This document shows, one piece after another, positions 1 through 64,000 of a stretch of 64,000 nucleotides of DNA (positions within the stretch are counted from its first letter, which is position 1; each line of letters starts with the position of its first letter). The DNA is from Escherichia coli (lineage in GTDB: Bacteria > Pseudomonadota > Gammaproteobacteria > Enterobacterales > Enterobacteriaceae), in assembly GCF_003334335.1 (NCBI RefSeq), contig NZ_QOWQ01000014.1. The stretch is one strand, 5' to 3'. The position numbers and the translations under genes are program-made. The notes beneath the pieces are model-generated. The model saw only the letters and a program-made list of their open reading frames with translations, searched no databases and was not told the DNA's origin.

Positions 1-361
1 GCGCAATTCCGCGCCGCTTCAGTTCACTCTTCAGGGCGGGGGTGAATTGGCTGGTAATAAATGACGGACACAGACGGAAACCACGTCGTAGCCAGTGAAA
101 TAAACACAAACGTTGGTTAAGCACTGTACCTTCAACCCGGTAGCTACCGTCATAACCAGTCGTCAGTGTGAGTTGATGATAGCGCAGGATCTCCCGTCCT
201 GTTTCGCTGATATCAAGACTGGCAATATCATCATCCACACCATTAAGCTCGCTGAAGGTTGCCATGGTGGCGGTCAACCCCGGCTGAAAGAGCGTCAGCA
301 AGATCTGGCAGCGGCGCTGGGGAGCCGAAAGGACAGATGGTGGAGCAAGCGTAGGCATCAT
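1..361 (-). CDS. csiE: CsiE (stationary-phase inducible protein), N-terminal ~120 codons; gene runs off the left window edge
   Basis: Minus-strand translation from the ATG at 359-361 reads MMPTLAPPSVLSAPQRRCQILLTLFQPGL..., recognised as the CsiE N-terminus. Absent from the ORF track because it is truncated by the window edge. Confidence 0.8.
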   Translation of the reverse strand, partial: MMPTLAPPSVLSAPQRRCQILLTLFQPGLTATMATFSELNGVDDDIASLDISETGREILRYHQLTLTTGYDGSYRVEGTVLNQRLCLFHWLRRGFRLCPSFITSQFTPALKSELKRRGIA

Positions 362-551
362 CTGTAGATCTCCCATAAGCATAATTGATAAGAATAGCTA
401 AAGTTTGCTCAAGGAAATGGCGAAGGGAATGCTAATCATCAGAAATGTTGGCAAGCGTCACAGAATTTTTCTCATCTTAAACTGTTCTGACCAGTGGATT
501 AGCATGTCTTAAGGTGGTTTTGTGAATGATTATCGTGCTAGCGATCATGGG

Positions 552-1406
552 TTAGTTCTGCGGATTCAACGCGCTAAGGATAAAGTCCACCATCTGTTCG
601 CGATAAACATCGCCGTGACGATCGGAAAAAGCATCAATGTGTTCGCCATCCGGGATTAGGATCAACCGTTTTGGCTCTTTTGCCAGGCTATACAACTTTT
701 CGCTGTGCTGCCATGGGATAACGTGATCAGCTTTACCGTGAATGAGTAAAAGCGGGATCGGGCTGACGCTGGCGATATAATTTTCGCCGCTGTAACTCTC
801 ATCAAGTAAGTAGCCACTGCCGGGGATCATCTGGTTGGCGATGGTTGCATAAGAGGCAAATGTGGAGTCGAGGATCACCGCACGTATGCCTTCACGATCA
901 CCCCGACCAATAACATCCAGAATATTCGCCCCGCCAATACTCTGCCCGAACAGCACCAGACGTTGTGGGTTTACATCACTGCGATGGCGCACCACATTGA
1001 TGGCACTTTGCGTATCGTCCAGCAATCCGGCCTGGGACGGCGTGCCTTTTGATTTACCAAACCCGCGATAATCAAACATAAAAACGTTGAAATTACGCTC
1101 GGGTAACCAACTGACCAGCGGCCAGTGGGCGGACATATTTCCGGCATTGCCGTGAGCATGAATGATGGTTGCGATGGCGTTGTCAGCAGGGCCCGTCGAA
1201 GAAGGGATAAACCAGCCTTGCAGACGAGTACCGTCCTTAGCCGTAAATTCGACGGATTCCGCCGACCAGGGATCGGGACCGTAAATTTTATCGTCGGGAT
1301 AATAGAAGAAGTTGATGGCAACGCGCGGCACTAAATAAACGCAGAAGGCAACAACAAAGAGAATAAACAGAATTTTGGGAACGCGTTTGTTCACTGGCAG
1401 TGCCAT
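552..1406 (-). CDS. yfhR: YfhR, alpha/beta-hydrolase (S9-like peptidase/esterase) family membrane protein
   Basis: ORF 552..1433 (293 aa). Hydrolase-like HAHGNAG and GQSIGG motifs. Start trimmed to internal ATG (MALPVNKR...) to give the known 284-aa product. Confidence 0.85.
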   Translation of the reverse strand: MALPVNKRVPKILFILFVVAFCVYLVPRVAINFFYYPDDKIYGPDPWSAESVEFTAKDGTRLQGWFIPSSTGPADNAIATIIHAHGNAGNMSAHWPLVSWLPERNFNVFMFDYRGFGKSKGTPSQAGLLDDTQSAINVVRHRSDVNPQRLVLFGQSIGGANILDVIGRGDREGIRAVILDSTFASYATIANQMIPGSGYLLDESYSGENYIASVSPIPLLLIHGKADHVIPWQHSEKLYSLAKEPKRLILIPDGEHIDAFSDRHGDVYREQMVDFILSALNPQN

Positions 1407-1550
1407 AACCTTTCCTTGCGACTTCTTTATCATCCATTAATCGGGGAAAGATGGTGGGAGAGTGACGAAAGAAAGTAAAGCAGTGAGGAAGTATTTCGGA
1501 ATAGCGCCTGAAAGGCGAGGGCGGGTGAGTGATATCACCCGCCTGAGTCA

Positions 1551-2354
1551 TTAACGCTTCAGAGCGTCGCTTAACTCGTCACGCATGTTCGCCAGCATGG
1601 CTTTAACAACGCGCGGGTTACCAGCAACGATGTTACCGGTCAGCATGTAGTTATGACCACCGGTGAAGTCGCTGACGATGCCGCCCGCTTCACGAACCAG
1701 CAGCTCGCCTGCGGCGAAGTCCCACGGGCGCAGACCGATTTCAAAGAAACCGTCAACACGACCCGCAGCGACGTAAGCCAGATCCAGCGCCGCAGAACCG
1801 GTACGACGGAAGTCTGCACATTCGTTGAACAGTTTGCCGACGATGTTGATGTAGGTAGTGGCGTACTGTTTTGCTTTGAACGGGAAGCCGGTCGCCAGAA
1901 TAGTACCGTCGAGATCGCGAGCGGTGCTGCCGCGCAGTCGGTAGCCGTTCAGCTGTGCGCCCTGACCGCGAGTGGCGGTGAACAGTTCGTTACGCATAGG
2001 ATCGTATACCACAGCAACTTCGGTGCGGCCTTTGATACGAACAGCGATAGATACCGCGAAGTGCGGCAGACGTTTGATAAAGTTGGTAGTGCCATCCAGT
2101 GGATCGATAACCCATTGAACATCCTGATCAGTACCTTCAAGTTCACCGCTTTCTTCGGTGATGATGGTGTGCTGTGGGTAAGATTTACGAATCGTGTCGA
2201 TAATCACCGCTTCGGCAGCTTTATCTACGTTGGTCACGAAATCGTTACTGCCTTTCTGGCTCGCTTCTACAGCGTCCGGGGTTTCATAGTTTTTGGCAAT
2301 TAAATTACCCGCCTTGCGCGCTGCGCGCACGGCGATGTTCAGCATCGGATGCAT
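1551..2354 (-). CDS. suhB: Inositol monophosphatase SuhB
   Basis: ORF 267 aa, MHPMLNIAVRAARKAGNLIAK..., IMPase family motifs (DPLDGT, WDFAAG). Confidence 0.95.
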   Translation of the reverse strand: MHPMLNIAVRAARKAGNLIAKNYETPDAVEASQKGSNDFVTNVDKAAEAVIIDTIRKSYPQHTIITEESGELEGTDQDVQWVIDPLDGTTNFIKRLPHFAVSIAVRIKGRTEVAVVYDPMRNELFTATRGQGAQLNGYRLRGSTARDLDGTILATGFPFKAKQYATTYINIVGKLFNECADFRRTGSAALDLAYVAAGRVDGFFEIGLRPWDFAAGELLVREAGGIVSDFTGGHNYMLTGNIVAGNPRVVKAMLANMRDELSDALKR

Positions 2355-2472
2355 CGGTCTCTCTCACTGGATGTTAAAGAACGGGAAAACGGCGCAGAGT
2401 ATAGCAGCGAGATCGGCATCTGTCTTCGTTTTATGATAAGATGCGTGAATAATCTTTAGATGAAGAAAGACA

Positions 2473-3213
2473 ATGCTGCAAAATATTCGAATTGTGCTGG
2501 TGGAGACGTCACACACCGGCAATATGGGTTCTGTTGCCCGTGCCATGAAAACAATGGGATTAACCAATCTGTGGCTGGTTAATCCACTGGTGAAACCCGA
2601 CTCCCAGGCGATTGCCCTGGCAGCAGGGGCCAGCGATGTGATTGGTAATGCTCACATCGTCGATACGCTCGACGAAGCGTTAGCCGGTTGTAGCCTGGTG
2701 GTGGGCACCAGCGCACGTTCCCGCACGCTGCCATGGCCGATGCTCGACCCGCGCGAATGCGGCCTGAAAAGCGTCGCTGAAGCGGCAAATACCCCGGTGG
2801 CGCTGGTGTTTGGTCGCGAGCGCGTCGGCTTGACCAATGAAGAGTTGCAGAAATGCCATTATCATGTCGCGATTGCGGCTAACCCGGAATACAGCTCGCT
2901 GAACCTGGCGATGGCGGTTCAGGTTATTGCCTATGAAGTGCGCATGGCCTGGCTGGCAACTCAGGAAAACGGCGAGCAGGTCGAGCATGAAGAGACGCCG
3001 TATCCGCTGGTCGATGATCTGGAGCGTTTTTATGGTCATCTGGAACAAACGCTGCTGGCAACCGGTTTTATCCGTGAAAACCATCCGGGGCAGGTGATGA
3101 ATAAATTGCGCCGTCTGTTTACCCGTGCGCGCCCGGAAAGCCAGGAGTTGAATATCCTGCGCGGGATTCTGGCTTCTATTGAGCAGCAGAATAAAGGTAA
3201 CAAGGCCGAATAA
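2473..3213 (+). CDS. trmJ: tRNA (cytidine/uridine-2'-O)-methyltransferase TrmJ (SpoU family)
   Basis: ORF 246 aa, [30 protein letters not shown]...; sits directly upstream of the isc operon. Confidence 0.95.
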
Positions 3214-3395
<182 letters not shown>

Positions 3396-3440
3396 CAACA
3401 GGTACAAACGCCACGATAAAAAAATGGCACTGAAGGTTAA

Positions 3441-3490
3441 ATACCCGACTAAATCAGTCAAGTAAATAGTTGACCAATTTACTCGGGAAT
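3441..3490 (+). promoter_or_regulatory. Two adjacent IscR type-1 operator sites in the iscR promoter
   Basis: 3441..3465 atacccgactaaatcagtcaagtaa matches the type-1 consensus ATASYYGACTRwwwYAGTCRRSTAT at about 24 of 25 positions. 3466..3490 atagttgaccaatttactcgggaat is a weaker second copy. Both lie 85-135 bp upstream of the iscR ATG. Confidence 0.6.
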
Positions 3491-3573
3491 GTCAGACTTG
3501 ACCCTGCTATGCAATACCCCCACTTTTACAATAAAAAACCCCGGGCAGGGGCGAGTTTGAGGTGAAGTAAGAC

Positions 3574-4062
3574 ATGAGACTGACATCTAAAGGGCGCTAT
3601 GCCGTGACCGCAATGCTTGACGTTGCGCTCAACTCTGAAGCGGGCCCGGTACCGTTGGCTGATATTTCCGAACGTCAGGGAATTTCCCTTTCTTATCTGG
3701 AACAACTGTTTTCCCGTCTGCGTAAAAATGGTCTGGTTTCCAGCGTACGTGGACCAGGCGGTGGTTATCTGTTAGGCAAAGATGCCAGCAGCATCGCCGT
3801 TGGCGAAGTAATTAGCGCCGTTGACGAATCTGTAGATGCCACCCGTTGTCAGGGTAAAGGCGGCTGCCAGGGCGGCGATAAATGCCTGACCCACGCGCTG
3901 TGGCGTGATTTGAGCGACCGTCTCACCGGTTTTCTCAACAACATTACTTTAGGCGAACTGGTTAATAACCAGGAAGTGCTGGATGTGTCTGGTCGTCAGC
4001 ATACTCACGACGCGCCACGCACCCGCACACAAGACGCGATCGACGTTAAGTTACGCGCTTAA
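3574..4062 (+). CDS. iscR: Fe-S cluster regulator IscR (Rrf2 family)
   Basis: ORF 162 aa, [65 protein letters not shown]... Confidence 0.97.
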
Positions 4063-4173
4063 TAAAAAGAATTCAGAATCAGGCCGGAGTGCTAAATACT
4101 CCGTAAACACGGTCGTACATCCAGCCGGTAGCCTGATTCCTTGCATTGAGTGATGTACGGAGTTTATAGAGCA

Positions 4174-5388
4174 ATGAAATTACCGATTTATCTCGACTAC
4201 TCCGCAACCACGCCGGTGGACCCGCGTGTTGCCGAGAAAATGATGCAGTTTATGACGATGGACGGAACCTTTGGTAACCCGGCCTCCCGTTCTCACCGTT
4301 TCGGCTGGCAGGCTGAAGAAGCGGTAGATATCGCCCGTAATCAGATTGCCGATCTGGTCGGCGCTGATCCGCGTGAAATCGTCTTTACCTCTGGTGCAAC
4401 CGAATCTGACAACCTGGCGATCAAAGGTGCAGCCAACTTTTATCAGAAAAAAGGCAAGCACATCATCACCAGCAAAACCGAACACAAAGCGGTACTGGAT
4501 ACCTGCCGTCAGCTGGAGCGCGAAGGTTTTGAAGTCACCTACCTGGCACCGCAGCGTAACGGCATTATCGACCTGAAAGAACTTGAAGCAGCGATGCGTG
4601 ACGACACCATCCTCGTGTCCATCATGCACGTAAATAACGAAATCGGCGTGGTGCAGGATATCGCGGCTATCGGCGAAATGTGCCGTGCTCGTGGCATTAT
4701 CTATCACGTTGATGCAACCCAGAGCGTGGGTAAACTGCCTATCGACCTGAGCCAGTTGAAAGTTGACCTGATGTCTTTCTCCGGTCACAAAATCTATGGC
4801 CCGAAAGGTATCGGTGCGCTGTATGTACGTCGTAAACCGCGCGTACGCATCGAAGCGCAAATGCACGGCGGCGGTCACGAGCGCGGTATGCGTTCCGGCA
4901 CTCTGCCTGTTCACCAGATCGTCGGAATGGGCGAGGCCTATCGCATCGCAAAAGAAGAGATGGCGACCGAGATGGAACGTCTGCGCGGCCTGCGTAACCG
5001 TCTGTGGAACGGCATCAAAGATATCGAAGAAGTTTACCTGAACGGTGACCTGGAACACGGTGCGCCGAACATTCTCAACGTCAGCTTCAACTACGTTGAA
5101 GGTGAGTCGCTGATTATGGCGCTGAAAGACCTCGCAGTTTCTTCAGGTTCCGCCTGTACGTCAGCAAGCCTCGAACCGTCCTACGTGCTGCGCGCGCTGG
5201 GGCTGAACGACGAGCTGGCACATAGCTCTATCCGTTTCTCTTTAGGTCGTTTTACTACTGAAGAAGAGATCGACTACACCATCGAGTTAGTTCGTAAATC
5301 CATCGGTCGTCTGCGTGACCTTTCTCCGCTGTGGGAAATGTACAAGCAGGGCGTGGATCTGAACAGCATCGAATGGGCTCATCATTAA
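4174..5388 (+). CDS. iscS: Cysteine desulfurase IscS
   Basis: ORF 4150..5388. Start trimmed to ATG at 4174 ([19 protein letters not shown]...) for the 404-aa product. PLP-lysine context [12 protein letters not shown] and active-site SSGSACTS present. Confidence 0.96.
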
Positions 5389-5415
5389 TCGGTATCGGAA
5401 TCAGGAGAATTTATA

Positions 5416-5802
5416 ATGGCTTACAGCGAAAAAGTTATCGACCATTACGAGAATCCGCGTAACGTGGGTTCCTTTGACAACAACGACGAGAACGTCGGCA
5501 GCGGCATGGTGGGGGCACCGGCCTGTGGCGACGTGATGAAGTTGCAGATTAAAGTCAACGATGAAGGTATCATTGAAGACGCGCGTTTTAAAACTTACGG
5601 CTGCGGTTCCGCTATCGCTTCCAGCTCCCTGGTCACCGAATGGGTGAAAGGGAAGTCTCTCGACGAAGCGCAGGCGATCAAAAACACCGATATTGCTGAA
5701 GAACTTGAACTGCCGCCGGTGAAAATTCACTGTTCTATTCTGGCAGAAGACGCGATCAAAGCCGCCATTGCGGACTATAAAAGCAAACGTGAAGCAAAAT
5801 AA
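5416..5802 (+). CDS. iscU: Fe-S scaffold IscU
   Basis: ORF 128 aa, MAYSEKVIDHYENPRNVGS...; conserved cysteines and LPPVK motif. Confidence 0.97.
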   Translation: MAYSEKVIDHYENPRNVGSFDNNDENVGSGMVGAPACGDVMKLQIKVNDEGIIEDARFKTYGCGSAIASSSLVTEWVKGKSLDEAQAIKNTDIAEELELPPVKIHCSILAEDAIKAAIADYKSKREAK

Positions 5803-5818
5803 GAGTTGAGGTTTGGTT

Positions 5819-6142
5819 ATGTCGATTACACTGAGCGACAGTGCAGCAGCGCGAGTAAATACCTTTCTGGCTAACCGCGGTAAAGGGTTTGGCCTGCGTC
5901 TGGGCGTGAGAACCTCCGGGTGTTCAGGTATGGCTTATGTACTGGAATTTGTTGACGAACCGACGCCGGAAGACATCGTGTTTGAAGACAAAGGCGTGAA
6001 AGTCGTGGTCGATGGCAAGAGCCTGCAATTTCTGGACGGTACGCAGCTGGACTTCGTAAAAGAAGGCCTGAACGAAGGGTTTAAATTCACCAACCCGAAC
6101 GTCAAAGATGAGTGTGGTTGCGGCGAAAGCTTCCACGTTTGA
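5819..6142 (+). CDS. iscA: Fe-S carrier IscA
   Basis: Track ORF starts at a TTG at 5813. The ATG at 5819 gives [13 protein letters not shown]... (107 aa), with C-terminal CGCGESF. Confidence 0.95.
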
Positions 6143-6237
6143 TGCGCATACCGATAACCCCACCGTGGTCGCCTGCGCGTGGGGTTTGTTTTACCTGATT
6201 CGCCGTTATCGCGGCGGATCGCAGCCCTGAGAATGTT

Positions 6238-6753
6238 ATGGATTACTTCACCCTCTTTGGCTTGCCTGCCCGCTATCAACTCGATACCCAGGCGCTGAGC
6301 CTGCGTTTTCAGGATCTACAACGTCAGTATCATCCTGATAAATTCGCCAGCGGAAGCCAGGCGGAACAACTCGCCGCCGTACAGCAATCTGCAACCATTA
6401 ACCAGGCCTGGCAAACGCTGCGTCATCCGTTAATGCGCGCGGAATATTTGCTTTCTTTGCACGGCTTTGATCTCGCCAGCGAGCAGCATACTGTGCGCGA
6501 CACCGCGTTCCTGATGGAACAGTTGGAGCTGCGCGAAGAGCTGGACGAGATCGAACAGGCGAAAGATGAAGCGCGGCTGGAAAGCTTTATCAAACGTGTG
6601 AAAAAGATGTTTGATACCCGCCATCAGTTGATGGTTGAACAGTTAGACAACGAGACGTGGGACGCGGCGGCGGATACCGTGCGTAAGCTGCGTTTTCTCG
6701 ATAAACTGCGAAGCAGTGCCGAACAACTCGAAGAAAAACTGCTCGATTTTTAA
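6238..6753 (+). CDS. hscB: Co-chaperone HscB (J-domain)
   Basis: ORF 171 aa, [36 protein letters not shown]... Confidence 0.95.
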
Positions 6754-6769
6754 TTTCTGGAAGCTAAAC

Positions 6770-8620
6770 ATGGCCTTATTACAAATTAGTGAACCTGGTT
6801 TGAGTGCTGCGCCGCATCAGCGTCGTCTGGCGGCCGGTATTGACCTGGGCACAACCAACTCGCTGGTGGCGACAGTGCGCAGCGGTCAGGCCGAAACGTT
6901 AGCCGATCATGAAGGCCGTCACCTGCTGCCATCTGTTGTTCACTATCAACAGCAAGGGCATTCGGTGGGTTATGACGCGCGTACTAATGCAGCGCTCGAT
7001 ACCGCCAACACAATTAGTTCTGTTAAACGCCTGATGGGACGCTCGCTGGCTGATATCCAGCAACGCTATCCGCATCTGCCTTATCAATTCCAGGCCAGCG
7101 AAAACGGCCTGCCGATGATTGAAACGGCGGCGGGGCTGCTGAACCCGGTGCGCGTTTCTGCGGACATCCTCAAAGCACTGGCGGCGCGGGCAACTGAAGC
7201 CCTGGCAGGCGAGCTGGATGGTGTAGTTATCACCGTTCCGGCGTACTTTGACGATGCCCAGCGTCAGGGCACCAAAGACGCGGCGCGTCTGGCGGGCCTT
7301 CACGTCCTGCGCTTACTTAACGAACCGACCGCTGCGGCTATCGCCTACGGGCTGGATTCCGGTCAGGAAGGCGTGATCGCCGTTTATGACCTCGGTGGCG
7401 GGACGTTTGATATTTCCATTCTGCGCTTAAGTCGCGGCGTGTTTGAAGTGCTGGCAACCGGCGGTGATTCCGCGCTCGGCGGCGATGATTTCGACCATCT
7501 GCTGGCGGATTACATTCGCGAGCAGGCGGGCATTCCTGATCGTAGCGATAACCGCGTTCAGCGTGAACTGCTGGATGCCGCCATTGCAGCCAAAATCGCG
7601 CTGAGCGATGCGGACTCCGTGACCGTTAACGTTGCGGGCTGGCAGGGCGAAATCAGCCGTGAACAATTCAATGAACTGATCGCGCCACTGGTAAAACGAA
7701 CCTTACTGGCTTGTCGTCGCGCGCTGAAAGACGCGGGTGTAGAAGCTGATGAAGTGCTGGAAGTGGTGATGGTGGGCGGTTCTACTCGCGTGCCGCTGGT
7801 GCGTGAACGGGTAGGCGAATTTTTCGGTCGTCCACCGCTGACTTCCATCGACCCGGATAAAGTCGTCGCTATTGGCGCGGCGATTCAGGCGGATATTCTG
7901 GTGGGTAACAAGCCAGACAGCGAAATGCTGTTGCTTGATGTGATCCCACTGTCGCTGGGCCTCGAAACGATGGGCGGCCTGGTGGAGAAAGTGATTCCGC
8001 GTAATACCACTATTCCGGTGGCCCGCGCTCAGGATTTCACCACCTTTAAAGATGGTCAGACGGCGATGTCTATCCATGTAATGCAGGGTGAGCGCGAACT
8101 GGTGCAGGACTGCCGCTCACTGGCGCGTTTTGCGCTGCGTGGTATTCCGGCGCTACCGGCTGGCGGTGCGCATATTCGCGTGACGTTCCAGGTCGATGCC
8201 GACGGTCTTTTGAGCGTGACGGCGATGGAGAAATCCACCGGCGTTGAGGCGTCTATTCAGGTCAAACCGTCTTACGGTCTGACCGATAGCGAAATCGCTT
8301 CGATGATCAAAGACTCAATGAGCTATGCCGAGCAGGACGTAAAAGCCCGAATGCTGGCAGAACAAAAAGTAGAAGCGGCGCGTGTGCTGGAAAGTCTGCA
8401 CGGCGCGCTGGCTGCTGATGCCGCGCTGTTAAGCGCCGCAGAACGTCAGGTCATTGACGATGCTGCCGCTCACCTGAGTGAAGTGGCGCAGGGCGATGAT
8501 GTTGACGCCATCGAACAAGCGATTAAAAACGTAGACAAACAAACCCAGGATTTCGCCGCTCGCCGCATGGACCAGTCGGTTCGTCGTGCGCTGAAAGGCC
8601 ATTCCGTGGACGAGGTTTAA
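6770..8620 (+). CDS. hscA: Hsp70-type chaperone HscA
   Basis: ORF 6716..8620. Start trimmed to ATG at 6770 ([15 protein letters not shown]...) for 616 aa. Hsp70 motifs IDLGTTNS and DLGGGTFD. Confidence 0.95.
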
Positions 8621-8621
8621 T

Positions 8622-8957
8622 ATGCCAAAGATTGTTATTTTGCCTCATCAGGATCTCTGCCCTGATGGCGCTGTTCTGGAAGCTAATAGCGGTGAAACCA
8701 TTCTCGACGCAGCTCTGCGTAACGGTATCGAGATTGAACACGCCTGTGAAAAATCCTGTGCTTGCACCACCTGCCACTGCATCGTTCGTGAAGGTTTTGA
8801 CTCACTGCCGGAAAGCTCAGAGCAGGAAGACGACATGCTGGACAAAGCCTGGGGACTGGAGCCGGAAAGCCGTTTAAGCTGCCAGGCGCGCGTTACCGAC
8901 GAAGATTTAGTAGTCGAAATCCCGCGTTACACTATCAACCATGCGCGTGAGCATTAA
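8622..8957 (+). CDS. fdx: [2Fe-2S] ferredoxin Fdx
   Basis: ORF 111 aa, [53 protein letters not shown]... Confidence 0.95.
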
Positions 8958-8968
8958 CAGAGGTTAGT

Positions 8969-9169
8969 ATGGGACTTAAGTGGACCGATAGCCGCGAAAT
9001 TGGCGAAGCACTGTACGATGCGTATCCCGATCTTGATCCGAAAACGGTTCGATTCACCGATATGCATCAGTGGATTTGCGATCTGGAAGATTTCGACGAC
9101 GACCCGCAGGCATCCAACGAGAAAATCCTCGAAGCGATTTTGTTAGTCTGGCTGGACGAGGCCGAATAA
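8969..9169 (+). CDS. iscX: IscX (YfhJ), small acidic Fe-S assembly protein
   Basis: ORF 66 aa, [66 protein letters not shown]. Confidence 0.93.
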
Positions 9170-9346
9170 TTTCCGCGTCATGCTTCACGCCGCAGATGCG
9201 TTGGCTGCGCTCGTTCACCCCAGTCACATAGTTATCTATGCTCCTGGGGCTTCACTCACTTGCCGCCTTCCTGCAACGCGAATCATTTAGCGGAAAAATC
9301 CTGGGGCTGCCAACTGGCGGCCCTTTTACAAAGAAGGATAACTAAA

Positions 9347-10630
9347 ATGACAGAAGCGATGAAGATTACCCTCTCTACCCAACCTGCCGACGCGCGCTGG
9401 GGAGAAAAAGCAACTTACAGCATTAATAATGACGGCATTACCCTGCATTTGAACGGGGCAGACGATCTGGGGCTGATCCAGCGTGCGGCGCGCAAGATTG
9501 ACGGTCTGGGCATCAAGCATGTTCAGTTAAGCGGTGAAGGCTGGGATGCGGATCGCTGCTGGGCATTCTGGCAAGGTTACAAAGCCCCGAAAGGCACGCG
9601 TAAAGTGGTGTGGCCGGATCTGGACGATGCCCAGCGCCAGGAACTGGATAACCGCCTGATGATCATCGACTGGGTGCGTGACACCATCAACGCACCGGCA
9701 GAAGAATTGGGACCATCGCAACTGGCACAGCGTGCTGTTGATCTGATCAGCAACGTCGCGGGCGATCGTGTGACTTATCGGATCACCAAAGGCGAAGATC
9801 TGCGTGAGCAAGGTTATATGGGGCTGCACACAGTCGGACGCGGTTCAGAACGTTCTCCGGTATTGCTGGCGCTGGATTACAACCCAACTGGCGATAAAGA
9901 AGCGCCAGTGTACGCGTGCCTGGTAGGTAAAGGTATCACTTTTGACTCCGGCGGCTACAGCATCAAACAGACTGCGTTTATGGACTCGATGAAGTCGGAC
10001 ATGGGCGGCGCGGCAACGGTTACCGGGGCGCTGGCATTTGCCATTACGCGCGGACTGAACAAGCGCGTGAAGCTGTTCCTCTGCTGTGCGGATAACCTGA
10101 TTAGCGGCAATGCGTTCAAGCTGGGCGATATCATCACCTATCGCAACGGTAAAAAAGTTGAAGTGATGAACACTGATGCCGAAGGGCGTCTGGTGCTTGC
10201 CGATGGTCTGATTGATGCCAGTGCGCAGAAACCGGAAATGATCATTGATGCGGCGACCCTCACCGGGGTGGCGAAAACTGCGCTGGGTAATGATTATCAC
10301 GCGCTGTTCAGTTTTGACGATGCGCTGGCCGGTCGCTTGCTGGCGAGTGCCGCGCAGGAGAACGAACCGTTCTGGCGTCTGCCGCTGGCGGAGTTCCACC
10401 GCAGCCAGCTGCCGTCTAACTTTGCCGAACTGAACAATACCGGAAGCGCGGCGTATCCGGCAGGCGCGAGCACGGCGGCGGGCTTCCTGTCGCACTTTGT
10501 TGAGAACTATCAGCAAGGCTGGCTGCATATCGACTGCTCGGCGACTTACCGTAAAGCGCCGGTTGAACAGTGGTCTGCGGGCGCTACGGGACTTGGTGTG
10601 CGCACGATAGCTAATCTGTTAACGGCGTAA
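9347..10630 (+). CDS. pepB: Peptidase B (M17 leucyl aminopeptidase family)
   Basis: ORF 9260..10630. Start trimmed to ATG at 9347 ([21 protein letters not shown]...) for 427 aa. M17 motif NTDAEGRL. Confidence 0.93.
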
Positions 10631-10638
10631 ACTAATAT

Positions 10639-10736
<98 letters not shown>

Positions 10737-10771
10737 TTTGCGCCCCGAACGTTGAATGAATTGTGGTTCTT

Positions 10772-11548
10772 ATGTCCGAAACAAAAAACGAACTTGAAGA
10801 CCTGCTGGAAAAAGCAGCAACTGAACCGGCGCACCGCCCGGCCTTTTTCCGTACTCTACTGGAATCCACCGTCTGGGTGCCTGGTACGGCGGCGCAGGGC
10901 GAGGCTGTGGTTGAAGATAGCGCGCTTGATTTACAGCACTGGGAAAAAGAAGACGGCACCAGCGTCATTCCTTTTTTCACCTCGTTAGAAGCACTTCAAC
11001 AGGCGGTTGAAGACGAACAGGCATTTGTCGTAATGCCCGTTCGCACGCTGTTTGAGATGACACTTGGCGAAACGCTCTTCCTTAATGCCAAAATGCCAAC
11101 CGGTAAAGAATTTATGCCGCGTGAAATCAGTTTGTTGATTGGTGAAGAGGGAAATCCGCTGAGCAGCCAGGAAATCCTGGAAGGCGGTGAATCGCTGATA
11201 TTATCGGAAGTCGCAGAGCCGCCAGCACAAATGATTGATTCACTCACCACCTTATTTAAAACCATTAAGCCGGTGAAGCGTGCTTTTATTTGTTCAATTA
11301 AAGAGAACGAAGAGGCACAGCCTAATTTACTTATTGGCATTGAAGCCGATGGTGATATCGAAGAAATTATTCAGGCGACGGGAAGTGTAGCGACCGATAC
11401 ATTACCTGGCGATGAACCAATCGATATTTGTCAGGTGAAAAAAGGGGAAAAAGGAATTAGCCACTTTATTACCGAACATATTGCGCCATTCTATGAACGT
11501 CGCTGGGGTGGTTTTTTGCGTGACTTTAAACAGAATCGGATAATCTAA
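10772..11548 (+). CDS. sseB: SseB (enhanced serine sensitivity protein B)
   Basis: Track ORF starts at GTG 10763. ATG at 10772 gives MSETKNELEDLLEKAATEPAHRPAFFRTL... (258 aa). Confidence 0.9.
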   Translation: MSETKNELEDLLEKAATEPAHRPAFFRTLLESTVWVPGTAAQGEAVVEDSALDLQHWEKEDGTSVIPFFTSLEALQQAVEDEQAFVVMPVRTLFEMTLGETLFLNAKMPTGKEFMPREISLLIGEEGNPLSSQEILEGGESLILSEVAEPPAQMIDSLTTLFKTIKPVKRAFICSIKENEEAQPNLLIGIEADGDIEEIIQATGSVATDTLPGDEPIDICQVKKGEKGISHFITEHIAPFYERRWGGFLRDFKQNRII

Positions 11549-11860
11549 AATATGCCGCCCAAAGGGCGGCATTCGGGCTTACTTGCTGCTCTGAAGGTTG
11601 TTAACCACCAGTAAATTGTCGCCGGAGAGACTCCGGTTATTATTTACCTCGGTTAACAGCGCACCAGAAACAATAAGTACGATACAAAAGCACCGTATCT
11701 TCATTGTGCGGTCCATGCGAAGACCGCATCACGACAGCACCACTGGCGATATTGCCGCGATAGCAAGCGCTGTGAAACACCTGCATTTACGGCCACGGAA
11801 CATCCTTTCCTAAAGCCAGCGCCCGTTTGCGAGACGGCGGAAAGGGCCGCAGTGGATAAT
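11549..11860 (-). ncRNA. ryfA: RyfA-like ~300-nt transcript (small-protein mRNA / sRNA) in the sseB-sseA intergenic region; ends at the hairpin 11554..11570
   Basis: Minus-strand unit inferred from an intrinsic terminator oriented for the minus strand (stem gccgccc/gggcggc at 11554..11570, U-tract given by the complement of 11545..11553), a minus-strand TATTAT -10-like hexamer at 11866..11871 (no convincing -35 found) and the enclosed small ORF. Position matches my recollection of where ryfA lies relative to sseB. Exact ends are uncertain. Confidence 0.45.
11579..11716 (-). CDS. Candidate small membrane protein, 45 codons (41 from the second ATG at 11704): MDRTMKIRCFCIVLIVSGALLTEVNNNRSLSGDNLLVVNNLQSSK; TimP-like type I toxin candidate
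   Basis: Hand translation of the minus strand. Hydrophobic N-terminal segment IRCFCIVLIVSGALL followed by a polar Asn-rich tail. Stop codon lies 8 nt upstream of the terminator hairpin. No strong Shine-Dalgarno sequence seen. Below the ORF track's length cutoff. Confidence 0.4.
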   Translation of the reverse strand: MDRTMKIRCFCIVLIVSGALLTEVNNNRSLSGDNLLVVNNLQSSK

Positions 11861-12027
11861 ACACTAACAGAACAATAATAACTCTCTTTTGCTTGACAAA
11901 AAGAGAGTTACTGGCGAGTATTGTCTCCGCTGAGACGCGCTTGCATTACTACGGTAATACAACCTGCTGGAAAGGCCGCGAACCGGACCAGCAACAAAAA
12001 ACCGCCTGATTTTGGCGGTTTTTTGTT
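11834..12027 (+). ncRNA. sRNA-like module copy 1 (~194 bp): internal inverted repeat around TTGACA, conserved 22-nt box, intrinsic terminator
   Basis: Inverted repeat actctctttt/aaaagagagt flanks gcTTGACA (11893..11898). Conserved box cctgctggaaaggccgcgaacc at 11963..11984. Hairpin aaaaaaccgcc-tgatttt-ggcggtttttt near 11995..12027 with T-tracts on both strands, so strand assignment is tentative. Longest internal ORF is 12 codons. Confidence 0.4.
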
Positions 12028-12155
12028 TTTTAAAGGAAAGTGAATTTACATGTTTAAGTAATATCTTTTACCGGTTAGAATTTTTAATTTTGAGCAGGAT
12101 TTGTTTATATTTGTCTGAATTCGGACTAATAAGCCAGGTTATTTTATTACCGAAC

Positions 12156-12349
12156 ACGGCGGAAAGGGCCGGTGTCGATAATACGCTAAATAAACAATAA
12201 TTACTCTCTTTTGCTTGACAAAAAGAGAGTTACTGGTGAGTATTGTTTTGCTGTGAAGCACCTGCGTTGCTCATGTAACACAAGTCAACCTGCTGGAAAG
12301 GCCGCGAACCAGACTAGCAATAAAAAACCGCCAAATTCGGCGGTTTTTT
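12156..12349 (+). ncRNA. sRNA-like module copy 2 (~194 bp), diverged paralogue of copy 1
   Basis: Same architecture 322 bp downstream: identical start acggcggaaagggcc, same inverted repeat and TTGACA, identical 22-nt box at 12289..12310, terminator aaaaaaccgcc-aaattc-ggcggtttttt at 12322..12349. Central part diverged (roughly 75-80% identity by eye). Longest ORF 14 codons. The terminator also closes sseA on the minus strand. Confidence 0.35.
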
Positions 12350-12365
12350 ATTGCCTGTAAAATAC

Positions 12366-13211
12366 TTATTTCACTGGCTCAACCGGTAAATCTGCCCGCG
12401 CGCCCCATTCACTCCATGCGCCGTCGTACAGTTTCACGTTTGGCACATCCAGCGTCGCGAGTGCTAACAAAACCACGGCTGCCGTTACACCAGAGCCGCA
12501 GCTGACGATAATTGGTTTGTCGTAGCTGACGCCGCGACCAAAAAATATCGCATCCAGTTCATCGGTCGTTTTTAGTTCGCCTTCGCGCACCAGTTCCGTC
12601 CACGGAACATTCAGTGCTCCGGGAATATGTCCGCGACGTAAACCTGGGCGAGGTTCATCAACTTCTGCGTTAAAACGTGCAGCCGGGCGGGCATCAATAA
12701 TTTGCGCCGTATTTTCATGGCTTGCCAATAATACATCGGTTACTTTCACCACGGCTTCAGGATTAAACGCGGCGTTAAACTCTCCTTCCGGCAGCTCTAC
12801 TGCACCTTCTTCTAACAGCAGATCATCGCGCTGCCAGCCTGCAAGTCCACCCCCCAGAATCGACACTTTCTCTACACCAAAGGTGCGCAGCATCCACCAT
12901 GCTCGTGGGGCTGAGAAAAGATTACCTTCGTCATAGACAATCAGGTGCTTATCCTGGTTAACGCCTAATTCACGCATCGCCACGGCGAACGTTTCCGGGC
13001 GCGGCAGCATGTGCGGAAGCGGGGAAGTGTGATCAGAAAGCGCTTCGATATCAAAAAACACTGCGCCGGGAATATGTCCATTCAGATACTCCTGAGCAAC
13101 GTTACGATCCTCCTGTCCAGGCGACGCCATGCGGGCATCGATAATCTGAATTTCCGGGTCATCAATATGTTCGGCGAGCCAGTCGGCTCCTACAAACCAT
13201 GTCGTGGACAT
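12366..13211 (-). CDS. sseA: 3-mercaptopyruvate sulfurtransferase SseA (tandem rhodanese domains)
   Basis: ORF 12366..13370. Start trimmed to internal ATG (MSTTWFVGADWLAEHIDD...) for 281 aa. Catalytic-cysteine context CGSGVTA present. Confidence 0.9.
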   Translation of the reverse strand: MSTTWFVGADWLAEHIDDPEIQIIDARMASPGQEDRNVAQEYLNGHIPGAVFFDIEALSDHTSPLPHMLPRPETFAVAMRELGVNQDKHLIVYDEGNLFSAPRAWWMLRTFGVEKVSILGGGLAGWQRDDLLLEEGAVELPEGEFNAAFNPEAVVKVTDVLLASHENTAQIIDARPAARFNAEVDEPRPGLRRGHIPGALNVPWTELVREGELKTTDELDAIFFGRGVSYDKPIIVSCGSGVTAAVVLLALATLDVPNVKLYDGAWSEWGARADLPVEPVK

Positions 13212-13417
13212 AGGCATCTCCATTTTTGCCGGGGTTAGGCTAAATTGTCGGATGTTTAGTGAAAAGCGACAAGCAAAAGAGGCTGATTTGGCTGTCTGAG
13301 CCACAATTCTCACTAAAATTCGGATTGTATGGGCGTGATACTGAATTACATAACGTAAATTCTCACGCATAATAATTATTCGACGTTGCTAACGGGCCAT
13401 TGTGGCAGGGATGAAAA

Positions 13418-16400
13418 ATGAAAAAGTTACGCGTAGCCGCCTGCATGCTAATGCTGGCGCTGGCAGGGTGCGACAACAACGATAACGCGCCAACAGCGGT
13501 GAAAAAAGATGCGCCTTCTGAAGTTACTAAAGCGGCCTCTTCAGAAAACGCGAGTTCAGCAAAACTCTCCGTGCCGGAGAGACAAAAACTGGCCCAACAG
13601 AGTGCCGGTAAGGTGCTGACATTGCTGGATCTCTCTGAAGTCCAACTTGATGGTGCAGCCACGCTGGTGCTGACGTTCTCCATCCCTCTCGACCCGGATC
13701 AGGATTTCTCACGCGTTATTCATGTCGTCGATAAAAAAAGCGGCAAAGTGGATGGTGCCTGGGAGCTGTCAGATAATCTTAAAGAGTTACGTTTACGCCA
13801 CCTCGAACCGAAACGTGATTTGATCGTTACTATTGGCAAGGAGGTCAAAGCACTCAACAACGCAACCTTCAGTAAAGATTACGAAAAAACTATAACTACC
13901 CGCGACATCCAACCCAGCGTCGGTTTTGCCAGCCGTGGTTCGCTGCTGCCTGGCAAAGTCGTTGAAGGGCTGCCGGTAATGGCGCTCAACGTTAATAATG
14001 TCGATGTTAACTTCTTCCGCGTTAAGCCAGAATCTCTGCCAGCATTCATTAGCCAATGGGAATACCGCAATTCGCTGGCGAACTGGCAGTCAGACAAACT
14101 GCTGCAGATGGCGGATCTGGTCTACACCGGACGGTTTGATCTCAATCCTGCGCGTAACACCCGTGAAAAATTATTGCTGCCGCTGGGCGATATCAAACCG
14201 CTTCAGCAGGCGGGCGTGTATCTGGCTGTGATGAATCAGGCTGGACGTTACGATTACAGTAATCCCGCGACGCTGTTTACGTTAAGTGATATCGGCGTTT
14301 CAGCTCACCGTTATCACAATCGTCTGGATATCTTTACCCAAAGTCTGGAAAACGGCGCGGCCCAGCAAGGAATTGAAGTCTCTTTATTAAATGAGAAAGG
14401 GCAGACTCTGACTCAGGCAACCAGTGACGCTCAGGGGCATGTGCAGCTGGAAAATGATAAAAACGCGGCATTACTGTTGGCGCGTAAAGACGGTCAGACA
14501 ACGCTACTCGATTTAAAACTTCCGGCGCTGGACTTAGCAGAATTTAACATTGCTGGCGCGCCAGGCTATAGCAAACAGTTTTTCATGTTTGGCCCACGCG
14601 ATCTTTATCGCCCAGGTGAAACGGTAATCCTCAATGGTTTGCTGCGTGATGCAGACGGTAAAGCGTTGCCCAATCAACCCATCAAGTTAGACGTGATTAA
14701 ACCCGATGGGCAGGTACTCAGGAGCGTCGTTAGTCAGCCGGAGAATGGCCTCTACCACTTTACCTGGCCACTCGATAGCAATGCGGCAACCGGTATGTGG
14801 CATATTCGCGCTAACACGGGCGATAATCAGTATCGGATGTGGGATTTCCACGTCGAAGATTTTATGCCAGAGCGCATGGCGCTGAATCTGACCGGTGAGA
14901 AAACCCCGCTAACGCCGAAAGATGAAGTGAAATTCTCCGTGGTGGGGTACTACCTGTATGGTGCACCTGCTAATGGTAATACTTTGCAAGGGCAACTTTT
15001 CCTGCGCCCACTGCGTGAAGCTGTGTCAGCCTTACCTGGTTTTGAATTCGGCGATATAGCTGCCGAAAATCTTTCCCGCACGCTGGATGAAGTTCAGTTG
15101 ACGCTGGATGATAAAGGGCGCGGCGAAGTTTCTACAGAAAGCCAGTGGAAGGAAACGCATTCCCCATTACAGGTTATTTTCCAGGGTAGTTTGCTGGAAT
15201 CGGGCGGTCGCCCGGTGACGCGCCGCGCTGAGCAGGCTATCTGGCCTGCCGATGCATTGCCGGGGATCCGTCCGCAGTTCGCCTCGAAATCGGTTTACGA
15301 TTATCGTACTGACAGCACGGTGAAACAGCCCATTGTTGATGAAGGCAGTAACGCCGCTTTTGACATCGTTTATAGCGATGCGCAAGGCGTGAAAAAAGCC
15401 GTGTCGGGCTTGCAGGTGCGCCTGATTCGCGAACGCCGCGATTACTACTGGAACTGGTCAGAAGATGAAGGCTGGCAGTCACAGTTTGATCAAAAAGATC
15501 TGATCGAAAATGAACAAACTCTGGATCTGAAAGCGGACGAAACCGGCAAGGTCAGTTTTCCGGTAGAGTGGGGCGCTTATCGTCTGGAAGTCAAAGCGCC
15601 GAATGAAGCGGTCAGTAGTGTTCGTTTCTGGGCTGGCTATAGCTGGCAGGACAACAGCGACGGTAGCGGCGCAGTGCGACCCGACCGTGTCACGCTGAAA
15701 CTGGATAAAGCCAGTTATCGCCCTGGCGACACCATTAAGTTGCATATCGCCGCGCCAACGGCGGGTAAAGGTTATGCGATGGTCGAGTCCAGTGAAGGGC
15801 CGCTGTGGTGGCAAGAGATTGATGTTCGGGCTCAAGGGCTGGATCTGACGATTCCGGTCGATAAAACCTGGAATCGTCATGATCTGTATTTAAGTACGCT
15901 GGTGGTACGTCCTGGCGATAAATCTCGCTCCGCGACGCCAAAACGCGCGGTTGGTGTGTTGCATCTGCCGCTTGGCGATGAAAACCGTCGCCTCGATCTG
16001 GCGCTGGAAACACCAGCAAAAATGCGTCCCAATCAACCATTAACCGTGAAAATTAAAGCCAGCACTAAAAATGGCGAGAAGCCTAAACAGGTGAATGTGC
16101 TGGTGTCTGCCGTTGATAGTGGTGTGCTGAATATTACTGACTACGTCACGCCAGATCCGTGGCAGGCGTTCTTTGGTCAGAAACGCTATGGCGCAGACAT
16201 TTACGATATTTACGGTCAGGTTATTGAAGGTCAGGGGCGTCTGGCAGCTCTGCGTTTCGGTGGCGATGGTGATGAGCTGAAACGTGGTGGTAAACCGCCG
16301 GTCAATCACGTCAATATTGTCGTGCAGCAGGCGCTGCCGGTAACGCTCAACGAACAGGGCGAAGGCTCGGTTACACTGCCGATTGGCGATTTTAACGGTG

Positions 16401-18379
16401 AATTGCGCGTCATGGCGCAAGCCTGGACGGCAGATGACTTCGGTAGCAACGAAAGTAAAGTGATAGTTGCCGCACCGGTGATTGCTGAACTGAACATGCC
16501 GCGCTTTATGGCGAGTGGCGATACCTCGCGTCTGACGCTGGATATCACTAATCTTACCGGTAAACCGCAAAAACTGAACGTTGCCCTGACCGCCAGTGGT
16601 TTGCTTGAACTGGTCAGCGATTCACCCGCAGCCGTTGAATTAGCGCCAGGTGTGCGTACTACGCTGTTTATCCCGGTGCGAGCATTGCCGGGTTATGGCG
16701 ATGGAGAAATTCAGGCCACCATTAGCGGGTTAGCGTTACCGGGTGAAACCGTTGCCGATCAGCATAAGCAGTGGAAAATCGGCGTCCGTCCGGCGTTCCC
16801 GGCACAAACGGTTAATTACGGTACGGCGTTACAGCCTGGTGAGACATGGGCGATTCCGGCGGATGGATTGCAAAACTTCTCGCCTGTTACGCTGGAAGGG
16901 CAATTGTTGTTGAGCGGCAAACCACCGCTGAACATCGCACGTTATATCAAAGAGTTAAAAGCGTATCCGTACGGCTGTCTTGAGCAAACCGCCAGCGGCC
17001 TGTTTCCGTCACTTTATACCAACGCAGCCCAACTGCAGGCGTTGGGCATCAAAGGCGACAGTGATGAGAAACGCCGTGCATCGGTCGATATCGGCATTTC
17101 CCGTTTGCTGCAAATGCAACGTGATAACGGCGGCTTTGCGCTGTGGGATAAAAACGGTGACGAAGAGTACTGGCTGACGGCTTACGTGATGGATTTCCTG
17201 GTCCGCGCAGGCGAACAGGGTTACAGCGTGCCGACAGACGCCATTAACCGGGGTAATGAGCGTCTGCTGCGCTATTTACAAGATCCGGGCATGATGTCGA
17301 TCCCGTACGCGGATAATCTCAAAGCCAGTAAATTCGCCGTACAGTCTTACGCTGCGCTGGTGTTGGCCCGTCAGCAAAAGGCTCCGCTGGGTGCGCTGCG
17401 TGAAATCTGGGAGCATCGTGCAGATGCCGCTTCTGGTTTACCGCTGCTGCAACTTGGCGTTGCGCTGAAAACCATGGGTGATGCGACGCGTGGTGAAGAA
17501 GCGATTGCGCTGGCGCTGAAAACGCCGCGTAATAGTGATGAGCGGATATGGCTGGGTGATTACGGTAGTTCACTGCGCGACAACGCGTTAATGCTCTCCT
17601 TGCTGGAAGAAAATAAACTGCTACCCGATGAGCAGTACACTTTGCTGAACACACTTTCGCAGCAGGCGTTTGGTGAACGCTGGCTATCGACGCAGGAAAG
17701 TAACGCGTTGTTCCTGGCTGCCCGTACGATTCAGGATTTACCCGGTAAATGGCAGGCGCAAACCTCTTTCTCAGCTGAGCAGCTGACAGGCGAGAAAGCG
17801 CAAAACAGCAATCTGAATAGCGATCAACTTGTCACCTTGCAGGTGAGCAACAGTGGCGATCAGCCGTTATGGTTGCGTATGGATGCCAGCGGTTATCCGC
17901 AATCCGCACCTTTACCGGCGAACAATGTGCTGCAAATCGAGCGTCATATTCTTGGTACTGATGGTAAGAGCAAATCGCTGGACTCGTTACGTAGCGGCGA
18001 TCTGGTGCTGGTGTGGTTGCAGGTAAAAGCCAGTAACAGCGTGCCGGATGCGTTAGTCGTGGATCTGCTGCCTGCGGGTCTGGAACTGGAAAACCAGAAT
18101 CTGGCGAACGGTAGCGCCAGCCTGGAGCAAAGTGGTGGCGAAGTGCAGAACTTACTGAACCAGATGCAGCAGGCGAGCATTAAGCACATTGAGTTCCGTG
18201 ACGATCGCTTTGTGGCGGCGGTTGCCGTTGATGAATACCAACCGGTAACGCTGGTGTATCTGGCGCGGGCGGTGACGCCGGGAACGTATCAGGTACCGCA
18301 ACCGATGGTGGAATCAATGTATGTTCCCCAATGGCGGGCGACCGGCGCGGCTGAAGATCTGCTGATTGTCAGACCGTAA
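13418..18379 (+). CDS. yfhM: Alpha-2-macroglobulin family lipoprotein YfhM (ECAM), 1653 aa
   Basis: Lipoprotein signal MKKLRVAACMLMLALAGC. Thioester motif GCLEQ encoded at 16973..16987, in frame. Confidence 0.95.
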   Translation: MKKLRVAACMLMLALAGCDNNDNAPTAVKKDAPSEVTKAASSENASSAKLSVPERQKLAQQSAGKVLTLLDLSEVQLDGAATLVLTFSIPLDPDQDFSRVIHVVDKKSGKVDGAWELSDNLKELRLRHLEPKRDLIVTIGKEVKALNNATFSKDYEKTITTRDIQPSVGFASRGSLLPGKVVEGLPVMALNVNNVDVNFFRVKPESLPAFISQWEYRNSLANWQSDKLLQMADLVYTGRFDLNPARNTREKLLLPLGDIKPLQQAGVYLAVMNQAGRYDYSNPATLFTLSDIGVSAHRYHNRLDIFTQSLENGAAQQGIEVSLLNEKGQTLTQATSDAQGHVQLENDKNAALLLARKDGQTTLLDLKLPALDLAEFNIAGAPGYSKQFFMFGPRDLYRPGETVILNGLLRDADGKALPNQPIKLDVIKPDGQVLRSVVSQPENGLYHFTWPLDSNAATGMWHIRANTGDNQYRMWDFHVEDFMPERMALNLTGEKTPLTPKDEVKFSVVGYYLYGAPANGNTLQGQLFLRPLREAVSALPGFEFGDIAAENLSRTLDEVQLTLDDKGRGEVSTESQWKETHSPLQVIFQGSLLESGGRPVTRRAEQAIWPADALPGIRPQFASKSVYDYRTDSTVKQPIVDEGSNAAFDIVYSDAQGVKKAVSGLQVRLIRERRDYYWNWSEDEGWQSQFDQKDLIENEQTLDLKADETGKVSFPVEWGAYRLEVKAPNEAVSSVRFWAGYSWQDNSDGSGAVRPDRVTLKLDKASYRPGDTIKLHIAAPTAGKGYAMVESSEGPLWWQEIDVRAQGLDLTIPVDKTWNRHDLYLSTLVVRPGDKSRSATPKRAVGVLHLPLGDENRRLDLALETPAKMRPNQPLTVKIKASTKNGEKPKQVNVLVSAVDSGVLNITDYVTPDPWQAFFGQKRYGADIYDIYGQVIEGQGRLAALRFGGDGDELKRGGKPPVNHVNIVVQQALPVTLNEQGEGSVTLPIGDFNGELRVMAQAWTADDFGSNESKVIVAAPVIAELNMPRFMASGDTSRLTLDITNLTGKPQKLNVALTASGLLELVSDSPAAVELAPGVRTTLFIPVRALPGYGDGEIQATISGLALPGETVADQHKQWKIGVRPAFPAQTVNYGTALQPGETWAIPADGLQNFSPVTLEGQLLLSGKPPLNIARYIKELKAYPYGCLEQTASGLFPSLYTNAAQLQALGIKGDSDEKRRASVDIGISRLLQMQRDNGGFALWDKNGDEEYWLTAYVMDFLVRAGEQGYSVPTDAINRGNERLLRYLQDPGMMSIPYADNLKASKFAVQSYAALVLARQQKAPLGALREIWEHRADAASGLPLLQLGVALKTMGDATRGEEAIALALKTPRNSDERIWLGDYGSSLRDNALMLSLLEENKLLPDEQYTLLNTLSQQAFGERWLSTQESNALFLAARTIQDLPGKWQAQTSFSAEQLTGEKAQNSNLNSDQLVTLQVSNSGDQPLWLRMDASGYPQSAPLPANNVLQIERHILGTDGKSKSLDSLRSGDLVLVWLQVKASNSVPDALVVDLLPAGLELENQNLANGSASLEQSGGEVQNLLNQMQQASIKHIEFRDDRFVAAVAVDEYQPVTLVYLARAVTPGTYQVPQPMVESMYVPQWRATGAAEDLLIVRP

Positions 18380-20692
18380 ATGCCTCGCTTGTTAACCAAA
18401 CGCGGCTGCTGGATAACGTTGGCAGCCGCGCCCTTTCTCCTTTTTCTTGCAGCGTGGGGAGCAGATAAACTCTGGCCTCTACCGCTGCATGAAGTCAATC
18501 CCGCACGAGTGGTCGTGGCGCAGGATGGTACGCCGCTCTGGCGCTTCGCCGATGCTGACGGCATCTGGCGTTATCCGGTAACAATCGAAGATGTTTCTCC
18601 ACGTTACCTTGAAGCGCTGATCAATTATGAAGATCGCTGGTTCTGGAAGCATCCGGGGGTGAATCCATTCTCGGTGGCGCGCGCAGCATGGCAAGATCTC
18701 ACTTCGGGACGGGTTATTTCCGGTGGCAGCACGCTCACTATGCAGGTTGCTCGTCTGCTTGATCCTCACCCCAAAACATTTGGCGGCAAAATTCGCCAGC
18801 TCTGGCGCGCGTTGCAACTGGAATGGCATCTGTCTAAGCGTGAAATTCTGACCTTGTATCTTAACCGCGCTCCGTTTGGCGGTACGTTGCAGGGGATCGG
18901 TGCGGCAAGTTGGGCTTATCTCGGAAAATCGCCTGCGAATTTAAGCTATTCCGAGGCGGCAATGCTGGCGGTTTTGCCGCAAGCGCCCAGCCGTCTTCGC
19001 CCGGATCGTTGGCCGGAGCGTGCCGAAGCCGCGCGTAATAAAGTGCTCGAACGGATGGCCGTGCAAGGTGTGTGGTCCCGTGAGCAGGTAAAAGAGTCAA
19101 GGGAAGAACCCATCTGGCTGGCCCCCCGACAAATGCCGCAACTGGCACCGCTGTTTTCGCGCATGATGCTCGGTAAAAGCAAAAGCGACAAAATCACTAC
19201 TACGTTGGATGCCGGTCTTCAACGACGTCTGGAAGAACTGGCGCAAAACTGGAAAGGGCGGTTGCCACCGCGCAGCTCACTGGCGATAATCGTGGTTGAT
19301 CATACCGATATGCGTGTTCGCGGCTGGGTGGGATCGGTTGATCTCAACGATGATTCACGCTTTGGTCATGTTGATATGGTCAATTCGATCCGATCGCCAG
19401 GATCAGTGCTCAAACCGTTTGTTTATGGTCTGGCGCTGGATGAAGGCTTGATCCACCCGGCATCACTGCTGCAAGACGTCCCCCGGCGCACCGGTGATTA
19501 TCGACCAGGTAACTTTGATAGCGGTTTTCATGGCCCGATCAGCATGAGCGAGGCGCTGGTGCGCTCGCTGAACTTACCTGCTGTGCAGGTGCTGGAAGCC
19601 TATGGACCGAAACGGTTTGCGGCAAAGTTACGCAATGTTGGATTGCCGTTATATTTGCCCAACGGTGCTGCGCCGAATCTTTCACTCATTCTCGGCGGCG
19701 CTGGTGCAAAACTGGAAGATATGGCGGCAGCGTATACCGCGTTTGCTCGCCACGGCAAGGCAGGCAAATTGCGCTTACAGCCTGACGATCCGCTGCTTGA
19801 ACGGCCTTTAATGTCGTCGGGGGCGGCGTGGATCATTCGCCGGATTATGGCTGATGAAGCGCAACCCTTGCCGGATAGTGCCTTGCCGCGCGTCGCCCCA
19901 CTGGCATGGAAAACGGGCACCAGCTATGGCTATCGTGACGCCTGGGCGATTGGGGTTAACGCTCGCTATGTCATTGGGATCTGGACTGGCAGACCGGACG
20001 GCACGCCCGTTGTTGGTCAGTTTGGCTTTGCCAGTGCCGTACCATTGTTGAATCAGGTCAATAATATCTTACTGTCGCGCAGTGCGAATCTGCCGGAAGA
20101 CCCGCGCCCGAACTCAGTCACTCGTGGCGTTATCTGCTGGCCGGGCGGACAGTCTTTGCCGGAAGGTGACGGTAACTGTCGCCGCCGCCTGGCAACCTGG
20201 CTGCTGGACGGGAGTCAGCCGCCAACTCTATTACTGCCGGAGCAGGAAGGCATTAATGGCATTCGTTTCCCCATCTGGCTGGATGAAAATGGCAAACGTG
20301 TTGCCGCTGATTGCCCGCAAGCGCGACAAGAAATGATAAATGTCTGGCCGCTACCGCTGGAACCCTGGCTGCCCGCATCAGAACGTCGCGCTGTGCGCTT
20401 ACCACCGGCCTCGACAAGTTGCCCGCCATACGGTCACGATGCCCAGCTCCCGCTGCAGCTGACAGGCGTTCGCGATGGCGCGATTATTAAACGTTTACCG
20501 GGCGCAGCGGAAGCGACTTTGCCGTTGCAATCAAGTGGAGGGGCAGGTGAACGCTGGTGGTTTCTGAATGGCGAACCGTTAACTGAACGCGGGCGCAACG
20601 TGACCCTGCATTTGACGGATAAAGGTGATTATCAATTGCTGGTGATGGATGACGTGGGGCAAATCGCGACAGTGAAATTTGTCATGCAATAG
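18380..20692 (+). CDS. pbpC: Penicillin-binding protein 1C (glycosyltransferase/transpeptidase)
   Basis: ORF 770 aa, MPRLLTKRGCWITLAAAPFLLFLAAWG... ATG immediately follows the yfhM stop codon (TAA-ATG). Confidence 0.95.
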   Translation: MPRLLTKRGCWITLAAAPFLLFLAAWGADKLWPLPLHEVNPARVVVAQDGTPLWRFADADGIWRYPVTIEDVSPRYLEALINYEDRWFWKHPGVNPFSVARAAWQDLTSGRVISGGSTLTMQVARLLDPHPKTFGGKIRQLWRALQLEWHLSKREILTLYLNRAPFGGTLQGIGAASWAYLGKSPANLSYSEAAMLAVLPQAPSRLRPDRWPERAEAARNKVLERMAVQGVWSREQVKESREEPIWLAPRQMPQLAPLFSRMMLGKSKSDKITTTLDAGLQRRLEELAQNWKGRLPPRSSLAIIVVDHTDMRVRGWVGSVDLNDDSRFGHVDMVNSIRSPGSVLKPFVYGLALDEGLIHPASLLQDVPRRTGDYRPGNFDSGFHGPISMSEALVRSLNLPAVQVLEAYGPKRFAAKLRNVGLPLYLPNGAAPNLSLILGGAGAKLEDMAAAYTAFARHGKAGKLRLQPDDPLLERPLMSSGAAWIIRRIMADEAQPLPDSALPRVAPLAWKTGTSYGYRDAWAIGVNARYVIGIWTGRPDGTPVVGQFGFASAVPLLNQVNNILLSRSANLPEDPRPNSVTRGVICWPGGQSLPEGDGNCRRRLATWLLDGSQPPTLLLPEQEGINGIRFPIWLDENGKRVAADCPQARQEMINVWPLPLEPWLPASERRAVRLPPASTSCPPYGHDAQLPLQLTGVRDGAIIKRLPGAAEATLPLQSSGGAGERWWFLNGEPLTERGRNVTLHLTDKGDYQLLVMDDVGQIATVKFVMQ

Positions 20693-20755
20693 TCTGTTTT
20701 GTCCCTGATTGTTGCTAAAACTCATTTTATTTTAAAAAAATGTTACCTTCATCAA

Positions 20756-20784
20756 TAGTCAACGGCCCTGTTGCTCATTATAAT
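20756..20784 (+). promoter_or_regulatory. Candidate ndk promoter (-35 tagtca, 17-bp spacer, -10 tataat)
   Basis: tagtca at 20756..20761 and tataat at 20779..20784, about 57 bp upstream of the ndk ATG. Confidence 0.35.
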
Positions 20785-20840
20785 CCGCGCCATCTCGTAC
20801 GCTGGTACAGACAACAACAGAACAATTTACAGAGGTAAAA

Positions 20841-21272
20841 ATGGCTATTGAACGTACTTTTTCCATCATCAAACCGAACGCGGTAGCAAAAAACGTCATT
20901 GGTAATATCTTTGCGCGCTTTGAAGCTGCAGGGTTCAAAATTGTTGGCACCAAAATGCTGCACCTGACCGTTGAACAGGCACGTGGCTTTTATGCTGAAC
21001 ACGATGGAAAACCGTTCTTTGATGGTCTGGTTGAATTCATGACCTCTGGCCCGATCGTGGTTTCCGTGCTGGAAGGTGAAAACGCCGTTCAGCGTCACCG
21101 CGATCTGCTGGGCGCGACCAATCCGGCAAACGCACTGGCTGGTACTCTGCGCGCTGATTACGCTGACAGCCTGACCGAAAACGGTACCCACGGTTCTGAT
21201 TCCGTCGAATCTGCCGCTCGCGAAATCGCTTATTTCTTTGGCGAAGGCGAAGTGTGCCCGCGCACCCGTTAA
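20841..21272 (+). CDS. ndk: Nucleoside diphosphate kinase
   Basis: ORF 143 aa, [39 protein letters not shown]... Confidence 0.97.
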
Positions 21273-21335
21273 TAATTTCGTAAATGCCGCGTGCAAACGT
21301 GGCATCCGTGCGCCAGAATTTGTACAATGCAGCGC

Positions 21336-21375
21336 CCCCGGACGAGCAGCCGCTCACCGGGGCGTTTCTTTTTTC
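21336..21375 (+). terminator. Putative intrinsic terminator downstream of ndk
   Basis: Stem ccccgg (21336..21341) / ccgggg (21357..21362) followed by cgtttcttttttc. Confidence 0.4.
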
Positions 21376-21421
21376 AACCCTCCAGGGGCCATAACGTGTA
21401 ATAACGAGGCCGGAATAGCAT

Positions 21422-22576
21422 ATGTCTGAACAATTAGTCACACCTGAAAACGTCACCACGAAAGATGGAAAAATCAACCTGCTGGATCTCAACCGTCAGC
21501 AGATGCGGGAGTTTTTTAAAGATTTAGGTGAAAAACCCTTCCGCGCCGATCAGGTGATGAAGTGGATGTATCACTATTGCTGCGACAACTTTGATGAGAT
21601 GACCGACATCAACAAAGTGTTGCGCGGCAAACTGAAAGAGGTGGCGGAAATCCGCGCACCGGAAGTGGTTGAAGAACAGCGTTCATCTGACGGCACCATT
21701 AAATGGGCGATCGCCGTTGGCGATCAGCGCGTCGAAACGGTGTATATCCCGGAAGACGACCGTGCCACGCTCTGCGTCTCTTCGCAGGTGGGGTGTGCGC
21801 TGGAGTGTAAATTCTGTTCCACCGCCCAGCAGGGCTTTAACCGCAACCTGCGGGTGTCGGAAATTATCGGCCAGGTGTGGCGTGCGGCGAAAATCGTCGG
21901 CGCAGCAAAAGTCACCGGTCAGCGTCCGATCACTAACGTAGTGATGATGGGCATGGGCGAGCCGCTGCTCAACCTGAACAACGTCGTTCCGGCGATGGAA
22001 ATCATGCTTGATGATTTCGGTTTTGGCCTGTCTAAACGTCGCGTCACGCTTTCCACTTCCGGTGTAGTTCCGGCGCTGGATAAACTGGGCGATATGATCG
22101 ACGTTGCACTGGCAATTTCCCTGCACGCGCCGAACGACGAAATTCGTGACGAAATTGTGCCGATCAACAAAAAGTACAATATCGAAACGTTCCTTGCTGC
22201 GGTGCGCCGTTATCTGGAGAAATCCAACGCCAATCAGGGCCGAGTCACTATTGAATACGTGATGCTTGACCACGTTAACGACGGCACTGAACACGCGCAC
22301 CAACTGGCGGAACTGCTGAAAGATACGCCGTGTAAGATCAACCTGATCCCGTGGAACCCGTTCCCGGGTGCGCCGTATGGACGCAGCTCGAACAGCCGTA
22401 TCGACCGTTTCTCAAAAGTGCTGATGAGCTACGGTTTCACCACTATTGTGCGTAAAACTCGTGGTGATGATATCGATGCTGCCTGTGGTCAGTTGGCGGG
22501 CGATGTTATCGACCGTACGAAACGTACCCTGCGTAAACGGATGCAGGGTGAAGCCATCGACATTAAAGCGGTCTGA
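21422..22576 (+). CDS. rlmN: 23S rRNA/tRNA m2A methyltransferase RlmN (radical SAM)
   Basis: ORF 384 aa, [27 protein letters not shown]...; radical-SAM CALECKFC motif. Confidence 0.97.
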
Positions 22577-22580
22577 TAGC

Positions 22581-22624
22581 CATTACGCCACGGTTACTTT
22601 ATGTACCGTGGCGTAATGTTTTAT
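22581..22624 (+). terminator. Intrinsic terminator after rlmN
   Basis: Perfect 13-bp inverted repeat attacgccacggt / accgtggcgtaat with a 10-nt loop, followed by gttttatg. Confidence 0.55.
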
Positions 22625-22860
22625 GAATGAAGTATTAAGTTGCAATTGTCTGGTCAATATTAACGGTGCGTTTTTGCTGACTTTAAGGCAGTATGTAACG
22701 ATGCAACAGTAAGTTAGCCTTAGTGAATGTGGGCTTTGTCACGAGCACACAGACGGTCTTATACTGTATGATAACGGTTAACTTAACGGATGTTTCGCGG
22801 TGTGGGTGAGCATGATGGTTCACCGGCATCTCAATTCTCATTTAAACGTACCTGCAGCGA

Positions 22861-23874
22861 ATGAATACTGAAGCCACGCACGACCAAAATGAAGCACTTA
22901 CTACCGGCGCTCGCCTGCGTAATGCTCGCGAACAACTAGGACTTAGTCAGCAGGCCGTTGCCGAGCGACTTTGCCTGAAGGTTTCCACGGTACGCGACAT
23001 TGAAGAAGATAAGGCACCCGCCGATCTTGCTTCAACATTCCTGCGCGGATATATCCGCTCTTATGCGCGTCTGGTACATATTCCAGAAGAAGAACTGCTG
23101 CCAGGGCTGGAAAAGCAGGCTCCACTTCGGGCTGCAAAAGTTGCGCCGATGCAGAGTTTTTCCCTCGGTAAACGCCGCAAAAAACGCGACGGCTGGCTGA
23201 TGACCTTCACTTGGCTGGTGTTGTTTGTGGTTATCGGCCTGAGCGGTGCCTGGTGGTGGCAAGACCACAAAGCTCAGCAGGAAGAGATCACCACTATGGC
23301 CGATCAATCTTCGGCGGAACTGAGCAGTAATAGCGAGCAGGGGCAGAGTGTTCCATTAAATACGTCGACAACTACAGACCCGGCTACAACGTCCACGCCG
23401 CCAGCGTCTGTGGATACTACCGCAACCAACACGCAAACACCTGCCGTAACTGCGCCAGCACCAGCTGTTGATCCGCAACAGAATGCGGTTGTTTCGCCTT
23501 CGCAGGCAAATGTTGATACCGCCGCGACCCCGGCACCAACGGCAGCAACAACGCCAGATGGTGCTGCGCCGTTGCCAACCGATCAGGCTGGCGTGACCAC
23601 GCCGGTGGCTGATCCGAATGCGCTGGTGATGAACTTTACTGCCGATTGCTGGCTGGAGGTCACTGATGCTACCGGTAAAAAATTGTTTAGCGGTATGCAG
23701 CGTAAAGACGGTAATTTGAACTTAACCGGCCAGGCACCGTACAAACTGAAAATTGGTGCGCCAGCCGCAGTACAGATCCAGTATCAAGGGAAACCTGTCG
23801 ATCTGAGTCGTTTTATCAGAACTAACCAGGTTGCGCGTCTGACCCTCAATGCCGAACAATCACCGGCGCAGTAA
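22861..23874 (+). CDS. rodZ: Cytoskeleton protein RodZ (HTH, transmembrane, Pro/Thr/Ala-rich periplasmic linker)
   Basis: ORF 337 aa, [37 protein letters not shown]... Confidence 0.95.
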
Positions 23875-23900
23875 CAGACGGGTAACGCGGGAGATTTTTC

Positions 23901-25019
23901 ATGCATAACCAGGCTCCAATTCAACGTAGAAAATCAACACGTATTTACGTTGGGAATGTGCCGATTGGCGATGGTGCTCCCATCGCCGTACAGTCCATGA
24001 CCAATACGCGTACGACAGACGTCGAAGCAACGGTCAATCAAATCAAGGCGCTGGAACGCGTTGGCGCTGATATCGTCCGTGTATCCGTACCGACGATGGA
24101 CGCGGCAGAAGCGTTCAAACTCATCAAACAGCAGGTTAACGTGCCGCTGGTGGCTGACATCCACTTCGACTATCGCATTGCGCTGAAAGTAGCGGAATAC
24201 GGCGTCGATTGTCTGCGTATTAACCCTGGCAATATCGGTAATGAAGAGCGTATTCGCATGGTGGTTGACTGTGCGCGCGATAAAAACATTCCGATCCGTA
24301 TTGGCGTTAACGCCGGATCGCTGGAAAAAGATCTGCAAGAAAAGTATGGCGAACCGACGCCGCAGGCGTTGCTGGAATCTGCCATGCGTCATGTTGATCA
24401 TCTCGATCGCCTGAACTTCGATCAGTTCAAAGTCAGCGTGAAAGCGTCTGACGTCTTCCTCGCTGTTGAGTCTTATCGTTTGCTGGCAAAACAGATCGAT
24501 CAGCCGTTGCATCTGGGGATCACCGAAGCCGGTGGTGCGCGCAGCGGGGCAGTAAAATCCGCCATTGGTTTAGGTCTGCTGCTGTCTGAAGGCATCGGCG
24601 ACACGCTGCGCGTATCGCTGGCGGCCGATCCGGTCGAAGAGATCAAAGTCGGTTTCGATATTTTGAAATCGCTGCGTATCCGTTCGCGAGGGATCAACTT
24701 CATCGCCTGCCCGACCTGTTCGCGTCAGGAATTTGATGTTATCGGTACGGTTAACGCGCTGGAGCAACGCCTGGAAGATATCATCACTCCGATGGACGTT
24801 TCGATTATCGGCTGCGTGGTGAATGGCCCAGGTGAGGCGCTGGTTTCTACACTCGGCGTCACCGGCGGCAACAAGAAAAGCGGCCTCTATGAAGATGGCG
24901 TGCGCAAAGACCGTCTGGACAACAACGATATGATCGACCAGCTGGAAGCACGCATTCGTGCGAAAGCCAGTCAGCTGGACGAAGCGCGTCGAATTGACGT
25001 TCAGCAGGTTGAAAAATAA
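23901..25019 (+). CDS. ispG: HMBPP synthase IspG (GcpE)
   Basis: ORF 372 aa, [36 protein letters not shown]... Confidence 0.97.
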
Positions 25020-25108
25020 TAACGTGATGGGAAGCGCCTCGCTTCCCGTGTATGATTGAACCCGCATGGCTCCCGAAACATTGAGGGAAGCGTTGAGGGT
25101 TCATTTTT
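25020..25108 (+). ncRNA. sroE: SroE-like 3'UTR-derived small RNA candidate between ispG and hisS
   Basis: Stable hairpin gggaagcg-cct-cgcttccc at 25029..25047, and a second stem gaaccc/gggttc followed by atttttat ending near 25108. Positional assignment only. Confidence 0.35.
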
Positions 25109-25129
25109 ATATTCAGAAAGAGAATAAAC

Positions 25130-26404
25130 GTGGCAAAAAACATTCAAGCCATTCGCGGCATGAACGATTACCTGCCTGGCGAAACGGCCATCTGGCAGCG
25201 CATTGAAGGCACACTGAAAAACGTGCTCGGCAGCTACGGTTACAGTGAAATCCGCTTGCCGATTGTAGAGCAGACCCCGCTATTCAAACGTGCGATTGGT
25301 GAAGTCACCGACGTGGTTGAAAAAGAGATGTACACCTTTGAGGATCGCAATGGCGACAGCCTGACTCTGCGCCCTGAAGGGACGGCGGGCTGTGTACGCG
25401 CCGGCATCGAGCATGGTCTTCTGTACAATCAGGAACAGCGTCTGTGGTATATCGGGCCGATGTTCCGTCACGAGCGTCCGCAGAAAGGGCGTTATCGTCA
25501 GTTCCATCAGTTGGGCTGCGAAGTTTTCGGTCTGCAAGGTCCGGATATCGACGCTGAACTGATTATGCTCACTGCCCGCTGGTGGCGCGCGCTGGGTATT
25601 TCCGAGCACGTAACTCTTGAGCTGAACTCTATCGGTTCGCTGGAAGCACGCGCCAATTACCGCGATGCGCTGGTGGCATTCCTTGAGCAGCATAAAGAAA
25701 AGCTGGACGAAGACTGCAAACGCCGCATGTACACTAACCCGCTGCGCGTGCTGGATTCAAAAAATCCGGAAGTGCAGGCGCTTCTCAACGACGCTCCGGC
25801 ATTAGGTGACTATCTGGACGAGGAATCTCGTGAGCATTTTGCCGGTCTGTGCAAACTGCTGGAGAGCGCGGGGATCGCTTACACCGTAAACCAGCGTCTG
25901 GTGCGTGGTCTGGATTACTACAACCGTACCGTTTTCGAGTGGGTGACTAACAGTCTCGGCTCCCAGGGCACCGTGTGTGCAGGCGGTCGTTATGACGGTC
26001 TTGTGGAACAACTGGGCGGTCGTGCAACACCGGCTGTCGGTTTTGCGATGGGCCTCGAACGTCTTGTATTGTTAGTACAGGCCGTTAATCCGGAATTTAA
26101 AGCCGATCCTGTTGTCGATATATACCTGGTGGCTTCAGGTGCTGATACACAATCTGCGGCTATGGCATTAGCTGAGCGTCTGCGTGATGAATTACCGGGC
26201 GTGAAATTGATGACCAACCACGGCGGCGGCAACTTTAAGAAACAGTTTGCCCGTGCTGATAAATGGGGTGCCCGCGTTGCTGTGGTGCTGGGTGAGTCTG
26301 AAGTGGCTAACGGCACAGCAGTAGTGAAGGATTTGCGCTCTGGTGAGCAAACGGCAGTTGCGCAGGATAGCGTAGCCGCGCATTTGCGCACGTTACTGGG
26401 TTAA
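25130..26404 (+). CDS. hisS: Histidyl-tRNA synthetase
   Basis: ORF 424 aa, [38 protein letters not shown]... Confidence 0.97.
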
Positions 26405-26421
26405 GGAAGGAGAAGGACAGC

Positions 26422-27042
26422 GTGGAAATTTACGAGAACGAAAACGACCAGGTAGAAGCGGTTAAACGCTTTTTTGCTGAAAATGGCAAAGCACTGGCTG
26501 TTGGGGTGATTTTGGGCGTTGGCGCACTGATTGGCTGGCGCTACTGGAACAGCCATCAGGTTGATTCTGCACGCTCCGCTTCTCTTGCCTATCAAAATGC
26601 GGTTACCGCAGTGAGCGAAGGCAAACCGGATAGCATCCCGGCGGCGGAAAAATTTGCTGCTGAAAATAAAAATACTTATGGTGCGCTGGCTTCTTTGGAA
26701 CTTGCGCAGCAATTTGTTGACAAAAATGAACTAGAGAAAGCTGCCGCCCAGTTACAACAGGGGCTGGCAGACACGAGCGATGAAAATCTCAAAGCCGTGA
26801 TAAATCTGCGTCTTGCTCGCGTTCAGGTACAGCTCAAGCAGGCTGATGCCGCGCTGAAAACCCTTGATACCATCAAAGGTGAAGGGTGGGCTGCCATTGT
26901 TGCCGACCTGCGTGGTGAAGCATTGCTGAGCAAAGGTGATAAGCAAGGTGCGCGTAGTGCATGGGAAGCAGGCGTGAAAAGCGATGTTACTCCGGCACTG
27001 AGCGAAATGATGCAGATGAAAATTAATAATTTGTCCATCTGA
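26422..27042 (+). CDS. yfgM: YfgM, inner-membrane TPR-like protein
   Basis: ORF 206 aa with GTG start, MEIYENENDQVEAVKRFFAENGKALAVGVILGV... Confidence 0.9.
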   Translation: MEIYENENDQVEAVKRFFAENGKALAVGVILGVGALIGWRYWNSHQVDSARSASLAYQNAVTAVSEGKPDSIPAAEKFAAENKNTYGALASLELAQQFVDKNELEKAAAQLQQGLADTSDENLKAVINLRLARVQVQLKQADAALKTLDTIKGEGWAAIVADLRGEALLSKGDKQGARSAWEAGVKSDVTPALSEMMQMKINNLSI

Positions 27043-27052
27043 GAGGGACCCG

Positions 27053-28231
27053 ATGCAATTGCGTAAATTACTGCTGCCAGGACTGCTTTCCGTTACCCTT
27101 TTAAGCGGCTGTTCGCTGTTTAACAGCGAAGAAGATGTGGTAAAGATGTCCCCATTGCCAACCGTTGAAAACCAGTTTACGCCGACCACGGCGTGGAGCA
27201 CTTCCGTTGGTAGCGGCATTGGCAACTTCTATTCCAATCTTCATCCGGCACTGGCGGACAACGTTGTCTATGCAGCGGACCGCGCTGGTTTAGTAAAAGC
27301 GCTGAATGCGGATGATGGCAAAGAAATCTGGTCTGTCAGCCTGGCCGAGAAAGATGGCTGGTTCTCTAAAGAGCCTGCATTACTTTCTGGCGGTGTGACC
27401 GTGTCTGGTGGGCATGTCTACATTGGCAGCGAAAAGGCGCAGGTTTACGCGCTGAATACCAGCGATGGTACTGTGGCATGGCAAACTAAAGTCGCGGGTG
27501 AAGCACTTTCGCGCCCGGTGGTCAGCGACGGTCTGGTGTTAATCCACACCAGTAACGGTCAGTTACAAGCGCTGAACGAAGCTGACGGCGCTGTCAAATG
27601 GACAGTTAACCTCGATATGCCTTCGCTCTCTTTGCGTGGCGAGTCTGCGCCGGCAACGGCTTTTGGTGCGGCCGTCGTGGGGGGCGATAATGGTCGCGTC
27701 AGCGCAGTGCTGATGGAACAGGGCCAGATGATTTGGCAGCAGCGTATTTCCCAGGCGACCGGTTCTACCGAAATTGACCGTCTGAGCGATGTTGACACGA
27801 CTCCCGTCGTTGTTAACGGCGTTGTTTTCGCGCTGGCCTATAATGGTAACCTGACGGCGCTTGATCTGCGCAGTGGTCAGATTATGTGGAAACGCGAACT
27901 GGGTTCGGTGAATGATTTCATCGTCGACGGCAATCGCATCTATCTGGTCGATCAAAATGACCGGGTGATGGCGTTGACCATTGATGGCGGCGTTACGCTG
28001 TGGACACAAAGCGATCTGCTGCATCGCCTGCTGACTTCTCCGGTGCTGTATAATGGCAACCTGGTGGTCGGTGACAGTGAAGGTTATCTGCACTGGATTA
28101 ACGTCGAAGATGGTCGTTTCGTTGCCCAGCAAAAAGTTGATAGTTCCGGTTTCCAGACTGAACCGGTTGCCGCTGACGGCAAACTGCTGATCCAGGCAAA
28201 AGACGGAACCGTGTACTCTATTACACGTTAA
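27053..28231 (+). CDS. bamB: Outer-membrane assembly lipoprotein BamB (PQQ beta-propeller)
   Basis: ORF 392 aa, lipoprotein signal MQLRKLLLPGLLSVTLLSGC. Confidence 0.97.
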   Translation: MQLRKLLLPGLLSVTLLSGCSLFNSEEDVVKMSPLPTVENQFTPTTAWSTSVGSGIGNFYSNLHPALADNVVYAADRAGLVKALNADDGKEIWSVSLAEKDGWFSKEPALLSGGVTVSGGHVYIGSEKAQVYALNTSDGTVAWQTKVAGEALSRPVVSDGLVLIHTSNGQLQALNEADGAVKWTVNLDMPSLSLRGESAPATAFGAAVVGGDNGRVSAVLMEQGQMIWQQRISQATGSTEIDRLSDVDTTPVVVNGVVFALAYNGNLTALDLRSGQIMWKRELGSVNDFIVDGNRIYLVDQNDRVMALTIDGGVTLWTQSDLLHRLLTSPVLYNGNLVVGDSEGYLHWINVEDGRFVAQQKVDSSGFQTEPVAADGKLLIQAKDGTVYSITR

Positions 28232-28253
28232 TCGTCTCTGTCGTTCACTTTGA

Positions 28254-28285
28254 AAACGGCTCCTGGACAGGGGCCGTTTTCCTGT
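28254..28285 (+). terminator. Putative terminator after bamB
   Basis: aaaacggctcctggacaggggccgttttcctgttttt: an imperfect GC stem followed by a T-rich run. Confidence 0.45.
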
Positions 28286-28348
28286 TTTTAACAACGACGC
28301 GAATATAGCGTGCGTTGTCTGATGATTTATAAAAATGAGGCTTTAAAC

Positions 28349-29821
28349 ATGGTACCTGTGGTCGCGCTTGTCGGGCGCCCTAACGTAGGAAAATCCACGT
28401 TATTTAACCGTCTAACTCGCACCCGAGATGCGCTGGTTGCGGATTTCCCGGGTCTGACTCGTGACCGTAAGTACGGTCGTGCGGAAATTGAAGGCCGTGA
28501 GTTTATCTGTATTGATACCGGCGGGATTGATGGCACAGAAGACGGTGTAGAAACCCGCATGGCGGAACAGTCGCTGCTGGCGATTGAAGAAGCGGACGTC
28601 GTACTGTTTATGGTGGATGCGCGCGCGGGCCTGATGCCGGCAGATGAAGCGATTGCCAAACATCTGCGCTCCCGTGAAAAACCGACCTTCCTGGTGGCAA
28701 ACAAAACTGACGGTCTGGATCCCGATCAGGCAGTGGTTGATTTCTACTCGCTTGGTTTAGGTGAAATCTACCCGATCGCCGCGTCTCACGGTCGTGGCGT
28801 ATTAAGTCTGCTGGAGCATGTGCTGCTGCCGTGGATGGAAGATCTCGCACCGCAAGAGGAAGTCGACGAAGACGCTGAATACTGGGCGCAATTTGAAGCG
28901 GAAGAGAACGGCGAAGAAGAAGAGGAAGACGACTTCGACCCGCAAAGTCTGCCGATCAAACTGGCGATTGTGGGTCGTCCGAACGTAGGTAAGTCTACAC
29001 TCACTAACCGTATTCTTGGTGAAGAGCGCGTTGTTGTTTACGACATGCCTGGCACGACGCGTGACAGCATCTACATCCCAATGGAACGCGATGGACGTGA
29101 GTATGTGCTCATTGACACCGCTGGCGTACGTAAACGCGGCAAAATCACCGATGCTGTAGAGAAATTCTCCGTAATCAAAACGTTGCAGGCCATTGAAGAC
29201 GCCAACGTGGTGATGTTAGTGATTGATGCGCGCGAAGGTATTTCCGATCAGGATCTCTCGCTGCTGGGCTTTATTCTCAATAGTGGGCGCTCACTTGTCA
29301 TTGTGGTGAATAAGTGGGATGGCCTGAGTCAGGAAGTGAAAGAGCAGGTGAAAGAAACGCTGGACTTCCGTCTGGGCTTTATCGATTTTGCTCGTGTGCA
29401 CTTTATCTCTGCCTTGCACGGCAGTGGTGTTGGTAACTTGTTTGAATCAGTACGTGAAGCGTATGACAGCTCCACCCGTCGTGTGGGGACCTCTATGCTG
29501 ACGCGCATCATGACGATGGCTGTTGAAGATCACCAACCGCCGCTGGTACGCGGTCGTCGTGTGAAGCTGAAATATGCCCACGCCGGTGGTTATAACCCGC
29601 CGATTGTGGTGATTCACGGTAATCAGGTGAAAGACCTGCCTGATTCCTACAAGCGCTACTTGATGAACTACTTCCGCAAATCGCTGGACGTAATGGGATC
29701 GCCGATTCGTATTCAGTTCAAAGAAGGGGAAAACCCGTATGCGAATAAGCGTAACACCCTGACGCCAACCCAGATGCGTAAACGTAAGCGTCTGATGAAG
29801 CACATCAAGAAAAATAAATAA
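28349..29821 (+). CDS. der: Ribosome-associated GTPase Der (EngA), two GTPase domains
   Basis: ORF 28310..29821. Start trimmed to ATG at 28349 ([22 protein letters not shown]...) for 490 aa. Two GxxxxGKS P-loops. Confidence 0.96.
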
Positions 29822-29890
29822 TTATCCGTAAGTATTTTATCTGCCATTCCCTCTATGAATGTAGAGGGAATGGCTACCGGAGGAATTCAT

Positions 29891-31503
<1,613 letters not shown>

Positions 31504-31585
31504 TTATTCAGTCGATAGTAACCCGCCCTTCGGGGATAGCAAGCATTTTTTGCAAAAAGGGGTAGATGCAATCGGTTACGCTCTG

Positions 31586-31591
31586 TATAAT
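31586..31591 (+). promoter_or_regulatory. Consensus -10 hexamer TATAAT of the likely guaB promoter
   Basis: ctctgTATAATgcc, 44 bp upstream of the guaB ATG. No good -35 found. Confidence 0.4.
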
Positions 31592-31634
31592 GCCGCGGCA
31601 ATATTTATTAACCACTCTGGTCGAGATATTGCCC

Positions 31635-33101
31635 ATGCTACGTATCGCTAAAGAAGCTCTGACGTTTGACGACGTTCTCCTCGTTCCTGCTCACTCTACC
31701 GTTCTGCCGAATACTGCTGACCTCAGCACCCAGCTGACGAAAACTATTCGTCTGAATATCCCTATGCTTTCCGCAGCAATGGATACCGTAACGGAAGCGC
31801 GCCTGGCTATTGCTCTGGCTCAGGAAGGCGGTATCGGCTTTATCCACAAAAACATGTCCATTGAACGCCAGGCAGAAGAAGTTCGCCGTGTGAAAAAACA
31901 CGAATCTGGTGTGGTGACTGATCCGCAGACTGTTCTGCCAACCACGACGCTGCGCGAAGTGAAAGAACTGACCGAGCGTAACGGTTTTGCGGGCTATCCG
32001 GTCGTTACCGAAGAAAACGAACTGGTGGGTATTATCACCGGTCGTGACGTGCGTTTTGTTACCGACCTGAACCAGCCGGTTAGCGTTTACATGACGCCGA
32101 AAGAGCGTCTGGTCACCGTGCGTGAAGGTGAAGCCCGTGAAGTGGTGCTGGCAAAAATGCACGAAAAACGCGTTGAAAAAGCGCTGGTGGTTGATGACGA
32201 ATTCCACCTGATCGGCATGATCACCGTGAAAGACTTCCAGAAAGCGGAACGTAAACCGAACGCCTGTAAAGACGAGCAAGGCCGTCTGCGTGTTGGTGCA
32301 GCGGTTGGCGCAGGTGCGGGTAACGAAGAGCGTGTTGACGCGCTGGTTGCCGCAGGCGTTGACGTTCTGCTGATCGACTCCTCCCACGGTCACTCAGAAG
32401 GTGTACTGCAACGTATCCGTGAAACCCGTGCTAAATATCCGGATCTGCAAATTATCGGCGGCAACGTGGCAACAGCTGCAGGTGCACGCGCTCTGGCAGA
32501 AGCTGGTTGCAGTGCGGTTAAAGTCGGCATTGGCCCTGGCTCTATCTGTACAACTCGTATCGTGACTGGCGTCGGTGTTCCGCAGATTACCGCTGTTGCT
32601 GACGCAGTAGAAGCCCTGGAAGGCACCGGTATTCCGGTTATCGCTGATGGCGGTATTCGCTTCTCCGGCGACATCGCCAAAGCTATCGCCGCTGGCGCAA
32701 GCGCGGTGATGGTAGGTTCCATGCTGGCGGGTACTGAAGAATCTCCGGGTGAAATCGAACTCTACCAGGGCCGTTCTTACAAATCTTACCGTGGTATGGG
32801 TTCCCTGGGCGCGATGTCCAAAGGTTCCTCTGACCGTTATTTCCAGAGCGATAACGCTGCCGACAAACTGGTGCCGGAAGGTATCGAAGGTCGCGTAGCC
32901 TATAAAGGTCGCCTGAAAGAGATCATTCACCAGCAGATGGGCGGCCTGCGCTCCTGTATGGGTCTGACCGGCTGTGGTACTATCGACGAACTGCGTACTA
33001 AAGCGGAGTTTGTACGTATCAGCGGTGCGGGCATTCAGGAAAGCCACGTTCACGACGTGACCATTACTAAAGAGTCCCCGAACTACCGTCTGGGCTCCTG
33101 A
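31635..33101 (+). CDS. guaB: IMP dehydrogenase
   Basis: ORF 31566..33101. Start trimmed to ATG at 31635 ([21 protein letters not shown]...) for 488 aa. Catalytic loop [11 protein letters not shown]. Confidence 0.97.
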
Positions 33102-33169
33102 TTCTCTTCGCCCGACTTCATGTCGGGCGATTTATATTATCTGTTTCACTTGCCTCGGAATAAGCGTCA

Positions 33170-34747
33170 ATGACGGAAAACATTCATAAGCATCGCATCC
33201 TCATTCTGGACTTCGGTTCTCAGTACACTCAACTGGTTGCGCGCCGCGTGCGTGAGCTGGGTGTTTACTGCGAACTGTGGGCGTGGGATGTGACAGAAGC
33301 ACAAATTCGTGACTTCAATCCAAGCGGCATTATTCTTTCCGGCGGCCCGGAAAGTACTACTGAAGAAAACAGTCCGCGTGCGCCGCAGTATGTCTTTGAA
33401 GCAGGCGTACCGGTATTCGGCGTTTGCTATGGCATGCAGACCATGGCAATGCAGTTGGGCGGTCACGTTGAAGCCTCTAACGAACGTGAATTTGGCTACG
33501 CGCAGGTTGAAGTCGTAAACGACAGCGCACTGGTTCGCGGTATCGAAGATGCGCTGACCGCAGACGGTAAACCGCTGCTCGATGTCTGGATGAGCCACGG
33601 CGATAAAGTTACCGCTATTCCGTCCGACTTCATCACCGTAGCCAGCACCGAAAGCTGCCCGTTTGCCATTATGGCTAACGAAGAAAAACGCTTCTATGGC
33701 GTACAGTTCCACCCGGAAGTGACTCACACCCGCCAGGGTATGCGCATGCTGGAGCGTTTTGTGCGTGATATCTGCCAGTGTGAAGCCCTGTGGACGCCAG
33801 CGAAAATTATCGACGATGCTGTAGCTCGCATCCGCGAGCAGGTAGGCGACGATAAAGTCATCCTCGGCCTCTCTGGTGGTGTGGATTCCTCCGTAACCGC
33901 AATGCTGCTGCACCGCGCTATCGGTAAAAACCTGACTTGCGTATTCGTCGACAACGGCCTGCTGCGCCTCAACGAAGCAGAGCAGGTTCTGGATATGTTT
34001 GGCGATCACTTTGGTCTTAACATTGTTCACGTACCGGCAGAAGATCGCTTCCTGTCAGCGCTGGCTGGCGAAAACGATCCGGAAGCAAAACGTAAAATCA
34101 TCGGTCGCGTTTTCGTTGAAGTATTCGATGAAGAAGCGCTGAAACTGGAAGACGTGAAGTGGCTGGCGCAGGGCACCATCTACCCTGACGTTATCGAATC
34201 TGCGGCGTCTGCAACCGGTAAAGCACACGTCATCAAATCTCACCACAACGTGGGCGGCCTGCCGAAAGAGATGAAGATGGGCCTGGTTGAACCGCTGAAA
34301 GAGCTGTTCAAAGACGAAGTGCGTAAGATTGGTCTGGAGCTGGGCCTGCCGTACGACATGCTGTACCGTCACCCGTTCCCGGGACCAGGCCTTGGCGTTC
34401 GTGTTCTGGGTGAAGTGAAGAAAGAGTACTGTGACCTGCTGCGCCGTGCTGACGCCATCTTCATTGAAGAACTGCGTAAAGCGGACCTGTACGACAAAGT
34501 CAGCCAGGCGTTCACTGTGTTCCTGCCGGTACGTTCCGTTGGCGTAATGGGCGATGGTCGTAAGTATGACTGGGTTGTCTCTCTGCGTGCTGTCGAAACC
34601 ATCGACTTTATGACCGCACACTGGGCGCATCTGCCGTACGATTTCCTCGGTCGCGTTTCCAACCGCATTATCAATGAAGTGAACGGTATTTCCCGCGTGG
34701 TGTATGACATCAGCGGCAAGCCGCCAGCTACCATTGAGTGGGAATGA
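33170..34747 (+). CDS. guaA: GMP synthase (glutamine-hydrolysing)
   Basis: ORF 525 aa, [40 protein letters not shown]...; PP-loop SGGVDSS. Confidence 0.97.
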
Positions 34748-34772
34748 TTTGACCCTGCACTATGAATGAACA

Positions 34773-34802
34773 AAACCCTCTGTTACTACAGAGGGTTTTT
34801 TA
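34773..34802. terminator. Bidirectional intrinsic terminator between convergent guaA and yfgI
   Basis: aaaaccctctg-ttactaca-gagggtttttt, with A-run and T-run flanking the stem. Confidence 0.6.
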
Positions 34803-34839
34803 TCTTCAAGAATTATAGGATTGAAGTTACTAACATCGA

Positions 34840-35379
34840 TTAATTAAACCAGCTGTCCGATTTGTTCTCTTCTGCTTTGCCCACGCTTTTCATCAGATCG
34901 CGACCGCCTTCAGTCATATTTCTGTTGGCGTCAGCTTCAGATTGCACCACATCGGTTTGCGCAGCTTTGTGCTTCAGTTCCTGATCGATAAATTCGTTTT
35001 CTCGCTTAACGCGGGCTTCTTCTTTCGCCAGCGCCAGTTTTTGTTTCTGAATCTCTAAGCTGCGTAGCTCATCTTCATAACTTTGATCGCGTTTTTTGTC
35101 CGCAGAGGCTTCGGCGTCCAGTTTATCCTGACGAGCTTTCTTATTTGCCGCTGCCGTTGCCGCTCTTTTGTTAGCGGCGGCCTGGGCATTTGCGCGACGT
35201 TGCTTCTCTTGCTGGATTTCCCTGTTGCGCTCCGCGACCCATTCGTCATGCTGCCTTTGCTCTTCATTTTTACCTTGCTGTTCCGCTTCTGCGACAGCAG
35301 AGAGTTGATCCTGCAATGATGAGGCGATAGCCGGATAGCTTAAGGAGGCTAAGATGGCGCAAAGAAAAACTTTCTTCAT
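34840..35379 (-). CDS. yfgI: YfgI, secreted highly charged (K/E/Q/A-rich) protein, 179 aa
   Basis: ORF with signal peptide MKKVFLCAILASLSYPAIASS followed by low-complexity charged repeats. Confidence 0.88.
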   Translation of the reverse strand: MKKVFLCAILASLSYPAIASSLQDQLSAVAEAEQQGKNEEQRQHDEWVAERNREIQQEKQRRANAQAAANKRAATAAANKKARQDKLDAEASADKKRDQSYEDELRSLEIQKQKLALAKEEARVKRENEFIDQELKHKAAQTDVVQSEADANRNMTEGGRDLMKSVGKAEENKSDSWFN

Positions 35380-35394
35380 GACTCCTCCTGATTA

Positions 35395-35913
35395 TTAGCT
35401 CTTTTCAGGACATTTGGTATTTGGCTGAATACGCGTTTCGTTATACGTCGTGGTAATAACAACGGCTAAACCTGTCGTAAACTGGCACTCTTTACCCACC
35501 TGGGTAGAGGTATACACTTTGGTGCCTTCCTTATAGGTTAAAGAAACACCTTCCACTAAGGTTTTATCATTCACCATAGAACCCGCTGCCGCGCCTACAG
35601 CTCCGCCGCCAACTGCACCTGCCGTCGTTCCGGAATTGCTGCCAGACCCGACGTTGTGGCCGATAACACCGCCAGCGACTGCGCCAATAAGCGCGCCGAA
35701 GGCTTGTGCGTTCCGTTTATTTTGGGAGTTGTCTACGGCAACTTTTGCGGGAAGAATGGAAATAATATTAACGGTTTTAGTTTCTTGTTTGGTATTCAGT
35801 TGATCGGTTTGATAAACATCGGCAGCATGATCGTCAGCATTTGACTGGCATCCTGCCAGAGTGAATGACGCTAACATTGCCACAGGCAGAAGACATTTTT
35901 TAAATTTCATCAC
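35395..35913 (-). CDS. yfgH: YfgH, glycine-zipper outer-membrane lipoprotein, 172 aa
   Basis: Lipobox LAGC; Gly-zipper GALIGAVAGGVIGHNVGSGSNSGTTAGAVGGGAVGAAAGS. Confidence 0.88.
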   Translation of the reverse strand: MMKFKKCLLPVAMLASFTLAGCQSNADDHAADVYQTDQLNTKQETKTVNIISILPAKVAVDNSQNKRNAQAFGALIGAVAGGVIGHNVGSGSNSGTTAGAVGGGAVGAAAGSMVNDKTLVEGVSLTYKEGTKVYTSTQVGKECQFTTGLAVVITTTYNETRIQPNTKCPEKS

Positions 35914-36223
35914 TATTCCTTGTTATACACATTACGAAAAATAAGACATTTAAGATCATCAAAAGAGGAAAGTAAATGTATTGCGTATAAAGGGATAGAT
36001 TAAATTTATTAAAATTCACGCAGGGAATAATTTATAAAAATATATCATTACAACATATATATTAATTTTATATTTATTTCGCAGCCAAACAGGATAAACA
36101 TCAGTCAGGATAAAGACGTAAAATTTAAGATGAAAGAATATCTGCCGCTTTGATAATCCCAAACAGCAAAAGCATCCGACAGCGAAGTGCCGTTATGTTC
36201 TGTGAAAGTGGAGAAGGTAACCG

Positions 36224-36415
36224 CTAACGTTGTACCGGTGATTCGACGGAGAGTGTGGATTGCTGAGCTTCTTTTTTGCTCTGATGGTGCTGCCAGGCAC
36301 CGACGGACGAGTAGATAAAACGGCCAAAGAAGAAGATAAAGCTGATGAGCAGTACGATACGGGTCATGCGACTGTTAAATCGGTGTCGTTTTCGCATACT
36401 GGTTGCCTGACTCAC
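36224..36415 (-). CDS. yfgG: YfgG, small membrane protein, 63 aa
   Basis: ORF MSQATSMRKRHRFNSRMTRIVLLISFIFFFGRFIYSSVGAWQHHQSKKEAQQSTLSVESPVQR; one predicted transmembrane helix. Confidence 0.8.
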   Translation of the reverse strand: MSQATSMRKRHRFNSRMTRIVLLISFIFFFGRFIYSSVGAWQHHQSKKEAQQSTLSVESPVQR

Positions 36416-36625
36416 AAAAGGTTCCTTGAAGTATGTCCCACGCTGTGGACGGTACTTACATTAAGGCACAACAGGACAAAATGGTCAATTCTTCGTTATG
36501 TAAAAAAGCGTCAGTGGATACATATTTTAATGTTATGGAAGTTAATTTAATTATTTACAATGATGATGTAATAATGATGAATTAACATGATAAACGTAAT
36601 AATTCATTAATCAGGGTTATTTTGT

Positions 36626-36639
36626 TTGATATATATCAA
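36626..36639. promoter_or_regulatory. FNR box TTGATatatATCAA upstream of pdeF
   Basis: Perfect match to the FNR consensus TTGAT-N4-ATCAA, centred about 134 bp upstream of the pdeF ATG in an AT-rich divergent promoter region. Confidence 0.55.
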
Positions 36640-36766
36640 TTGGTACTTTCATATGACACTTAGAATCAATGCTCTCTATAGTGATGAATAATCATCATTC
36701 GAAGTCAGGTGGGATGCCTGTCTGAATACACCTCCTTCAGGATGTGGGGGATTCTGCTGAGCATCT

Positions 36767-39010
36767 ATGAAACTGAATGCAACTTATATAAAAATACGTG
36801 ATAAATGGTGGGGGCTTCCGCTGTTCCTGCCTTCTTTAATCTTGCCCATTTTCGCCCACATTAATACTTTCGCGCATATTTCTTCCGGTGAGGTTTTTCT
36901 CTTTTATCTGCCTCTGGCACTGATGATCAGCATGATGATGTTTTTCAGCTGGGCGGCATTGCCAGGGATCGCCTTAGGGATTTTTGTCCGCAAATATGCA
37001 GAGCTGGGTTTTTACGAAACGCTATCATTAACGGCTAATTTTATTATCATTATCATTCTCTGTTGGGGCGGTTACAGGGTCTTTACTCCCCGGCGTAACA
37101 ACGTTTCACATGGTGATACCCGTTTAATTTCCCAGCGTATATTCTGGCAGATTGTGTTTCCTGCAACGCTGTTTCTGATACTTTTCCAGTTTGCTGCATT
37201 TGTAGGATTACTGGCGAGCAGAGAAAATCTGGTCGGTGTCATGCCTTTTAACCTCGGGACTTTAATCAATTATCAGGCCTTACTGGTGGGTAATCTGATC
37301 GGTGTCCCGCTGTGCTACTTCATCATTCGGGTAGTGCGAAATCCATTTTATTTACGTAGCTATTATTCGCAATTAAAACAGCAGGTTGATGCCAAAGTCA
37401 CCAAAAAAGAGTTCGCGCTCTGGCTACTGGCATTAGGTGCTTTATTGTTGCTGTTATGCATGCCGTTAAATGAAAAAAGCACAATTTTTAGCACCAATTA
37501 TACCTTGTCATTATTGCTGCCCCTGATGATGTGGGGAGCGATGCGCTATGGTTATAAGCTGATTTCGCTGCTCTGGGCGGTCGTGTTGATGATCAGCATC
37601 CACAGCTATCAAAATTACATTCCCATTTATCCTGGCTATACCACGCAGCTGACCATAACCTCCTCCAGTTATCTGGTATTCTCTTTTATTGTCAATTATA
37701 TGGCTGTACTGGCAACCCGTCAGAGAGCGGTAGTCAGACGCATTCAGCGGCTTGCGTATGTGGACCCGGTGGTTCATCTGCCAAATGTTCGCGCCCTGAA
37801 TCGCGCGTTGCGTGATGCCCCCTGGTCTGCGCTTTGTTATTTACGCATCCCTGGCATGGAAATGCTGGTTAAGAACTATGGCATCATGCTGCGGATTCAA
37901 TACAAGCAAAAACTTTCTCACTGGCTGTCACCCTTGCTGGAACCGGGTGAAGATGTTTATCAGCTTTCGGGTAACGATCTCGCGCTGCGACTGAATACAG
38001 AATCGCACCAGGAGCGCATTACCGCACTGGATAGCCATCTCAAGCAATTTCGTTTCTTTTGGGATGGCATGCCGATGCAACCGCAGATTGGCGTCAGTTA
38101 CTGCTATGTGCGCTCGCCAGTGAATCATATCTACCTGCTGCTGGGAGAGCTAAATACGGTCGCCGAACTTTCCATCGTGACCAACGCCCCGGAAAATATG
38201 CAGCGTCGCGGGGCAATGTATTTGCAACGCGAATTGAAAGATAAAGTCGCGATGATGAATCGACTACAGCAGGCGCTGGAACACAACCATTTTTTCCTGA
38301 TGGCCCAGCCGATTACCGGTATGCGTGGTGATGTTTACCATGAAATTCTTCTGCGCATGAAAGGTGAGAATGATGAACTGATCAGCCCCGATAGCTTCTT
38401 GCCGGTCGCGCACGAATTTGGTTTATCGTCGAGTATCGACATGTGGGTCATTGAGCATACGCTGCAATTTATGGCTGAAAACAGAGCGAAGATGCCCGCT
38501 CACCGTTTTGCTATTAATCTGTCTCCAACCTCGGTATGTCAGGCTCGTTTTCCTGTTGAAGTCAGTCAGTTGCTGGCTAAATATCAGATTGAAGCGTGGC
38601 AACTTATTTTTGAAGTCACCGAAAGTAATGCTCTGACCAATGTTAAGCAGGCGCAAATCACCTTGCAGCATCTTCAGGAATTAGGCTGCCAGATTGCGAT
38701 TGATGATTTCGGCACCGGCTACGCCAGCTATGCGCGGCTTAAAAATGTGAATGCCGATCTGCTTAAAATTGACGGCAGTTTTATCCGCAATATTGTGTCA
38801 AATAGTCTGGATTATCAGATAGTGGCATCGATTTGCCACCTGGCGCGAATGAAGAAAATGCTGGTAGTGGCAGAGTACGTTGAAAACGAAGAGATCCGCG
38901 AGGCGGTGCTCTCTTTGGGGATCGATTATATGCAGGGTTATCTTATTGGTAAGCCGCAGCCGTTAATTGATACGCTGAATGAAATCGAACCCATTCGCGA
39001 AAGTGCCTGA
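36767..39010 (+). CDS. pdeF: c-di-GMP phosphodiesterase PdeF (YfgF): MASE1 membrane domain, GGDEF-like and EAL domains
   Basis: ORF 747 aa, MKLNATYIKIRDKWWGLPLFLPSLILPIF...; EIL (EAL-type) region YHEILLRMKGE. Confidence 0.92.
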   Translation: MKLNATYIKIRDKWWGLPLFLPSLILPIFAHINTFAHISSGEVFLFYLPLALMISMMMFFSWAALPGIALGIFVRKYAELGFYETLSLTANFIIIIILCWGGYRVFTPRRNNVSHGDTRLISQRIFWQIVFPATLFLILFQFAAFVGLLASRENLVGVMPFNLGTLINYQALLVGNLIGVPLCYFIIRVVRNPFYLRSYYSQLKQQVDAKVTKKEFALWLLALGALLLLLCMPLNEKSTIFSTNYTLSLLLPLMMWGAMRYGYKLISLLWAVVLMISIHSYQNYIPIYPGYTTQLTITSSSYLVFSFIVNYMAVLATRQRAVVRRIQRLAYVDPVVHLPNVRALNRALRDAPWSALCYLRIPGMEMLVKNYGIMLRIQYKQKLSHWLSPLLEPGEDVYQLSGNDLALRLNTESHQERITALDSHLKQFRFFWDGMPMQPQIGVSYCYVRSPVNHIYLLLGELNTVAELSIVTNAPENMQRRGAMYLQRELKDKVAMMNRLQQALEHNHFFLMAQPITGMRGDVYHEILLRMKGENDELISPDSFLPVAHEFGLSSSIDMWVIEHTLQFMAENRAKMPAHRFAINLSPTSVCQARFPVEVSQLLAKYQIEAWQLIFEVTESNALTNVKQAQITLQHLQELGCQIAIDDFGTGYASYARLKNVNADLLKIDGSFIRNIVSNSLDYQIVASICHLARMKKMLVVAEYVENEEIREAVLSLGIDYMQGYLIGKPQPLIDTLNEIEPIRESA

Positions 39011-39015
39011 ATAAT

Positions 39016-39042
39016 GCGGGCCGACATTTCTCGTCGGCCCGC
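39016..39042. terminator. GC-rich hairpin between convergent pdeF and ppx
   Basis: gcgggccgac-atttctc-gtcggcccgc, a 10-bp perfect stem. Flanking U-tracts are weak. Confidence 0.45.
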
Positions 39043-39048
39043 AAAGTA

Positions 39049-42661
<3,613 letters not shown>

Positions 42662-42832
42662 TACCACTTTTACTCCGTTTTATTCACGGGACACTGCCTG
42701 GATATTATGGCGAGCAATATTGGCAGATGTCCAACTATGCCAGAAAAGGGGGAAAAAAACTGCTGGAGCTTGCGATTTACAGGTGAATTGAAAAACGCCA
42801 GCGGCAGAGCTGGCGCTTTAATTACGGGGGTA

Positions 42833-43470
42833 TTACTCGTCGGCAGCGTAGCCCTGCGGCGGCAGACGTTGACCATCCAGCCACGCGGCGTTTTCGTGCA
42901 TTTTCAGACGACCATCGGCAAACCAGCTAATCACCAGTGGATAAATGGCGTGTTCCTGGGTTTGCACGCGGGCGGTGATGTCATCTTCCGAATCACCAGC
43001 AAATACCGGGACTTTCGCCTGTAAAATAACCGGGCCACCGTCCAGTTCATCGGTGACGAAATGCACCGATGTACCGTGCTCTTCATCGCCATTTTCCAGC
43101 GCCTGACGATGGGTGTGTAATCCGGGATATTTCGGCAGCAGAGAAGGGTGAATGTTCAGCAAACGCCCGGCATAGTGGGAGACAAACGCCGGGCTGAGAA
43201 TGCGCATAAAACCAGCCAGCACGACCACATCGGGTGCGTACATGTCGATTTCATGAATCAACTCCCGGTCATAGGCTTCACGACTGTCAAACGCGCTGGC
43301 GATGAGCGTATGCGTTGCAATACCCGCCTGGCGGGCGCGTTCAAGGCCGAACGCGTCGGCCTTATTGCTGAAAACTGCCCGTACGGTGCCTTTAATTTTG
43401 TTGGTTTTACAGGCGTCAATAATTGCCTGTAAATTACTTCCGTTGCCGGAAATAAGCACCACAATATTCA

Positions 43471-43471
<1 letters not shown>
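42833..43471 (-). CDS. purN: Phosphoribosylglycinamide formyltransferase PurN
   Basis: ORF 212 aa, MNIVVLISGNGSNLQAIIDACKTNKIKGTVRAVFSNKADAFGLERA... Confidence 0.97.
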
Positions 43472-44526
<1,055 letters not shown>

Positions 44527-44571
44527 TTACTTGCGGTAGAAAAATAAAATTCGGCGCAATTCTAACAGGGA

Positions 44572-44587
44572 AAGCAAACGTTTGCGA
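44572..44587. promoter_or_regulatory. PurR operator (PUR box) in the purMN promoter region
   Basis: aagcaaacgtttgcga: palindromic match to the PurR box consensus, 64-79 bp upstream of the purM start. Confidence 0.6.
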
Positions 44588-44832
44588 GACTGCTTTACAC
44601 AACCTTTTTGCACGTCTTTTCCCCAGGCGCGCGGCGAAAGAAGACTTGTGCCAGGGTAAAGGTTAGTTTTCGGATGGAATAATCTTCTTTCATAACCATC
44701 TGAATATAAAATAACTTTATCTCAAACCGTTATCATTTTGACTAAAGTCAACGAAAAGAATATTGCCGCCTTGAAGAAAGGAGGTATAATCCGTCGATTT
44801 TTTTTGTGGCTGCCCCTCAAAGGAGAAAGAGT

Positions 44833-45459
44833 ATGAAGATCGTGGAAGTCAAACACCCACTCGTCAAACACAAGCTGGGACTGATGCGTGAGCAAGATAT
44901 CAGCACCAAGCGCTTTCGCGAACTCGCTTCCGAAGTGGGTAGCCTGCTGACTTACGAAGCGACCGCCGACCTCGAAACGGAAAAAGTAACTATCGAAGGC
45001 TGGAACGGCCCGGTAGAAATCGACCAGATCAAAGGTAAGAAAATTACCGTTGTGCCAATTCTGCGTGCGGGTCTTGGTATGATGGACGGTGTGCTGGAAA
45101 ACGTTCCGAGCGCGCGCATCAGCGTTGTCGGTATGTACCGTAATGAAGAAACGCTGGAGCCGGTACCGTACTTCCAGAAACTGGTTTCTAACATCGATGA
45201 GCGTATGGCGCTGATCGTTGACCCAATGCTGGCAACCGGTGGTTCCGTTATCGCGACCATCGACCTGCTGAAAAAAGCGGGCTGCAGCAGCATCAAAGTT
45301 CTGGTGCTGGTAGCTGCGCCAGAAGGTATCGCTGCGCTGGAAAAAGCGCACCCGGACGTCGAACTGTATACCGCATCGATTGATCAGGGACTGAACGAGC
45401 ACGGATACATTATTCCGGGCCTCGGCGATGCCGGTGACAAAATCTTTGGTACGAAATAA
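44833..45459 (+). CDS. upp: Uracil phosphoribosyltransferase
   Basis: ORF 44806..45459. Start trimmed to ATG at 44833 ([21 protein letters not shown]...) for 208 aa. Confidence 0.97.
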
Positions 45460-45476
45460 AGAATAAAAATAATTAA

Positions 45477-45504
45477 AGCCGACTTTAAGAGTCGGCTTTT
45501 TTTT
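45477..45504 (+). terminator. Intrinsic terminator/attenuator between upp and uraA
   Basis: agccgact-ttaag-agtcggct followed by tttttttt. Confidence 0.6.
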
Positions 45505-45544
45505 GAGTAAAGCGCCTATAACACATAATACAGAGGATAATACT

Positions 45545-46834
45545 ATGACGCGCCGTGCTATCGGGGTGAGTGAAAGACCGCCACTTTTACAGACAATCCC
45601 GCTTAGTTTGCAACATTTGTTCGCCATGTTTGGTGCAACCGTCCTGGTGCCCGTCTTATTTCATATTAACCCGGCGACTGTACTGTTATTTAACGGTATT
45701 GGAACGCTGCTGTATCTCTTCATCTGTAAAGGGAAAATTCCGGCTTATCTTGGTTCCAGCTTTGCCTTTATTTCACCGGTATTGTTACTGTTGCCGTTAG
45801 GGTATGAAGTCGCGCTGGGCGGCTTTATTATGTGCGGCGTGCTGTTCTGCCTGGTTTCTTTTATCGTGAAGAAAGCGGGGACCGGCTGGCTGGACGTGCT
45901 GTTTCCACCTGCGGCAATGGGCGCAATCGTTGCCGTCATCGGTCTGGAGCTGGCGGGCGTAGCTGCCGGTATGGCGGGTTTACTCCCGGCTGAAGGGCAA
46001 ACGCCAGACTCCAAAACCATCATCATCTCTATTACCACCCTGGCGGTCACGGTTTTAGGTTCCGTGCTGTTTCGTGGTTTCCTGGCAATTATCCCGATTT
46101 TAATTGGCGTGCTGGTGGGGTACGCGCTCTCTTTCGCAATGGGAATTGTCGATACCACGCCGATTATTAATGCTCACTGGTTTGCGCTGCCAACCCTCTA
46201 TACGCCGCGCTTCGAGTGGTTTGCCATTCTGACTATTCTGCCAGCGGCGTTAGTGGTTATTGCCGAACACGTAGGGCACCTGGTAGTAACGGCTAATATC
46301 GTCAAAAAAGATCTGCTGCGCGATCCAGGTCTGCACCGTTCGATGTTTGCTAATGGCTTGTCGACCGTGATTTCCGGCTTCTTTGGCTCTACGCCAAATA
46401 CTACTTACGGAGAAAACATTGGCGTGATGGCGATCACCCGTGTTTACAGTACCTGGGTTATCGGCGGGGCGGCGATTTTCGCTATCCTGCTTTCCTGCGT
46501 CGGTAAACTGGCTGCCGCTATCCAGATGATCCCATTGCCGGTGATGGGCGGCGTTTCGCTGCTGCTTTATGGTGTCATCGGTGCTTCCGGTATTCGTGTT
46601 TTGATCGAATCGAAAGTGGATTACAACAAAGCACAGAACCTGATCCTGACTTCCGTGATTTTGATCATCGGCGTCAGTGGCGCGAAGGTAAACATCGGCG
46701 CGGCGGAGTTAAAAGGTATGGCGCTGGCGACCATCGTCGGTATCGGCTTAAGTTTGATCTTCAAACTGATCAGTGTGCTGCGCCCTGAAGAAGTGGTGCT
46801 GGACGCAGAAGACGCGGATATAACAGACAAATAA
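45545..46834 (+). CDS. uraA: Uracil:H+ symporter UraA (NCS2 family)
   Basis: ORF 45503..46834. Start trimmed to ATG at 45545 ([33 protein letters not shown]...) for 429 aa. Confidence 0.95.
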
Positions 46835-46928
46835 TGTACCGACCGGGCAGTGTTGCTGCCCGGTTCAAACATCATGGGATTCTGTGGTAAACTTCTCGCG
46901 ATTTTGTGAAATCCTGGTTGAGGTATCT

Positions 46929-47630
46929 CTGAACACACCGGCACAGCTCTCTTTGCCACTTTATCTTCCTGACGACGAAACCTTTGCAAGTTTCTGGCCG
47001 GGGGATAACTCCTCTTTACTGGCCGCGCTGCAAAACGTGCTGCGTCAGGAACATAGCGGTTACATCTATCTCTGGGCACGCGAAGGCGCGGGGCGCAGCC
47101 ATCTGCTGCACGCGGCTTGCGCGGAATTGTCGCAGCGTGGCGATGCGGTGGGCTATGTCCCGCTGGATAAACGCACCTGGTTTGTTCCGGAAGTGCTCGA
47201 CGGTATGGAGCATTTGTCGCTGGTCTGTATCGACAACATTGAGTGTATTGCAGGCGATGAGTTGTGGGAGATGGCGATTTTCGATCTCTACAATCGAATT
47301 CTGGAATCGGGCAAAACACGGTTGTTGATCACCGGCGATCGTCCACCGCGGCAGTTGAATCTGGGATTACCGGATCTCGCGTCGCGACTCGACTGGGGGC
47401 AGATCTACAAATTGCAGCCACTTTCTGATGAAGATAAGTTGCAGGCGCTACAGTTACGCGCGCGTTTGCGTGGTTTTGAACTGCCGGAAGATGTGGGGCG
47501 TTTCTTGCTGAAGCGGCTCGACAGAGAAATGCGCACGCTATTTATGACGTTGGATCAGTTGGATCGTGCGTCGATTACCGCGCAACGTAAGCTGACCATT
47601 CCGTTTGTGAAAGAAATTCTGAAGTTGTAG
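46929..47630 (+). CDS. hda: DnaA-inactivating AAA+ protein Hda; probable non-canonical CTG initiation
   Basis: ORF 46884..47630 starts at a GTG. The known 233-aa product begins at the in-frame CTG at 46929-46931 ([19 protein letters not shown]...). Confidence 0.88.
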
Positions 47631-47644
47631 ATAAGGTGTTTATT

Positions 47645-47738
47645 GTCGGATGCGGCGCGAACGCCTTATCCGAACTACGCGAAGTTAATCCATAGTATTC
47701 GTAGGCCGGATAAGACGTGGCAAGCGTCGCATCCGGCA
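47645..47738. repeat. BIME with two REP palindromes between hda and yfgD
   Basis: gtcggatgcggcgcgaacgccttatccgaactac at 47645..47678 and gtaggccggataagacgtggcaagcgtcgcatccggca at 47701..47738. Confidence 0.7.
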
Positions 47739-47767
47739 ATGTGCTTCAACTAGCGATGGAGCACATC

Positions 47768-48127
47768 TTAACCCACGATTTCCAGTACCTGCTCCGGTGG
47801 ACGACCAATCCGCGCTTTGCCATTCGCGACCACAATCGGGCGCTCCATCAGCTTCGGATTATCCACCATTGCCTGAATCAGCGCCTCTTCGCTAAGCGAA
47901 CTGTCAGCCAGGTTCAGTTCTTTATAAAGATCCTCTTTCTGGCGCATCAATTCACGGGCGCTATTCATCCCCAGTATTTTCAGCAAATCGCGCAGCGTTG
48001 CCGCATCGGCGGGTGTCTCAAGGTAGAGCACCACTTCTGGCTCCACGCCGTTTTCTTTCAGCAGGTTCAGCGTTTCCCGGCTCTTTGAACAGCGTGGGTT
48101 ATGGTAGATTTTTACCTGTTTGGTCAT
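47768..48127 (-). CDS. yfgD: ArsC/Spx-family thiol-reductase-like protein YfgD
   Basis: ORF 119 aa, MTKQVKIYHNPRCSKSRETLNLLKENGVEPEVVLYLETP... Confidence 0.88.
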   Translation of the reverse strand: MTKQVKIYHNPRCSKSRETLNLLKENGVEPEVVLYLETPADAATLRDLLKILGMNSARELMRQKEDLYKELNLADSSLSEEALIQAMVDNPKLMERPIVVANGKARIGRPPEQVLEIVG

Positions 48128-48147
48128 TGTTCTTCCTTTAATGCGAA

Positions 48148-49611
48148 TTACATCTTGGTATAAGGCTTAAAGCGTTCCTGCAGCTGGCGCAACTGGTCGA
48201 TGCGCGCATCGTAACGCGCTTGTTGCAGGCTGCCTAATTTCACCTGCGAACTGGCGCTACTCAACAGCGAAATGGCCTGATCGAGTCGTCCGGCGAGCGC
48301 ATAACCTTCTGCTCGCGCAGCCAGCTCCTGATCGCGGTTATTTAGCGCGGCTTCCGCCTGTGCCAGCAAATCCCAGCCGTTGCTGTCATCTTTATTATTA
48401 AAGGTGTAGCGATTCAGAATATTGGCCGCTTCTTGTGGTTGACCGCCTTGCAAATAAGCGTTCGCCAGGTTGAGCTGCAACACCGGATTGGTGCGTAAAT
48501 CGCGGGCATTTTTCAGACGATTGATCGCCTCATTGGCTTTGTTTTGCCCAAGATCGATATCAGTAGCCAGATCGAGATACCATGCGTTGCCAGGTTCTGC
48601 CGCCAGTAACGGTTGCAGCGTTTTACGCGCCTCGTCGTATTTATTGGCTTCCATCGCCTGTAAAGCACGACCATATTGTGCTGCTCGTTGCTGACGAACG
48701 TTTCCTTTCGCCCATTCATCCAGCAAATCACTGGTGAGCTGGTTACGTCCGGAATTATACATCCCCAGTGTGCGCGCTTTCGCCAGATAGAAATCTTCCG
48801 ACGACTGCACCACCATCGGGCGCATCTGATTAGCACGGTTGCGGGCATCTGCCAGACGACTTTCCGGCAACGGGTGAGTCAATAAAATTTCCGGCGGGCG
48901 CGAGGAGTAACGCGCCTGATCGAGTAATTTTTCGAGGAAGGTTGGCATCGCCTGCGGATCGAATCCCGAGCGTTGCAGCACCTGAATACCAATGCGGTCC
49001 GCTTCCTGTTCATTTTGCTGGGTGAAACTGATCATCCCCTGACGCGTTCCCGCCAGTGTACCGGTCAGCGCCGCCATCCCCGCCTGCGGACTGGCCATCG
49101 CCAGTAAAATAGAACCTAACGCGCCGACCCAGGTCAGCGGCGCGCTGCGCTGCTGATCTTCCATCGCTCGCGCCAGGTGACGTTGGGTGACGTGGGAGAT
49201 TTCGTGCGCCATAACTGAAGCCAGTTGACTTTCGTTATCGGAATAACGGAACAGGGCAGAGTGCAGCACCACGTTGCCGCCAAAGAAAGCAAAGGCGTTA
49301 ATTTCGTCGTTGTTGATCAGAAAAAAATGAAACGGTGTCTTAACCGAATTGGCATGCGAAACCAGACGCATCCCCAGCGAATTAATATATTGCGTTAACA
49401 GCGGGTCATTAATTAACGGCGCGCTGCCGCGTAGCTGGCGGACATAATAGTCGCCCATCTGCATTTCCTGACCAATGGAAAGCGTGCTTCCTGCGGAGGT
49501 TCCCATATCCGGCAAGGTGTCTGCGCTGTCGGCAAACGCCGGGGCTACCTGACCAATGGTCATAGCAGCAATGAGGGTTGCAACCAGGTTTTTTTTCAAC
49601 TGCCTGAACAT
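48148..49611 (-). CDS. bepA: Periplasmic M48 metalloprotease/chaperone BepA (YfgC) with TPR domain
   Basis: ORF 487 aa with signal peptide; zinc-binding motif HEISH. Confidence 0.95.
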
Positions 49612-49823
49612 AACCTCTATCCTGTATTTCTGGAGATAGTCATTTGACCGATACTGTGAAATATCGTTCCCACCGCGCCGCCTTTGAGTGTAACGGCGAA
49701 GATTAGCCCACTCAAATGACTTTTCAGTTTCCTGAATCCGTCATAAAAAGCGAAGTCTTTTTTGTGACATTTCGATACAATTGCGGATCGCAATCCCGCT
49801 CTTGAGGTTCAGGGAAGGTCTTT

Positions 49824-50885
49824 ATGCTCGAAATGTTGATGCAATGGTATCGCCGCCGTTTTAGCGACCCGGAAGCGATTGCCTTGCTGGTTATTTTAGT
49901 TGCCGGATTTGGCATTATCTTTTTCTTTAGTGGCCTGCTTGCTCCGTTGCTGGTGGCTATTGTGCTGGCCTATTTGCTGGAATGGCCAACCGTGCGTCTG
50001 CAATCTATTGGCTGCTCCCGCCGCTGGGCGACGTCGATTGTATTGGTGGTTTTCGTCGGTATATTGCTACTGATGGCGTTCGTGGTACTGCCTATCGCCT
50101 GGCAACAGGGCATCTACTTAATCCGCGATATGCCGGGGATGCTCAATAAGCTTTCTGACTTTGCCGCCACGTTGCCGCGCCGCTATCCGGCGTTAATGGA
50201 CGCGGGCATTATTGATGCAATGGCCGAAAATATGCGCAGTCGGATGCTGACCATGGGCGATTCGGTGGTGAAAATTTCCCTCGCCTCGCTGGTCGGTTTG
50301 CTGACCATAGCCGTCTATCTGGTGCTGGTGCCATTGATGGTCTTCTTCCTGCTGAAAGACAAAGAGCAGATGCTGAACGCCGTTCGCCGGGTGCTGCCGC
50401 GTAACCGTGGGCTGGCAGGACAGGTGTGGAAGGAGATGAATCAACAAATCACCAACTATATCCGCGGCAAAGTGCTGGAGATGATCGTGGTGGGGATCGC
50501 CACCTGGCTGGGGTTCTTGCTCTTCGGGCTGAACTATTCGCTGCTGCTGGCAGTGCTGGTCGGCTTCTCGGTTCTTATTCCGTACATTGGCGCATTTGTG
50601 GTGACCATTCCGGTGGTTGGCGTGGCGCTATTCCAGTTTGGCGCAGGTACTGAATTCTGGAGCTGCTTCGCGGTGTATCTGATTATTCAGGCGCTGGACG
50701 GCAACCTGTTAGTGCCGGTGTTGTTCTCCGAAGCGGTTAACCTGCATCCGCTGGTGATTATTTTATCGGTGGTGATCTTCGGTGGTTTGTGGGGATTCTG
50801 GGGCGTATTCTTCGCCATTCCGTTGGCGACGCTGATCAAAGCCGTGATTCATGCCTGGCCCGATGGGCAAATCGCGCAAGAATAA
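49824..50885 (+). CDS. perM: AI-2E family membrane transporter PerM (YfgO)
   Basis: ORF 353 aa, MLEMLMQWYRRRFSDPEAIALLVILVAGFGIIFFFSGLLAPLL...; polytopic. Confidence 0.9.
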   Translation: MLEMLMQWYRRRFSDPEAIALLVILVAGFGIIFFFSGLLAPLLVAIVLAYLLEWPTVRLQSIGCSRRWATSIVLVVFVGILLLMAFVVLPIAWQQGIYLIRDMPGMLNKLSDFAATLPRRYPALMDAGIIDAMAENMRSRMLTMGDSVVKISLASLVGLLTIAVYLVLVPLMVFFLLKDKEQMLNAVRRVLPRNRGLAGQVWKEMNQQITNYIRGKVLEMIVVGIATWLGFLLFGLNYSLLLAVLVGFSVLIPYIGAFVVTIPVVGVALFQFGAGTEFWSCFAVYLIIQALDGNLLVPVLFSEAVNLHPLVIILSVVIFGGLWGFWGVFFAIPLATLIKAVIHAWPDGQIAQE

Positions 50886-50889
50886 TCTT

Positions 50890-50923
50890 CAGCCCGACGA
50901 ACTGTTTCGCCGGGCTGATTTTT
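50890..50923 (+). terminator. Intrinsic terminator after perM
   Basis: cagcccgacg-aactgtttcg-ccgggctg followed by attttt; lies between convergent perM and focB. Confidence 0.5.
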
Positions 50924-51771
50924 CAGGGTTCCTGACGTAAATAAATAGCCCGATAACACATACTCACCAGCACCGCACCGCCGATAATATTACCCAGCAT
51001 CACCGGGAGCAGATTGGCGGTAATAAAATGGCTGACCGTCAGTGCCGGAAAATTGTCTGCGCTACTGTGCGCCAGCTGCCAGAAGGGGGGAGGGGCGAAA
51101 TGGCGAATGGCAATGGCGAACGGAATCACAAACAAATTGGCGATACAGTGCTCAAAGCCACTGGCGACAAACAGGGTGATGGGCAAAATCATGGCGACGA
51201 TTTTGTCGCATAACGAACGCCCGCAATAACTCATCCACAGCGCCAGGCAAACCATCAGATTGCACATAATGCCGAGGCTGACAGATTCAGTAAATGTATG
51301 ATGCATTTTGCCCTCGGCGCAGTGTAAAACCGCGACTCCCCACATCGCGTTTTCACTCATCACCAGCCCGGAAAACCAGATTAACAAACTGAAACAGGCA
51401 ATACCTGCCAGATTACCGCAGGCCACCAGAAGTGCGTTAATCAGCCAAGTTCGCCAACTAATAACGCCCCGACTTTTTGCCATCACCGTCATTACCGACG
51501 AGGTGAACAGGCTGGTGCCGCAAACCGCCAGCAAAATAAAGCCGAGTGTAAAGCAAAGGCCGCCCACCAGATGGGTTAATGCCTGTGAAGACGGGGCATC
51601 GGCGATAACGGAAAGGTAAAAAGTAAATCCGATCGCCATAAACACGCCAGCGGACATCGCCATTAAAAAGACCGACACTTTACTGCGGGCAATTTTATGG
51701 GCGGCAATCCGTTCAGCGATTGCCGCTTTTCTGGCGCTCAACTGCAAGTCGAAAGAGAGTTTGTTTCTCAT
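50923..51771 (-). CDS. focB: Formate channel FocB (FNT family)
   Basis: ORF 282 aa, MRNKLSFDLQLSARKAAIAERIAAHKIARSKVSVFLMAMSAGVFMAIGF... Confidence 0.92.
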   Translation of the reverse strand: MRNKLSFDLQLSARKAAIAERIAAHKIARSKVSVFLMAMSAGVFMAIGFTFYLSVIADAPSSQALTHLVGGLCFTLGFILLAVCGTSLFTSSVMTVMAKSRGVISWRTWLINALLVACGNLAGIACFSLLIWFSGLVMSENAMWGVAVLHCAEGKMHHTFTESVSLGIMCNLMVCLALWMSYCGRSLCDKIVAMILPITLFVASGFEHCIANLFVIPFAIAIRHFAPPPFWQLAHSSADNFPALTVSHFITANLLPVMLGNIIGGAVLVSMCYRAIYLRQEP

Positions 51772-51792
51772 GCATACTCCTGCAAAAGCAGA

Positions 51793-53808
51793 TTACAACA
51801 CCTCGCGAACCGAGATCCCCAGCCGCTGCATTCGTGACAGCAGCGTGGTGCGCTTCATCCCTAATCGCGTCGCTGCGCCACGGGGCCCGGCAACAATGCC
51901 ATTGGTTTCTCGCAATACCTGAACAATGCGCTGACGTTCTTCTTCGTCATTCTCTGGCGTCGTCGGGTGCAGTAACTGCGCCATTGAACTGCGAAGCGCT
52001 GAATCTTCATTTAGCGTCGGCAGTAAACGGCTTTGTCGGACATTTAGATGTAAATTCAGACTGTTACCACGAGTCAACAGTACCGCCCGCTCAATCACGT
52101 TTTCCAGCTCGCGCACGTTGCCCGGCCAATCCCACGACATCAACTGGCGTAGTGCCTCGGTCGGGATGGCGTCAATTGCGCGATTCATATGGCGCGCCAT
52201 TTTTTGCGTGAAATGTTTTGCTAAAAGAGGGATATCTTCCGGACGGTCGCGTAGCGGCGGCAATTCCAGTGGGAAGACATTCAGGCGATAAAAGAGATCG
52301 CTGCGAAACTGGCGATCTTCAACCATTTGCCACAAATCACGGTTGGTGGCGGCAATGACTCTGACATTCACCGGGATCGTTCTACTCCCGCCGAGACGCT
52401 CAATCTCCCGCTCCTGCAATACGCGCAGCAGTTTAGGCTGAAGTTCTAACGGCAGATCGCCAATTTCATCGAGAAACAACGTGCCGCCATCGGCAATTTC
52501 AAAACGACCACGATGGGTATTAATCGCACCAGTAAACGCCCCTTTGTCATGACCGAATAACTCACTTTCCAGAAGACTGGCGGGGATGGCAGCGCAGTTG
52601 ATTTTGACCAGCGGCTTGTCGCGTCGCGGGCTAAGTTGATGGATCGCTCTGGCGATCACCTCTTTGCCAGTTCCGGTTTCACCACAAATCAACACCGTAC
52701 TGTCGCTCTTCGCCACAATATCTACCTGCTGGAGCAGGTCTTCCATTGCCTGGCTTTGATAGATAATGTCACCGATGCCCAGATTCGAAAGGAGCTGCTC
52801 GCTAAGCTGGTGGTTTTCTTGCTGCAAACTTTCCTGCAAATCGGTCATGCTACGCCAGGCATCGGCATTGCCAACGGCAATAGCGATGCGATCGGCTATG
52901 TGTTGTAGTAGCTGGCAGTTTTCCTCACTAAAGAGAGTGGAAGAGGTATGCGCCAGCAACAATGCACCCGGTGTATGGTTGCCAAAGGTAAGCGGTATAA
53001 GGAGCGCAGATTCGCAGCCGTTAGATGCAAGTAAGAGTAATAACGGGTCGCGTTGCCAGAGAAACAGATCATCTGCACGGTGCGTCAAGGTCGGTTGTCG
53101 GGTTTGTAGCGTTTGTGTCAGCAATACACTTTCGCCAGGCATACAGCGTGGCAGACACGCACAATGTGAGGCAGAAAGATCGCTGCACCACAGGCTGAAC
53201 TTCTCGTTCTTTCGATGATCGCCCAGTACCATACTGACTGAAGCCAGACCGAAAAAATGATGGATCTCACGAGCGACGTCAGCGATCAGATCGTCGAGAT
53301 CAAGATGTGACAGCACTGCATTAGTAATATCAACCAGTACCCGATGATGATCGCGATCTTTCTCCAGCAAACGCAGCGCCACCTGCTGTTCTTCATCATT
53401 GAGCCATGATTGCAGAACCGGGGTGATTATCCGCGCCAGCCAGTTAAACAGTGTGCAATCCTGGGAAGTAAAACGACTGCCGTGGGTGCGAATAAAGCGT
53501 AGCTCCGCCATTCCACTACTGCCGAGAAGGACGGCGTGACGCGAATAATCGACCATCTCGCCCTGATACTCTGTTGTTGCCGTCACATCGCTGCCATCAT
53601 CATGGTAGCGGTAATAGAAGTTGCTTTTGAGAACATGCAGTTCAATAAGTTGTACCGGGCTGAACGGCGGCGGCAGCGGGATGAAGGCGCGTAATAAAGA
53701 CGCCTTGCCGTGTTTCTGTGCTAACCGCTCCGCGAGCATTCCGTTTACCGCTTCAATTGTTATTCCTTGTGGCGGGGCAAACATCGCCTCGTCTGACATA
53801 GCCATCAA
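51793..53808 (-). CDS. hyfR: Sigma-54-dependent transcriptional activator HyfR (FhlA paralogue)
   Basis: ORF 671 aa. AAA+ sigma-54 activator signature GETGTGKE and GAFTGA motif; C-terminal HTH. Confidence 0.93.
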
Positions 53809-53834
53809 CAGTCCTTATTAATGAGAAATCCTTC

Positions 53835-54248
53835 TCACGCAATTTTTCTGGCCATCAGATAGATGGCCGGTTCCTGCACAATTTCATCCAACAGATGAAT
53901 GAATTGAATGCTACGCGCCTGCCACACAGACGTCGCGTCATCCGCCAGTGGCGCGAATGCCCGGGTCAACAGGGCGGTGTGGCTGGCGTCAATAACAATC
54001 TCACCAAAAGTCATCACCCCCAGCATCTTACGTCGGGCTTGCTCCTCTTCGACCAGTGCAAGCCAATCTTCGTATTCCGTCAGTGGGCAGCGGAAGGCGA
54101 CATTCAGACAATCAATCACGCCAACGTGATGGCCGATAGCTAGCGAGTAATACATTACCTGAGAGCTGTGTTCCGGCATCTCGTCGCTACTGGCGACAAA
54201 CTTTTTTCGCAGCGTCCAGAAAACAATTTCCCCGCACTCTTCAGTCAT
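53835..54248 (-). CDS. hyfJ: HyfJ (HycH-like hydrogenase maturation/assembly factor)
   Basis: ORF 53835..54311. Start trimmed to [17 protein letters not shown]... for 137 aa. Confidence 0.82.
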
Positions 54249-54999
54249 GTAACCCCCGGAGTACGCGAAAGAGTTGCTGAACGATACTATTGAGACGTGG
54301 ATCGTCGGCATCGCGCAACCAGGTGTTAACCCGATTTCCTGTAGGATCGTCGCTTAAATGGCGCAGGAGCCGATCGCAAATTTCTCGCCCCTGACGATAG
54401 CCCGCCAGCCGCCGCGCTTCTCGCTCAATGGCGATACGCTGTGATGGCGGGATCTGCGGCCACAACGGTTGCATAGTCACCCCGGTGGGATCGCGATAAT
54501 CCACAGCGTGAATCTTCTGTTGCAGCAAACCGAGCGCCACGGCGAAACCGTGAATGGTGGCGGCCGGTGTTGGCGGGCAGCCGGGGATCCAAACATCAAT
54601 GGGGACAATGGTGTCGCTACCGCCCCAGACGCTGTAGAGATCGTGGAAAATACCGCCGCCGACACCGCACGCGCCGTAGGAAACACAAATTTTATGATCG
54701 GGGGCAGACTCATACGCCCGAAGTGCAGGCATACGCATCGCCCGGGTGACTGCGCCAGTAAATAACAAAATATCGGCGTGACGCGGTGATGAAACAACCT
54801 TAATGCCAAAACGTTCTGCGTCGAATACTGGTGTAATGGCAGCAAAAATTTCGATTTCACAGGCGTTGCAGCCGCCGCAATCGACGCGATAAACGTAAGC
54901 CGAGCGACGGATATCCTGTAGCAAATGCCGCTTCATCTTTTGCGTTTGCTCGTCCAGCGTGATGGGCTGGCTGACATGTTGTGTAAGCACTGGACTCAT
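54241..54999 (-). CDS. hyfI: Hydrogenase-4 small subunit HyfI (NuoB-like)
   Basis: ORF 252 aa; cysteine motifs CGGCNAC and GCPP. Confidence 0.93.
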
Positions 55000-55541
55000 A
55001 GCTGCTCCTTAGCCACCAGCAGTACATCTGTATCGTCGTTGATCAGCGTCGCGCGTTGTTTGCATTCCGGGCAGACGCTCGCTTGCGCCCACAACATTTC
55101 GCGGTTTTGTGGCGCATTTTGTTGCTGTGCTAACAATTCAGCAGCCAGTGCGATGGTTTTTTGCGGGGCAAACGGGCGTTCGCAACGGCTGCAACGTTGT
55201 AGATGGAACGTCGCGCGGGTATAGAGATCGGCTTTATTGGTGACGGTCAGTTCAAAGTTATTGGTAAGCTGGATGGCTCTGGTCGGGCACACTTCTTCAC
55301 AACGTCCGCAGTAAATACAACGCCCCAGATAGAGCTGCCAGGTGCGCGAATTTTGCTGGTCGTCGGTCTGGATAGTCAGCGCATTTGCCGGACAAGCACA
55401 GGCGCAGGCACCGCAGGCAATACATTGGCTGGGCATCAGGTCCGGTTTTCCGCGAAAGCCAGGGCTGACCTCCAGTGGCGCGAAGGGATATTTCACCGTC
55501 GCGGTTCCGGCGCGCATAATAGTTTTCAGTAATTTCAGCAT
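54996..55541 (-). CDS. hyfH: Hydrogenase-4 ferredoxin-type subunit HyfH (2x[4Fe-4S])
   Basis: ORF 181 aa; [12 protein letters not shown] and [12 protein letters not shown] motifs. Confidence 0.93.
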
Positions 55542-55550
55542 CTTCTGTCC

Positions 55551-57218
55551 TTACTTCAGCGGCGAACGGTTACGATCAATGCCGTAGCGTTCGATCTCTT
55601 TATACGGCACGGTTTTTGACTGGCGCTTGCGCACATCTACCAGCGTCACACGGTCGGTACAGGAGTAGCAGGGATCAAGGCTACCGATAATCAGCGGTGC
55701 GTCAGAAACGGTATTGCCGCGCAGCATGTAACGCAACACCGGCCAGTTGGCGTAGGTGGCGGCACGGCAGCGCCAGCGGAACAATTTTTGGTTATCACCG
55801 AGCATGCTCCAGTGCACGTCTTCACCGCGTGGCGCTTCAACAAAGCCCAGCGCGAATGCGTGAGGTTTATAGCTAAAGCCTTCGGTCAGCAGTGGGGTAT
55901 CCGGCATGTTGTCGAGGGCAAATTCCAGCATTGCCAGCGAATCAAACGTCTCTTTGACACGGACCATCACGCGGGAGAAAACATCGCCGCCGGTAAAGGT
56001 AAACAGTGTTTTTGGAATATTGCCGTAGTCGGCGTAGGGGTGATCAAAGCGCAAATCACGGGCGATTTGTCGGTCGAGAATGCCAATGCCCTGAGTGCGT
56101 TGTTCCATATTCGGCGTAGCAAGCAGCATCTCTACCAGCTCCGACACGTCGGCGCGCATCTCGCGCACCAGTTTCAGCGTTTGCAGACGTTGCTCTTTGA
56201 GAATATCGCGGCGAACACCACCAATCAGATTCAGACCGTAGGTTTTACGCGACCCGATCAGCAATTCCGCCATCGTCATCGACTTTTCCCGCACGCGGAA
56301 AAATTGCATAAAGCCGGTATCAAAACCAACGAAATGGCAGGAGAGGCCAAGGTTAAGCAAATGACTGTGTAGCCGTTCGACTTCCAGCAGAATCGAGCGA
56401 ATAGTATGTGCTCGTTGCGGCACCTCAATCCCCAGTGCATTTTCAACCGAATTGGTATAGGCCACACTGTGGGCAAAACCGCAAATCCCACACACGCGGT
56501 CCGATAAGAAGGTCACTTCGTTGTAGCCCATCCGCGTTTCTGCCAGTTTCTCCATGCCGCGATGGACATAAAACAGGCGGTAATCAGCATCGACAATTTG
56601 CTCGCCATCCACAAACAAGCGGAAGTGACCCGGTTCATCGGAGGTGATATGCAGCGGGCCGACAGGGATCACCCGCGCATCGCTGTTGCCCTCATTGATA
56701 AACGGATACGTTTCGGAATCAGTCGTCGGTTCAGGGCGCAGTCGATAATCCATCGCATCTTTGCGCAGCGGATGCATATCTTCCGGCCAGTCATCGGGCA
56801 ACACCAGGCGACGCTGATCCGGCAGGCCAACCGGAATCAGCCCGTACATATCGCGAATTTCTCGCTCGCCCCAGACCGCGGCAGGGACGCGCGGTGTGAC
56901 TGACGGAAACTCCCGACTGTCGGCATCGACCAGCGCCTTCACCACAATCCAGCATTTTTCGGCCCCTTCCATTGAAAGGGCATAATAAACCGCGTAATGA
57001 CCGTTAAGTGTCCGCTCGTCGTTGCCAAACAGGACCGGAAGCCAGCCATCATGTTGATAATAAAGATACTGTACAACGTCAGGCAGCAGATTGATTTTCA
57101 CCGTAATGGTGACCTGTTCAGGCGTTTGTCGCTCTTCATCCAGCACCGCGCCGGGGAACTGCGTTTTCAGGGCGGCGAGAATCGCTTCGCCACGATTTGA
57201 CGATGAATTAACGTTCAC
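55551..57218 (-). CDS. hyfG: Hydrogenase-4 [NiFe] large subunit HyfG
   Basis: ORF 55551..57263. Start trimmed to the GTG at 57216-57218 for 555 aa. N-terminal RVCGICGF and C-terminal DPCYSC (encoded at 55659..55676) nickel-binding motifs. Confidence 0.92.
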
Positions 57219-58788
57219 TGTGTTTCTCCGAAACAGATGCGGTGCCTGAAGGCAAAAAATCATGCCAGGTGCTACGTTGTGCAGGCAGATCGTGCGTCCC
57301 TGAGAGGACTATAGTGGAAGCGCCCGCCAGGATCCTGATGACAGGTTGTGGAATATGCGTTCCCATCGCCAGCATCATGACCAGCAGAATCACCATTGGC
57401 GAGGTGGTCAACCAGCCGAGATCACCCCGGTTAACGGCCTGCGGCGGTTTCGCCATTAACACCCGCGCAGCCATCCGTACCAGGCCCGCCAGCACCAGCG
57501 TTAACAGCAATAACAGCAGGACGATAATCAGCAGGTGATTACGTGCCAGTCCGGCGGTAATGGTCATAAATTCGCTAAGAAAAATGTTGAAGGGCGGCAT
57601 CCCTGCCAGCGCCAGCGCACCGCCGCCAAACAGCACGGCGGTAAATGGCATGATTTTGAGCATCCCACAGACGACGTTGAGATCGCGCGTGCCGTACTTG
57701 AGCAGTACATTGCCGGAACCGCAGAACAGCAGCGTTTTTGCCAGACTGTGGTTTAAGATGTGCAGCAGCGCGGCAAAAATTCCCAGCGGCCCGCCAATGC
57801 CTAGCTCCACCGCGACCAGCCCCATGTTCTCCACGCTGGAGTACGCCAGCAGACGCTTAATGTCCCGCTGTACCAGAATGAAAAATGCCGCCACGGCAAC
57901 CGACAACATGCCGAAGATGAGCAACAACCGGTTGGGGAAATCGCTGCCGATGGCTTGGCAAATAATGATGTAATAGCGAATCAGCACCAACAGCGCGCAG
58001 TTCAGCAATACGGCGGAGAGCAGGGCGCTGACCGGACTCGGCGCTTCACTGTGAGCATCCGGCAGCCAGGCGTGCATGGGAAATAGCCCGGTTTTGGTAC
58101 CAAAGCCAATTAGCAAAAACACAAAGGCCAACAGCATTAATGTTGGGTCAAGCAAGGACGATTGCTTAAGAACCTCGCTCCAGAATATCGCCATTTCTGC
58201 CTGCGGCATAACGCTGGCGGCGTTGGCGTATACCAGCACGGTACCGAACAGACCAAAAGCGACACCAACAGTACAAATAATGATGTACTTCCATGCAGCT
58301 TCCAGCGATGAACGCTGACCGTAAATGCCTACCAGAAACGCCGAGCTTAAGGTGGTGGCTTCGATCGCCGCCCACATCACAATCAGGTTATTGCTGGTAA
58401 CAACCAGCAGCATGGTGAACAAAAACAGATGGAAGAAACCGTAGTAATCGCACAGCGTAACGGGTGAAAGCTCGCCGTGTGCCACTTCATGACGCATGTA
58501 GCCAATCGAGTAAATACCGGTGAGAAAGCCAATCACACCAAGAATGGCGAGGAACAAACCGCCCAGACCATCAATATGAAGCCACAGTCCCGCAGCGAAT
58601 ATTTCTCCTGCATCAGCGGCAGTTTGGACCACCCAGAGTGCCAGAATCAGCAGCAGTGTGATCCCTAAGCTATGTAATACGGTCACCGTGCGAGTCGCAG
58701 AAAGTCTCCGTTTCCGGCAGGCAAAACAGAGCAGCGAAAAAAGCAGCGGCGTGAGCAGGAGTAAAGCGAACATCACAGAATAACTCAT
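57208..58788 (-). CDS. hyfF: Hydrogenase-4 membrane subunit HyfF (NuoL/M/N antiporter-like)
   Basis: ORF 526 aa, polytopic. Confidence 0.92.
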
Positions 58789-58792
58789 CTCA

Positions 58793-59443
58793 TTATCCCT
58801 TCAGCGCGGTCAAGTTGTTCACGTCCAGCGTGCCGTGGGTACGCCATATTTTTCTTGCCAGTAACACCATCACAATGACGGCGAAGATGGCGTCGGTAGC
58901 GATACCTATTTCCACCAGTTCCGGTGCTCGCCAGGCAAGAAGCGCCAGCACCAGATGGGAGCCGTTTTCCATCAGGCAGTAACCAAAAATTTGCCGCAGG
59001 ATATTGCGCTGGCTGACAATGCACAGCAGGCCAAGCAGAAAATGACCTAACGCTACCGCCAGCGCCGGTTTCAGCCCGGTAGCCATCGGTAGCTTCACGG
59101 GCTGAACGACAAATGCGCAAAGCAGGACAATTAACGCCGCGAGCAGTGCCATCATTGCCGGACCGAATAACGCTTTTTCCGGGATGTTCTGGGGAATATT
59201 TCGTGCAGCGTAAGTCATGATTAACGGTACCAGCAGCACTTTGGTGATAAAGGCGCTGGCGGACCAGATCAGCAGTTGCTCTGCGGCGAACAGGCACGAG
59301 AGAGTGGCGAAAATAGACACCAGCACCAGTGACTGGCAGGCGTAAAATCCGCATGACAGGCGATAGCTTTTGACGCTAATCACAAACAGCGATGTCAGCA
59401 TCATCAGTCCCGCCAGATTATTTACGATCATAGAACCGGTCAT
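58793..59443 (-). CDS. hyfE: Hydrogenase-4 membrane subunit HyfE
   Basis: ORF 216 aa, polytopic. Confidence 0.9.
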
Positions 59444-59454
59444 TCATCATCTCC

Positions 59455-60894
59455 TTACTGCAACCAGGTCGCGGCGATTACGCTGGAAATCAGCGACATC
59501 ACAATCAGTACAATCAACACCAGGCGCATTGATCCTGGCAGCGGTGCGGCATCGGCGACGGCCTCGCTCGGTTTACCAGGCACAACGCGACCAAACCAGC
59601 GAATAAACCAGGCGAAACTGGCGACCGATTCAATCATCAGAAGAATCATGGCGGGCAGCAGGATCCAGTACTCCACTGACAACGCAAAACCGGCAGCAAA
59701 CAGCGGGAATTTACTGAAGAAGCCGTTGAACGGCGGCACGCCGGTAATCGCCAGCGCTGCCACGCAGAAACCCACGCCTGGCAACGGCAGGGTGTGCAAT
59801 ACGCCACGCAGACGCGGCAACAAGCGCGTGCCGCAGCTGTAACTCAGCGCACCTGCTACAAGGAAAAACAGGCTTTTAGCGAACGCGTGGTTGACGATGT
59901 AGGCGATGCTGCCCTCCAGCGCCAGCCGCGAGCCGAAGATGGAGAGCGACAAGCCGAAGAACATCCAGCCAAGTTGAGTGATGGTCGACCAGGCTAGCAA
60001 CCGCTTCATATCCTGCTGTGGCAAATACATCAGAAAGCCATAAAGAATGGTGACCAGTGCCATGACCATGCCAACGCCGCCAATCACATGCGGGATATTG
60101 CCGCCGTCGATAATAGCGCGGGCAAAAATGTAAACGCCCACTTTCACCATCGATGCGGCGTGGAGATAGGCGCTGATCGGTGTTGGCGCTTCCATTGCGT
60201 CCGATAGCCACGCTTGCATCGGTAGCTGGGCCGATTTCCCCCACGCGGCAAACAGGATGCCGCCATAAACCAGATAACGTGCGTCGCCGTGTAACTCGCT
60301 CATCGCGCTAAGCGCAAACGTTCCGGTCTGCAAAAACAGCGTGGCGGCGGCAAGATACAACCCCAACGAGCCGATATGAGTGATAAGTAACGCTTTTAGT
60401 GCTGAACGCTGCGCTTTATCGCTCTGGTAATAACTGATCAACGCCCAGGAGCAGCCGCCTGTAATTTCAAAAAACAACAACTGACCGAGCAGCGTCGAGG
60501 AGAGTACCAGTCCCGCCATCGCGCCGATAAACACCAGTAAAAATGCGTAATAACGATTCGTGCCGTTATGCGGGTGTTCGCGATTTTTATCCGTCAGATA
60601 ACCCGTGGAGTAGATCGTGACCAGCAAACCGAGAAACACCACCACAAACAGAATCAGCGTACTCACGCGATCAATGACCAGGCCAAACAACGCCACATCC
60701 CCCACGTTGACCAACGTCAACGTGACGGCAACTTTATCGGCCTGATAAAACGCGGAGATCAGTGACAACATGCACAGCGTGGTCAGCGCGGCGAACAAAA
60801 CCCCCCATTCGGCGGCCCGACGTTGTGGCGAAAACGAAACGACCAGTGCGCCGATAAAAGGCAGCAATAACGTCGTCAGAGCAAGATTTTCCAT
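59455..60894 (-). CDS. hyfD: Hydrogenase-4 membrane subunit HyfD (antiporter-like)
   Basis: ORF 479 aa, polytopic. Confidence 0.92.
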   Translation of the reverse strand: MENLALTTLLLPFIGALVVSFSPQRRAAEWGVLFAALTTLCMLSLISAFYQADKVAVTLTLVNVGDVALFGLVIDRVSTLILFVVVFLGLLVTIYSTGYLTDKNREHPHNGTNRYYAFLLVFIGAMAGLVLSSTLLGQLLFFEITGGCSWALISYYQSDKAQRSALKALLITHIGSLGLYLAAATLFLQTGTFALSAMSELHGDARYLVYGGILFAAWGKSAQLPMQAWLSDAMEAPTPISAYLHAASMVKVGVYIFARAIIDGGNIPHVIGGVGMVMALVTILYGFLMYLPQQDMKRLLAWSTITQLGWMFFGLSLSIFGSRLALEGSIAYIVNHAFAKSLFFLVAGALSYSCGTRLLPRLRGVLHTLPLPGVGFCVAALAITGVPPFNGFFSKFPLFAAGFALSVEYWILLPAMILLMIESVASFAWFIRWFGRVVPGKPSEAVADAAPLPGSMRLVLIVLIVMSLISSVIAATWLQ

Positions 60895-60910
60895 ATTCCG
60901 TCAGTGCTCC

Positions 60911-61858
60911 TTACAGACCGGTTAACCAGAAGACCCATGCAAGCGCAGCAAGGCTGAAGCCAAGCCAGGTCACATGGTGAATGAGTAAAAAACGCCCGCG
61001 TGCCAGCGTGTTTTCTGCGATTGAGGCCAGTACAAAAATCAGCAAAACCTTGAGCAGCGTAACGACAAGTGAAGTCAGCAGGCAGGCGAGAGAAAGTTCT
61101 TGCGCGCGCCCAAAGGGCAGAAACAGGGCCACAAACAGTGATGCCATCACGACCTGTTTCAGCCCCAGCCCCCATTTCGCTAGCGCCAGCCCGGCACCGG
61201 AATATTCGGTCAGCGGGCCTTCCTGTAATTCCTGTTCTGCTTCAGCAACATCAAAGGGAATTTTTCCCATCTCAATGAAGCAGGCAAAACCACAGGCCAG
61301 TAACGCCAGTACGGTGGTTAGCGGCGAGTTCCAGCCCATCGCCAGCGTATTGCTGATCATCTCGATATGCGTGGAACCTGCTATCAGCGCCAATACCAGC
61401 AGTGAGAGAATAAGCATTGGTTCGACCAGAATGCCGAGCGTCAACTCGCGACTGGCACCGACTCCCGCAAACGGACTTCCGGTATCCAGCCCGGAAAGAG
61501 CAAAGAAAAAACGAAACAGGGCAAGAAGATAGATAAGGGTGATCAGATCGCCGCCGCCCGCAAAAGGGGAAACGGTAATAAACAGTGGTAAGGCCATCGC
61601 CAGCACCAGCATGCTGCTGATTAATACCCACGGCATCAGGCGGAACATCAGACCTGAAGATGTCGGCGCAACTTCCTGGCGTTTAAACAGTTTGTGGATA
61701 TCGCGATAATCCTGCCAGATCCCCGGCCCGCGGCGGGAGTGCATACGCGCGCGTATCTGCCGGGAAATACCCGTAAAAAGTGGGGTTAGCATCAGCAGAA
61801 TCACGGCCTGTGCTAACGCAAAAATGACCAGATATCCGTCGCAAAGAGTTTGTCTCAT
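60911..61858 (-). CDS. hyfC: Hydrogenase-4 membrane subunit HyfC (NuoH-like)
   Basis: ORF 60911..61879. Start trimmed to MRQTLCDGYLVIFALAQ... for 315 aa. Confidence 0.9.
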   Translation of the reverse strand: MRQTLCDGYLVIFALAQAVILLMLTPLFTGISRQIRARMHSRRGPGIWQDYRDIHKLFKRQEVAPTSSGLMFRLMPWVLISSMLVLAMALPLFITVSPFAGGGDLITLIYLLALFRFFFALSGLDTGSPFAGVGASRELTLGILVEPMLILSLLVLALIAGSTHIEMISNTLAMGWNSPLTTVLALLACGFACFIEMGKIPFDVAEAEQELQEGPLTEYSGAGLALAKWGLGLKQVVMASLFVALFLPFGRAQELSLACLLTSLVVTLLKVLLIFVLASIAENTLARGRFLLIHHVTWLGFSLAALAWVFWLTGL

Positions 61859-61868
61859 GGTGATTTCC

Positions 61869-63887
61869 TTAGACGGCAATAGCGATTAGCAGCACAACCA
61901 GTGCGGCGACCACATACAGGCAATAGAGACGAAAGTCGCCGCTTTGCAGATGCTGTATTTCTTTGGCCAGCCGTTGGGTGGCGCTCACGATGGGGCGGAT
62001 CACCCGCTCATCCCAGAAGGGTTCTGTGCTCTGAGCCCTGGCGGTGACGTGCGCAAGACCTTTATTTAGCCTCAGCGTAGGGTCGAGCTGTTGTCGTAGA
62101 CGAAATAGCGCAGAAAAGACCACACGCAGCGGCTGCATCACGCCATTGCCTGACGGGGCCATCGCATTTTCCCAGCCGTAGCCGCATGCCCAGGCATCTC
62201 CTGTGCGACGAAACGCTGCGCGGCGCGAACGACACCACAGCCAGTAAAGGCCAGGCAGCAAAGGCATCGCCAGTAGTAACAGCAACAGTAATGAGGGGGT
62301 GACCTGTGTATGAAACGTGCCGGGTACAAGTGCTATTCCGCTGGCGACAGTGGTGGGAGGGGTATTGGTAAACGCATGGGCAATATGCATTATCTTCGGT
62401 GCCAGCCAACTGGCACTAAGCGCAATTAATACGCAGAGTGCCGCGAGCAGTAGCATGGCGACGATCATCGTATTTGGCACTTCCTGTGCCTCTTCAGCGT
62501 GTGTACTGCGCGGCGCACCACAGAAAGTAATACCGTACATTTTTACGAAGCACATTACTGCCAGCCCACCAGTGACTGCCAGCATTACCATAGCAATAGG
62601 ACCCGCAAGTTGTAGCGCTACGGCTTCCACACGACTTAGTGAGAACAGCGACTGCCAGGTGTACCATTCGCTGATAAAACCATTCAGCGGAGGAATGGCT
62701 GATATCGCGAGGCAACCAATCAGGCATGCTGCGGCTGTCCACGGCATCCGTTTCGCTAGTGCCCCCATTTTTTCCATGTCGTGGGTATGCAAACGCGAAA
62801 TAATCGCTCCCGCGCCGAGAAATAGCAGCCCTTTGAACAGCGCATGGTTGAGCAGATGAAACAGTGCGCCGAGCAGTCCAACCACGGTGAGCAGCGGGTC
62901 GTGCAGTGACAGACCGACCATCGCCACACCGACTGCCAGCAAAATAATGCCGACGTTTTCGACGGTACTCCAGGCCAGCAGCCGTTTGATATCCTGTTCC
63001 GCCAGCGCATATAGCACGCCCAGGAGCGCGGAGATTGCGCCGATCGCCATCACCAGAATGCCCCACCACAGAGGCAAACCCGTTTGCGCCAGCAGATCCA
63101 TCGCTACTTTCAGGATGCCGAAAATACCTATTTTGACCATTACGCCAGACATCAACGCCGAAGCGTGCGATGGTGCGGCAGGGTGAGCGCGCGGCAACCA
63201 GCTGTGCAACGGCATCATCCCGGCTTTCGCGCCAAAACCGAAAAAGGCCAGCAGGAACACCGCCGACGCCAGCCCCGGAGAAAGTGAAAGCGTGCGGAAA
63301 CTGGCAAAATCGAGGCTGCCGCTTTCGCGCCCCATCAGCAAGAAGGCGATCATTATCAGCACCGATCCGGCGTGGGCGATAAAAAAGTAGAGCATGCCAG
63401 CGTTGATCGACGTTTTATCCTGCCTGGCAATGACCAGAAACCAGGAAGACAGCGACATCATTTCAAACAGCACGATGAACCAAAAAGCGTTGTCCATCAC
63501 CAGCAGGGCAACCATCGATGCGATGAAAATATTCATAAAGAAGCCCATCGCCGCCGCGCCTTTGCCCTCGTATTCGCGCATATAAGTCAATGAATAGAGA
63601 GAACAAACCACCACCAGCAAGGAGATAACCAGCACCATAAATGCCGAGAGGCTATCCATTCGCAGGGTTAAATCGGCAAATTCAAAAGGGGTGGCAAAAC
63701 GGGCGACTAAAGTTACACCAGCATGTAATTGCGTAATTCCGCTGATGATGCCAATCACGCCGCCCACCAGCGATGTGATGCCGGAAAGCTTAATAGCCAG
63801 TCTGTCCAGACCGAGTAAAAACAGCGAAGCCAGACTAGCAAACAGATAGAGAATCAGCGACCAGGTTAATAATTGCAGGGCATCCAT
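61869..63887 (-). CDS. hyfB: Hydrogenase-4 membrane subunit HyfB (NuoL-like)
   Basis: ORF 61869..63926. Start trimmed to MDALQLLTWSLILYLFASL... for 672 aa. Confidence 0.9.
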   Translation of the reverse strand: MDALQLLTWSLILYLFASLASLFLLGLDRLAIKLSGITSLVGGVIGIISGITQLHAGVTLVARFATPFEFADLTLRMDSLSAFMVLVISLLVVVCSLYSLTYMREYEGKGAAAMGFFMNIFIASMVALLVMDNAFWFIVLFEMMSLSSWFLVIARQDKTSINAGMLYFFIAHAGSVLIMIAFLLMGRESGSLDFASFRTLSLSPGLASAVFLLAFFGFGAKAGMMPLHSWLPRAHPAAPSHASALMSGVMVKIGIFGILKVAMDLLAQTGLPLWWGILVMAIGAISALLGVLYALAEQDIKRLLAWSTVENVGIILLAVGVAMVGLSLHDPLLTVVGLLGALFHLLNHALFKGLLFLGAGAIISRLHTHDMEKMGALAKRMPWTAAACLIGCLAISAIPPLNGFISEWYTWQSLFSLSRVEAVALQLAGPIAMVMLAVTGGLAVMCFVKMYGITFCGAPRSTHAEEAQEVPNTMIVAMLLLAALCVLIALSASWLAPKIMHIAHAFTNTPPTTVASGIALVPGTFHTQVTPSLLLLLLLAMPLLPGLYWLWCRSRRAAFRRTGDAWACGYGWENAMAPSGNGVMQPLRVVFSALFRLRQQLDPTLRLNKGLAHVTARAQSTEPFWDERVIRPIVSATQRLAKEIQHLQSGDFRLYCLYVVAALVVLLIAIAV

Positions 63888-63951
63888 TAGCGTTGCTCCT
63901 GAGTGAGGGAAAGGGGATCCTCCCATAAGCGCTAACTTAAGGGTTGTGGTA

Positions 63952-64000
63952 TTACGCCTGATATGATTTAACGTGCCGATGAATTACTCTCACGATAACT
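63952..64000 (-). CDS. hyfA: Probable 3' end of hyfA (hydrogenase-4 ferredoxin-type subunit), last ~15 codons; gene runs off the right window edge
   Basis: Minus-strand frame reads ...VIVRVIHRHVKSYQA then stop at 63952..63954, directly upstream of hyfB. Assignment by position only. Confidence 0.4.
   Translation of the reverse strand, partial: VIVRVIHRHVKSYQA

Follow-up and report, generated by a model that had tools for sequence, protein, structure and literature searches.

The three-gene islet that seems to lie between guaA and pdeF in this stretch of Escherichia coli DNA (64 kb in total; referred to as the window) is likely to be two independent units beside an integration hot spot, namely, a backbone gene (yfgG) and a mobile two-gene cassette (yfgH-yfgI) in which YfgI would be the partner of YfgH. 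A preliminary description had grouped yfgI, yfgH, and yfgG as one horizontally acquired envelope module of unknown function. All three are catalogued E. coli K-12 genes, and phenotypes have already been published for YfgH and YfgG, so the finding as first written adds little, and the description of these two proteins as having no known function is outdated. What changes is where the unit boundaries lie.

Locus layout and base composition

The features of the interval are as follows.
34733..34747, plus strand: approximate integration core at the guaA 3' end (breakpoints of the partial matches at query positions 336-350)
34772..34799: hairpin terminator between the convergent guaA and yfgI, with a 12-bp stem and A/T runs on both sides
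34840-35379, minus strand: yfgI, ORF between guaA and pdeF
35395-35913, minus strand: yfgH, ORF
35914..36223: AT-rich yfgHI operon leader (GC 0.306)
35948..35976, minus strand: promoter-like element TTTACT-17 nt-TTAAAT upstream of yfgH, from conservation
36177-36192, minus strand: weak terminator-like hairpin after yfgG, inside the AT-rich yfgHI leader
36224-36415, minus strand: yfgG, ORF
36416..36766: divergent yfgG/pdeF spacer (GC 0.342)
36433..36585, plus strand: 50-aa ORF, hypothetical protein in PGAP (GC 0.314)
36460..36488, minus strand: yfgG sigma-70 promoter TTGACC-17-CTTAAT, placed from the hexamers of the Shimada 2014 table
36653..36682, plus strand: pdeF promoter ATGACA-18-TATAGT, hexamers identical to Shimada 2014

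The three genes lie exactly where the preliminary description had placed them, all on the minus strand, between the end of guaA (34747) and the start of pdeF (36767). The true start of yfgH is likely the ATG at 35910, giving a protein of 171 aa. The two spacers that had been called very AT rich are indeed the most AT-rich DNA of the window, compared with a mean GC of 0.468 (standard deviation [SD], 0.068) in its 25 other spacers, and the ten lowest-GC 300-bp sliding windows of the 64 kb all begin within 35751-36551. The GC of the whole interval (34803-36766) is 0.427, about 3.5 SD below that of same-sized windows (mean, 0.523; SD, 0.028). Since the coding sequences of the trio are only mildly low in GC (0.47 to 0.50), the AT-richness is carried by the spacers. 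These had been said to surround the trio, whereas both of them flank yfgG instead. The supposed contrast with GC-richer core genes on either side fails for pdeF, the GC of which (0.466) is not above that of the trio. Codon usage proved mildly atypical in yfgH and yfgI, and the codon-choice scores of all three genes were inside the range of the window. GC at third codon positions (GC3) was 0.428 in yfgH (z of about -2.9), 0.494 in yfgI (z of about -1.5), and 0.562 in yfgG (z = -0.1).

The AT-rich spacers are probably promoter regions and not island scars. Upstream of yfgH homologues, the GC was 4 to 22 points under the local value in all 11 contexts. The TTTACT-17 nt-TTAAAT element has been conserved across E. 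coli, E. albertii, Citrobacter portucalensis, and Salmonella bongori, and the block TTTACTTT also precedes the yfgH copies of Col plasmids and P7. This conservation makes the element a candidate yfgH promoter. Inspection by eye for Rcs, PhoP, CpxR, and sigma-E boxes upstream of yfgH gave no convincing conserved match. The 50-aa ORF, which overlaps with the yfgG promoter and of which just fragments align in other genera, is unlikely to be a gene. NCBIfam has no model for this ORF, YfgI, or YfgG. An Rfam scan of 34000-37500 at E <= 1 returned no match, and the spacers thus contain no known RNA. IS5 insertions were found in these spacers.

The interval had also been presumed to be silenced by H-NS. 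An in vitro genomic SELEX site for H-NS has been reported in the yfgG/pdeF spacer, and matches to the 10-bp high-affinity H-NS motif were too few for their counts to be interpreted. Full silencing of yfgH and yfgI is unlikely because deletions of both genes show phenotypes and YfgI has been detected by proteomics.

yfgG, yfgHI, and the guaA integration site

YfgG is the reference member of the DUF2633 family, from which it shows no difference (full Pfam match to PF11119; E = 4e-28). The family match and a single hydrophobic stretch bear out its earlier portrayal as a 63-aa single-helix membrane protein. The order yfgG-pdeF-ppx-ppk is kept across Enterobacteriaceae, in about 20 other species of our synteny sample. 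The yfgG/pdeF spacer measured 312 to 366 bp in all 17 other species in which it was measured, with a GC 3 to 18 points below the local value; this conserved length and low GC imply that the spacer is regulatory rather than the edge of an island. A sigma-S ChIP peak and a transcription start site of yfgG have been published, and a 310-bp spacer divides the gene from yfgH. The published phenotype of yfgG is nickel/cobalt tolerance, which is conserved in Klebsiella michiganensis, and the nickel benefit in Dub-seq data maps to yfgG, not yfgH. We consider yfgG to be backbone because it travels with pdeF-ppx-ppk, has a length-conserved, usually AT-rich spacer with pdeF, and has normal GC3. Its inclusion in a horizontal module is contradicted by this synteny and GC3, its own promoter, and its separable metal phenotype.

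In yfgH and yfgI, the picture is that of a linked pair. The genes are 15 bp apart in E. coli, and a DUF5384 gene (the yfgI family) lay directly downstream of a YfgH-type lipoprotein gene in 13/13 contexts examined, with gaps of 1 to 15 bp. Pairwise identities of YfgH and YfgI correlate (r = 0.95), a value confounded by shared descent. YfgI-like genes occurred in 200 plasmid records and YfgH-like genes in 201, and the 13 phage records with either gene were the same for both; the breakdown of these records by organism and mobility is almost identical. The pair is carried by about 190 P1-like phage-plasmids and also by mobilizable Col plasmids, and PHROG has separate families for both proteins. 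The Col-plasmid YfgH is nearest to the chromosomal clade (73 to 81% identity). On small ColE1-type plasmids, relatives of yfgHI sit beside a phosphoethanolamine transferase gene. As a candidate MCR, this transferase fell far under every MCR cut-off, and it is closest to CptA/EptB-type enzymes. No yfgG-like gene stood beside the pair in the mobile copies or metagenomic contexts looked up.

On chromosomes, yfgHI was present in 5426/5426 complete E. coli genomes, and this fixation indicates that the acquisition is old and that the pair is now core. Escherichia, C. portucalensis, and S. bongori have it at the same site and in the same orientation. A decayed yfgH was seen in one S. enterica genome, and orthologues have been reported absent in S. 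Typhimurium. Most other Enterobacteriaceae genera sampled have a guaA-yfgG slot without yfgHI, ranging from 134 bp to 9.4 kb and holding unrelated cargo genes. Outside this family, no copy was present within 10 kb around guaA in any sampled species. The synteny sample is a capped subsample of 80 species, with Salmonella and Klebsiella pneumoniae not among them, which makes any count of gains and losses rough. The protein family is rare (about 250 clusters at 50% identity among 1.8 billion representatives), and its deep-branching members adjoin IS elements, toxin-antitoxin pairs, and restriction-modification genes. We found no flanking repeats or integrase belonging to yfgHI itself.

The 3' end of guaA is an integration site. 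The guaA/yfgI junction is split in 863 of the 5426 complete E. coli genomes (16%), and strain NCTC11023 has a type III restriction-modification island at this end of the gene. The record of phage TL-2011b extends into yfgI-yfgH-yfgG, and 80 IMG/VR prophage calls stop just beyond yfgH. In an IMG/VR scan with the DUF5384 alignment, every match was a chromosomal copy of E. coli at the edge of a prophage, which informs on the integration site and not on distant relatives. The old horizontal acquisition suggested at the outset is supported for yfgH-yfgI by the low GC3, the patchy distribution, the plasmid and phage homologues, and the adjoining integration site, and is not supported for yfgG. Phyletic distribution divides the trio in the same way, being restricted and patchy at a variable locus for yfgHI and not for yfgG.

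The YfgH and YfgI proteins

YfgH has an LAGC lipobox followed by QS (no Asp at +2), with the Cys invariant in 11 homologues, and a glycine-zipper 2TM domain (Pfam PF05433; E = 7e-8); its description as a glycine-zipper lipoprotein was correct. Cys143 and Cys168 are also invariant. In a search of PDB sequences, YfgH matched SlyB (7OJF; E = 3.9e-10; residues 8-164 against 5-154). Matches to TraT were partial and weak (PDB 9E2V, E = 0.0019; Pfam TraT, E = 2.5e-6 over residues 62-158). YfgH is a SlyB/TraT-type glycine-zipper lipoprotein of the outer membrane that probably forms rings. A recent preprint offers AF3 models and fractionation as evidence for the YfgH ring. According to published work, a yfgH deletion is sensitive to SDS/EDTA, knockdown of LpxC, LptD, or BamA induces yfgH, and yfgH and lptD have an aggravating genetic interaction.

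SlyB of E. coli and Salmonella (PDB 7OJF/7OJG) resembles YfgH in its lipobox, glycine-zipper hairpin, periplasmic domain, and near-full-length alignment, as well as in protecting the outer membrane under SDS/EDTA-type stress. For its part, YfgH is consistently accompanied by a downstream DUF5384 gene and also occurs on mobile elements. TraT (PDB 9E2V and 9FS5), a surface-exclusion and complement-resistance lipoprotein of F-like plasmids that resides in the outer membrane, was solved as a 10-chain assembly. Its homology to YfgH is marginal and part length, and YfgH is not known to have an exclusion or serum phenotype. The same two-gene arrangement recurs as upf50.5/upf50.0 in phage P7 and in SJ46, RCS47, JL22, and IncY P1-like plasmids, with gaps of 3 to 11 bp. 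The P7-type proteins are 63 to 67% (YfgH) and 48 to 49% (YfgI) identical to those of E. coli, a likeness already recorded in the GenBank notes. The P7 pair differs in setting, as it is part of a phage-plasmid, with the immI region on one side and the late tail operon on the other. In RefSeq and PHROG, the P7-type lipoprotein goes by the name "DNA methyltransferase," which is wrong and which we flag as a mistake spreading through databases.

YfgI (179 aa) matches DUF5384 over its full length (PF17358; E = 9e-62; model positions 1-145 of 145). Its signal peptide ends at AIA19, and 116 of the 160 residues of the mature part are K, R, D, E, Q, N, or A, which agrees with its initial characterization as a secreted, charged low-complexity protein. 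A hydrophobic N terminus was present in 54/54 aligned family members. The AF2 structure prediction (pLDDT, 90.9) is a single continuous helix from residue 16 to 176, and mature YfgI is accordingly predicted to be one long helix. Conservation is concentrated in the last ~85 residues, and the charged N-terminal half is variable. This half gave no clear heptad signal in helical periodicity, so that neither a coiled coil nor a single stable helix could be called. A YfgI profile had no meaningful match among PDB sequences, and a Foldseek search of the model against the PDB also gave no matches, as expected for a single helix. In published data, YfgI is detected by proteomics, and a yfgI deletion has 7% survival on nalidixic acid.

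YfgI is probably the partner of YfgH. A fused YfgI-linker-YfgH AlphaFold model built with 11 paired rows had a pTM of 0.33 and was uninformative about binding, and some DUF5384 members have a C-terminal membrane anchor, which complicates a simple model in which YfgI docks onto YfgH.

Origin and role of the pair

It is very improbable that yfgI, yfgH, and yfgG form one horizontally acquired envelope module silenced by H-NS. Such a module would account for the co-orientation of the genes, for their location in the 2 kb of the window that are richest in AT, and for the H-NS SELEX site in the yfgG/pdeF spacer and the IS5 insertions in the spacers. It is at odds with the synteny of yfgG and pdeF in many genera without yfgHI and with the normal GC3 of yfgG, the separate promoter of this gene behind a 310-bp spacer, and the separable functions of yfgG and yfgH. 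The mobile and metagenomic contexts looked up had no yfgG-like neighbour, and the deletion phenotypes in ordinary media and the proteomic detection of YfgI also count against it. For yfgG, this explanation is largely refuted. The opposite view, that the whole trio is ancestral and has been passed on vertically, with the spacers as promoters, yfgHI widely lost, and the plasmid and phage copies captured from chromosomes, fits the shared position and orientation in three genera, the core status of yfgHI in E. coli, its only mildly atypical codon usage, and the nearness of the Col-plasmid copy to the chromosomal clade. We nevertheless regard it as unlikely. The slot lacks the pair in most sampled Enterobacteriaceae, and no copy lies within 10 kb around guaA in the species sampled outside this family; the protein family is rare, its deep-branching members sit beside IS, toxin-antitoxin, and restriction-modification genes, and both the slot and the adjoining guaA end are plastic.

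A somewhat better, still doubtful, alternative is that yfgHI is primarily a phage/plasmid "moron" pair, a TraT-like device for surface exclusion, superinfection exclusion, or serum resistance, of which the chromosomal copy is a domesticated remnant. The weak but detectable TraT homology, the position of the P7 pair next to the immI immunity region, the many phage-plasmids and Col plasmids with the pair, and the existence of PHROG families for both proteins are consistent with this. However, PADLOC gave no defence-model match for YfgI, YfgH, or YfgG, the TraT homology is far weaker than that to SlyB, and the published YfgH phenotypes concern envelope integrity, not exclusion. This alternative overlaps with the two-unit explanation and does not exclude it.

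In the two-unit explanation, yfgG would be an ancestral Enterobacteriaceae gene for an inner-membrane protein, with an AT-rich regulatory spacer from which yfgG and pdeF are transcribed in opposite directions. The yfgH-yfgI pair would be an operon of two genes, preceded by an AT-rich leader of its own. An ancestor of Escherichia, Salmonella, and Citrobacter would have received it in the variable slot that follows guaA; later, the pair would have disappeared or decayed in many lineages and gone to fixation in E. coli. Related pairs travel on P1/P7-type phage-plasmids and small ColE1-type plasmids and also lie at chromosomal sites flanked by IS, toxin-antitoxin, or restriction-modification genes. 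YfgH would be lipidated and sorted to the outer membrane, where its glycine-zipper hairpin and periplasmic domain may build SlyB/TraT-like rings that stabilize lipid/protein domains under outer-membrane biogenesis stress. This stabilization step is published for SlyB and proposed for YfgH in the preprint. YfgI, presumably exported by Sec, would then serve as a dedicated periplasmic partner of the ring, in the form of a long helical rod of about 24 nm if fully extended. The nalidixic acid sensitivity of the yfgI mutant would in this case reflect a defect in the outer-membrane barrier, not in DNA repair. More tentatively, and with a confidence that falls just short of even, we propose that the YfgH ring has an obligate partner in the periplasm, YfgI, and that the two form a horizontally mobile two-component outer-membrane-stabilizing module, which P7-type phage-plasmids and Col plasmids use on the host envelope.

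In all contexts examined, also in P7-type phage-plasmids and Col plasmids, yfgH and yfgI are inherited together; we found no description of this linkage in the searched literature naming these genes, and yfgI goes unmentioned in the 2025 YfgH preprint. If YfgI is the partner of the ring, half of the system may escape experiments that are limited to YfgH, the current model of YfgH as a single protein would fall short, and the "nalidixic acid resistance/DNA damage" label on YfgI would be wrong. Mobile elements would then be carriers of a device that hardens the envelope, which in some plasmids lies next to an enzyme for LPS modification, and P7-type phage-plasmids and Col plasmids, some of them with a lipid A/LPS phosphoethanolamine transferase, would use it to make the host envelope tougher or to remodel it.

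Composition and conservation of the guaA-pdeF interval

The window is a piece of the E. coli chromosome and is collinear with annotated E. coli strains. Between csiE at one end and the hyf operon at the other, it takes in the isc operon, guaBA, yfgIHG, pdeF, ppx, and ppk. The K-12 derivative C600 is identical to it over a 792-bp query spanning the guaA/yfgI junction (34398-35189). The stretch between guaA and pdeF (34748-36766; 2019 bp) was found in 5426/5426 complete E. coli genomes, and in 5402 of these a single place, chromosomal in every case, covered at least 80% of it, so that this DNA counts as core in E. coli. We confirmed its three ORFs:

yfgI, 34840-35379, minus strand: DUF5384 protein
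yfgH, 35395-35913, minus strand: glycine-zipper lipoprotein
yfgG, 36224-36415, minus strand: DUF2633 protein of 63 aa

The preliminary description had read these genes as one AT-rich, horizontally acquired islet, framed by two very AT-rich spacers and GC-richer flanks. The spacers are indeed AT rich (GC of 0.306 for 35914-36223 and 0.342 for 36416-36766; mean of 0.468 and sd of 0.068 for the other 25 spacers of the window), but both flank yfgG and not the trio. All ten of the lowest-GC 300-bp windows in the 64 kb fall within the yfgIHG region, and the GC of the complete interval is about 3.5 sd under that of same-sized windows, although coding GC is just mildly low (0.47 to 0.50) and pdeF (0.466) is not GC richer. 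GC3 is low in yfgH (z-score of -2.9) and yfgI (-1.5) and normal in yfgG (0.562); codon choice in yfgH and yfgI is mildly atypical at most. For yfgHI, this composition is compatible with an acquisition of long ago that has since largely ameliorated. The second most AT-rich stretch of the window (about 11850-12300; GC of about 0.36) lies inside a 661-bp spacer after timP, a small toxic membrane protein gene.

yfgG and its divergent spacer

We fetched guaA neighborhoods from 80 species (a sample without Salmonella or Klebsiella pneumoniae) and searched each locus with the proteins of the window. A yfgG gene divergent from pdeF, with ppx and ppk next in line, recurred in Enterobacter, Citrobacter, Kluyvera, Leclercia, Pluralibacter, Siccibacter, Cedecea, and others, with a weaker yfgG-ppx pairing in Pantoea. 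yfgG is thus a backbone gene, and the idea of a horizontal three-gene module held for yfgHI only. Nickel/cobalt tolerance has likewise been reported for yfgG alone and not for yfgH.

The yfgG/pdeF spacer is a conserved regulatory region, 312 to 366 bp long in 17 species, with GC 3 to 18 points under the local value in 17/17. Published features of this spacer include a sigma-70 promoter for each gene and a sigma-S ChIP peak. It holds the following features:

36653-36682, plus strand: pdeF promoter, a promoter scan hit with hexamers matching the published ones
36488-36460, minus strand: yfgG sigma-70 promoter, located from its published hexamers
36433-36585, plus strand: WP_000017552.1, a 50-aa PGAP "hypothetical protein" (GC of 0.314)

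The last is probably a spurious gene call; its ORF overlaps the yfgG promoter, and other genera align fragments only. The two AT-rich spacers beside yfgG may be IS5 targets: an IS5 insertion reached a frequency of 0.5 in this spacer in a gallium-evolved K-12 population. In strain W444 (L002 5093-7529), an IS5 element replaces the stretch from the yfgI N terminus to the pdeF N terminus.

The suggested H-NS silencing is unlikely in its full form: deletion of yfgH or yfgI has phenotypes in ordinary media and YfgI is detected by proteomics, which means that some expression takes place. Repression may be partial; the sole accessible H-NS evidence is an in vitro SELEX site reported within the yfgG/pdeF spacer.

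Mobility of the yfgH-yfgI pair

In the 80-species sample, yfgH and yfgI stood beside guaA in E. albertii only. The guaA-to-yfgG distance ranged from 134 bp (Cedecea) and 285 bp (Siccibacter) up to 9.4 kb, and the ORFs in this slot look like unrelated cargo, judging by eye from N-terminal sequences (transporters, LysR-type regulators, a channel, oxidoreductases, and a bacteriocin exporter). By targeted look-ups, Citrobacter portucalensis and Salmonella bongori carry yfgHI at this position and in this orientation; one S. enterica genome examined had a shortened yfgI and no called yfgH. According to a published study, the Typhi yfgH orthologue carries a pseudogene annotation and Typhimurium lacks orthologues. 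A single old insertion in the Escherichia-Salmonella-Citrobacter ancestor and later losses would explain this most simply. A Citrobacter MscS-like channel gene (L178 4309-5187; L018 11707-12585), which adjoins yfgHI in C. portucalensis and occurs without it in C. youngae, illustrates how this slot gains and loses genes step by step.

The guaA end adjoining yfgHI is an integration hot spot. The guaA/yfgI junction was intact in 4563/5426 genomes and split in 863 (16%), as partial matches showed:

about 34733-34747: junction break, in the last bases of guaA

NCTC11023 carries a type III restriction-modification island here, and the phage TL-2011b record runs from lysis genes directly into yfgI, yfgH, and yfgG. 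Among the IMG/VR loci listed, 80/80 were E. coli yfgI copies, most of them in prophage predictions ending just past yfgH.

DUF5384 is a small family (258 matches in 5.8 billion proteins; 252 among 1.84 billion cluster representatives at 50% identity). By tblastn, 200 plasmid and 13 phage records contained YfgI-like genes; YfgH-like genes were in 201 plasmid records and in those same 13 phage records, and the breakdowns by organism and mobility were almost identical. In phage P7, the pair (upf50.5/upf50.0) has the immI region on one side and the late tail operon on the other; IncY P1-like plasmids also carry it, and on 7.5-kb mobilizable ColRNAI plasmids it adjoins a phosphoethanolamine transferase gene. 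Distant metagenomic YfgI members (33 to 42% identity) have a gene for a 168- to 173-aa glycine-zipper lipoprotein 1 to 11 bp upstream, among IS elements, HigBA or HicAB toxin-antitoxin pairs, or an EcoRII system. The pair was kept in 13/13 contexts examined; pairwise identities of YfgH and YfgI correlate (r = 0.95), a value confounded by common descent, and PHROG gives each protein a separate family. yfgH-yfgI is a separate, lineage-restricted, mobile pair, always together in these contexts.

The DNA upstream of yfgH homologues had GC under the local value in 11/11 contexts, by 4 to 22 points. A TTTACT-17-TTAAAT element is kept in four chromosomal species, and the TTTACTTT block also precedes the Col-plasmid and P7 copies. 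From the low GC and the shared block, the AT-rich leader appears to be part of the cassette.

Several neighbors and labels of the pair deserve mention:

L085 2403-3944 and L087 3965-5506 (Col plasmids): uncharacterized phosphoethanolamine transferase, 513 aa
L089 4476-4997 (P7 upf50.5) and L088 7916-8431: mislabeled YfgH-type lipoprotein genes

The transferase was rejected as an MCR enzyme, being far under all MCR cutoffs and closest to CptA/EptB types. The label "DNA methyltransferase" on YfgH-type lipoproteins (RefSeq P7, SJ46, RCS47, and TL-2011b; PHROG 1277) is a propagating error; in phage phi456 the pair is labeled "minor tail protein" and "tail tip protein." One metagenomic lineage has a 223-aa gene without a family match 12 bp upstream of the lipoprotein gene (L175 1902-2573; L176 2133-2804; L177 1104-1775), forming a three-gene operon between transposases.

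YfgH and YfgI as envelope proteins

YfgH was correctly described as a glycine-zipper lipoprotein (lipobox LAGC and a glycine-zipper 2TM domain), and two C-terminal cysteines are invariant among aligned homologues. The annotated GTG start (35913) lies only 2 nt after an AAGGAA ribosome-binding site and corresponds to GTA in C. portucalensis. The probable true start is the conserved ATG at 35910 (171 aa). YfgH aligns over almost its whole length with SlyB (7OJF; E = 3.9e-10) and weakly with TraT (9E2V; E = 0.0019), and both entries hold many copies of the chain. Published work localizes YfgH to the outer membrane and reports SDS/EDTA sensitivity and leakiness upon deletion, induction upon LpxC, LptD, or BamA knockdown, clsA suppressors, and an aggravating interaction with lptD.

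YfgI, a full-length DUF5384 protein, is secreted and of low complexity as proposed (signal peptide; 116/160 mature residues are K, R, D, E, Q, N, or A). Its predicted structure is one high-confidence helix (residues 16 to 176; pLDDT of 90.9), about 24 nm long by our arithmetic if fully extended, with conservation confined to the last ~85 residues. Among the DUF5384 proteins P0197, P0223 (L184, L185, L092), and P0237, two end in a hydrophobic helix and basic tail, likely an inner-membrane anchor, and one, of 409 aa, has a long, repetitive N-terminal extension fused to its DUF5384 region. YfgI is a candidate periplasmic partner of the YfgH ring, the role that we infer for it; a linker-fused AlphaFold model was uninformative on binding. 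The yfgI mutant is selectively sensitive to nalidixic acid, a hydrophobic quinolone, and this fits a barrier defect no less well than it fits the assigned "DNA damage" label.

The three genes and their families were already known; it is modestly new that YfgH and YfgI are invariably paired and that P7-type phage-plasmids and Col plasmids carry the pair. Overall, the original observation stands and the islet interpretation is partly supported: the interval combines yfgG, a backbone gene, with yfgHI, a mobile two-gene cassette that is old and by now fixed, beside an integration site at the guaA end.

Follow-up and report, generated by a model that had tools for sequence, protein, structure and literature searches.

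The FNR box of the class II pdeF (yfgF) promoter of Escherichia coli: geometry, conservation and conditional output

A palindrome upstream of pdeF (yfgF), the gene for a c-di-GMP phosphodiesterase, raises the question of whether it is a working binding site for the oxygen sensor FNR and, if it is, which promoter it serves and under what conditions that promoter fires. The window in which it lies is a stretch of 64,000 nucleotides of E. coli DNA with the RefSeq gene neighbourhood guaB, guaA, yfgI, yfgH, yfgG, pdeF, ppx, ppk; pdeF itself is predicted from the open reading frame list, and from the RefSeq annotation of an identical region, to occupy positions 36767–39010 on the plus strand and to encode a protein of 747 aa. 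Over 801 bp around the palindrome, the window shows 100% identity to K-12-derived genomes, and this segment was found in 5424 of the 5426 complete E. coli genomes. Sequence, promoter geometry, phylogenetic conservation and published binding and expression data lead us to conclude, with high confidence, that the palindrome is the FNR site of a class II pdeF promoter. As such, it is the known oxygen-sensing switch of this promoter, and its recovery from the sequence is a rediscovery of an element that has already been published.

Sequence and promoter geometry of the FNR box

The box, TTGATATATATCAA, is a palindrome located at positions 36626–36639 on the plus strand (centre 36632.5). It matches all 10 specified positions of the TTGAT-N4-ATCAA consensus and is the sole perfect match to this consensus in the 64-kb window, as well as the single FNR site in the pdeF upstream region. 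The distance from the box centre to the pdeF ATG at 36767 is 134.5 bp, which bears out a sequence-only reading of this DNA that had placed an exact FNR consensus about 134 bp upstream of that ATG. The half-sites TTGAT and ATCAA and the N4 spacer are of the FNR type and do not fit the CRP consensus TGTGA-N6-TCACA.

By itself, a perfect match in 64 kb carries little significance: 0.09 such matches are expected by chance per window, and at least one was seen in 9 of 100 dinucleotide shuffles. The functional case therefore depends on the context of the box. Among shuffled 300-nt upstream regions, an FNR box with no more than one mismatch appeared in 2–3% of the trials, and a box accompanied by TAnAAT exactly 21 nt downstream appeared in at most 0.015% (at most 1.5e-4 per locus). 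The position of the box, its conservation and the published ChIP data described below show that it exceeds chance.

The box is followed on the plus strand by a 21-nt spacer (36640–36660), whose sequence is unconserved but whose length is invariant in all orthologues, and then by the hexamer TAGAAT (36661–36666), which has been named as the -10 element by Lacey et al. (PMC3718329). Since the published position of the box is -41.5, this -10 element implies a transcription start at 36674 (±1 nt) on the plus strand and hence a leader of approximately 93 nt. The distance of exactly 21 nt falls within the 21–22 nt that separate the 14-bp inverted repeat from the -10 element in class II promoters. 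At the position of the -35 element, AATTGG (36638–36643, with a 17-nt spacer) and CAATTG (with an 18-nt spacer) each have 0 of 6 matches to TTGACA, and no -35 element is to be expected because a class II promoter is activator-dependent. A class I site would have its centre at least ~61 bp upstream of the start and would be paired with a recognisable -35 element; here, the centre is 28.5 bp before the first base of the -10 element and the -35 element is lacking. Nor does the arrangement resemble that of FNR-repressed promoters, in which the site lies over or past the -10 element or the start, as 21 nt lie between the end of the box and the -10 element downstream of it. The sequence-only reading hung on a start compatible with either class I or class II geometry, and the conserved -10 element 21 nt downstream of the box provides the latter.

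According to the class II scheme, [4Fe-4S]-FNR would dimerise in cells deprived of oxygen and bind TTGAT-N4-ATCAA centred ~41.5 bp upstream of the start. The bound protein would substitute for the missing -35 element and draw RNA polymerase with sigma-70 to the -10 element TAGAAT, so that the c-di-GMP phosphodiesterase would be produced mainly in anaerobic or microaerobic cells. The activating contacts at the pdeF promoter would be those of the general class II model.

Conservation among enterobacteria

Orthologous promoters were collected in a protein-based search that covered a single genome from each species and yielded orthologues from four further Escherichia lineages, Enterobacter asburiae, two Phytobacter, six Kluyvera and one other enterobacterium; Salmonella, Citrobacter and Klebsiella are not among the named sources. 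Outside Escherichia, the orthologues are 57–63% identical. Two loci (L002 and L005) were left out because their upstream sequence was too short to score, leaving 14 usable loci. All 14 have a box with 0–1 mismatch, followed after exactly 21 nt by TAGAAT or TAAAAT. Across the genera, the half-sites TTGA....TCAA and the hexamer TA.AAT are invariant while the spacer and the flanks diverge. Between the box centre and the ATG there are anything from 124.5 to 143.5 bp; what is constrained is thus how far the box lies from the -10 element, not how far it lies from the gene.

A scan of metagenomes was made with a leader-specific pattern that did not contain the box. It returned 120 loci with 87 distinct sequences, 84 of which had enough upstream DNA; removal of one chance pattern match that does not encode PdeF (L190) left 83 true pdeF promoters. 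A box with at most one mismatch, 21 nt and TAnnnT were found in 81 of these 83 distinct promoters. One sequence (L093) has two box mismatches with the geometry unchanged, another (L170), from an E. coli-like contig of low coverage, has a 1-nt deletion in the box, and the box of L129 is normal. The metagenome spacers form 24 clusters that differ from one another at more than 6 of the 21 positions. In other genera, the -10 element at this same distance is variously TAGAAT, TAAAAT, TACAAT or TATAAT. Three metagenome loci (L146, L164 and L183) have TTGACTTAAATCAA, 21 nt and TACAAT. The site is thus under selection in orthologous promoters (14/14 genome loci and 81/83 metagenome promoters), as a class II site should be.

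The same elements are stable within E. coli. At least 5373 of the 5426 complete genomes exactly retain the 30–32 nt around the box, and the sampled variants carry changes only at 36644, in the spacer, and at 36669, leaving the box and the -10 element untouched. Position 36644 is T in the K-12-like window and A in all other Escherichia sequences compared. The longer segment 36596–36680 is fully identical in only 1558 of 5414 E. coli genomes.

What the present comparison adds to the published picture is this footprint, in which the box, the distance of exactly 21 nt between it and the -10 element and the divergent arrangement with yfgG are kept across many enterobacterial lineages. Such broad conservation supports the view that anaerobic control of PdeF is an ancestral, selected trait.

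Separately, two E. coli loci have been rearranged by IS1. In strain SCZE5 (L080), IS1 is inserted at the equivalent of ~36486–36495, at the predicted -35 element of yfgG, and the FNR box is intact. In strain YZ22PE165 (L081), IS1 is accompanied by a deletion equivalent to 36627–36854, which spares only the first base of the FNR box (36626) and takes away promoter and leader together with 88 nt at the start of pdeF, now a pseudogene.

Published regulation and the target of the box

FNR-dependent anaerobic expression of this gene and FNR occupancy of this site in vivo are both on record. Lacey et al. (2013, PMC3718329), citing Lacey, Partridge & Green (2010, Microbiology 156:2873), give the E. 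coli yfgF promoter as class II and FNR-dependent, with TTGAT--ATCAA as an FNR box centred at -41.5 and TAGAAT as the -10 element, and describe yfgF as activated by FNR, with peak expression under anaerobic conditions. Induction has been published for anaerobic cells in stationary phase at 28 °C. The K-12 promoter of Lacey, Partridge & Green (2010) and the one described here are a single locus with an identical sequence, and no feature differs between them. A RegulonDB curation paper has an entry for FNR as activator of yfgF in anaerobiosis, and PdeF protein was undetectable in aerobic cultures and was called 'induced anaerobically' by Sarenko et al. (2017). Myers et al. (2013, PLoS Genet 9:e1003565, PMC3688515) detected the yfgF/yfgG FNR peak with three ChIP-seq peak finders (MOSAiCS, NCIS and CisGenome) as well as by ChIP-chip (Table S5); their bound predicted site, at K-12 position 2627088, is the same 14-mer TTGATATATATCAA with a PWM score of 16.08 (Table S6), and the estimated target of the peak is yfgF, with one known TSS (Table S9). 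The sequence-only reading had proposed anaerobic, FNR-dependent control of pdeF and had named a look-up of FNR ChIP-seq peaks as a check; Lacey et al. and the RegulonDB curation support the proposal, and the Myers peak is present on the exact 14-mer. The other checks that it named, a mapped start and a comparison of a yfgF fusion in wild-type and fnr cells under anaerobic conditions, are likewise in the literature. Experiments published in 2010 established the link from oxygen through FNR to c-di-GMP turnover that the same reading had suggested, and ChIP-seq confirmed it in 2013. In enterobacteria, the FNR site couples oxygen sensing to motility and surface remodelling as well as to c-di-GMP turnover, and to this biology the present analysis adds nothing new.

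A like layout is found in Salmonella Enteritidis, where yfgF (STM2503) has an FNR box TTGAC--ATCAA at -41.5 and the -10 element TACAAT (PMC3718329); the metagenome loci L146, L164 and L183 share this architecture. Compared to E. coli, it has one half-site mismatch and another -10 variant, and FNR dependence in Salmonella Enteritidis is predicted from the sequence alone.

Two more sites in the window, both imperfect, are bound by FNR according to Myers et al. (2013): TTGATCTCGCTCAC (31474–31487) in the guaB/xseA intergenic region and TTGACTTTAGTCAA (44738–44751) in the upp/purM intergenic region. Both belong to the Myers class with no FNR-dependent expression change.

Against this background, the other readings of the palindrome can be weighed. 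That it is a functionless chance occurrence in AT-rich intergenic DNA might be entertained because the local DNA is indeed AT-rich and 9% of the shuffled windows contained a perfect match. However, the site is bound by FNR in vivo, neither the half-sites nor the distance to the -10 element vary over ~24 diverged lineages whose flanks do, and the expectation per locus for box and -10 element together is very low (at most 1.5e-4); a chance origin is refuted by the conservation and ChIP data and has hardly any probability left. Slightly more credit, though still very little, goes to the proposal that the promoter served by FNR is another one, consisting of ATGACA (36653–36658), 18 nt and TATAGT (36677–36682), with the box at about -57, and not the TAGAAT promoter with the box at -41.5. 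This pair was the sole match in a scan for consensus sigma-70 promoters (10/12), but one match compares with a mean of 2.3 in the shuffles, its hexamers have no counterpart at the matching positions of the Enterobacter, Phytobacter and Kluyvera promoters although TAnAAT at +21 does not vary among the orthologues, a class I site centred at -57 would not be productive, and the literature gives TAGAAT and -41.5 (PMC3718329). We therefore rejected the 36653–36682 promoter as no better than shuffled sequence and unconserved outside Escherichia, and retain TAGAAT as the -10 element of the FNR-dependent promoter.

The yfgG gene is the divergent neighbour of pdeF in every orthologous locus, and two-way control by the box was therefore considered. 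That FNR also, or instead, controls yfgG is favoured by the conserved divergent arrangement, by the palindromic nature of the site and by the expression of yfgG, which is 2.2-fold higher anaerobically in the wild type (ratio 0.453, Table S12, PMC3688515). Yet yfgG appears to have a sigma-70 promoter of its own on the minus strand (36458–36488), predicted from a -35 element TTGACC (36488–36483) and a -10 element TTAATG/TAATGT (36464–36458) that coincide with the invariant islands ACATTAAGGCAC and GGTCAATT. The predicted start is near 36451, with the FNR box ~180 bp upstream, outside the class I and class II positions, and a strong anaerobic sigma-70 ChIP-seq peak at K-12 position 2627279 (PMC3688515) maps to approximately 36448 in the window. 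In addition, the minus strand has no conserved -10 element at the mirror-image distance from the box, yfgG is missing from the table of FNR-dependent expression (Table S8, PMC3688515), and Myers et al. attribute the peak to yfgF (PMC3688515). We consider control of yfgG by the box to be quite unlikely and rejected it on account of the ~180-bp distance, the separate promoter, the sigma-70 peak and the absence from the FNR-dependent table. The FNR box is assigned to pdeF, in line with Myers et al.

The RefSeq/PGAP annotation includes a 50-aa 'hypothetical protein' ORF on the plus strand (36433–36585) that overlies the yfgG promoter and the AT-rich tract described below. It is probably a spurious gene call, because its weak cross-genus similarity coincides with conserved promoter DNA.

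Conditional output and the pdeF leader

Occupancy of the site does not always translate into expression. In wild-type cells grown in glucose minimal medium, the yfgF/yfgG peak falls into the Table S9 class of sites that are bound by FNR with no FNR-dependent expression change, and yfgF is not in the wild-type aerobic/anaerobic list (PMC3688515). The FNR ChIP-chip signal at pdeF is low in the wild type (0.35 log2) and significantly higher, at 1.68 log2, in delta-hns delta-stpA cells (Table S7, PMC3688515). Only in this double mutant does yfgF show a +O2/-O2 ratio of 0.23, that is, a 4.3-fold higher anaerobic level (Table S11, PMC3688515). These data of Myers et al. depart from the simple FNR model in that increased occupancy and oxygen-dependent expression are seen only when H-NS and StpA are lacking. 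The sequence-only reading, which amounted to that simple model, thus stands as far as the published control by FNR is concerned and falls short for glucose minimal medium, where FNR dependence is seen only in cells that lack H-NS and StpA.

The window offers a candidate target for H-NS/StpA masking in an AT-rich tract at 36500–36650, where the composition profile gives a GC content of 21–26%; the tract includes the FNR box and lies mostly upstream of it. We infer that this AT-rich upstream DNA makes the output of the promoter conditional through H-NS/StpA. FNR occupancy and output at pdeF seem to be held back by nucleoid proteins or by growth conditions, which refines the class II model and does not contradict it.

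How far such gating goes is a matter of near balance. Stated in full, FNR binding would be insufficient, and output would be gated either by H-NS/StpA acting on the AT-rich DNA or by a conserved element in the leader, so that the promoter would be largely silent under standard laboratory conditions; this would refine the class II explanation and not replace it. The reading draws on the ChIP peak that is unaccompanied by an FNR-dependent change in the wild type in glucose minimal medium, on the rise in ChIP-chip signal and the expression ratio in delta-hns delta-stpA cells, on the low GC content of 36500–36650, and on an invariant block of the leader that is complementary to the start-codon region. 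However, no called NAP peak (H-NS or IHF ChIP-chip) lies over the FNR site in Table S6 (PMC3688515), and FNR-dependent anaerobic expression in otherwise wild-type K-12 is reported by Lacey et al. (PMC3718329). We put the probability of such gating a little short of even.

The yfiD (grcA) promoter, like that of pdeF, has class II activation geometry. Its near-perfect FNR box, TTGATTTAAATCAA, has a PWM score of 17.25 as compared to 16.08 for the pdeF box (Table S6, PMC3688515). In glucose minimal medium, yfiD shows strong FNR- and O2-dependent expression, and a second upstream FNR site is listed for it (PMC3688515), whereas pdeF has a single site and a conditional output.

The pdeF 5' leader (36674–36766, plus strand, ~93 nt), delineated with the help of two alignments (A1 and A2) and of folds, contains sequence that is more extensively conserved than the box. 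The longest invariant stretch of the yfgG–pdeF intergenic region in the cross-genus alignment is not the FNR box but a leader block on the plus strand at 36704–36723 that contains CAGGTGGGATGCCTG. Another invariant segment, GAGCATCT (36759–36766, plus strand), runs on through the start codon and the next base as GAGCATCTATGA (36759–36770). The GGATGC of the leader block (36712–36717) is complementary to GCATCT (36761–36766), which abuts the ATG on its 5' side. In 8 of 11 orthologous leaders, the minimum-energy fold pairs one segment with the other, enclosing a weak inner hairpin, CCC..GGA..GGG; a local alternative hairpin has GGA in its loop, and the leader has two GGA motifs ~28 nt apart.

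The folding statistics speak neither for nor against an RNA structure. RNAalifold recovered from the leader only an invariant CAGGU/GCCUG hairpin with zero covarying pairs; covariation between the leader arms is absent because both arms are invariant. The fold of the E. coli leader has a z-score of -0.44, and the z-scores of the inner hairpins are non-significant. An Rfam scan of 36000–37000 returned no leader family and only a meaningless snoRNA match (E = 0.81). A CsrA CLIP-seq paper has no entry for yfgF or pdeF, a negative result that is probably uninformative because PdeF is undetectable aerobically and anaerobic growth is nowhere mentioned in the text of the paper.

The leader element could be an RNA helix that occludes the initiation region, a site for CsrA or an sRNA, or a DNA site for a protein. 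One scheme, which we regard as rather doubtful, is that pdeF expression needs both FNR at -41.5 and relief of a control element in the leader, namely the invariant block at 36704–36723, with its potential GGATGC/GCATCT pairing and its GGA motifs resembling those of CsrA sites. If this were true, the leader layer, alone or together with H-NS/StpA, would explain how a perfect, FNR-occupied site can exist without FNR-dependent expression in glucose minimal medium.

Just downstream of the leader, in the early part of the pdeF coding sequence, a consensus scan picked out a terminator-like hairpin with a T-rich tail (36807–36831, plus strand), which is probably a chance match (one found, 0.3 expected).

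Follow-up and report, generated by a model that had tools for sequence, protein, structure and literature searches.

Does translation of the hda gene of Escherichia coli begin at the first canonical start codon of its longest open reading frame, or at a CTG codon that lies inside this frame? The question was addressed on a 64,000-nucleotide stretch of E. coli DNA (contig NZ_QOWQ01000014.1), referred to below as the window, in which the gene order is upp-uraA-hda-arsC-bepA. Sequence comparison showed that positions 46780-47700 are identical to the genome of K-12 MG1655, and the region is present in all 5426 complete E. coli genomes. The longest hda frame runs from GTG 46884 to 47630 and encodes 248 amino acids (aa). 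The nearest upstream in-frame stop is TAA 46821, and GTG 46884 is the first ATG, GTG or TTG to follow it. Codon 16 of the frame is the in-frame CTG at 46929-46931, from which translation yields a protein of 233 aa with the C-terminal end EILKL. A previous sequence-only reading of this DNA had assigned initiation to that CTG and not to the GTG of the longest frame; its coordinates and arithmetic are exact, and the assignment is backed by annotation, published profiling, crystal numbering and comparative analysis. The best explanation of the evidence as a whole, with a probability of about 0.95, is that hda is translated from CUG 46929 into 233-aa Hda under the control of a strong, invariant Shine-Dalgarno (SD) sequence, and that the 15 upstream codons are non-coding. 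The features under discussion are collected in Table 1.

Table 1. Features of the hda start region and coding sequence (positions in the window)
Feature	Position	Strand	Remarks
GC-rich hairpin CCGGGCAG-tgttg-CTGCCCGG	46843..46863	+	directly 3' of the uraA stop; adjoins the candidate hda promoter region
GTG, first canonical start of the 248-aa frame	46884..46886	+	non-functional as a start; frame broken in most relatives; weak, non-conserved SD-like GGGA
Candidate extended -10 element TGgTAAACT	46885..46893	+	putative; predicted transcription start ~46900, ~29 nt 5' of CTG
Shine-Dalgarno sequence GAGGT	46920..46924	+	4 nt (46925-46928) 5' of CTG; at -9..-5 in 80/80 + 7/7 species
CTG initiation codon of hda	46929..46931	+	80/80 + 7/7 species; RefSeq CDS start; literature
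hda coding sequence, 233 codons + TAG	46929..47630	+	NF005982; identity to PDB 5X06; codon periodicity from CTG onward
Beta-clamp-binding motif QLSLPL, codons 6-11	46944..46961	+	counted from CTG; numbering as in PMC5397184
In-frame TTG, codon 9, start of the 225-aa database form	46953..46955	+	non-functional; inside the clamp-binding motif; TTG in 41/80 species

The CTG start of hda is already known: it was demonstrated by experiment in 2008, and the reference annotation includes it, so the assignment is correct and ordinary. In that year Su'etsugu et al. reportedly located the CUG start of hda 3' of the annotated codon, and the weak codon is said to have been suggested by them to restrict Hda to ~100 molecules per cell. 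In the MG1655 record NC_000913.3, hda (b2496, NP_416991.2) occupies 2618075..2618776, with a length of 702 nt, and its first base corresponds to window position 46929. K-12 hda and that of the window are the same gene, alike in DNA, CTG start, 233-aa product and residue numbering, with no difference between them. The same CTG start and 702-nt coding sequence are found in three other RefSeq E. coli records (NCBI pipeline, WP_001307333.1). The article on EcoGene 3.0 (PMC3531124), with reference to Su'etsugu 2008 (J Biol Chem 283:36118), names hda as the earliest case of an E. coli gene with a demonstrated CTG start. The profiling of initiation sites that the sequence-only reading had proposed as a check exists already. 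The supplement of Nakahigashi 2016, which is based on tetracycline-inhibited ribosome profiling (TetRP), lists for hda a 2006 start at 2616843 and a 2014 start 45 nt downstream (PMC4909307). There the gene carries the class "3. 2014", which, set against the text of the paper, denotes reads only at the revised 2014 start (PMC4909307).

Public collections hold several versions of the protein. The exact E. coli forms of 248, 233 and 225 aa are each found on at least 1000 contigs, and Hda homologues have scattered N-termini, with lengths of 225, 233, 235, 238, 241, 248 and 258 aa, among others. The 248-aa form is the pre-2008 annotation of hda (Kim 2012; PMC4909307). The remark in the sequence-only reading that gene callers usually get this start wrong applies to ab initio callers, the 248- and 225-aa forms being common, but not to current RefSeq, where the CTG start was found in all four records inspected.

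The identity of the product was established with protein family models. It matches the NCBIfam Hda equivalog NF005982 with 476.6 bits (cut-off 268) and TIGR03420 with 281.4 bits (cut-off 194.8), and for close homologues the Pfam domains PF00308 and PF22688 (Hda_lid) are on record. On the 248-aa frame the TIGR03420 match covers residues 21-247 and the NF005982 match only residues 14-248, so that residues 1-13 of this frame fall outside the family model. The paper on the Hda-clamp crystal gives the protein a length of 233 residues; in its numbering QLSLPL is 6-11, G55/R56/S57 belong to the P-loop, R153 is the arginine finger, the lid spans 165-233, and two tryptophans are W23 and W156 (PMC5397184). 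All of these residue numbers fit only a numbering based on the CTG: the N-terminal clamp-binding motif, of the pattern QL[SP]LPL, is present as QLSLPL at residues 6-11, and the AAA+ P-loop and Box VII residues G55, R56, S57, S152, R153, D155 and W156 stand at their published positions. The chain of PDB entry 5X06 comprises a 20-residue tag followed by MNTPAQ..., and its residues 21-253 are identical to the Hda encoded in the window. In the crystal the clamp motif is resolved from residue 4, and the RIDA activity, a clamp-dependent stimulation of DnaA-ATP hydrolysis, is described for an identical protein (PMC5397184).

Comparative analysis included the hda loci of 80 Enterobacteriaceae species and of seven species from other families of Enterobacterales (Yersinia, Proteus, Erwinia, Dickeya, Xenorhabdus, Hafnia and Pantoea). 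The codon aligned to 46929 is CTG in all 80 Enterobacteriaceae and in the seven others, that is in 87/87 species, and no in-frame canonical alternative is conserved. The layout GAGGTnnnnCTGAA is common to Enterobacteriaceae and to the seven species from other families, where it takes the form GAGGTGCTT-CTGAA. Upstream of the CTG, 46 of the 80 Enterobacteriaceae species have no in-frame ATG, GTG or TTG after the nearest in-frame stop, and this stop is located 4-14 codons from the CTG in 61 of the 80. The spacer between the conserved -10 motif described below and the SD sequence differs in length from that of the window by a non-multiple of three in 69 of 81 sequences, which means that the frame of the GTG is not maintained; in a divergent E. 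coli lineage (L005) a 1-nt insertion breaks the frame of the 15-codon extension. For codons 2-20, which follow the CTG, conservation at the three codon positions is 0.94/0.99/0.79; at 46884-46919 it is flat (0.79/0.78/0.81), with no codon periodicity. Judged by these comparisons, the 15 codons 5' of the CTG are non-coding. On the downstream side, codon 9 is a TTG and the first canonical in-frame start in 41 species; in the remaining ones the first such start is found between codon 11 and codon 38. Because its position varies from codon 9 to codon 38, no downstream alternative start is conserved, and the use of the first one would truncate or delete the clamp motif.

A search for an SD sequence 5' of 46929, also among the checks proposed earlier, was positive. 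The pentamer GAGGT, which is as invariant as the CTG itself, stands at a functional spacing, and its predicted duplex with the anti-SD sequence (-6.9 kcal/mol) is the strongest in the interval 46840-46975. The GGGA located 4 nt 5' of GTG 46884 gives -4.0 kcal/mol and is not conserved, and the sequence 5' of TTG 46953 gives -1.7 kcal/mol, which corresponds to no SD. The predicted folding of the leader together with the start region is no more stable than that of shuffled sequence (z = +1.34), and the leader has no match to an Rfam family.

Outside Enterobacteriaceae, the SD sequence of the seven species reads GAGGTG, so that a GTG stands in frame ~6 nt, or two codons, 5' of the CTG. The sequence GAGGTGnnnCTG is carried by Yersinia, Erwinia and Proteus, and GAGGTG was found in none of the 80 Enterobacteriaceae. 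Most of the corresponding database entries are 235 aa long, begin with MLLNTPAQ... and start at the GTG of GAGGTG. Since this GTG sits inside the SD sequence and no separate SD precedes it, the 235-aa forms outside Enterobacteriaceae are probably mis-calls of the same CTG start.

GTG 46884 shares its last two bases, TG, with a conserved motif of the extended -10 type. The motif TGnTAnACT occurs in 80/80 Enterobacteriaceae, 33-39 nt 5' of the CTG and within variable flanking sequence, and the looser TGnTAnnnT occurs in 7/7 of the other Enterobacterales species. From this pattern we infer an assignment of the hda promoter. Because the GTG overlaps the candidate -10 element, it is probably located upstream of hda's own transcription start; if the motif is indeed the hda promoter, transcription would begin at ~46900 and the GTG would be absent from the main hda mRNA. 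A consensus scan of 46700-47100 for sigma-70 promoters and terminators called neither, the putative promoter being missed because of a poor -35 region. The list of transcription starts of Kim 2012 contains none near 46900 and gives for hda only a start with two reads, 620 nt upstream and inside uraA, an assignment that was made on the old 248-aa annotation. No hda entry was found in the Rend-seq, ROSE and Romero 2014 supplements, and a literature search revealed no published hda transcription start or paper on the hda promoter. An overlap of a DnaA box with the -10 region was also considered, and the pattern TTWTNCACA had no match near hda.

Two further elements were observed in this region. 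An out-of-frame mini-ORF of 11 codons with an ATG start (46874-46909, plus strand) covers the GTG as well as the -10 motif; it is probably meaningless, since its ATG has no SD sequence and is not kept in other species. The hairpin behind uraA is conserved and has nine pairs, four of them with compensatory double changes according to RNAalifold on 81 sequences. It probably serves uraA as a terminator, or else forms a structure at the end of the transcript; leaky termination or stabilisation of the transcript end may be its role. The terminator scan missed it because it lacks a proper T-run.

Several alternatives to initiation at the CTG have to be weighed against these data. If GTG 46884 were the main start, Hda would be a protein of 248 aa. 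In the longest frame no canonical start precedes this codon, GGGA with its -4.0 kcal/mol duplex is found 4 nt 5' of it, and the form it yields is abundant in databases and was that of the pre-2008 annotation. However, the frame that it opens is disrupted in the 69 spacers of altered length and is closed by stops 4-14 codons from the CTG in 61 species; no codon periodicity is seen 5' of the CTG, neither the solved structure nor the family model includes the extension, the TetRP signal is confined to the revised start (PMC4909307), and the insertion in lineage L005 breaks the frame within E. coli itself. A 248-aa main product is thus very improbable. More room is left for dual initiation, with the CTG as the principal start and a minor isoform of 248 aa made from GTG 46884 on transcripts reading through from uraA. 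The hairpin 3' of uraA has no T-run and may terminate poorly, so some read-through is possible, and a weak transcription start inside uraA has been assigned to hda (Kim 2012). A read-through transcript would include the GTG, and the frame is open in E. coli, this strain included, behind a weak SD-like sequence; traces of a 248-aa form are therefore possible, and TetRP did detect dual starts in other genes (PMC4909307). Nevertheless, hda itself was classed with signal at the revised site only (PMC4909307), and the extension is not conserved even inside Escherichia, for which reason any 248-aa product would be non-functional noise. For the hairpin's sake a small probability is kept for such a trace product, and dual initiation is on the whole improbable.

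Initiation further downstream, at TTG 46953, would give a protein of 225 aa. TTG is a canonical start codon and the 225-aa form is present on at least 1000 contigs, but the codon has no SD sequence (-1.7 kcal/mol), is TTG in only 41 of the 80 species, and its use would remove QLS from QLSLPL, a motif that is resolved in the crystal from residue 4 (PMC5397184). Codons 2-8, which this start would leave untranslated, show coding-type conservation. The 225-aa reading is accordingly given next to no probability, and CTG 46929 stands as the start of hda.

For initiation at the CTG the following mechanism is proposed. GAGGU, lying in an unstructured leader 4 nt 5' of the CUG, would set the 30S subunit on CUG 46929, and this near-cognate codon would be read by the initiator tRNA as fMet, giving the 233-aa protein. 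The 15 codons by which the longest frame exceeds that of the CTG would then represent leader and promoter DNA. In reporter assays the rate of initiation at CUG is ~1-2% of that at AUG (bioRxiv 10.1101/063800), and such weak initiation would keep Hda scarce, consistent with the proposal attributed to Su'etsugu et al. Hda is an AAA+ protein that is held on the DNA-loaded beta clamp by its N-terminal QLSLPL and stimulates the hydrolysis of DnaA-ATP there. The CTG is invariant across the order although a single transition or transversion would turn it into a canonical start, which would argue for selection on weak initiation; the dosage rationale is likewise an inference. A broader reading joins these elements: the GTG would be part of the hda promoter; promoter, short leader, GAGGU and CUG would form a module that is unchanged throughout the order, its weak start being selected for low-copy Hda; and the 235-aa forms outside Enterobacteriaceae would be mis-called. 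This joint reading has odds slightly better than even.

A near-cognate start is shared by yfjD (corB), the second confirmed CTG-initiated gene of E. coli (EcoGene 3.0, PMC3531124). Its CTG was predicted from conservation and inspection of the ribosome-binding site, and was confirmed by start-codon mutagenesis (PMC3531124). The gene and its protein are unrelated to hda. To our knowledge, no dosage rationale has been proposed for yfjD. Another case is infC, encoding IF3, whose AUU start is, as proposed for hda, a conserved non-canonical codon limiting the expression of a dosage-sensitive protein. In contrast to hda, the weak codon of infC is part of a feedback loop, since IF3 discriminates against AUU; we know of no feedback loop of this type for hda.

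Some observations concern the 3' part of the locus. An RNA 3' end antisense to hda is listed at MG1655 2618272 (+) in the supplement of a 3'-end mapping study (bioRxiv 10.1101/2020.07.18.207399). It maps to ~47433 on the minus strand of the window, inside hda, and presumably marks the point at which the convergent arsC/yfgD transcript ends after entering the 3' part of hda. The hda-arsC intergenic region (47638-47772) contains palindromic repeats of the REP/BIME type, which gave sub-threshold matches to the Rfam family naRNA4 (RF02564); at 28-31 bits they stay below the gathering score of 59.5. The gene 3' of hda (47768-48127, minus strand) is named arsC, a glutaredoxin-type arsenate reductase, by the NCBI pipeline, whereas the curated MG1655 annotation has 'putative oxidoreductase YfgD', and the two functions disagree.

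The dosage of Hda determines the speed of DnaA-ATP inactivation following the start of replication. The correct N-terminus also matters in practice, as the clamp-binding motif occupies residues 6-11. Older work with the 15-residue extension involved other residue numbers and a less active protein. For E. coli the start is settled, and what value is left concerns annotation. Mis-called starts account for many of the public Hda entries with 248, 241 and 225 aa and probably for those with 235 aa, and the invariant GAGGT-N4-CTG provides a simple correction rule for Hda starts across Enterobacterales.

Follow-up and report, generated by a model that had tools for sequence, protein, structure and literature searches.

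The hyf gene cluster

The window analyzed here is a stretch of 64,000 nt from the Escherichia coli contig NZ_QOWQ01000014.1 (GCF_003334335.1). Between positions 50923 and 63887 it carries eleven co-oriented genes on the minus strand, which read hyfB-C-D-E-F-G-H-I-J, hyfR and focB from position 63887 downward and represent the hydrogenase-4 or formate hydrogenlyase-2 locus of E. coli. The initial annotation had named the locus hyf with hyfR and focB, and this assignment was borne out by a DNA identity of about 100% to annotated E. coli hyf loci and by nearly identical proteins in K-12. The genes are also tightly packed, as had been described, with gaps from -11 to 29 nt (10, 16, 11, 4, -11, 9, -4, -8, 29 and 21 nt from hyfB to focB). 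Descriptions of the hyf operon date back to 1997. With the K-12 operon (hyfABCDEFGHIJ-hyfR-focB, b2481-b2492) the locus shares all eleven genes, their order, their spacing and their start codons, and yfgO flanks the focB side in both cases.

Over 13,002 nt of hyf DNA there are 5 differences from K-12. Alignment to the reference Hyf proteins, the check by which an intact gene set could have been refuted, revealed neither frameshifts nor internal stops; all 11 proteins have the K-12 length and 3 of 4285 residues are substituted (P66T and A512T in HyfB, P231S in HyfD). An apparent M1V difference in HyfG was rejected as a translation artefact; the start codon of hyfG in K-12 is also GTG. A search with Rfam found no RNA families in the hyf region; its matches in the rest of the window are RNAs known from K-12. 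As a hyf cluster, this nearly exact counterpart of the K-12 copy offers nothing new.

Judged by sequence, the locus encodes the components of a group-4 membrane-bound [NiFe]-hydrogenase related to complex I, and HyfB, HyfD, HyfE, HyfF, HyfH and FocB exceed the NCBIfam equivalog cut-offs. Three membrane subunits are antiporter-like and mutual paralogues with matches to the NuoL/M/N and Mrp antiporter families: HyfB (672 aa, 61869-63887; 977 bits at a cut-off of 667), HyfD (479 aa, 59455-60894; 805 bits at a cut-off of 430, with NuoL/MrpA-like matches) and HyfF (526 aa, 57208-58788; identical to K-12, 1177 bits at a cut-off of 951). The substitution P231S in HyfD is private to this copy. HyfE had been counted among the antiporter-like subunits in place of HyfB, which was incorrect. 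This small protein (216 aa, 58793-59443, identical to K-12) is NuoK-like with a match to PF00420 at residues 127-216; its own family is the sole NCBIfam match, above the equivalog cut-off, and BLAST of HyfE against HyfB, HyfD, HyfF and HycC gave no match. Finney et al. 2019 (PMC7384014) likewise describe HyfD and HyfF as additional channels of the HycC/HyfB type and HyfE as NuoK-related. The membrane part is completed by the NuoH-like subunit HyfC (315 aa, 60911-61858), which is identical to K-12 and matches the NuoH families.

The remaining hydrogenase subunits, all identical to K-12, comprise the [NiFe] large subunit HyfG, a NuoC-NuoD-like fusion of 555 aa with a GTG start (55551-57218), the NuoI-like subunit HyfH (181 aa, 54996-55541) with two CxxCxxCxxxC motifs for 2x[4Fe-4S], the small subunit HyfI (252 aa, 54241-54999) with a match to the NuoB family, and the HycH-like assembly protein HyfJ (137 aa, 53835-54248). 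HyfG contains the two reported nickel-binding motifs, RVCGICGF (residue 241) of the N-terminal RxCGxC type and DPCYSC (residue 515) of the C-terminal DPCxxC type. HyfH scored 362 bits with the equivalog "hydrogenase 4 subunit H" (cut-off 270), and HyfJ 208 bits with the HycH subfamily model (cut-off 145). At the 3' end of the cluster lie the genes of the sigma-54-dependent activator HyfR (670 aa, 51793-53805) and of the formate channel FocB of the FNT family (282 aa, 50923-51771), both identical to their K-12 counterparts. HyfR has an AAA+ domain and the sigma-54 contact motif GAFTGA at residue 422. It matches the NifA, NorR and FhlA models strongly, but with 642 bits it stays below the FhlA equivalog cut-off of 830 and is therefore not FhlA itself. 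FocB reached 649 bits with its own NCBIfam model (cut-off 499) and 290 bits with TIGR00790 (fnt; cut-off 232).

Comparison with hyc and with hydrogenase-4 of Pectobacterium

The reciprocal comparison with the hyc cluster that had been proposed returned the expected pairs: HyfG/HycE (70% identity, including the C-terminal extension), HyfI/HycG (62%), HyfC/HycD (52%), HyfR/FhlA (51% across residues 104-664), HyfA/HycB (50%), HyfJ/HycH (48%), HyfH/HycF (45%) and HyfB/HycC (37%). A misidentified hyc cluster could be rejected, since the Hyc proteins are 37-70% identical to those encoded here and the K-12 Hyf proteins more than 99.9%. Both systems have the same [NiFe] motifs and the C-terminal extension of the large subunit. 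In contrast to hyc, hyf contains three additional membrane genes, the antiporter-like hyfD and hyfF and the NuoK-like hyfE, and has its own activator and formate channel at its 3' end, whereas a gene for a HycI-type protease and hycA are missing. The subunit set of FHL-2 from Pectobacterium atrosepticum (PMC7384014) is the same as that of E. coli hyf. Hydrogenase-4 of that organism is demonstrably active, and its cluster also contains fdhF, hyp genes and the gene of a dedicated protease, HyfK (PMC7384014). None of these is part of the E. coli locus, which is reported to be silent.

An IS186 element at the hyfA-hyfB junction

The gene set had been called complete, intact and contiguous up to position 64000. 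The eleven reading frames are indeed intact, but the cluster as a whole is neither complete nor contiguous: hyfA is absent from the window, and the last 113 bases (63888-64000) contain no hyf gene. They consist of a 3'-terminal remnant of hyfA of 37 nt (63888-63924, minus strand) and 76 nt of an insertion sequence (63925-64000, plus strand), the latter at the place where an overlapping hyfA is expected in hydrogenase-4 loci. The remnant carries the Shine-Dalgarno sequence of hyfB, AGGAG, and matches K-12 exactly up to position 63924, beyond which the sequences diverge. Between the breakpoint at 63924/63925 and the ATG of hyfB lie 37 nt; in K-12 the stop codon of hyfA overlaps this ATG. Homology to K-12 ends at the left end of an element of the IS186/IS421 type (IS4 family), which is cut by the window edge. 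The part inside the window comprises a terminal inverted repeat of 22-23 bp and, from its ATG at 63979, 22 nt of the transposase ORF. The transposase is transcribed away from hyfB. The final codons of hyfA are interrupted by IS186, and at the junction an in-frame ATG arises 13 codons upstream of hyfB.

For the sequence past position 64000 we used the closest genome, EC11, which is collinear with the window outside the IS region at 99.97% identity and shows zero mismatches to the 76 nt of the element. In EC11, hyfB and a hyfA gene with an altered C-terminus lie on opposite sides of the 1.3-kb element. The element is identical to IS186A of K-12 at 1337 of 1337 positions and is bordered by perfect inverted repeats of 22 bp; its transposase carries an IS421-family annotation and is recognized by the NCBIfam model of IS4 transposases. 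The target of the insertion is GGGG-AGGAT-CCCC (GGGG-N5-CCCC) in the last codons of hyfA. One copy of the target duplication, GGGGATCCTCCC, lies at positions 63913-63924 of the window, and the second, outside the window, is found on the far side of the element in EC11. The last 8 residues of HyfA in EC11 are replaced by 3, which gives 200 instead of 205 aa. The gene order hyfB-IS-hyfA was found in all 4 genomes inspected. Judged by the closest genomes, we infer that the window edge is followed by the rest of a full-length IS186, the duplicated target GGGATCCTCC(CC), hyfA and finally the sigma-54 promoter. Compared with K-12, hyfA and this promoter would lie about 1.3 kb farther from hyfB, and the last 8 residues of HyfA would be missing.

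Distribution of the insertion in E. coli

The junction was surveyed in the 4299 complete E. coli genomes that bear the hyf junction region. It is intact in 4203 of them and occupied by IS186 in the other 96 (about 2%), and the insertion allele occurs in many lineages and diverse hosts. Both orientations of the element are present (44 and 52 junctions) at two positions 1 nt apart. These four junction classes point to at least four independent insertions. The junction sequences were located at 4394 places in the 4299 genomes: 95 of the 96 IS-bearing genomes keep both junction halves nearby, which indicates simple insertion, and one genome has one half only. A frameshift in hyfB is already present in isolate w264.

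Probable consequences for the expression of hyfB-hyfJ

A search for hyfA and a sigma-54 promoter (GG-N10-GC) beyond the right edge had been proposed. In EC11 a candidate sigma-54 (-24/-12) promoter, TGGCATCCTTTATGCA, is located 28 nt upstream of hyfA (L001 19896-19911) and thus outside the window; it lies about 2 kb upstream of hyfB and across the IS, although matches with an equal score also arise by chance in coding sequence. Within the window the same pattern gave five matches of 9/11 on the hyf strand, all of them inside coding sequence. These matches reach the same score as the candidate upstream of hyfA, and the pattern alone has no discriminating power.

Before a transcript from the hyfA promoter reaches hyfB, it would have to extend through the IS for 1.3 kb in antisense direction, untranslated and with a terminator-like hairpin. 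Untranslated stretches of this length are typical targets of Rho-dependent polarity. The hairpin and its T-run lie inside the IS on the hyf-sense strand with a calculated energy of -16.5 kcal/mol, and the hairpin is only marginally more stable than shuffled sequences (z = -1.9), 12 of 200 of which reach the same or a greater stability. In addition, the translational coupling of hyfA and hyfB would be lost through the IS. With the untranslated antisense RNA, its hairpin and the lost coupling taken together, expression of hyfB-hyfJ is probably far below that of strains with an intact junction, which themselves reportedly hardly express the operon. Assuming Rho-dependent termination, transcriptional polarity on hyfB-J is likely. 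hyf is reportedly almost silent in K-12, and the phenotypic change caused by the insertion may for this reason be small. hyfR-focB is said to be transcribed separately and should be unaffected. A precedent is an IS186 insertion that was interpreted as parting downstream genes from their own promoter (PMC6925257). We assign a probability of about 0.75 to the reading as a whole, namely that an intact hyfB-J-hyfR-focB cluster is cut off from hyfA and the promoter by IS186 and that expression of hyfB-J is probably reduced.

The insertion could also be functionally neutral, if the sigma-54 promoter of hyfA reads through IS186, hyfB is translated from its own Shine-Dalgarno sequence and the operon works as in K-12. 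The untouched ribosome-binding site of hyfB and the untouched downstream ORFs are consistent with this possibility, as are the weakness of the candidate terminator and the persistence of the insertion allele in so many lineages and hosts. However, such persistence would be equally expected if hyf were dispensable, and neither the invitation to Rho-dependent polarity that a long untranslated RNA generally offers nor the hairpin with its T-run on the hyf-sense strand fits to unimpaired read-through; we consider neutrality unlikely.

A gain of expression seems very unlikely to us. In this case an outward or hybrid promoter at the IS end would drive hyfB-J independently of sigma-54, FhlA and HyfR and activate a silent operon. 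The end of the element is merely 37 nt away from the hyfB ATG, the junction supplies the additional in-frame ATG, and repeated hits at the same site might be a sign of selection. On the other hand, a scan of both strands around the IS (L001 17700-19500) gave no sigma-70-like promoter, although such a coarse consensus search may overlook outward or hybrid promoters. The similar numbers of both orientations agree better with a target-site preference than with selection for a promoter at one end, and the palindromic target motif alone accounts for the recurrence (PMC5009759). Moreover, a complex produced without the normal coupling to HyfA would lack stoichiometric expression.

That the IS186 copy marks the breakpoint of an IS-mediated inversion or deletion, with hyfA and its promoter elsewhere or lost, is extremely improbable: the window does end inside the element, IS186 copies do mediate recombination (PMC5009759) and one IS-bearing genome retains a single junction half, but nearly all genomes with a split junction retain both halves, the order hyfB-IS-hyfA is preserved wherever it was inspected and the remaining window is collinear with EC11.

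The hyfA site as an IS186 target and its implications

Separation of hyfB-J from hyfA and the promoter by simple insertion, the reading that we prefer, joins a known system with a known behavior of an insertion sequence. The hot spots of IS186, the lon promoter in E. coli B and fimA and menC in mutation-accumulation lines, have a GC-rich quasi-palindromic GGGG...CCCC target and are struck repeatedly and independently at one site in both orientations (PMC5009759), and the same applies to the site in hyfA. The published motif is GGGG(N6/N7)CCCC, and N5 cores are rare but have been observed (PMC5009759). The hyfA site differs from the usual targets by its core of 5 instead of 6-7 nt and from the hot spots by its location at a gene junction within an operon and by its occurrence in natural isolates. 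A full-text search for hyf and IS186 yielded a single, unrelated paper, and within the literature searched no paper links the pair in such a way.

One could speculate that the GGGG-N5-CCCC site in hyfA serves as a recurrent natural IS186 "switch" under selection rather than as a neutral hot spot. Insertions would time and again detach the membrane and catalytic genes of hyf from the sigma-54 promoter and silence a costly cryptic operon or, with the element in co-directional orientation, could rewire it to read-through from the transposase. We regard this as quite improbable; if true, hydrogenase-4 would be heritably switched on or off in different E. coli lineages, both commensal and pathogenic.

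The correction of the gene set is a useful result in itself, as a cluster that looks intact from its ORFs is, judged by its closest relatives, physically severed by IS186 from its first gene and promoter. To the known target preference of IS186 it adds an example from a natural population with a rare 5-nt core. Wherever the capacity for hydrogenase-4 is inferred from the presence of genes, or strains are chosen for studies of hydrogenase-4 physiology, the hyfA-hyfB junction is worth checking.

Identity and integrity of the hyf genes

The 14 kb of the window between positions 50000 and 64000 showed about 100% identity to complete E. coli chromosomes, and some match to this stretch was present in 5426/5426 genomes of the collection. 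At the corresponding locus of the best-matching genome, strain EC11 (L001; window coordinate = L001 coordinate + 45999), the genes are annotated in the order focB, hyfR, hyfJ, hyfI, hyfH, hyfG, hyfF, hyfE, hyfD, hyfC and hyfB; all lie on the minus strand, with yfgO as the flanking gene. The name hyf given in the initial annotation is correct. The remaining window is collinear with EC11 (99.97% identity); its genes, which extend from the isc operon to bepA, are ordinary core genes.

All eleven hyf/focB frames are open at the annotated coordinates, no internal stops were found in them and each has the length of its K-12 MG1655 counterpart, so that alignment to the reference Hyf proteins revealed neither frameshifts nor premature stops. 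Relative to K-12, 3 of 4285 residues are exchanged (HyfB P66T, HyfB A512T and HyfD P231S), with 5 differences in 13,002 nt of DNA. The intergenic distances from hyfB to focB are 10, 16, 11, 4, -11, 9, -4, -8, 29 and 21 nt, and gaps of -11 to 29 nt agree with the tight packing and short overlaps described initially. Both [NiFe] large-subunit motifs reported there are located in HyfG (RVCGICGF at residue 241, DPCYSC at residue 515), and HyfR contains GAFTGA at residue 422.

Four differences in hyf, at window positions 55533, 59575, 60204 and 62354, are private with respect to both EC11 and K-12; a further one is located at 49920. All four are transitions (G>A or C>T), and two of them are nonsynonymous (HyfD P231S and HyfB A512T). 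Outside hyf the window differs from EC11 by 15 mismatches in 50 kb; the density within hyf is similar, so that relaxed selection is not clearly indicated. Imperfect direct repeats at 3213-3398 and 11834-12350 (94.7% over 94 nt; 82.7% over about 195 nt) coincide with naRNA4 (3275-3346) and with the ryfA/IS128 sRNA pair (11547-11850 and 11982-12190) adjoining timP; they are ordinary K-12 features.

Comparison with hyc and the antiporter-like subunits

A reciprocal comparison with the K-12 hyc proteins and FhlA, using HyfA from K-12, identified the locus as hyf and ruled out hyc. The identities were 70% for HyfG and HycE, 62% for HyfI and HycG, 52% for HyfC and HycD, 51% for HyfR and FhlA, 50% for HyfA and HycB, 48% for HyfJ and HycH, 45% for HyfH and HycF, and 37% for HyfB and HycC. 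No counterpart of HycI or HycA was found in the hyf locus in this comparison, whereas hyfD, hyfE and hyfF are present in hyf and missing from hyc.

These three products had been described as the antiporter-like membrane subunits, which holds for HyfD and HyfF. HyfB, HyfD and HyfF match the NuoL/M/N and Mrp antiporter families (E-values of about 1e-39 to 1e-77) and are paralogous to one another and to HycC. The only families matched by HyfE, in contrast, are its own in NCBIfam and, with residues 127-216, Pfam PF00420 (NuoK/chain 4L); the protein comparison revealed no similarity to HyfB, HyfD or HyfF. The hyf-specific genes had thus been merged with the antiporter-like subunits, and HyfB had been missed. 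The same division of subunits was made by Finney et al. 2019 (PMC7384014).

An IS186 element upstream of hyfB

The right edge of the window is identical to K-12 through the hyfB ATG (63885-63887) and 37 nt upstream, and the alignment diverges completely at 63924/63925. Beyond 63924 the window reads ATAAGCGCTAACTTAAGGGTTG..., which represents the terminal inverted repeat of an element of the IS4 family. The EC11 copy of this element (L001 17926-19262) comprises 1337 bp with 22-bp perfect inverted repeats, encodes a transposase of 370 aa on the strand opposite to hyf and is identical to K-12 IS186A at 1337/1337 positions. The stop codon of hyfA and the ATG of hyfB overlap in K-12; in the window the IS186 end replaces the hyfA sequence at 63925, so the initial description of a complete, contiguous cluster was not borne out.

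The insertion target, located within the final codons of hyfA, reads GGGG-AGGAT-CCCC in K-12. In EC11 the IS lies between two copies of GGGGATCCTCCC, a duplication of 10-12 bp depending on the assignment of the terminal C/G to the element. By its sequence the site appears to fit the published IS186 target GGGG(N6/N7)CCCC, for which a 5-nt core was found once in 59 sites (PMC5009759). The K-12 IS186A itself sits in a near-identical sequence, GGGGATCACTCCCC, with the flanks GGGGATCACTCCC and GGGATCACTCCCC (L008, the K-12 IS186A locus, 172-191 and 1529-1548) as compared with GGGGATCCTCCCC at hyfA. IS186 may therefore prefer a GATC-containing core besides the G/C flanks.

The predicted HyfA of EC11 ends with ...GGEDPHKR after 200 aa, the unaltered form with ...GGEDPLSLTQEQR after 205 aa. 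The terminal ...CTTATG of IS186 and the hyfA remnant create a new ATG at window 63924-63926 (minus strand), in frame with hyfB and 13 codons upstream of its normal start (MGGSPFPHSGATL-MDAL...; ORF 61869-63926). Because of this ATG, hyfB is listed with 685 aa, and not 672, when ORFs are called mechanically.

Predicted effect on expression

Hyf proteins form a complex-I-like, membrane-bound, formate-linked H2-evolving enzyme (FHL-2). This is most likely also the function of the products encoded here, with HyfR as sigma-54 activator and FocB as formate channel. In EC11 the hyfA ATG is preceded, at a distance of 28 nt, by a sigma-54 -24/-12 element, TGGCATCCTTTATGCA; the equivalent position, about 65900 on the window scale, is beyond the right edge of the window, and some 2 kb separate the element from hyfB. 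Transcription starting at the hyfA promoter would have to cross the IS in the direction opposite to its transposase gene. The hyf-sense strand of the IS contains a hairpin with a T-run (GCCGGAAAGGGAGCTCCGGC-TTTTTTATT, L001 18710-18691), which at -16.5 kcal/mol and z = -1.9 is only a weak terminator candidate. An untranslated RNA of 1.3 kb invites Rho-dependent termination. Translational coupling between hyfA and hyfB would be lost; the AGGAG of hyfB is retained at the junction, and a scan detected no sigma-70-like promoter near the IS. From the IS crossing, the weak hairpin, Rho, the lost coupling and the missing sigma-70 promoter we infer that expression of hyfB-J is probably reduced, with a probability of roughly 60%. 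A comparable reading, in which IS186 separates genes from their promoter, has been published (PMC6925257).

Within hyfJ, some 100 nt ahead of the start of hyfR, there is a sigma-54-like match, TGGCAGGCGCGTAGCA (9/11; window 53909-53924, minus strand), at the place expected for a separate hyfR-focB promoter. Five matches in coding sequence, this one included, reach the same score, so that it may be due to chance. Skibinski et al. are said to have found in 2002 that hyfR-focB is transcribed independently. As hyf is reportedly almost silent in K-12, the phenotypic effect of IS186 may be small.

Recurrence of the insertion in E. coli

With a 151-nt probe spanning the uninterrupted hyfA-hyfB junction of K-12, the region was detected in 4299/5426 genomes, and the junction was unbroken in 4203. 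The junction type of the window (hyfB flank and left IS end) occurred in 44 genomes and the inverted one, detected with a synthetic probe, in 52. The sum of 96 equals the difference between 4299 and 4203, and thus IS186 at this site accounts for all broken junctions in the collection. The probe matched 4394 places in the 4299 genomes, so that both junction halves are kept in 95/96 of those with IS186, a result that a simple insertion would give. Four aligned genomes represent four junction classes, two orientations at two positions 1 nt apart; judged by these junction sequences, at least four IS186 insertions at the hyfA site are independent. The nearly equal orientations at a quasi-palindromic target argue for target preference and not for selection for one IS end.

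The isolate w264 (NZ_CP095088.1; L005 1-1738) carries IS186 at the hyfA site in the same orientation, shifted by 1 nt. In the annotation of this isolate hyfB is a pseudogene with a frameshift, which could reflect either a sequencing error or gene decay following the severing of the operon. About 1127 of the 5426 complete E. coli genomes did not match the 151-nt probe, and only 4291 contained 80% or more of the 14-kb hyf region; accordingly, the hyf locus appears to be missing or truncated in about one fifth of the species.

No IS186-hyf connection of this sort was found in the literature searched. Both the hyf locus described here and its host organism are known, and the interruption is not a new kind of system. 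The interruption of hyf by IS186 and its recurrence in natural isolates are a minor, useful observation.
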